A stretch of 35,687 bases of DNA. It comes from Bigelowiella natans CCMP2755 (Eukaryota > Protista > Cercozoa). Shown here one piece after another: positions 1-35,687 of this stretch; position 1 is the stretch's first letter, and each line of letters begins with the position of its first letter. The notes under the pieces were generated by a model. That model was not told the DNA's origin. It was given only the letters and a program-made list of their open reading frames with translations, and searched no databases. The DNA lies in assembly GCA_000320545.1 (NCBI GenBank), contig ADNK01000417.1, forward strand, positions 1 through 35,687. The letters are read 5' to 3'. Position numbers and translations under genes: made by a program.

Positions 1-74
1 TCCTTTGTTCTGCCATCATCATCTTTCATCATCATCAACAACAACAAAAACGGCATTCTATTCCCCTCTCACAG

Positions 75-173
75 GTGGTGGTGAAGATCTGTGATAAGTA
101 CACCTCGCCGTTATCACCCTACTTGATGGCCATGGCCACTTCCGCTAACATTGGCAGCGCAGCAACGCCTCTC

Positions 174-252
<79 letters not shown>

Positions 253-1221
253 AAAAGAGTAATATATCACAAGAAAGGCAGCCTTTCAGCTCTAAGTTTG
301 GCGAGTGGCAACCATTTTGTTCAATTGTTATCTAAAACCTTCTGGTTATTCCGTCTCCATGCTGCTGTAGTATTGCTCACCTTCTGCACCTGCTGCTGCT
401 GCTGCTGCTGCTGCTGTCTTTCAATTCGCTCTCACAATTCTTCGCCATTCCACCATCAGGCAATCCTAAGAACATGGTGGTACATGCAAAGGCAAACATA
501 TCGTTCATTCGATTCGTGAGCAAGATGGGCCCCCCTGCTCTCGTCGGCCTAGTGGTAGGAAGCACGTGCCACAATGCAGCAGAATTGTCTTTTAAGGGAG
601 GGGAGGGGGAGGTTTCGAGGATGGAACATCCCTGTATTATCAGAGAAATAATGAATGTATGTGCATATGACCAACAGCTTCTCTTACCTATCGATCTTAT
701 GGCGATCCAGCTAATCGATTTGCGGCGTATATCCCCCCCCCCCCCCCTCCCCCTCTCAGGTCAATACAGTGCTGATCACGCTGTACTATAGATCGGAGCT
801 CTCCACGGCCACATTTGCGAAGTCTGAGAGCTCTTTCGCGGTAGTTTGTAGTTGTACTCTTGTGCTCTTGCGCAGTTGATTCTGAACTGTAATGCCCGGT
901 GAATAAAATGGTGTGCAGTGGCCTCCATCCTCGATTGATGATTTCTTCTTCCTCCTCCTCCTCTTCCTCTTCCCCACACAGGACACCGATTCCGATGATG
1001 ATGCTGATGATGAAATCGGCACGCGGATTAACAAGGACTTTAGAATGCTGCAAACGATCAAGTCGATGCGGCGCCTTAACAGTTACGATGTAGATGAGCG
1101 CACGGCCCTCAGTAGCAAAGGAAGTGCCACAAAGAATCAATCGTATCCTTGGATGCAGCAGATTATAGATCTCCAGTAACATTCACATCACATCAAAAAT
1201 ATTAAGACGCATAAAACACAA

Positions 1222-1284
<63 letters not shown>

Positions 1285-1550
1285 ATACATGATATAAATA
1301 TTATGTATGTGTTGGAGTGTGTGTGTGTGTGTGTGTGTGTGTATCGATGTATATTCTGGCTTTACAACTTGACAGCAAGCACGTCTAATTATGGCATACG
1401 CTGCTCATTTATGCACGCACCCTGAGGCTGCAAGAGGACCACTGCCCTCTCCTAAAATCCTACTACGATGACGACTATTACTACTACTACTACTACTAAT
1501 CGATATTTTGTATTGTGGAATCACGATGATCTTGAATCAAAACACCATTA

Positions 1551-1587
<37 letters not shown>

Positions 1588-1651
1588 GTACAAGACATTT
1601 GAGGAGATGGTGGAAAAGGACCCAGATGCAAAGTACATTTACGATAAGGTT

Positions 1652-1686
<35 letters not shown>

Positions 1687-1810
1687 AATCAGGACGACGA
1701 CTTATTCGTCAATATAATCAGCACATAACAAACAAGCATAACCCATGCACACAGCAATATAACCACCAGCCTGGTAGCAAGTAGCAATGACAGTGATTTT
1801 CACAACTCAC

Positions 1811-1845
<35 letters not shown>

Positions 1846-2302
1846 GTGATGACAACCAAAAACAAGGTGCGGGGCCCTGCAGACAGCGTCTCGAAAAACG
1901 TCGTTGATCCTGGAAAGGAGATGGATCTAGCAAAGATATTTCGGTACCCCGTCCAAATGAGCGATCTCGACGACGCATTCCCCAGTGATGATGGTAAGGA
2001 TGGCGGTGGTGGTGATGACAGCAAGAAGAACAGTAGGAAGGACGGGGCTCTAGAAATGACATCAACAGGGGGGGGGGGCGATGCTACGAGGAGCGACGGG
2101 CCGACTTCCATGCCAAAGAAGAAATGTACGAATTTATGAGATATAATGAGAGAGAGAGAGAGAGACCTTCGTTCACCAGTCGTGCTGATGAAGTAGAAGA
2201 ACAAGAACAAGAACAACAAGAAGAAGAAGAATGAGAAACGGGAGGAGGAGGAGGAGGAGGAGGAGGAGGAGGAGGAAGAGGATACTTCTCGTCCAGATAA
2301 AA

Positions 2303-2349
<47 letters not shown>

Positions 2350-3164
2350 GATGGCTTTGAAAATCTCCCATCATCATCCTTATCATCATCCTTATCATCA
2401 TCCTTATCATCATCCTTATCATCATCCTTATCATCATCATCATCATATCATCATCATCATCATCATCATTATTGCTCATTTCACACATAAAGCGGCTACT
2501 GCCCGTAACCTGGAGAACGTTGGGATCGGAGTGGTGCTGCTGTTTATGTATGTGGCGTTCTTGGCGAATTTCCCCATGGGGTGGACTACCATGACAGCAG
2601 CTATCATCCTTATCGTCCTTGAGAGATCTGCACAGGGGGTCTACGACATTGATTGGCAGGTCATTAAGATAATAATGATGATGAGGAGGAGGAAGAGGAG
2701 GAGGAGGATGATGACTTCTGTCACTTTCCCCCTCACCTGTAGCTAGCTGTCGGCGCCTTTGTTAGCATTATTAACGGTTGTGTTGTTGTGTGGTTTTATG
2801 CTGCACAGATTCTCATCTACATCATTGGCATGTTCGTCGTTATAACGGGAATTAACAAATCCCCACTCACGAATGTCTCTTGGAACCTTATCCAACCGCT
2901 GGTATGCTAGCAAGATGTCATTACGACTCGGTTTTCTCCGACCGATAATGATGTTCTCTACGATTACGATTCAGCTAAATAGACATCGTGCTGCGTACAA
3001 TGGCGTCAGCGTGTACACACACACACACACACACACGCACACTCACTCACTCACACTCACACACGCATGTAGTAAATGTATAATACACTGAAACGCAAGA
3101 AATAATCGGGCTGCTAGTCTTCTGCACGTAATATTTCAAACAGGGGTGGCTTTACAAAGGGCTG

Positions 3165-3207
<43 letters not shown>

Positions 3208-3703
3208 TGTTATTGTTGTTGTTGTTGTTTGTCAGGTTTTGTCGGCAAATCCCTTGTTCTCTGTGGGCGGATTCTGCCTTCTCGTGATTGTGTTGTCGTT
3301 TGTATTTACAAGCATTCCAACCGTCCTCCTTGTTAGCCCACATCTTGAGGATCTCACGGGACCAATGCGTCCATACAGGTAGTACTACAAGTAGTCATAG
3401 TAGAAGTATGCTGCTACTATGTTAGACCGTCGCTTATCCCAATCATCATCATCACCATCGTTGTCATCGTCGTCATCATTATTATCACCACCATTCAATG
3501 CTCAGCAGATTCGTTGGCTTGCTAATCAAAGTGTGTTGTATCATCCTCCCACCACCACCATCATCACCATCATCATCATCACCATCATAATCATCATCAT
3601 CATCATCTTAGTTGGTTTCTCCTGGCCTTGAGTGTCACCTTGTGCGGTAATCTCACCATCTTCGGTAGCGTTGCAGGTCGTAGCACGAACAACACACACA
3701 CAC

Positions 3704-3742
<39 letters not shown>

Positions 3743-3968
3743 TACAAATGAGTATTGAAGAAAGTGAGTATGGGTCTCATTATGTAGTTAGTGCTCTCCC
3801 TCATCATCCTCATTATCATCGTCATCATCATCGTAAACAGGGGTTATCGCCAGTCAAAAGGCCGAAGCTGCTGGAGAATCCATGGGCTTTATGCAGTGGT
3901 TCAAATTTGCCTTTCCCTCCACGCTGTTGATCCTTGCGCTCGGAGCGACTGTTTTGGTCATGATCTGA
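75..3968 (+). CDS. Lsi2/ArsB-NhaD (IT superfamily) transporter, silicon-efflux-transporter-like; 5' end lies outside the window; ~10 exons
   Basis: Exons splice in frame at GT-AG: ..PYLMAMATSANIGSAATPLG|NPKNMVV..PPALVGLV|VNTVLITLYY..(acidic loop)..GVVLLFMYVAFL..IDWQ|ILIYIIGMFVVITGI..|..SIPTVLL..|WFLLALSVTLCGNLTIFGSVAG|VIASQKA..FMQWFKFAFPSTLL..VMI* (TGA 3966-3968). SANIGS-x-TPxGNPxN, IDW-x-LxxFxGMF and GNLTxxGS are hallmark Lsi2/ArsB-family motifs. Confidence 0.85.
2369..2432. repeat. 12-bp minisatellite (CATCATCCTTAT)x~5 inside an intron, grading into (CAT)n
   Basis: Read directly from the sequence. Confidence 0.9.
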
Positions 3969-4300
3969 TGGATGGTGGCAACAAGAACAACAACATCGGT
4001 GCATGCATGCATGACGGTCACAACCGTGCAGCGTTGACTTGAGCAAGTGGTGGGATATAGTGTGCGGTCGGGGAAAGAAGGGGGGGGGGGCGCACAATTT
4101 ATGTTCCGCTGCGTACAAATGACGTGTCCGTTCGTTTGTTTGTAGGATGTGTGCTACGTGTATCGTGCACATGATGATTCATCCGAGTTCAGCAAACATT
4201 AATTACACATAGATTTTGTGCTACTAATCGTTTGTATTCTCATGACGCTGTTTGTTGTATTGTGTATTGCATACATTTTCTATATCTGACTCTGTCTACA

Positions 4301-4338
<38 letters not shown>

Positions 4339-4631
4339 CATATATAAATTTACGACCGTGATCCGTAACAACGCAAGTTCTGCGTCTAGAATAGCTAGAT
4401 AGTGGAGGCGGTGCGCCAAGCATGCATCAATGAACGTGCATATGCATTATTATGCATGCTAAATAATTAATAGCATGATCGAGTTGTAAAGACAAAACAC
4501 ATACACGGACATGCTATGGCTAGCTGCTAGATCGCACGCAGCTAGGCTATACGTACACATTACGCAATGTCGTGGTATGCATAGTTAGTGCTTCGCAGCA
4601 AGAAGGCACGGCCTATGTCTTTGCTAATACA

Positions 4632-4705
4632 ATTGCACAGCTACGCGTGCTAGCGTGAGGATGACCATTGAGCAAATTTAATTTAATTCATTATACATCC
4701 GTCTC
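4632..4705 (+). repeat. Degenerate copy of the interspersed double-hairpin repeat family
   Basis: ATTGCACAGCTAC..AGGATGACCATTGAGCAAATTTAATTTAATTCATTATACATCCGTCTC aligns by eye to 22512-22572. Confidence 0.85.
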
Positions 4706-4847
4706 GATCGTGTGAGTTGCGTCTGGCAACCATGCATGCATGCGCCATGTACGATGGCTAAGTGTGACGACAGCTCTAGAGCTAGGCAGTGCTAGAGTGC
4801 TGCACCGCGATGGGACACTCATGCAGATATGCAATCTATAGCGCGTT

Positions 4848-4863
4848 TAACCCTAACCCTAAT
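4848..4863. repeat. Short interstitial telomere-like tract (TAACCC)2 plus degenerate units
   Basis: TAACCCTAACCCTAATCTTAATC; the reverse complement is (TTAGGG)n-like. Confidence 0.5.
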
Positions 4864-4982
4864 CTTAATCTATAGCGTGCTAGTAATTATACGCTCCGTG
4901 ACCTCTCAGCAGCGAGCGAGCGATCCACAGTAGCTCGTCTGATGTCTGCCTGTGAGTGTGTGTGTTTTTACATATTCGTTGG

Positions 4983-5013
<31 letters not shown>

Positions 5014-5084
5014 AGTCGTACACCATGCCAAAGTCAGGTTTGAACGAACAACATGCCGCTGAATGCAGCCCAACAGACGACGAC

Positions 5085-5870
5085 TCAATTTTGTTTCGCT
5101 TCATTCTGTGGATCGTTTGGCGAGTCTCCGCTGTCATCGATACGAAGTTTGGCAAAATTCATTTCCGAATCTCCCATGAGCCCCGTAGCTGCAATTGGGG
5201 GCAGGCCCCGGGGGCTATTGAGGTAGTCTTCGTACTCACGATCAAAACTCGAATCAACATCATCGCTTCCCACTGATGCCACTCCGGATTGGCTTAGATC
5301 CCCTCCTTCGTCACTCGAAACGGTTGTTGCTGTTGTTCTCGATGTCCATCCATCCCCCCCCCCCCCTTCCTCCTCCCCAAGATAGGAGCTCTTCAAATCT
5401 CGTTGAGAGCTCGTATTCTGTTCTCTAACGACGTGGTTTTCGTCGTTTCCAGTCGAAGGATAATGGTATCCTTTGGCTGCTGCTCGCGCCGTATCTTCAG
5501 CATCATCGGTAAAAGGTGATTCACTGCTTTGGTCAGCGAATGGAGCGGGGGAAAAGCCTTTGTTGACCGAATTATCAACAGCGCTGTCGTTGCTGATGTG
5601 ATTCCCTTTATTTCCACCATTACCACCATCTAACCACGGCAAAGGCCCAGAGGGTGCGAGAGGTTCAGGACGATGCTGTTCCGCCTCCACCGCTTGCATG
5701 AATGCCTTTGCTGCGGTATTAGTTAATTAATTCATTCGTTCCACACGTTAGTTTCAAATCAAAGAGTGGGACTGTGGGATGTATCTTGGCGTGATGTGTA
5801 GCTAGAACGCTACGGGATATAGAATGCATCACGAGCCCGGTGTGCAGAAGAAGAAATTCGCAAGAGGCTA

Positions 5871-5909
<39 letters not shown>

Positions 5910-8075
5910 CTATGCGCGAATGTGTGCTTGTGTCGTCGAGGATTCCGTGCCTTTCGCTCTGGTGAATATGTCTGGAAATACATGATCGAACGTTAAATTG
6001 TATCTCTTGAAGAGTATATCCGACGCGGAAAGGCCCTGAGTACATTCATCCATCATCATCATTATCATCATTATCATCATCATCAACATGACTGTGCATT
6101 CGTGGAGTGTGAGTGGATGAATGCGATGAGATTGATGATTATGGTGATAATGACGATGATGGGTAGATCGCTGACCGTGTCTGAGGCAGTTACAGATAGA
6201 TTTCCGCTGTTTTAAGTTGTTGAAAACAAGCAACAACACTCAAAAATTACGTACCATCAATTATGTTGTCACGCTAGTAGAGCAACAACATCACGATGTC
6301 CCGACGTCTTATTACCCATAATTCACCAGAAGATCAAGAGCTTTTCTCTTCAGAAGTCTTGCAGCGATGTATACTGGCGTTCCGTGTGATTGACACTTGA
6401 TGAGGATGAGGATGACGAACAACAACAAAAACAACAACGACAACAACAAAACCGACTAGAGTATTTAAACTGTACTTGTCATAATTTCACAATACCCTGT
6501 TGAAACTGTACTTATCATACTTTGATAATACCCTTTCAAAGGTTTTTGGAGTTACTAAGGATGATGATATTGGTGAAACATGCAAATAAAGTCATTGTTT
6601 CCATTCTCACACTCATATTACTCATACACTAAAACACACGCGCATACACGTACACACACGTGCGCTCTCACGCAAACTCAGCCACTGAAATATATTGTGA
6701 TGATCGTAATTATGAACACGAAGCCCCCACTTACCACTCGATTCGGATCTGCGCCATAGTGCAGGAGATATGCCATGCATTTAAGATGGCCTTCGATTCA
6801 CAACATAGTACGGCAAAGCGATATGATGAGAAATGAAGAGATACATGTCGTATTTCATGTAGTAGGACCAGCTTGAGTCGCAAGGTAGAGGGGCGTGAAA
6901 CCACGATCATTCTCCTGCTCTATAGCTGATGATGATATGCGAATGAGAATAAGCACAATTAAATTTGGTCGTCGAGTAAATGGCGTACTTGCGTTGTGCT
7001 CGAGAAGAAACTCAGCAGCCTTGTGATGGCCCTTCTGGCAGGCAAGAGAGAGTGGAGTGTATCTGCCTTTCCTCAAAGGACGGTTCACTATATCTTTGAA
7101 AGCATTTGTGTATCTGGAGAAGAGTTCCAAGGCATCCAACTGCGACATGTTATACACGGTTGAATTGATGTTACCTCACACAAGGGTGTACACGTAGTTG
7201 TGGTGACAAAATTCACATACGTCGCCAAGGTTGCAGGCAAGATGAAAAGCAGGCCACCCTGCGGACAAAAACCATAATATAATGATCGTCATCCTCATTA
7301 TCATAGTAGAAGAAAACGAAGAAAGAGGAGGAGGAGGAGGAGGAGGAGGAGGGAGGCAATTTGGTTGGATTCTTTGGCCAAAGGTGTTTCAAGGTATTAG
7401 TACAGATTCTACAATTGTACCGGATCTACCCTCTTCCAGGGGGTCAGCTCCACGCTGTAGCTTGCACGATATTTCCTTGATGTTTCCAGATTCCACAGCT
7501 TCTGCTAATCCTGCGGGCACATCCTCGTCTGCATCACCTGAACGAAATAAGGGATTATACGACTACTCTCGTGATGAGAAGACATCGTTACACTGCTATG
7601 ATATATCTCCCCGTAATTTTAGTGTGGAAGTAGCATTATTACTGTCGAGTTGTCCCCATTTCTCATGATAGTCCTCCACAGGAGTCATCATCCTTCCTTG
7701 CGAGACGGAAGGTGAAGTATCCGTGCCCTTTCTTGACAATAAATCATCATCTTGAAAGCAGCTCCCATTTGACCTCCCACTTCCTCCTCCACGCAGACAA
7801 CAACACTCCTTGCTGATTTTTTGTCTTAGGAGTAGTGGTATCGTGTCGTTGTTCCTTGCATGATGATACGTCTCTCTTCCCATCCGGCGCCGTTCGGCCC
7901 CTTCCCTAGCTTCATGGATGGATATTCCACATCCGTTTCGTCTTTGTGTCGATTGCGTAACAAGGAATCTTCTTCTTCGTTGTGGAGGTAAGGGACCGAG
8001 CAGCATGCAAACTGCCATGGAGGTGAGTGCGGCAACAACCAACCGCTGAGGTGGCAGCCTCGAAGCGACTCCCAT
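5085..8075 (-). CDS. Ankyrin-repeat protein with N-terminal hydrophobic presequence and acidic low-complexity C-terminus; 9 exons
   Basis: In-frame splice chain: MGVASR..QLDS|DADEDVPAGLAEAVESGNIKEISCKLQRGADPLEEG|WPAFHLACNLGD|LDALELF..GRYTPLSLACQKGHHKAAEFLLEHNA|..GFTPLYLATQAG|HLKCMAYLLHYGADPNRV|CQSHGTPVYIAAR..LLVNYG|GNLSVTASDT|GLSASDIL..|..EAKQN*. It contains several TPLxxA..G..LL..GAD ankyrin motifs. Confidence 0.88.
6467..6538. repeat. Imperfect 36-bp tandem duplication in an ankyrin-gene intron
   Basis: AAACTGTACTTGTCATAATTTCACAATACCCT.. (6467) and AAACTGTACTTATCATACTTTGATAATACCCT.. (6503). Confidence 0.8.
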
Positions 8076-8448
8076 TCCTTAGAACATAAACTACAACAGC
8101 ATCGGCCCAAAATCCCACACCCCCTCTCCCGGATCAGGCCGCCCTTCACTACGTTCTATGGGGTTGTCTAGCGACGTTGCGTCTTGTCTTTCGGCATCGG
8201 ATGGGGAGGAGGATCAAGGGGTTGTGCTCGCTGATCAACCTGGATCATCTCCGGAGAGTCTCGAATACAATCCTACCGTTTGTTGGCGCAGGATGTAATT
8301 CGCATGCTGTTTTGAACCTACGACAACATTTCGTCGCCAAAACTCCTGCGATCAAACGGAAAGGATCGCCCCCGCTCCCCGCGCATTAACGCTGCAGTGT
8401 TTCAGAGTCTTCAATAGGAATAGAGGCTGAGCAGATCAAAGCACCACC
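8076..8448. promoter_or_regulatory. Putative bidirectional promoter (ankyrin gene / Nup93)
   Basis: ~370 bp between two divergent ATGs, GC-box-like CCCGCTCCCC, dense GATC sites. Positional inference only. Confidence 0.5.
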
Positions 8449-11047
8449 ATGACAACCAAAAGATACCCAGGTTTGCAGTCCTTACTTGCTGAGTCCCTGA
8501 AGATCAATGAACATCTGCAAAGCCCTTCCACTGTCACTCGAAACCTGTCGCAGCTTCAGTACCAATCAAGGCGGTACCGACCAGCGAGCAAAGGAGTTGA
8601 CCCTTCCACACAATCCCGGGCTCAAATGTTTTACGGAGACCGATTTGATGTAAGGGAGTATGCAAAGTTAAAGAGGAAAATGGAAGAGATGCCGATCAAC
8701 AACACTCAGGAGGCCATAACGGATTTGGACGTCGAAAAAGCCCTTAAATATGAGCATGCAAAGAACACTCACAATGCGATTGAGGAGTCGATAAAAATGA
8801 CAGCCCATATTTTCCGGGTCCGACACCGGAAAAGACTTGAGGACGACTGGACAAAAGCCAAGAAGCACATCCTCGAAGAACGCGACCACCCAATGGCAAA
8901 CGCGCCCAAGCTGCAGCTACAAGGACAGCCAATGGAGAGTGAGACTCCGGCAATAGAGCACTACGCAACTGGATTTAACCTCGGTGACAACAAAATGAAT
9001 TATTATGCGGAAGTCGTGAGGAAAATTAGTGATACAAACCGCGCTGGCATGATTGAGCAATTCAAGCTTGCATGTGAAAAGGCTGAGAGGTCTTCATGGA
9101 AGGCCTCACAGAATAGGAATCCTGCAGATTCAGAGATCCAGGAGTGTTGGAATCTGATCCGAACCTTAGTGTCGTGTAGAGATGGTTCCCAACCCAAATC
9201 TTGGAACAATTATCAATCCGACACAAAGCTTCAATATAAGTTGATGGCAACCAGCACAAAGATGGCGGAGCACCAGTATTGCAAATTCGTGGAAAACGAA
9301 ATACGACGCAAACAAGCCCGGGTCGGCTCCGATCCTTCTAATGAGAATAAAATCAAGGCATTTCTGAACATACTCAGGAATGGGAGGGGGAGATTATCCG
9401 AGAAAGTCCGAGATTTATATTCAAAATCTGCAACGGAGTGGGCATTGATCTACTATTGCTATCGGTGCGGATTCCTCGAAGAGGCCAGCATGATTGCCAA
9501 CGAAAGCCTTCGGCCAAGGGAAAATTATGAAAAGTTTGTTGAAGCCATCAATAATGAGCTGAAAACTCCGGAGTCACCGCTCCAAGGATCGTTAGACACG
9601 GAGTACACGCAACACGGGAACCCCAACGAAGACCCCTTTTGCGAAGCTATGTACTGCTTGCTGCAAGCGCAGAGGAGTCCCGCGAATAGTCTGATGAAAC
9701 AAGCAGGTGTCATTGAGGGGCCCACCGATAGGATTTGGTTCAGATTGAAGTGCATCCAGAGAAGGGCAATCAATTTGTCGCAGCAAAAAGAAGGCCTGGC
9801 TGAGCTCGAAAAAATGAAAGAAGAGATTTTCAAGAAGGGGGCAAAGTTCTACACGAATAGCGGAGCGTATCCTTTCATTTACTTCAAAGTCCTCCTCCTC
9901 AGTCTTCAATTTGAACGGGCTGTCAATTACCTGGTTAGGAGAAAGTACTTTAGAGACGGGATCCACTACGCAATAGCTTTAGCTCATCACGGATTGCTTC
10001 GATACGGCAAGACAAGGGGCTACTTTAGTTATGTTCCTGGAACCTCAATTGTCGATCTAGTACGCTATGTTTCCGAATATGTGAAAAGGTTTGCTGGAAA
10101 TCCAAAAGATGCAGCTCTGGCAAAGTTCTTTTACTTCAAGGTCCTTCATTTGAGGGACCGTCGGCCAGAAGAAGATAGCAAGGATGAAGTCACGGCTTCG
10201 CAGAAGGAGATCATAAAACTACTGCTCGATAAATCTGCATCACAATACATATTCCCATTGAAAGACCCTAGACGCCTTCTCGACGACTCCCTTGGAGGTG
10301 TACAAACGAATAAAATCCTTGCAAAAGCGATGGATCAAGCTGCACGGCGGGCAGACGACAAGATTCTGGTGCTTCGACTTGGTTTTCATGCGGGGAGAGA
10401 AATGTATGCTAAAACACTGAAAACGGCTGAGGAGTACCTTTTCGAAATTGTCCCAGCAAAACCAACAAGTCAGGAGCAACAACGCTTCAAAGAGGAGCTC
10501 CTTCATCAGGCTTTTATCATATATGACGAAAGAAGGTGACTTTTGTTTTTGCTGTTTTCTTCGTGGTCATCATCAGTTAGTGATATGCTGATTTGATTGT
10601 AATATCTGCAGCGACGGGAACAGGAAGGAGAAAGAAAATATCAATCGTTTGATAGAGCTGGCGAAGAAATTCTTTGACAAATATCATTCTGGGCAATACC
10701 AAAGTATTCACCAGTATGATATAAAATATCTTCCGTACCTGAAGATCTTGCAACGAAGAGAATTTCAAGAAATGGTCAGTGAGTAACTTATTTGAGTAGT
10801 AATCCCCCCAAGTTCTTATCAACCCTGTTTATGGAAATTTAAAAAACAGGTTCGAAATTTCCACGATCATCTGGATCCGGGAATGAGGAGGGTGTATGAA
10901 AAAATGGCGGTTGCAATTATGCACATATATCGTAGTCGGCGTGATGCGCATTCCCGTCGATTAGAGGAGAATTTAATAGAATTTGTACAAAGAGTCGCTC
11001 CAGGTTCCGATTGTCTGAGAACGTTGCAAGACATCCAGGCAGCATAA
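8449..11047 (+). CDS. NUP93: Nucleoporin Nup93/Nic96; 3 exons (approx. 8449-10535, 10612-10774, 10850-11047)
   Basis: 696-aa first exon with Nic96 signatures WALIYYCYRCG, DPF, RIWFRL, PFIYFKVLLLSLQFERAVNYL and DGIHYAIALAHHGLL. Two short GT-AG introns extend the frame to ..DIQAA* (TAA 11045-11047). Confidence 0.9.
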
Positions 11048-11493
11048 ACGGCGAAAGTGTACGGCGAAGGTGGCGAGACACGAATCATTTGACACGTTTT
11101 CCAGCTGCTCTGGTTAGATCCTTTACCGGGACATGAGAAGACTATTATCTAGAATCTGCGGTGGTAGTACGTCAATTCGTGACCGCTTATTGGCACTGGG
11201 TCAATTTCACTCGATTCTGATGAGCAAAGCGGAAGTTCATTGTTGTGTGAGATATATTCTCACCCCATTCATGTCTATTAACATGAGCCTTGAAATGTGT
11301 AAGCATCGCTATGCATGCGCTGTGCCGTATGGTCATTCTATTTCGAGTGATTTGCGCAACTATTTTATGCACAAATTCAGCCTTTGCGTTATGTGCTTTA
11401 TACTGCGTGGCACTCGATCTGCTCCACGTATAGCATAGCGCCACTAGCGTATCTAGATATTGCAAGCTTAGTTTCGGTGAGGACGGCATCATT

Positions 11494-11783
11494 TATGAGA
11501 AGGATGTCATGTATTAATTAAATTTGTTCAATTGTTATATCCCAGTTATACAGTGGCTGTCTAGCTGTGCAAAGCGGAGGCTACAGCAGCGTTTTATAAA
11601 GCGTACACATCAGTTATCCGAGACGGGTGTGATGTATAAATTAAATATCTTCTCAATAATGGTCACCCTAAGCAATGTAGCTATGCGGCATTATTTATGA
11701 GACGGATGTAATGAAATGTTTTAAATTTTTTCAATGGTCATCCTAATGTAGCTATGCAGAGCTTAAGTTGTATCTGTTTGTTT
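11494..11783 (-). repeat. Three head-to-tail copies of the double-hairpin repeat family (11494-11587, 11620-11689, 11696-11783)
   Basis: 11696-11783 is nearly the exact reverse complement of 22713-22814 with one internal deletion; the other two copies are more diverged. Confidence 0.9.
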
Positions 11784-12220
11784 ACACTAGCATAAATTTT
11801 CTGCAGGAAAGCTTTTGCAAGACAATTAATGCAATTTGCGGTGACGCAGCGCACTAGTGCAAACGCACGTTCACGTTATTATACACGCTGGGAAGCAAAA
11901 TATCGAATACGCAATCCAGCGATTGACTTGCTTGAATGCACTCAAAAGCAATGACTTTAGTCTTATCATATAGGTGCAACGCTATTATATATGGCGTGTT
12001 CGCCGCAGAGTAAATGCAGTGTTGGATTGATGAGTGGCAATAATAATAATGATGACAGTGCGCTCGCAGGAGGAGTGGGACGCGTTATTCAAGAGCTGAA
12101 AACGGCTTTGTTCCTTGCTTTAGATTCACCCTGCTTGCCCAATAATGTATTCTGCTCATGTTCTTAGTCTTAGATAATGACCTACACTTCTAATGTTGTT
12201 ATCGTGATTCTTCGATCACC

Positions 12221-13056
12221 TTACACCGCTTGTTGCTGCATGTGCTGCCTACGGTCGGCGTCGGGGTCCCAAAGTTTTGCTTCTGCGCTTCTCTCTGTCG
12301 CCATATCATCCTTTTGATCAAAAGAGTCAAGTTGACGATCAGATTCGTCCTCGCCGTTGAAAGCGGCAGAGGGGGATGGATCCTGGTTATTATTCCGCTC
12401 AAGATCACCCAGCTGGGCAGGGCTGCGAAAGAGATTATTATAGCAGTTGACAGACATCGTGAAGGCCACTGGGATGGTGATGAGCAGCAGGGCCCTCAGT
12501 TCGGTGGTGAACGTTAGAATTAGCATGTTGAGTCCCAAAAACATGCATGAATAGGAGAGCACAACTCGGCGATTGTCCCAAACAACATTCGAGCTCCGCG
12601 CTACCGCACCATAGATACCCATCGTCGGTCGTTCAAGATAGAGGGGGACCGCAAAGAACGTGAAAGGCATCAGAAACAAACATGGGACGATGTAAAGACA
12701 CCATGTCACCCCTGCGAGGAGGAATATGACTGCACCTAACTTGACAGATCGTATGTACATCCCTGTGTCGCGGTAACACCTCGTAAAGTCCTCGGATATA
12801 AGATGCTCATTGCGAATACTCTCCAAGATGGCGAGAAACGCAGAAGTTATCCCCGGGGCCATGATGAGTGCCTTAGGAATAAGGGCTAGAAAGATCTTGA
12901 AGAGTATCGTTTCCAGATAGTATGAAATTGATGTCTGTCCTTCGTAAACCATCAGCCACCTAGAATTATTGTCATAATTACGTTAAATAATAACTCGTCT
13001 TCTTAACTTGTTGTGATTTACATGGACGATCATGTAACACACAGTCGATTGGCGAT

Positions 13057-13113
<57 letters not shown>

Positions 13114-13773
13114 GAGAGAAAAATGAAGAGAGGAGGCGGGGGGAGACATGAAGGAATGTATCGTTGATATGTGCTCTTATATAAATGCTGTGCAAGGTAT
13201 TAGTATTTTTTAAACTTCTGAAGTCTCAGTACAGGTATAGTGCGATTTAAATTATGAACACAAGAATCAAACACACACGAAACGCATCACGTAGAAATAT
13301 AAGAAGTAACTAATGTGTGTTTCTTGGTATGGACAAGATGCAAAAGTAGTCATGCTGCTGCCGTATTACGTCAGGGGTGCTTTTCCTGGCTCAATGGAGA
13401 GGATATATCCCGCGATGTTGTAGGCGATGATCTCAAAGACCACGTATAAAATAAGCCACATCGCAGCCACCCCAGTATACTTGCCCAAGTTAAGGCAAAA
13501 AATTGTCCATGACGTAGTGAAGCAGATCGTCAGCTCAGATACTGAATTCTTCATTTCCTCCTCTGCGTTCGAATGAGCAGCAGGATCGACATCGTTTTGA
13601 TGGTTTTGATCAGCTTCCTTGCCTTCCCTTCCTATGCCCCCTATTTCTTCTAAGGGTATCTGCTCTAGACCACCCCTTTCATCATCCTTTAGCTCTTCAA
13701 GAGGGGTGTTGGCTCCTCCCTCTCCTTCGACGTCGCGTTCAACATCATTAACAGGTTCGTAGTTCTCGCTCAT
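12221..13773 (-). CDS. Multi-pass membrane protein of unknown function, DUF975 / GPDPase-membrane-domain-like; 2 exons
   Basis: Exon 1 (MSENYEP..KAPLT) splices in phase 2 to WLMVYEG..QQAV*. About 5-6 hydrophobic helices; FFAVPLYLERPTMGIYGAVARSSNVVWDN resembles the 'FAPyliv.e.lg..eAl.rSw.l.kgn' pattern of that family (recalled pattern, not searched). Confidence 0.7.
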
Positions 13774-14659
13774 TTCTCAGACTGTCCTCGCGTGAAAATT
13801 ATCCAATCTCGATGACCCAGTACCGAAGCTCAACCCTTCACGGGCTTGGAAAAGTGCAGGGATACACGGTCCGAGTTGGGGTGTTTGCTTACTTTAAGGT
13901 CTGAAGAAAATGATAGTCCAGACAAAAAAACGAATCAAGTTTGAATTAGCCCTTCTTGCTTCTCACAATCGCATCCAACATTAGTTCAATCGCTCGCCAG
14001 GATCACTCATACATATTTCCGTCTCCCCCCCCTTAAACATAAGACATAACCTATTCATTCACTGGGACCAAACAAAATCAATACATCGTCATCACTGGTT
14101 GATAGGCTTCCTCTCCAATTCATAACCACAAAAACAAAAACTAGGCGCCAAGCCAATAGATAGTGATGCTGCATTCTATCTGTCACCATGTACCATAACA
14201 CATTACACTGCTCATGCAAACTTCAAACCTCTTCGCTTCCTCTCTGCTTGTGTGTCGGCGTCCTTCGGTTCCTCTCTTTCAGCGTTCAGACGCCAAAAGT
14301 ATTGTCGCAGTATTGATATCCTCTCAATCTATTCCCTGTCCGAAAAAACATCTTATTAAACCCACAATTTCTCAATGCGACAAGATGTTTGGACATGTCG
14401 TATTTCTAAATTCTCTCTGGCAAAGTATCCGAAATCTCGAAATCCTCTTCTTCCTCTGTTCCGTTGTTTGTCCGACGATTTCCCACCACAACCTGAACGG
14501 GCCTGCACATGTAGTGCACACACAGCGTTTGTATCTGGGTTTGTGCGGTTTTCCACAGACGTATGTAGGAAATCCCATGTGTTTTTGCGCTGGCATGGTT
14601 GGCTGTCGGGAGAACATCTCGTCCATTCAGAATTCAAAGCACTTCATAATCCGAACCCA

Positions 14660-15601
14660 ATGATGCATTTTCTTGCCCCCCTCGTTCTCGCTTGTTGCGC
14701 TACCGCAGCTCCCTCCATGACTAGCACACGTGGACGCCTCTCCAAGGCAATTAACCCGCAGAGTACTAAGCCACACTACAAAAATGCGTTGAAGAACATC
14801 GCGAGGGACGTGAGCAGGAAGGCTGGCAAAGAAATACGTGAGCAAATTTGATGAGAAGAAGCGTGAAGCTTTCAACGGATTATGAAACCCATTATTTTGA
14901 AATATGCAGTGGGCGAAGGAACTGCACCCATGGGGAAGTTTTGGGATCCTGCTGGATTTACAAAGTAATCGATGCCCGTGTTATTTGCGCTCTAGGACTA
15001 ACAACTAACGAGTCTAATTTTTGCAGAGATCTCACACCAAATCAACTACGGCAGTATCGTGAAGCGGAGCTAACACACGGTATCCAAACTTTGGAACTAT
15101 ATAGCTAGTCTTCATCGCTTTGGTTAAATCACGATATCGTTTTAAAAAAAATCTTCGAGTATGCTCAGAAGACTCGTCAATTCTTCAGGTCGTGTTGCTA
15201 TGCTCGGAGCTCTCGGGTTTCTGACGCAAGAGGCATTTCACCCGCTCTTCGGAGGTAATATTGACGGACCTGCTGTCAATCATTTCGAGGAAATTACAAA
15301 GATCGCGCCCGGCTTCTGGTATCCTGTCTTACTGGCTATCGCTTTGGCTGAACTCGGCCGAGCTCGACTTGGGTGGCAAGATCCAGGCGCAGGTGGAGCA
15401 ATGTTCTCCCTACGTGATGGATATGAACCAGGAGATCTCGGATTCGATCCTCTAGGACTGAAACCAGGCAACCCCGCCGAGCTCGCAAGCATTAAAAATA
15501 AGGAGCTCAACAATGGCCGTCTGGCAATGCTTGCCCTCGCAGGCTTCATGGCCCAGGAGCTTGTCAATGGGAAGCCGATTATTGAGAATCTCCAGGGCTA
15601 A
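14660..15601 (+). CDS. LHCX: Light-harvesting complex protein, LI818/LHCSR/LHCX stress-related clade, with bipartite plastid-targeting leader; 4 exons
   Basis: MMHFLAPLVLACCATAAP..GKEI|LGEGTAPMGKFWDPAGFTK|DLTPNQLRQYREAELTHG|RVAMLGALGFLTQEAFHPLFGGNIDGPA..YEPGDLGFDPLGLKP..KELNNGRLAMLA. REAELTHGRVAML, E-x-FHPLF, GPA and KELNNGRLAM are typical of LI818/LHCX. Confidence 0.93.
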
Positions 15602-16361
15602 GTGTAACAAGCAATTGCTCTCTTCAATTGTCTATGATGGTATCGAGCAGAGTTACGAAGAAATGAACAGAGATATCATTTTTCAGAATTGTGCCATAAT
15701 GACGATGATGCGAATGCCATATTCCATATTTTCTGTGTAGCATATGGCTCGCGCTGAGGTATAGACATAGAGGCCGGCCAGACGCGCATGCATATACATG
15801 CAGCCTAGAGCCACTCACGCTCGATCTTTCTGACTAGATATCACTACAGCATACGATACGCGATGCGAATGCATGCGCACATGCGTCTCAGACGAGCACA
15901 GCATAGTTCATCACCCTGCTGCGGTGGTGCGGCTACTTGCCGCGCAACACGTCTACCTCACCGCATACTAAGATCTATCATATAATCATGAGGACCAATC
16001 ACTGCATTAATTCGCATTGAATCTATAGGCAAGAGCGGTTCTGCTTCGGCATCGAAACATCATCTCTACACGCACATATGCACAGCTGGATAGTGGATAT
16101 TGTAGCAAAGCCGCACCTCACACATCACGCCAATTTTTTGGTCCATTTGTCCACAATGATACAAGTATAAAATGGCTCTTAGGAAGTTGCGCACACATTT
16201 TTCGCACAAAACAATGGTAAATATACACTAGATTCCTAGCTGACTTCCCTGGTGTTTGACGTCTTGATCATCACAAGAAAATCCAAGAGTAGGCCCTCAA
16301 ACAAATGAAGATGCATGAACGGACTAACGCTTCAGAGTCATTCAGCAAGCGTCCTCGATAA

Positions 16362-18736
16362 TCATTGATTTATGGAGTTGATTGCCTCATAGTAGATGAG
16401 TTGCTCTATTTCCATAGCCACCCCGTCGTACTTTTTGCCAAATTTCTCATGAATGAAACCTCTCATTTCGTCTGTTCCAGACTTATCTTTGACGCAAGCG
16501 TATAATTCTTCAAATTTCTGCACATCCAGGGAGTTCTTCTTGAATTTGCCTAATATTTTTTTCCGAAAGTTCCTGGCACGGTCCTGTCGCGAGACACTCG
16601 GATTTTCTACGTTGGCTTGGCCTCTTGCGTTGCGCCTTGCGGAGGAGGATTCTGGATACCTTGACACCTGATGAGCGTAACGCAACAATTCATCATAATT
16701 TGAACGTTTACGACAAATAAATTTTAACAAACCCTGCTGCTGCTGCTGGCGCTGCTATCCTCTGTAAAATCGTCTTCTTCGTAATCATCATCAGAGGGCA
16801 GTTCTGCAACAACGGATTTAAGATCAAGAAAGCCTTTTCCTGTTGCAGCCCCTACAGGCTGGTTATCAAGGCTGTAATGGCCACTTGCTTTTGCTGGTCT
16901 TTCATCGTATGGATTATTTCTTCTTATCGGAGGAGATATCAGAGCCTCGTTTCTGCTTGAGTTCCAGTTAGATCTTGCATGAATCTGGATATTTGGCTCG
17001 CTACTTGCGTAATCGCTCCGTGCAGATTGCGATTTATGGCTTGTACTTCGAGAGGACGATGCTGATGAGACACGAGGCCTTTGTTGAGGTTGTTGCCCCC
17101 CCCCGAAGGAAACCGCAGATTGCGCACGAGGTGAAGGATCAAACGGGTTGTTCTTCTTCTTATAATCAAAACCTGAAGCATCTTGGCTGCCGAACATTAT
17201 TTTGGGCGACGCGAGAGGTGAACCTGCAAATTCACCCATATATCGATGTCGTGCCATTGCACGCGCCTTTTGATTCTCAGCAAGGGTCTTCTGCGCTTGA
17301 ATGTTGTATCTACGCATCTCCTCCTCCTTTCGTCTCTGTTTCTGCAGCTTGACTAACTCTGCCTTCGAGAGACCTGCTGCTGCAGCTCCTTCTTTAGGGG
17401 GTGAGCCTGCACTTGTCATAGGAGGTGAAGAGCTTCCACCACCACCACCACCACCATGCAGACCGTCACTGCTAGCTTGCCTCTGTCTCATGCGGCTATT
17501 TAATCGACGTAGTGTTGCTAGTTTTTTCTCGGTAGGACTCGTCAAATCGGATCTGGACGCTTGTCGGGTGCTTGGACGCGACCCATTTCTCCAGAATTTT
17601 ATCAACTTTGTGGAGCGTTCTTTGATGTACGATTTTCCCAGGATGTCTTTTACTACCGGGCGTTTTCTAGGGTCTTTTTCCAGCATGCTATCAATGAGTG
17701 AAGCCAGCTCGACGCTGTGAAACAAAGGGTTATTGGGAGGAGTGTTATACAAGTCCTTTTTCTAATCATTAGTATACTTTCTGGAAATTGGAAACCACAT
17801 ACCTATACTTCTTTGGAATTGGGGGGTGCTTTTTCTGCACAATCTTCCACACAAGACCCAAAAGATTATTAGCGTTGAAAGCATGGTTAAGAGTGCACAT
17901 TTCATACAGCACGCATCCCATTGCCCAAACATCGCTGGGTTTGCTGTAAGGCTTGTTCTCGCATACTTCAGGACTCATGGAGCTGATAAAGAATACAAAA
18001 GTGGTCAGTAAATCATCAAGATATGGCTGTATGGATTCGCTTACAATGGGGTCCCAACCACAGAAGTTGCAAGCTCGTGAGTTCCGTTTAATACACGAGC
18101 GATTCCAAAATCGCCCAACTTGACAATGCCTTGCGAAGTCAGAAATATATTCTACAAAAAGAGTGATGGAATGGATTTAAATATTTTTTCCATTAAAAAT
18201 GAATTAAACCCAATATGACCTGGGATTTTATATCACGGTGGATGATATGATTTTTGTGACAGAAACGAATAGCCAAGGCAATTTGTGTAAACCACATCAA
18301 GATGACCTGAACAGTTTACGACAATGGAATCACGCAAAGAAGTTCATTCTTAGTAAAAATCAAATACATCTTCTTCGAAGTGGACTCCATCTTGCTTGCG
18401 GATCCTTGATGCAAGGTCTCCACCGTCGCAAAATTCCATGATGATGTGTAATGTCTCCTTCACCATCACACTCTCCTTGTACGATACAATCAATGGATGG
18501 CGCATACTTTGGAGCATGATAACTTCCTTTTGGGCGCCTTCCCTTTCCTGGCTGCTTAGTTGGTCCAACGCCAGCGACTTATCGACATAGAACTTTCCGT
18601 CCTCTGAAGACTTTACGAGAGTGACGACACCGAAGTTCCCTCTACCGATGCGCTTAACTTTATGATACACCTCCAACCTTCGTGGATCATTGCTAGGCCC
18701 ACGCCTTTTAGGTGTCGCGGGAACAGAGGCAGACAT
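16362..18736 (-). CDS. NIMA-related Ser/Thr kinase (NEK1/3/5-like); ~6 exons
   Basis: [38 protein letters not shown]|[21 protein letters not shown]|[28 protein letters not shown]; coiled-coil and low-complexity tail; ends ..[14 protein letters not shown]. Confidence 0.93.
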
Positions 18737-18834
18737 ATATCCTGGCTAGGCCGGACTGACCCCGAAGCCCTCAGTTGCTCGCGCTTACTTACTTCAAAGT
18801 TAATCTGGGTCTTTGTGAGTAGAACGTGAGAGTG

Positions 18835-18836
<2 letters not shown>

Positions 18837-18904
<68 letters not shown>
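18837..18904. repeat. (AG)n microsatellite ~100 bp upstream of the NEK start codon
   Basis: Read directly. One of dozens of di- and trinucleotide microsatellites in the window; most of the others are intronic. Confidence 0.95.
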
Positions 18905-19502
18905 CAGAAGGGTTGGGAATACTCTAGTGTTATCCTCCTTTCCCCTTCTATCTTCTCGTCCTCCTCTTTCTCTACTACGCGAGTAGCAGCTATGATCGAT
19001 CACTCCCGCTCCCCCCGATTTGAAGTAGGAGCTCTCCCAAACGTCACCGGGAATTTCACGTCCATTTTGCTTCCTTATACCATGTCGCTTTCCATATTTC
19101 TAGTGGATTCGATTCGAAATTCAACCAAGTAAAATTCCTCTCAATTCCCTGTGTTCGGTTGTCTTCAGGGCAAAAGTCTCTGCTGGGTAAATTATTGATG
19201 GGTATAGGAGAAAAAGACCTTGAGACTACGAAAAATAGAATCCATACTATTTTTTCGGCCTCACATGCAGCTGTGACGGGAAAAATATCTGCGCCGCATT
19301 GTGCCAATTCATGGCGGCAAAGGGCTGATTCTAGTCATAAATGGCCTGCATTTTATGCGGAAAATACAGTTCTTCACTTTTTTCGGTTGTGTGTGTTGAC
19401 CAACCTAGAATTCCTTTCTTCCGCGTCCCCCCCACCCAACGACTCTTCAAACTTTCCTCGTCCGGTGGTCGGTGCAAGAAACAACCTCCCATCATCGCCA
19501 GT

Positions 19503-19839
19503 ATGCTCTTCAGATCCAGAAATGTGCTCGCGTCTGCTCGAAGGATTGTGGGCTTCGTCCGGCAAACCCGGCCTATCATGACAGGTATCATCGTGCACAG
19601 TGGTAAAATACAGCCTGTTTCTGATGAGTTTGTGCGGCTTTCAGCTCGGCGCACCCCTCCGCTCCTCATGAGGTGATAGATTATAATATGGATTTTTGTG
19701 AGCTAGATCGTTACAGTGTATCTTTGCAGAAATGCCACTGTGGGTTGCTTGCAACGCCGACAATTCTCCACGGAACCCATTATTGTGCCTGATCTGGGAG
19801 ACTCCATCACAGAAGGGACGGTAGTAGAGTGGGTCAAAG

Positions 19840-19890
<51 letters not shown>

Positions 19891-21261
19891 CATCTTATAC
19901 ATATACCCTTCATTTTCAGAAAACTGAGCTCGAATCTTTGTGGTTTCCTCCCAACAAAACAAACAGGAACTCAAGATTACGTGAATGTGGACGACGTTAT
20001 TTGCGTGTTGGAAACTGATAAAGTTAGCGTGGATATCCGTTCAGAGAAGGCCGGGCTTCTCCTAGAGCACCTTGCAGAGGAAGGAGATACCGTTGAGGTG
20101 AAGAATCGTGTGTGCAATTATCGGCCCCCTCTTAACGGATTCGCATTGATATTTTTCAAGGTCGGCGCCGAAATAGCCAAGCTGGATACTGCAGCTGATG
20201 CGCCAGCACAAACCGAAGCAGCACCCAAAGGTCCATCAGCAGCCCCATCACAACACTACTTTCCTATGATGTTTGCTGACCCTGCTTGTAATCAGAAACA
20301 AGCACACCAGTTGCAGAAGAGAAAAGCGGCTCTCCTCCCCCTGCTGCTGCTCCAGCATCCACTCCCCCCCCCTCCCCGCCTAAACCTGCTGCATCCAAGG
20401 CAACCCCCGAACCAGCTCCAAAACCATCCCCTGGATCACGGTGCTACTTGTGAACATAACCCCGAAAAGTAACAAATTCTTGACAAACGCTGGTTGCTTT
20501 TTGTAGAGAGGAAAATAGGGTTGCTATGACTCGGATGAGAATGCGTATTGCTGAACGTTTGAAGGACGCGCAGAACACCGCTGCAATGCTCACGACATTT
20601 AACGAGATCGATATGTCTAATATCATGGCGGTAAGCCCTGTCATCAAAAACCAAATCGAGTGAGCAAGATGAAACAACAACCCTGTTCATATTCAGATCC
20701 GTTCCAAATACAAAGACCAATTTCTTGACAAGCATGGGGCAAAGCTGGGATTTATGTCTGCTTTTGTCGCAGCCTCCTCCAAAGCGCTTATAAACTTCCC
20801 GCAGGTCCTTGTTGTGTAATTGTGGTTGCATAGTCCACACAGTATTCCGATTATCATGATCAAAATATATAAAATATAACTCTACACGTGCACTGAAAAT
20901 CCACTCATAATTTTTCTACGATAAATTCACGGGTGAGCTGGCTTTATTTTCGGGACTAAACCCGCCTATTTATCTCCACACTTCATTGCGTCTGAACAAA
21001 AAATTATGCTCGCTTTTCTAGGTGAATGCTGCAATTGATGGCAAGGAGATTGTTTATCGTTCTTACGCGGATATCAGCGTTGCTGTAGCAACCCCAACAG
21101 GATTGGTAATAAACTGGTATCTTGCTGCGCATTATCATGCATTTGCTAATACACGTACGGTTTTCACAGGTTACGCCAGTATTACGAAATACAGAAAACA
21201 TGAGCTTCTACGATATTGAAGCTGAAATCGCTGCCCTCGGCAAGAAAGCTCGCGATGTAAA

Positions 21262-21310
<49 letters not shown>

Positions 21311-21824
21311 CTTTAGTTTTGACAGTTGCCGCCATACATTCATTCATTCCCTATTAACGCCAAACGCTTATTCAAATGATGTTAGGGTAAAATTGCTATC
21401 GAGGATATGCTTGGCGGCACATTCACAATTTCGAATGGAGGTACTAAACCTGCAGCCTTGAGAAGAAACTCATTTGAAGTTGAAGGAGGATGATTTCTGT
21501 TCTTGAATAAATAAGGTGTATACGGATCTCTCATGGGGACTCCAATCATCAACCCTCCACAAACAGCTATCTTGGGCATGCATGGTAGTTCTTTCTCGCT
21601 AAGTTGTCGCTTTGGAAGCGATATATTCACTAAACCACGATTTTTCTCTTACAGGAATCTTCAAAAGACCAGTAGCTATTGGAGACTCAGTTGAGATCCG
21701 CCCAATGATGTATGTGGCGCTTACATATGATCACCGTTTAATAGACGGATCAGATGCAGTACTTTTCTTGAGGAAAATAAAGCAGCATGTGGAAGATCCT
21801 GTTACGATACTGTTGGACCTTTAA
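19503..21824 (+). CDS. DLST: Mitochondrial 2-oxoglutarate dehydrogenase E2 (dihydrolipoyllysine succinyltransferase); ~11 exons
   Basis: Arg-rich presequence [14 protein letters not shown]; lipoyl domain [22 protein letters not shown]; Pro/Ala linker; [30 protein letters not shown]; [10 protein letters not shown]|[15 protein letters not shown]; catalytic [10 protein letters not shown]; ends LLDL*. Confidence 0.97.
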
Positions 21825-22415
21825 TTGTCCGTTTCACCTAGTCGTCTTTACGGAGGCGCAGTAATCACATTTTCGATTTTAGTAGGAAAACCAACTGTGT
21901 CGCACAAACAAAGGCCACATTGCATCAAACCATCGATCATACTTGTACATCGTGAAGCGTACTTGCTTTTTCTGGGTGTTTGCAAGTGCAAGGATGTGAT
22001 GAAAATCCAGCACATCATACATGGATTCCACAGCTTGCTTCAATGAGTCAATATTGCAGATTACATAGCTGCTGCACATGTAGCTTCGCTCTACTTGTGC
22101 TGTGTATTCTCTAAGTATTTATATATATATTAATAAGACTACATAGCGAACGCACTGCCAAGCTAGCATGCTAGCATGGCTGAATATTCGCACTATTATT
22201 GGGGTCATTGTGATGCGCAAGCACGCGATGTCGTCATACTATCGTAGCATACCTATGCTAGCTAGTCGAGCGGCTAGATAATGAGCTCATTCTACAGAGC
22301 ACACGCACAACACTAGAGACTAGATCTAGTAGATATAAAATCTATAGATCAAAATGTTTAGCTCATCGCGTCCCCGAAAATTCTCGCTCACCATTGCGGG
22401 CGAACTCTTATAGCA

Positions 22416-22824
22416 ATAATCCCGCACGGTCGAAAGAGAATGCTTTTGCATGCATGAAGCACAGAGAGTGGCAGAAACCAACAGACACAACATCAGCGCT
22501 GTAGCCGCTGCATTGCACAGCTACATCAGGATGACCATTGAAAAAATTTAATTTATTCATTACATCCGTCTCATAATCCCGCACGGATAACTCAATCTAA
22601 GGCCAAATAATACAAATTAGCTCGTATATTATCAACATACAACCTGGCATATATATAATGGCTTGCTAGACCTAATCATCGTGCATTTTCATGCATGCAT
22701 CATGTGACCAAGGAAACCAACAGATACAACTTAAGCGCTGTAGCCGCTGCATTGCATAGCTACATTAGGATGACCATTGAAAAAATTTAAACATTTCATT
22801 ACATCCGTCTCATATATAATGGCT
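22416..22824 (+). repeat. Two best-preserved copies of the double-hairpin repeat family (cores 22474-22575 and 22713-22814), each with its own 13-14 bp flanking duplication
   Basis: GAAACCAACAGA(C/T)ACAAC..AGCGCTGTAGCCGCTGCATTGCA(C/T)AGCTACAT(C/T)AGGATGACCATTGAAAAAATTTAA..TTCATTACATCCGTCTCATA occurs twice. Confidence 0.92.
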
Positions 22825-23094
22825 ACATACAGGCGGGACATACGACGCACTTATCATGTCCAGGTGTGCAGATTTAAAATGTATTTGCGTTGCTCTAGTG
22901 CTGCTAGGAATCCCTCGCTGATCGATGCCCTCGATATGTAGCTGGCATTGTCCACCGAGAAAAAGAGCGGACGTATATATAGACGATTAGCATTCATTGT
23001 TATCTGCTAAATACCGCAATAAGCATGGCCCAATCTAGCAATGCGCGGTGTGGATTCATGATGAATTCTAAGATCGGTTTATCATTTTGAAGAA

Positions 23095-23740
23095 TTATGC
23101 ATTTCTCGATTCTTGTTTGAGGAACTCCTCGGCATTGGCCGTATTCATTTCTGCGACAGCTTCAAAGACTTTCTTGACGTTTCGAATCAGGAAAAGACCT
23201 GAGCACGTGTGTCATTATGTGGCCCAAACAACGCATTCAACTTAGTAGCATGTACTATTATGGATATTATTATATCTATCATCGCTTACGGTTGTTCAGT
23301 GCTTGTTTCTTCTTTGGGAGAGAGATGGCCGAGTTCCCACTTTTAATGCGTCGAAGCGCCGCTGCCCCTTCTTTACAAGATGTGTACAGACGAGCGCTTT
23401 CCATAGCATGCCCTGATTGAGTGACGGTGACAGTGCTCAGCAAAAGCAAGGAGAATGATGCTTTTAAAAAAAAAAAAATCCCCAAGAAGGCACTTTACGT
23501 TTTCTCTTCCCAGCATTTTCTTTAATAGGACGCGATCCAAATGTCCCCGAGCAATTCTTTGCGCCACAGAGGCACTTCTGCCTCGCGTTTCCGACCGTTG
23601 CGAAGTTGTAGTCCCACGTGAGCTCCGTGCCGGCAGGGATATCTCTCAGCGCATACATCCCTGCACACGATGCATCATACCGGGTTGGGTTAAATGCGTT
23701 TTTGAAAGACACATACTCGAAGGGAAGTTTAATTATCATG

Positions 23741-23787
<47 letters not shown>

Positions 23788-25950
23788 TGCTGAGTGCTAC
23801 TACCAACTCTCTGCACCCCGTCCACAATCCATTTCTCAGCCCCACAGTTCGGGCCACAGCTGTGATTCATGAATCGCCCGTTGTTAGCCATTTCCGTTGC
23901 ATCTATGATCATCGAGTTGTTAACCTGATTGATTGAGGGGGGGGGGGGTCCAAAAAATGCAGGCATCATTTCATCGAATTTGCTTATCCATCCCACTTTT
24001 AAAGAGGAAGAGAGTAATAACCTCAAGAAAGTAAAAGTTCTTTGCTCCAGCTTCCTGCATCTTCTTCATCCGTACGTCACACTCCTTTCGATCGATGATC
24101 TGATGATGAAGAACAGTGTAAGGCCATTACGCAGCAGTGGAAGAAGGACTGCGAAGAAAATATTGAGAGAATCATCACCTCCCCCACGTATTCTATGATG
24201 AGGTCGTCCTCTTTGACATCATTTTTCGCAAACATCCCAAATCCTCGGTTCGCCGTGTACTTGATTACATGGGGTGTCCACTCACGTCTACTGAGCCTTT
24301 GATTCTACGGTTTGGCAGCAAAAAAAACGATGCAAAGAATTGCGAATTTAGTAGTAGTCCTGTGCGCGTTGGAGATAAAAAAAATACGTGGTATTCGTTA
24401 TGCCTTGCTGTTGGGAAAATGCAGCACAAGTGGTGCGTGTGGTGCGACACAAGTGTTTGACAGGAAGGACAAACCCTGCAGAACTTCGAATCGCAGGTTT
24501 TCTTGTAGCACTCTAGCTTCATTGCACGGTTGTGGCAAGACCCCGTCCCGCACATTCCCTCTCCAACCTGGATCATATGTCGGGTTACTCACTCATTAAG
24601 TACTGTCTGCACAACGACGAATGGTTGTATTATTCCACGGTAGCATCGACGTTCTTCATGGAAAATAATAAGATCGATAGTAATACCTTGCAATTGCACT
24701 TCGGTTCGTCGCCTTTCGCATAGCCTGTTTGGGGCTTTTTAATGAAGAATCTGTTTACTGCCAATTTCTTAAACTTTGGAGGGCGTTTCCGGAGAGCCTA
24801 TTATCAAGATGGATTAGTGACAGCAGCACATCGATATCTGTGAAGTGGCGGCACTCATAAGAGCGGACAGTATAATCGTCATCATTTGTCAATATATAGG
24901 TGCTGCTACTACCTCACGTTGCCTGATCTTCTCCACATCCATCTTAATTTTGCTTGGGATTTTGAACTCGCTTGTAGATGAAGGCAGGGGGGATCTCCAT
25001 ATTCCCAAGGGGATAAAGCCCTCAAGCACCTCAGATATTCTGTCCTTCTTGACAGGCTTACGGGGAGGTAAGAAGTCCTCTCCAAATATTCGAATCTCAT
25101 TGTAGTGATTCAGAGCTGCCCTTTTGTTTACGTCCTCAAATTGGTATTTATGACGATGCTTGCTACAGACCATGTAGTAGTCTGATATCAAATCCTCACA
25201 TCCAATTCCGCAATTAGGCATATGACGTGCGGTGAGGCAATCTACACATCTCTTTATCTTGACATTCATCTTGGATTCGCAAAGGTGGCACTCATGGCCC
25301 GGGCATTTGAACCCTTTGAGTTTGTTCGCCTTTATCTTTGGCGGAAGGCATTCGCGGTGAAAGAAAACAAAGCAATTCTTCTTATTGCATTTCAGAACAG
25401 TTCCCGAGTAATCCATGTCTTTGACTGAACGAGGTTCCCCAACACTTCCATCATCATCACCGACGGCATCACTCTCTGCTGGTACGTTCTCCGCATTGTC
25501 GTTTTCTTTTGCGGAATCCTCACTTGACGATGCTGTTGAACTGTCTTTAGAGCAGAGCCAAGAATCTATATCTACAACTGTTCCGTACTTTTTGCAGCCC
25601 ATGCACATCCAGCGATTCTGGGAGCAGTTTTGACATTCCCAGTCTTTTTTCTGGTCATCACTAAGTTGTTCGTTGTCTTCTCCTGCTCGGCAGCAGCCCA
25701 AATGGAATACGCGCTCGCATTTGTTGCAAGTCAAACCATCGTCCCCGATGATTCCACGACAAGCGAAGCATGATTTGTACCCTTTCCTCGATGATTTTTT
25801 TGGGGGATTATTATCTTCAGAGATTTCTGTTGTTGGGCCTTCCCTATCCTTATCCAACGCAGCTAGCGACGGCAGGGTGCTGCAGTCAAACTGCGACGCA
25901 TTTCCGATTTCCTGTTTTTCAACGGCTCCGCATGGATTGGGCGAAGCCAT
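23095..25950 (-). CDS. Histone-lysine N-methyltransferase, NSD/ASH1(ASHH)-like H3K36 type: PHD fingers + AWS + SET + post-SET; ~9 exons
   Basis: CFAC..CNKCERVFHLGC..WECQNC; CFVFFHREC..FKCPGHEC; CHNRAMKLEC..C; RGFGMFA..LIIEYVGE|II; IDATEMANNGRFMNHSCGPNC; GTELTWDY; CLCGAKNCSG; last exon LFLIRNVKKV..SRNA*. Confidence 0.92.
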
Positions 25951-27000
25951 GAAAAGATTCCCCCCCCCTTGCTTCTAGACAAAAGAAGTTGCTCTGGTGG
26001 CGGGAAAGTGACACTCTGCGTCGGCTCTGAAATTACCTCCCCGGGATTTATCACATAAAAACGGGATTTTTACGAATATGAGATAATGCCCGTGCAATAT
26101 ATGTGAAAGACCCACAACATTGCACTCAATTACAAAATATGACAAAATCCGTTGAACTTGTAGCAAGTCGCTGAGATTTTCTAAACCCGAATTATTGTTT
26201 AAAATCGTTTGAGTTGCATCGAATCAGATTTATCTTTATGTTGAGTTTCGTTAAATAAATCTGTTAATATTTAATTAAAATAAATATTTGGATGTCGTAT
26301 AAATAAATAATAATATTTTTCTTAATATTTATTTGATAAAATGTTTACATCTACGTTCTAAAAAAGTATATGAGAATTTCGACGATTGCGCAAACCTACC
26401 TTATAAGATTGTTACTGTACAATAAATCTGTGCATATTTTGCGAATAAATGACAGTTTACGCCTATAATTTCCATAATTCCATGAGTAAGTAATGATTTA
26501 GAAGGGATTGTTGTATGGTTCTTAACAATAACAATCTTGAACGTCCTTCCCGCCTACAATGAACAAACTTTCCAGATTTAGCAATAGATAATCGATTACA
26601 TCTTTATAAGGAATGTGAGGTGAAAAATGAAATAATTTACACAAAAGTATGCATAATCACATGTATCGAATGGTACATTCTTCCAATTACTTCATATTTT
26701 CATCTTTTCTTTTTTTCAGAATGAATTTGGCATTACTCCATACCCTCAGATAGGCGTAATAGATGGTATTTATCAATTTATATCCCAAAAACTCTTGGAA
26801 AATTGAAAATCCGGACTCCCGAATTATTATCTCTCCTCGTATTTGGTATATTGGTCTGAACTTCGTCGAAACTTCTCCCCAGAACCTAACCCGCCCACCA
26901 ACCGAAGATCAGTGGATCTACAAGCGTAAGGGGTGACCCCGCTTGATCCATACTAGGGCGTCTCGGGATCCACGAATTATTCGTGCGAAGCCCTGGGACC

Positions 27001-27552
27001 ATGCAGTCGAGACCCCCGCAAATTCGGGAGGACTTCTCAGAGGTTCAAGCCTTAAAAAGATGCATACGGCGAAGAAATTCGCAAGTTGCACTTATTTTGG
27101 CTGTTGTACTCATATCGTTGTCTGCGTGTCTCATGCCACAAACTTCGCGCGATCGTTTTGTTGGAAACAATGGATCGATCCAGAAGAATGAGTACGGTCA
27201 ACAAAAAACATCCGAATGGTTGTTCCGAGAGTCAACCCTCGACGCTCCATTCTCTTTTCGTTCACGGTTGGGACGAAGATATCAAGGAGGAGGACTCATG
27301 GGGAAGCCGGTAATTGATACTCACCGAGGTGATTCCGTGTTTAGACGGGATCGTGCCGGCAAGGTTCTTGCGTATCGAGGTGGTGCTGCTGGTGATGCAG
27401 CTGGTGCCAATTCCTCAAACGCGCGCACCAGTGGACGTGGAAGAGGTGGTTCATTTTTTCTTCAAGAAAATTTCGATGATGTCTGTTACTGTAAACTCCG
27501 TATGGAGCAACGGGTGTGGTCTTCAACATTGAAGGCCAAAATTGCCCAGTGA
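27001..27552 (+). CDS. ORF with signal-anchor-like segment; either an upstream exon of the GH5 gene or a separate interrupted gene
   Basis: MQSRPPQ..RRRNSQVALILAVVLISLSACL..VLAYRGGAAGD..; coding-like composition until ~27450, then runs into degenerate sequence. The splice link to the downstream gene is unresolved. Confidence 0.45.
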   Translation: MQSRPPQIREDFSEVQALKRCIRRRNSQVALILAVVLISLSACLMPQTSRDRFVGNNGSIQKNEYGQQKTSEWLFRESTLDAPFSFRSRLGRRYQGGGLMGKPVIDTHRGDSVFRRDRAGKVLAYRGGAAGDAAGANSSNARTSGRGRGGSFFLQENFDDVCYCKLRMEQRVWSSTLKAKIAQ

Positions 27553-28419
27553 GATTTTCTCACTCATGAGGAAGAGTATGAACTCGTACGGCAGACTCAT
27601 TATCTGCCTTCCTCCATTGCAGTTGTGCTGTGTGAATGCAATCGGACGACAAGGATGGTTGAGTTCATCAGTCACGTGAATTAGAATCTGTGTTAATGTG
27701 CCCCAAGAAGGAATCATCGTTCGTTCCTTCTGCAATTGCTCATGCCACGCACGCTGTATCAACGTTCGTCATCAAGGCGGAGCGCATGTGCGCGATGAAT
27801 TTGTCACGTGGCTAGGTAGGGCGCGCGCACTGCACAAATACGCATGGTGTTTATCTGAGGTTACAACCTACGTACGCGTGCATGTTGTCGTTTGTCATCA
27901 TCAGCTAGTGCAGTCGCACGTGCTAGCTGGCTAGCTGGTGTGGACAATGTGCAGGAGACAACTAGGCGTTGATGATCGAGAGTGGAGAGGCATGCCATGC
28001 TAGCATGCTGTGCTAGCATGTCTTGCTAGCTAGCTAGCTTGGCACGTGCACAGCTAGCTAGACAGGCTGCCAACAACACATGCCAGCATCTGGCATTCGC
28101 TCGGCTGCAGTTGCAATCACAGCTGGAACCGATCGACGTGATGCACAACGTGCACCAGTGCACTCGCAGCGTGCCTGTTCACAGTCGTCGTTCAGCACTC
28201 CGTCGTTCCTGCTAGCCAGCTGGGTCCCAGGCTGCAGCTGGCTAGCTGGCCAGCCATGCAGCAGGTTCGACGATTGGGACTCAGCATGGCCACGCTTTTT
28301 TGCTGGCATGCCAGCATGGATGGCATGTACATGGTGGCGACCATCGTTTGCGCATGCCTGCATTCCGTGTCGCGCATCTCTAGATCTAGACGATCTCTGG
28401 CTAGCTAGCTGAACATGCA

Positions 28420-28670
28420 TGCGATGTGTGTGGGCAGGGCACACGTCAATGCACGCCCATCCGATCCGACCTGAACTACCTTCTGCATTTGTTGTCCTAC
28501 GACATAGATCCATTTCATGACGTAGGCACAAAATGCAGGTGAATTGTCCGTGTCGCACGTTGAAAACGTAGCTTCGTAACGAAAGGAAGAATCTCTCAAC
28601 AACCTCGTCTACACCCAGTGCCGGTGCATTTACAGCATCGCATCCCGTAGCAAAGGCATGGGGCCCGGGA
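28420..28670 (-). mobile_element. Possible decayed retroviral-type (rve/DDE) integrase fragment
   Basis: With one frameshift it reads PHAFAT..VDEVVERFF/FRYEATFSTCDTDNSPAFCAYVMKWIY, resembling the 'PEAF..RFG.P..i.tDNgpaF.s.vmk' integrase core. It lies within palindrome-rich degraded DNA. Confidence 0.35.
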
Positions 28671-29590
28671 CGAGCCCACTGCTCTCCCAGCAAAGGAATT
28701 TAGATGAGCAGATTAACAACTCTGACCCGAAATTCGAGCAGAAATCGAAAAAAAACAACTCTTCGTCGCTTGCTCCGATCATAACGGTGACTCACCACAT
28801 TGACATCAATCACATGTATGACTTTACTGCTTATCTTTATTAAGAATGATAGTGTTCATTGCTGTAAAGTATTTCCCGCATTTGACCCTCGCTATGCTCC
28901 CCTCTTCCCTCCCCTTCTTGTCTCTTCTCTCTCTCTTTCACTTAGGAACAACCAACCTATGAGAACGAGAGCAAGGCTCCCTTAACAAGTCCCCTAAAAC
29001 CTGAAGATGTTACAATTGACATTGCGAATGTCAAGGTGATGTAATACCTTGTACTGACCATGGATACCATGTTCTAATTTTAAACCTGGTTTAAGATCTT
29101 TAAGTATTGGGGCGCCAACTAACTCGTTACATGCATTAGGAAACACCGTTGAAAGAGTCCAAGGTGGATGCCAATATAAGCATACGGTAGAACGATAGTA
29201 GACCTTGGGCTATTCCACAGAAATTACTCACTTTTTCCTCCTATTTGTTAGTGTGGAGGGGAATCAATTCAGGGACTTGAAGGGCAGACAGGTGCTGCTG
29301 AGGGGAGTCAACGTATCCGGTATTACACCCATAAACGACAAAAACGATGCTGCCACTAAACCGCTTACCCTTTCGTTTTACGTACAATGTCATATTGAGA
29401 TTGTATATTCGCTTGGATAGCAAATGCAATGCGATGCGTCACATGCCTCGACATCATGGTACACATTCACGTTAAACTCCACTTGAAGGATCAGCGAAAA
29501 TGCCGACAACGCCGCTGGGCTCCACGCACTTGAAGAAGAACCTGTTTAAGAATGTAAACTACATTTTTTGTACCTCTTCAAATATGTGGA

Positions 29591-29633
<43 letters not shown>

Positions 29634-30622
29634 CTTCTTTTTCTTCTTCTTCATTGTGAAATCATGAGTGGATCTTCCAAATTAGGTCGAAAGTGTTGAT
29701 TTCGTCGGCAGACCATTCCCTCTTGATGAGTGCAATGCACACTTTCGCAGGTTGTTATTCACTGACATGATGAGTCGGTATCACCATCTTATATTTGCAT
29801 TCCATTTATTTTTTTCTCTTGCTCAGATTACGATGCTGGGGGTTCAACTACATCCGGTGATAGCAGTAGTAGTAGTAGTAATGTAGTAGTAGCTCTAGTG
29901 GTGTACTATTCATCGTGTATGTACTTCATTGCATACTAACATGCCGTCCATAAATCCCCCATTCAATATCTCCCTACTGGCCCTGAGATGTGAATTGACA
30001 ACTCGCTCTTTTTGCATGCTAACACCGACGTAAAGTTGGGTTCAGCGAGAAAAGCGTGCTTACTCAAGCCTACTTCTCACGCTCGCTACTGTCGAATATG
30101 ACTACGCTAATTGGATATGATTATTTCGTATTTCGTCAGACTTGTGATAACGTGGGAAGCCATCGAGCACCGAGGGCCAGGATTGTATGATGAGAAGTAT
30201 ATCAAGTATCTTCGGGAGGTCGGTTCATTAGCCACCATAAACACTAGCAGATGATGATGAAGATGACTGCCCTCTCGAATATTTTCCATCTTTATAAGTG
30301 ACGCCTATGAGTTCTCTTGTCGCTCTTTGCAGGAATATAGATTTGACTGTTTGCCTTTCTTACTGTATCTTATAGTAGTAACTACCATCCTCATCATCAT
30401 CACCATCACCATTCAGGTTGCTCGTATAGCTGGGGAAAATGACATTTATATCTACGTTGACCCCCACCAAGATGTCTGGAGCCGATTCACCGGCGGTGCG
30501 TTCCCTATTACAACAACAACTACTGCTCGTTCTGTTGCTGATGATACCTGGATCCTCTATGAGCTGAATGAGGGAATGTATAACATGCATGTCTACTATG
30601 TACACACTGCGTGTGTGTTTGT

Positions 30623-30662
<40 letters not shown>

Positions 30663-31001
30663 TTTATTATTATTGTTAAAATATCAATCCACAGGATGCG
30701 GAGCCCCAGCGTGGACGTTAGAATTAGCAGGGTTCGATTTGCAGAATATGGGAGAGACAGGAGCTTGCATCACTCAGCAGGTTGATTCCAAAGTTCATTG
30801 TGAGGAGGAAGAAACACACGATGATCGTTATTATGCTCGTCGCTGGAAGACACGTCGTTACCATCATCATGCTCAAGCTTGCTTGATATCAGGAATATGA
30901 CCCTAGTCCGGATGCGTTTCCGCTAATGTTATGGCCGACGAATCTGTGAGTTTATCAATGCGAATAGATATATTATGTGTGGGGGGGTGGGGGGTTATGT
31001 G

Positions 31002-31038
<37 letters not shown>

Positions 31039-32004
31039 AGTATAGACTATTTACGCGAAGCGAAGATTCTCCGTTATTGAGTTGTATACATATAACATAT
31101 TTTTTTATATGTTGGAACATTGCAGATACAAGCTTGCATGTGCGACGATGTTCACGTTATTCTGGTGAGTTGTCACATGATCGATCCAAAAACAAACCAT
31201 TCCTACTTTCAGAAAACAGAAGAAAAAAAACACAAATCCATTATTTGCAAAAAGCCTCGCAACATGGCAGCAGCTGGCCTGTACCATGAAAGCACTCCTT
31301 CGCTGTCCCAAATTCCGAAATAATGCCGCTACACTACTTACTATTTTGTCATGCTCTACTGATGAGGAAAAGGAGTGGGTGGCCAGAAAATCGTATTGTA
31401 TCATCTCCTCCGCCATCGTCCACGCATTCGTGTATGGGTTGTGTGTTTTCACTAGATACTAATCATTGTTGTTAAGGTCCGGCAAGGATTTCGCTCCAAA
31501 GCTAAATGTGGGGGAGGGGGTACGGAACATGAAAACACACACGCTGAATCATATATCAAAAAGAACAAGCTCATTCTGGTGAAAAAACAGGCAAACACCT
31601 AAATCGTCCTCTCAATAGCCTGGCGCCGTAGTTTTTATTGTTAAGTATATTCCAATAGTATTGGGGAAACATGCACGTATTGCATGCTGCTTCGGTTTTC
31701 GGTTGTTGAAAAGCCGTACTCGCTACCTCATTGTTGGTTATGGCTGGAGAACCTCTCACCTGTCACCATTCTCATATTATGATTTGCATGGATTTGAACA
31801 AAAAGGGTTGTCGTGTGGAAAAGCTCAGCTGCATCAAGCTTGCAGCAGGAGTTAGAGGCGAACCTGATGATCAAAAACAACAAGGAGAAGAAAAGGTGTG
31901 TGTGCTAATTATTACATGGTGATGATTGTGAGGGTGGCGCAGGGAAATCAGACGGGGGTTGCAATACATGACACAGCATTGATATCATAAAAGAGTGACC
32001 TTGT

Positions 32005-32043
<39 letters not shown>

Positions 32044-33602
32044 GCGCGCGCGCGTGTGTGTGTGTGCGTACGCGTGTATTCGTATGAGCTTATGATATTA
32101 ACGAAGGCATATGATTTTGTTGTTATGTTTCCATCGTTTGATACATTTAGGAGATCAAACTCCCGCCGGGAACAAGAACGGTGGTCAAATTGTTGTCAAG
32201 ACAACGCTTGTCGCTCTAGAAAAAAAGAAAACAACAACAACAATGACGACGACGAATGCACGCTAGTGTTTTCTGCCATTATTGTGTGATGAGAAGCGAT
32301 TGTCCCCACGGGCTGATGACCTTCACTATTATCTGTTTGCATCGTTGCTTTCAGGTATCGAAGCCAACCAATATCCAAGACTACTTGCAAGGATGCTATA
32401 TCGCTGCAATGAGGTCAAAACAACAGACCGCACATATTTCTTAGGTGTTGTTGTTGTTGTTGTTGTTTTTGCGAAATTTGCTTTAGTTGTTATTATCATG
32501 ATTACTCGAATGAGCGTTGGTCTTTTCTTAGAGCTGTGGCCAAAGAACTGCGTGGCCTTCCTAATGTGCTCGGGTACTAGTAACTAACGCTCTAGTAACC
32601 AACAGAGACGAGATGTTATCGTTAAATGGTGGTGTTTCAAAAGAAAGAAGGTATGAGGGTGAACACAAGTTGCGTGTTTATTTGGGTAAAGATTGGCCGA
32701 GCAGAGAGTCAATACGCCTCTCGCTTGATTTCCAAAATATTTGGAATTTGAATCGATTTTGATCACTTTCCGATTGGCAATAAAAAGTGACTGTATATCA
32801 CCATTGTCGCTGTGAAATGCTGAATAAGAGGATGTCATCATTACTGCCATCATCATTGCTGATCAACGGGGTTCATTATCTTAACTACATTTCAATCAGA
32901 GAGAGAGAGAGAGAGAGAGAGAAAGCGTGCAATGCTCTTAACATCACGTTGTGTCCTCTCCCTTTATCCACCACTAAAATGATAGGTTCGGTACAATGAA
33001 CGAGCCGCACAATGGTTATCACGGCCTGACAAACCTTAACAGGTGGTGATGATGATGGTGGTGGTGGTGGTCCTCATTGCACCCATTTAAACAACCAACA
33101 GCATCTTCATTAGTTTTTCCTACGAGAGGACAGTACAATTTATGCACTACGCAATGAGATTCGTTCTATTTCATCATATTGAGTCTATTGAAATCCGCAA
33201 AAACCAACAGCGTCTGGGGTCAGTTGACCAACGGCGTGTTCCCAACGCCATTCCAATCGTTTTGTGCTGCAGATGGCATGGCAACCAAGGTCATCGTCGT
33301 TTTTCATGTTGAACCTAATAGACGACCTTACATAGCGTTGTTGTGTTTCATGCTCATATATTCGGTGCGAATTCGTGCAGTATCGATCTACGATTTGCAT
33401 CTCAAAAACAAGTCGTGTGTGTTGTTTGAGGCAAGCCCGTCCTTGTGCCGTTCGCTGTTGCTGTTTTATTGTGCAGGTTCGAAACTATGTTCCAGGCTGC
33501 TGTGCATTCGTGTGCGGGTACTAGATTATAATATAGTTAATGCAACTACGAATGATGGAGATGGTGATCCCGATGATGACAACGATAATAACGACCGCTA
33601 TC

Positions 33603-33650
<48 letters not shown>

Positions 33651-33722
33651 TAATATTTCAGGTGTGCGATCGATTCTTTTACGTTAAATCCTCTTGGCAA
33701 ACGTGCATGGCTACCGGTAGTA

Positions 33723-33763
<41 letters not shown>

Positions 33764-34400
33764 CTAACTCAAGTAAGAGTGTCTTGTGACACTAATCACC
33801 AAAAATTAAAATAAAGATTTTACAAATTTACTACTTAAATGGAGTTCCTACCAATTTAGTCTTGATGAGAAATCGTCTACAATCATTTCTTAAAAGTTGG
33901 TGTTTCTTCTTCTCATCGGTTGATATGATAACAACCATTGCATTGACGTCCACACAGGGCCGCGAATGCGTTTGGAAAATGCATGGAGTTTGGGAGATGA
34001 AAGGAACCAGCAAAGCAGGACCGCAAAATCCAGGCAGTCCAGTGCTCAACAAGCCAGGGTACAATGATGTTATTTCGCACGGTGCTGATACTTCAAAAGA
34101 AAGAAATCGCAGAATAACACAAACACGACGATGATTTTTGCCACTTTGCCGTGTTGGGGGACAACAAGCGTGTGTCTCCGCCATTCTTTCACTAAGTGCA
34201 ATGTTTTCCCTTCACATCATCATCATTATCATCATTTTTGCCCGTGATTGTATTGTCTTTGAGTAAGGATGCAATCTCCCCTTCCCGCGTATGTTGTTAT
34301 TATATGATCAACACATACTTCATAGTTACTTCAACAACGGCAAAGACTGGTCTACCACATATTATCTACCATTCGCACAGCGGTACTACTGTAGTAGTAC

Positions 34401-34436
<36 letters not shown>

Positions 34437-34486
34437 ATACGCATAATACTTATCGTACTTTTGCAGAATCCTCACCCCTCCCCTTT

Positions 34487-34572
<86 letters not shown>

Positions 34573-34765
34573 AGTGTTGTGTGTGTCTCCTGTATTATAA
34601 CGGATCTTGCTGCTGCTGCTGTACTACTACTACTACTACTACTACTACTTGTTGCTATTGTTACATTCTCGATCGGTGACAACAACAACAACAACAACTA
34701 TCCTTCACGTCATCATGCATGATCCAGCTATGCTCAAATGCTTCACGAGGTCCCTCCTTATCGTA

Positions 34766-34798
<33 letters not shown>

Positions 34799-35618
34799 CA
34801 TAATCTTCTCTTACCACCTACTCTTCAATACCCCTGCATCGCATCCTTGAATTGCGCGAATGATGGTCTAATGCGTCCATGATTTCGCTTCAATATCGAA
34901 TCGGAGAACACGTATTTCTTCACCATTTTTAAAAAAAGAGAAAATTCGATTTGCTGGAGTTGGTTTGAATGAGAGAAAGGTTGGATGTAAGCATGATTGG
35001 CTCTGCTTTGTTTTCTTAGATCGAAGAAGATTGGCATTGCTACATTGAGGTCCCCCCAGCCGGTGTTGCTCCAGGAGTCAAATTTCCTCGGATACGAAGT
35101 GAGACGGTAGTTGATCAAAGATACATCCTCCATCGACGCGTATTGTGAGTATACTAAAAGCGCGACATTTGGAAACACTATTCCTTGACGATGCGGACAG
35201 CGACGATCATTCGTCTTGTTTATATTTCGAGTACTAGTGATTAATAACTGAGAGTTTGTTCTTCGTTGTGTTTCTGGCATTATCATTTCCTACCGCTACT
35301 ATCTTCCCAGATTCCAAATGCTGTCAATGCTACGCACTGGTACGATGGCTTCAGTCTCTTCTCAGGAAACTTACAGTACGTATTGTTGTCGCAACGAAGC
35401 CTATCTCGCAACACTAGCATCGATAAGAAACAGCACTTTGATTGGGTTTTAAGAGTGAAGAAAAACGCCAGAGATGTCTGTCTTTGTGTCGCCATCTTGG
35501 ATTTGAGTTAAATGATAATCCGGTGATATATTGCATGTTGTTTAGAATCAATTGGAATGTAGATGTGGAGACTGCCATACCGAAGTTTGGTGCTTGCAGT
35601 GTCAGAGCGATGTTTAAG
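28658..35618 (+). CDS. Glycoside hydrolase family 5 (GH5_12-like; EGCrP/EGH1 glucosylceramidase or steryl-beta-glucosidase); >20 exons, start uncertain, 3' end outside window
   Basis: [23 protein letters not shown]|SAKMP; [19 protein letters not shown]|[10 protein letters not shown]|[24 protein letters not shown]; [15 protein letters not shown]|CGAPAWT; LWPTNL|[13 protein letters not shown]|SGKDFAP; NIQDYLQ; acid/base motif FGTMNEPH; CVWKMHGVW; VNATHWYDG. Confidence 0.9.
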
Positions 35619-35624
35619 GTTATA

Positions 35625-35668
<44 letters not shown>

Positions 35669-35687
35669 AACTCTGTCAAAAGTATGC

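What the first reader, a model, noticed from the sequence alone, without database searches (positions are those of the whole stretch)
22416..22824. Apparently undescribed structured repeat with 13-14 bp flanking duplications, found only in convergent 3'-3' gene junctions
Seen: at least six copies of a ~100-150 bp unit (4632-4705 +; 11494-11587, 11620-11689, 11696-11783 -; 22474-22575, 22713-22814 +). All lie between convergent gene ends and I saw none in introns or promoters. The unit can fold into two hairpins: TGTAGC..GCTACA (22739-22764) and GGATG..TGAAA..TTTCA..CATCC (22768-22806). One end is fixed at ..CATCCGTCTC, while the other is ragged. Each well-preserved insertion has its own direct repeat: ATAATCCCGCACGG (22416/22573), ATATATAATGGCT (22651/22812) and CGGCAT(C/T)ATTTAT (11484/11686); all share an ATAAT-like core next to the fixed end. 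Inference: a non-autonomous, target-primed (SINE/Penelope-like) element that targets transcription-termination zones, or a dispersed terminator/insulator ncRNA. Caveat: GGATAACT follows two different copies, so the duplications could instead belong to a larger satellite unit.
Basis: partly seen in the sequence, partly recalled or inferred. Interest (0 to 1): 0.8.

Follow-up and report, generated by a model that had tools for sequence, protein, structure and literature searches.

The report
Truncated LINE retrotransposon tails between genes
The "structured repeat" is the last 50-150 bases of an ordinary, probably still active 5-kb LINE jumping gene of the alga Bigelowiella natans. Its stubs do pile up mostly between genes that end tail-to-tail, but why they do so is not settled.

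Summary
The repeat is real. There are exactly six copies at three places in the window (nhmmer). The 17-base 3' end occurs 629 times in this 91-Mb genome and 0 times in the reversed control.

It is not a new non-autonomous element. Every copy is collinear with the 3' end of a ~4.95-kb non-LTR retrotransposon. That element has ORF1 (483 aa) and ORF2 (1158 aa, APE endonuclease plus reverse transcriptase). The stop codon of ORF2 lies in the loop of the terminal hairpin, 20 nt from the element's end.

The copies carry the signs of target-primed reverse transcription:
- a fixed 3' end;
- ragged 5' ends, with a median length of about 95 bp;
- locus-specific target duplications of 4-16 bp;
- a target motif T|ATATAT.

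The bias towards convergent junctions holds in a sample not chosen by context. 14 of 19 classifiable insertions lie between ORFs that point at each other, and none lies between diverging ORFs (p=1e-5 against 25%). "Only" is too strong: 5 of 19 are tandem, and the window copy at 4632-4705 looks tandem too.

I could not decide whether the bias comes from active targeting or from survival in a harmless "dumping ground".

This scan reached the same conclusion earlier on other DNA of this genome (s1-715957, s1-715900).

The parts
22430..22572 (+). 5'-truncated LINE tail, copy A (143 bp, diverged subfamily), ending ..CATCCGTCTC
   Evidence: (D19)
22416..22429 (.). 5' copy of the target-site duplication of copy A (ATAATCCCGCACGG); the 3' copy is at 22573-22586
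   Evidence: read directly
22573..22586 (.). 3' copy of the target-site duplication of copy A
22664..22811 (+). 5'-truncated LINE tail, copy B (148 bp). Its last 102 bp are 100% identical to copies on five other contigs
22651..22663 (.). 5' copy of the target-site duplication of copy B (ATATATAATGGCT); the 3' copy is at 22812-22824
22812..22824 (.). 3' copy of the target-site duplication of copy B
11699..11783 (-). LINE tail (85 bp), first of three head-to-tail tails
11620..11689 (-). Diverged LINE tail whose outer stem reads GGGTG..CACCC where most copies read GGATG..CATCC
11497..11587 (-). Diverged LINE tail ending ..CATCCTTCTC
11484..11496 (.). 13-bp direct repeat (12 of 13 identical) with 11686-11698. 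It brackets tails 2 and 3 plus a 32-nt linker
   Evidence: the array is unique in the genome
4632..4705 (+). Old LINE tail (about 81% identical), with no recognisable duplication
19828..20469 (+). Exon of the left flanking gene (Biotin_lipoyl domain), pointing towards the 22.5-kb insertions
24892..25974 (-). Right flanking gene (PHD fingers), pointing towards the 22.5-kb insertions
8431..10536 (+). Nup93/Nic96 gene exon, pointing towards the 11.5-kb insertions
12224..12982 (-). ORF with coding-like codon usage, pointing towards the 11.5-kb insertions

Best explanation
The copies are 5'-truncated insertions of an autonomous APE-type non-LTR retrotransposon (LINE) of about 4.95 kb in Bigelowiella natans or a very near relative.

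Likely mechanism:
1. The element's RNA is copied into the genome by target-primed reverse transcription.
2. ORF2p nicks the bottom strand at T|ATATAT-like sites.
3. The 3' end of the RNA (..GUCUC, probably followed by AUA) pairs with the nicked TAT end.
4. Reverse transcription starts there and usually aborts within about 100 nt.
5. A staggered second nick 4-16 nt away produces the locus-specific duplication.

The 5' copy of the duplication recreates the target. Sites are therefore reused and head-to-tail or back-to-back tail clusters form.

The terminal 45 nt can form a stem-loop that spans the ORF2 stop codon. It is probably the tail that the reverse transcriptase recognises.

Shown: element identity, domain content, intact copies, fixed 3' end, truncation, duplications, target motif, excess at convergent junctions.
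Inferred: RNA-primer pairing, recognition of the stem-loop, and the cause of the excess.
For: Element identity:
- Homology of the tail extends upstream without a break to 389, 806, 1247 and about 5000 bp in different loci.
- L031 carries RVT_1 and Exo_endo_phos_2.
- Metagenome contigs L033 and L034 carry ORF1 (483 aa) and an intact ORF2 of 1158 aa. They end ..CATCCGTCTC, 20 nt after the stop codon.
- The ORF2 C-terminus is conserved to the last residue in a 69%-identical relative.
- No LTRs or terminal inverted repeats are present.

Activity and abundance:
- The genome holds an intact 1173-aa open frame at C3248:62236-65709, plus about nine intact copies of a sister family.
- There are 629 exact 17-mer ends against 0 in the control.
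- There were 1671 first-look candidates, many 96-100% identical.

Insertion signature:
- 40 of 65 copies have duplications of 5-16 bp.
- In the target logo, -1 is T in 18/23 sites, +1 is A in 23/23, +2 is T in 21/23 and +3 is A in 22/23.
- At L021 the duplication spans the junction of an older tail, which shows site re-use.

Location:
- 14 of 19 insertions are convergent at ORFs of 110 codons or more, and 10 of 15 at 150 or more.

Host:
- The ORF2 protein cluster includes a EukProt B. natans protein.
Against: - The clade of the LINE is unassigned, and I could not check Repbase or Dfam.
- The hairpin has an unremarkable folding energy (z = -1.3). Only four cells show compensatory change, which is similar to the slid controls. 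Its conservation could come from coding constraint alone.
Current activity is therefore inferred.
- Gene strands were inferred from ORF length and codon usage, not from an annotation. At a 90-codon threshold the convergent excess fades (8 of 19).
Confidence: 0.9

Rival explanations
1. The excess at convergent junctions comes from survival, not aim. The LINE inserts widely at TA-rich sites. In this compact genome with a large population, only short stubs in promoter-free 3'-3' spacers escape purifying selection.
For: - Truncation is extreme (median about 95 bp of a 5-kb element), as expected if only small insertions are tolerated.
- Convergent spacers with tails are also rich in other debris. 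CTAG occurs at 7.6 per kb there, against 1.6-3.3 per kb elsewhere. Earlier notes describe these spacers as a general dumping ground (s1-706872).
- 5 of 19 insertions lie elsewhere.
Against: - Copies 96-100% identical to each other already show the bias: 25 of 35 flanking ORFs point towards the insertion.
- No insertion falls in a diverging gap, and few fall in tandem or intron-like gaps, although introns should tolerate 100-bp inserts.
- These are small samples with heuristic gene calls.
Confidence: 0.5
2. The LINE machinery is actively directed to termination zones between convergent genes, for example by chromatin, open DNA or stalled polymerases, in addition to its T|ATATAT motif.
For: - The enrichment is strong (14 of 19 against 25% or less expected) and the youngest copies share it.
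- (TA)4-or-longer tracts are not denser in LINE-free convergent gaps (0.16 per kb) than in diverging gaps (0.19 per kb) or tandem gaps (0.38 per kb). Motif supply alone does not explain the bias.
Against: - No candidate targeting domain was found: ORF1 and the ORF2 C-terminal region have no Pfam match.
- Other, unrelated debris accumulates in the same spacers, which favours a passive explanation.
- Tract counts are small.
Confidence: 0.35
3. A separate non-autonomous SINE or Penelope-like element that merely shares the LINE tail.
For: Most copies are short and non-coding in themselves.
Against: - Every copy examined is collinear with the LINE's 3' end, with a continuous range of truncation points.
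- No tRNA-like head was found and Rfam finds nothing.
- The endonuclease is APE-type, not GIY-YIG.
Confidence: 0.03
4. A host terminator, insulator or ncRNA element dispersed at gene ends.
For: Its position at 3' ends and a predicted hairpin.
Against: - The sequence is the reading frame of the ORF2 C-terminus plus a 20-nt UTR.
- Copies carry insertion duplications.
- Both orientations are equally common: 316 against 313.
- Many convergent gaps lack it: 13 of 27.
Confidence: 0.02

Closest known systems
APE-type non-LTR retrotransposons (LINEs) with specific ('stringent') 3'-tail recognition, such as eel UnaL2 and the L2/CR1-type elements (from general knowledge of the field, not tested here)
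   Same: - APE plus RT in ORF2.
- No poly(A) tail.
- A conserved 3'-terminal stem-loop followed by a few bases that pair with the target.
- Heavy 5' truncation and variable target duplications.
   Different: - The ORF2 stop codon lies inside the terminal hairpin loop, so the 3' UTR is only about 20 nt.
- The clade is unassigned.
- The nearest RTs outside the family are fish APE+RT(+RNase H) proteins at 29-30% identity.
- By sequence, the nearest solved structures are R2 for the RT and TRAS1 for the endonuclease.
RTE-clade LINEs (very short 3' UTRs; recalled from the literature, not tested)
   Same: ORF2 runs almost to the 3' end, and the tail is a short AT-rich repeat.
   Different: This element is about 5 kb with a 483-aa ORF1. 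RTE elements are about 3.2 kb and lack a substantial ORF1.
SINEs that borrow a LINE tail
   Same: Short, abundant, made by target-primed reverse transcription, with the same 3' end as the partner LINE.
   Different: There is no independent head or pol III promoter. The copies are plain 5' truncations of the LINE itself.
Earlier reports of this scan on the same genome (s1-715957, s1-715900)
   Same: They describe truncated LINE tails sitting mostly between convergent genes of B. natans.
   Different: This is other DNA of the same genome.

Membership tests
APE-type non-LTR retrotransposon (LINE) | Reverse transcriptase domain | tested here: met
   PF00078: E=3e-10 in L031 and 2.4e-16 in P0001
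APE-type non-LTR retrotransposon (LINE) | Apurinic-like endonuclease N-terminal to the RT in the same ORF | tested here: met
   PF14529 at residues 116-231 and RVT_1 at 527-747 of the 1158-aa ORF2
APE-type non-LTR retrotransposon (LINE) | No LTRs or terminal inverted repeats | tested here: met
   The repeat finder on L033 gives only chance 23-27-nt matches
APE-type non-LTR retrotransposon (LINE) | Fixed 3' end, variable 5' truncation, target duplications of variable length | tested here: met
   truncation points from under 30 bp to about 5 kb; duplications of 4-16 bp at 40 of 65 copies
APE-type non-LTR retrotransposon (LINE) | Assignment to a named clade by RT phylogeny | not testable with these tools
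   No Repbase, Dfam or RTclass1 reference set is available. There are only weak leads
SINE | Head derived from tRNA, 5S or 7SL with a pol III promoter, unrelated to the LINE body | tested here: not met
   ARAGORN and Rfam find nothing. Sequence upstream of the tail is LINE coding sequence in every longer copy
Penelope-like element | GIY-YIG endonuclease C-terminal to the RT | tested here: not met
   The endonuclease is APE-type and N-terminal. The 379 residues after the RT have no Pfam match
Helitron | Insertion between A and T without a target duplication, with a 3' hairpin followed by CTRR | tested here: not met
   Duplications of 5-16 bp are present, the element encodes an RT and it ends GTCTC
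Satellite or larger tandem unit | The same flanks or junctions at all loci | tested here: not met
   Flanks differ at 30 loci. The tail array 11484-11700 is unique in the genome

The most novel reading that the evidence does not exclude
An APE-type LINE whose integration is actively steered into the short termination zones between convergent genes of a compact algal genome. This would be safe-haven targeting not explained by its T|ATATAT motif. Its RNA recognition hairpin overlaps the ORF2 stop codon.
Probability: 0.3. Interest if true: 0.55.

Novelty: new member of a known kind. Interest (0 to 1): 0.3.

Why it matters
This removes a candidate new class of structured repeat: it is LINE debris.

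What remains of interest to transposon biologists:
- A strong excess at convergent junctions in a free-living alga.
- A clear TA-tract target motif.
- Tandem tail arrays built by re-use of the regenerated target.
- An unusual layout in which the cis-acting 3' hairpin overlaps the end of ORF2.

If the bias proved to be true targeting, it would be a new example of a LINE that avoids harm by aiming at termination zones. For annotators of B. natans, these tails should be masked before anyone calls terminators, ncRNAs or miRNA-like hairpins in 3'-3' spacers.

Tried and rejected
- Rfam at gathering thresholds and ARAGORN on the whole window found nothing.
- SINE, Penelope-like, Helitron, MITE and satellite readings were rejected (see the membership tests).
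- I tested whether TA-tract supply explains the bias. (TA)4-or-longer tracts are not denser in LINE-free convergent gaps, though counts are small.
- I planned 60 loci with 5 kb on each side.
- Literature searches found no description of this LINE or of its placement. The 2026 preprint on TpA hypermutation in B. natans (10.64898/2026.01.13.699255) concerns viral inserts and only mentions RT domains among TpA-depleted genes.
- Pfam scans of ORF1 and of the ORF2 C-terminal 379 residues found no domain.
- The protein atlas gave only generic RT/endonuclease clusters.
- The GGATAACT that follows two copies was not pursued. By my rough estimate, an 8-mer shared by two flanks has about a 0.1 chance of arising here by accident.

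Full report
**What is in the window.**
The region 22416-22824 holds two direct copies, 91% identical over 102 nt (family D19; sequence). A profile built from 43 tails finds exactly six copies in the window.
- 4632-4705 (+);
- three head-to-tail copies on the minus strand between 11497 and 11783;
- 22430-22572 and 22664-22811 (+).

Both 22.5-kb copies are bracketed by exact duplications that abut the element ends. ATAATCCCGCACGG lies at 22416-22429 and 22573-22586. ATATATAATGGCT lies at 22651-22663 and 22812-22824.

The third repeat, at 11484-11496 and 11686-11698, matches at 12 of 13 bases. It brackets two tails plus a 32-nt linker rather than one copy. Either one insertion event produced a chimaera, for instance by template switching, or the site was used repeatedly. 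I could not tell which.

**It is a genome-wide mobile element.**
The window is contig C3320 of a 91.4-Mb assembly. The 102-nt query gave 1671 first-look candidates, and dozens of scored copies were 96-100% identical. The last 17 bases occur 629 times (316 forward, 313 reverse), against 0 for the reversed control.

Aligning 30 loci shows one sharp 3' end (..CATCCGTCTC), unrelated flanks at every locus, and 5' ends that stop at many different points. The tail array at 11484-11700 occurs nowhere else.

**It is the tail of a LINE.**
Following the longest copies upstream, homology continues for 389, 806, 1247 and finally about 5000 bp. The genomic copy in L031 encodes RVT_1 and an APE-type endonuclease, but it is frameshifted.

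A protein search found an intact 1158-aa ORF2 (P0001). Its 90%-identity cluster includes a EukProt Bigelowiella natans protein. With the assembly size, this identifies the host as B. natans or a very near relative.

Two Tara Oceans contigs (L033, L034) carry the whole element: a short 5' UTR, ORF1 of 483 aa, then an overlapping ORF2 of 1158 aa with Exo_endo_phos_2 at residues 116-231 and RVT_1 at 527-747. ORF1 has a coiled-coil-like stretch but no Pfam domain. There are no LTRs or terminal inverted repeats.

The host genome itself has an uninterrupted 1173-aa frame at C3248:62236-65709 (88% identical). It also has about nine intact copies of a 69%-identical sister family. Together with the many near-identical stubs, this suggests recent or current activity.

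**An unusual detail.**
ORF2 ends at a TAA (TGA in L034) that lies in the loop of the terminal hairpin, 20 nt before the element's end.

A relative only 69% identical overall ends at the same residue, and 25 of its last 27 residues are identical. This fits a double constraint, protein plus a cis-acting RNA end.

Across 43 distinct tails, 88.8% of cells pair. Four pairs show a change on both sides, against 1.0 in shuffles, but slid controls reach one to three. One of these changes is the GGGTG..CACCC variant at 11620-11689. The structure is plausible but not demonstrated.

**Insertion mechanism.**
Of 65 copies with both flanks available, 40 have duplications of 5-16 bp. The flank after GTCTC begins ATA in 49 of them.

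For 23 copies with clean duplications of 7 bp or more, the target reads T at -1 (18/23), then A (23/23), T (21/23), A (22/23), T (16/23), A (16/23) and T (18/23). That is T|ATATAT.

In ten cases an extra AT or ATA lies between the element and the duplication. This suggests that the RNA ends ..GUCUCAUA and pairs with the nicked TAT end.

These are the classic marks of target-primed reverse transcription. Truncation is severe: the copies in the sample not chosen by context have a median length near 95 bp.

Because the 5' copy of the duplication recreates the target, sites are re-used. At L021 the duplication of a young copy spans the junction of an older tail. Tandem or inverted tails are common.

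**Position relative to genes.**
No annotation was available. I inferred strands from stop-free ORFs outside LINE sequence and outside low-complexity runs.

For 22 loci taken in contig order from the 17-mer list, and so not chosen by context, the central insertion lay:
- between ORFs pointing at each other in 14 of 19 classifiable cases at 110 codons or more;
- in 10 of 15 at 150 codons or more;
- in 7 of 9 at 200 codons or more;
- never between diverging ORFs at these thresholds.

Against a generous 25% expectation, p is 1.2e-5 at 110 codons. At 90 codons spurious ORFs blur the signal (8 of 19).

Counted by side, 34 of 40 flanking ORFs point towards the insertion in this sample. In the 29 loci with only 1.5-kb flanks the figure is 25 of 35.

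In the window, Pfam and a codon-usage score support convergent genes around the 11.5-kb and 22.5-kb loci. The 4632-4705 copy seems to lie between two minus-strand coding stretches.

So the excess is real, but "only" is not.

**Why there?**
TA tracts are not more frequent in LINE-free convergent gaps than elsewhere, so motif supply does not explain the bias.

On the other hand, these spacers also carry an excess of CTAG-rich debris. Earlier reports of this scan describe them as a general dumping ground for mobile DNA. That favours tolerance over aim.

I put roughly even odds on selection and somewhat lower odds on active targeting. The two are not exclusive. De novo insertions would decide.

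**Relation to earlier work.**
This scan had already reached the same identification on other DNA of this genome (s1-715957, s1-715900, s1-727028, s1-706872). I reached mine independently, before reading them.

I found no paper that describes this LINE or its placement. I could not consult Repbase or Dfam.

**Verdict.**
This is a real repeat, correctly seen and correctly read as target-primed. It is ordinary in kind: truncated tails of a LINE.

Noticed in passing
window 22300-22350, 4500-4560, 4770-4800; loci L038-L056: Spacers that hold the tails are rich in CTAG and other four-base palindromes. CTAG occurs at 7.6 per kb in convergent gaps with tails, against 1.6-3.3 per kb in other gaps. This matches earlier scan notes on CTAG 'scars'.
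   Followed up: partly
window 4849-4864: A short telomere-like run (about 2.5 units of CCCTAA) sits in the same spacer as the 4632-4705 tail.
   Followed up: no
window, e.g. 176-250, 1223-1346, 2299-2345, 4300-4340, 21262-21305, 23746-23780, 29591-29630, 33603-33760, 35625-35665: There are many long (TA)n, (GT)n, (GA)n and trinucleotide microsatellites, often compound such as (GT)n(AT)n. (TA)n is the LINE's preferred target. LINE 3' ends may also seed such tracts: tract density is higher in gaps with tails.
   Followed up: partly
G000:C1129:73919-77371, C515:13221-16673, C2494:6241-9693 and six more: A sister LINE family is 69% identical in ORF2. It has about nine copies with uninterrupted frames of 1179 aa or more, so it looks at least as intact as the family studied here.
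   Followed up: no
loci L002-L030, tail positions 13 and 45 of the 102-nt query: Two of the five subfamily-diagnostic differences among young tails are TA to CA changes (GATACA/GACACA and CATAGC/CACAGC). This is the direction of the TpA hypermutation reported for B. natans. The sample is too small to draw a conclusion.
   Followed up: no
L033, L034 (Tara Oceans metagenome contigs): Full-length, intact copies of this LINE with their own flanks appear in open-ocean metagenomes. The family is therefore present in natural chlorarachniophyte populations. L034 also has a second, inverted tail 100 bp downstream.
   Followed up: partly
window 2200-3850: Long acidic trinucleotide-repeat coding stretches (GAG/GAT on one strand, then on the other) make strand calls ambiguous to the left of the 4632-4705 tail.
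   Followed up: partly
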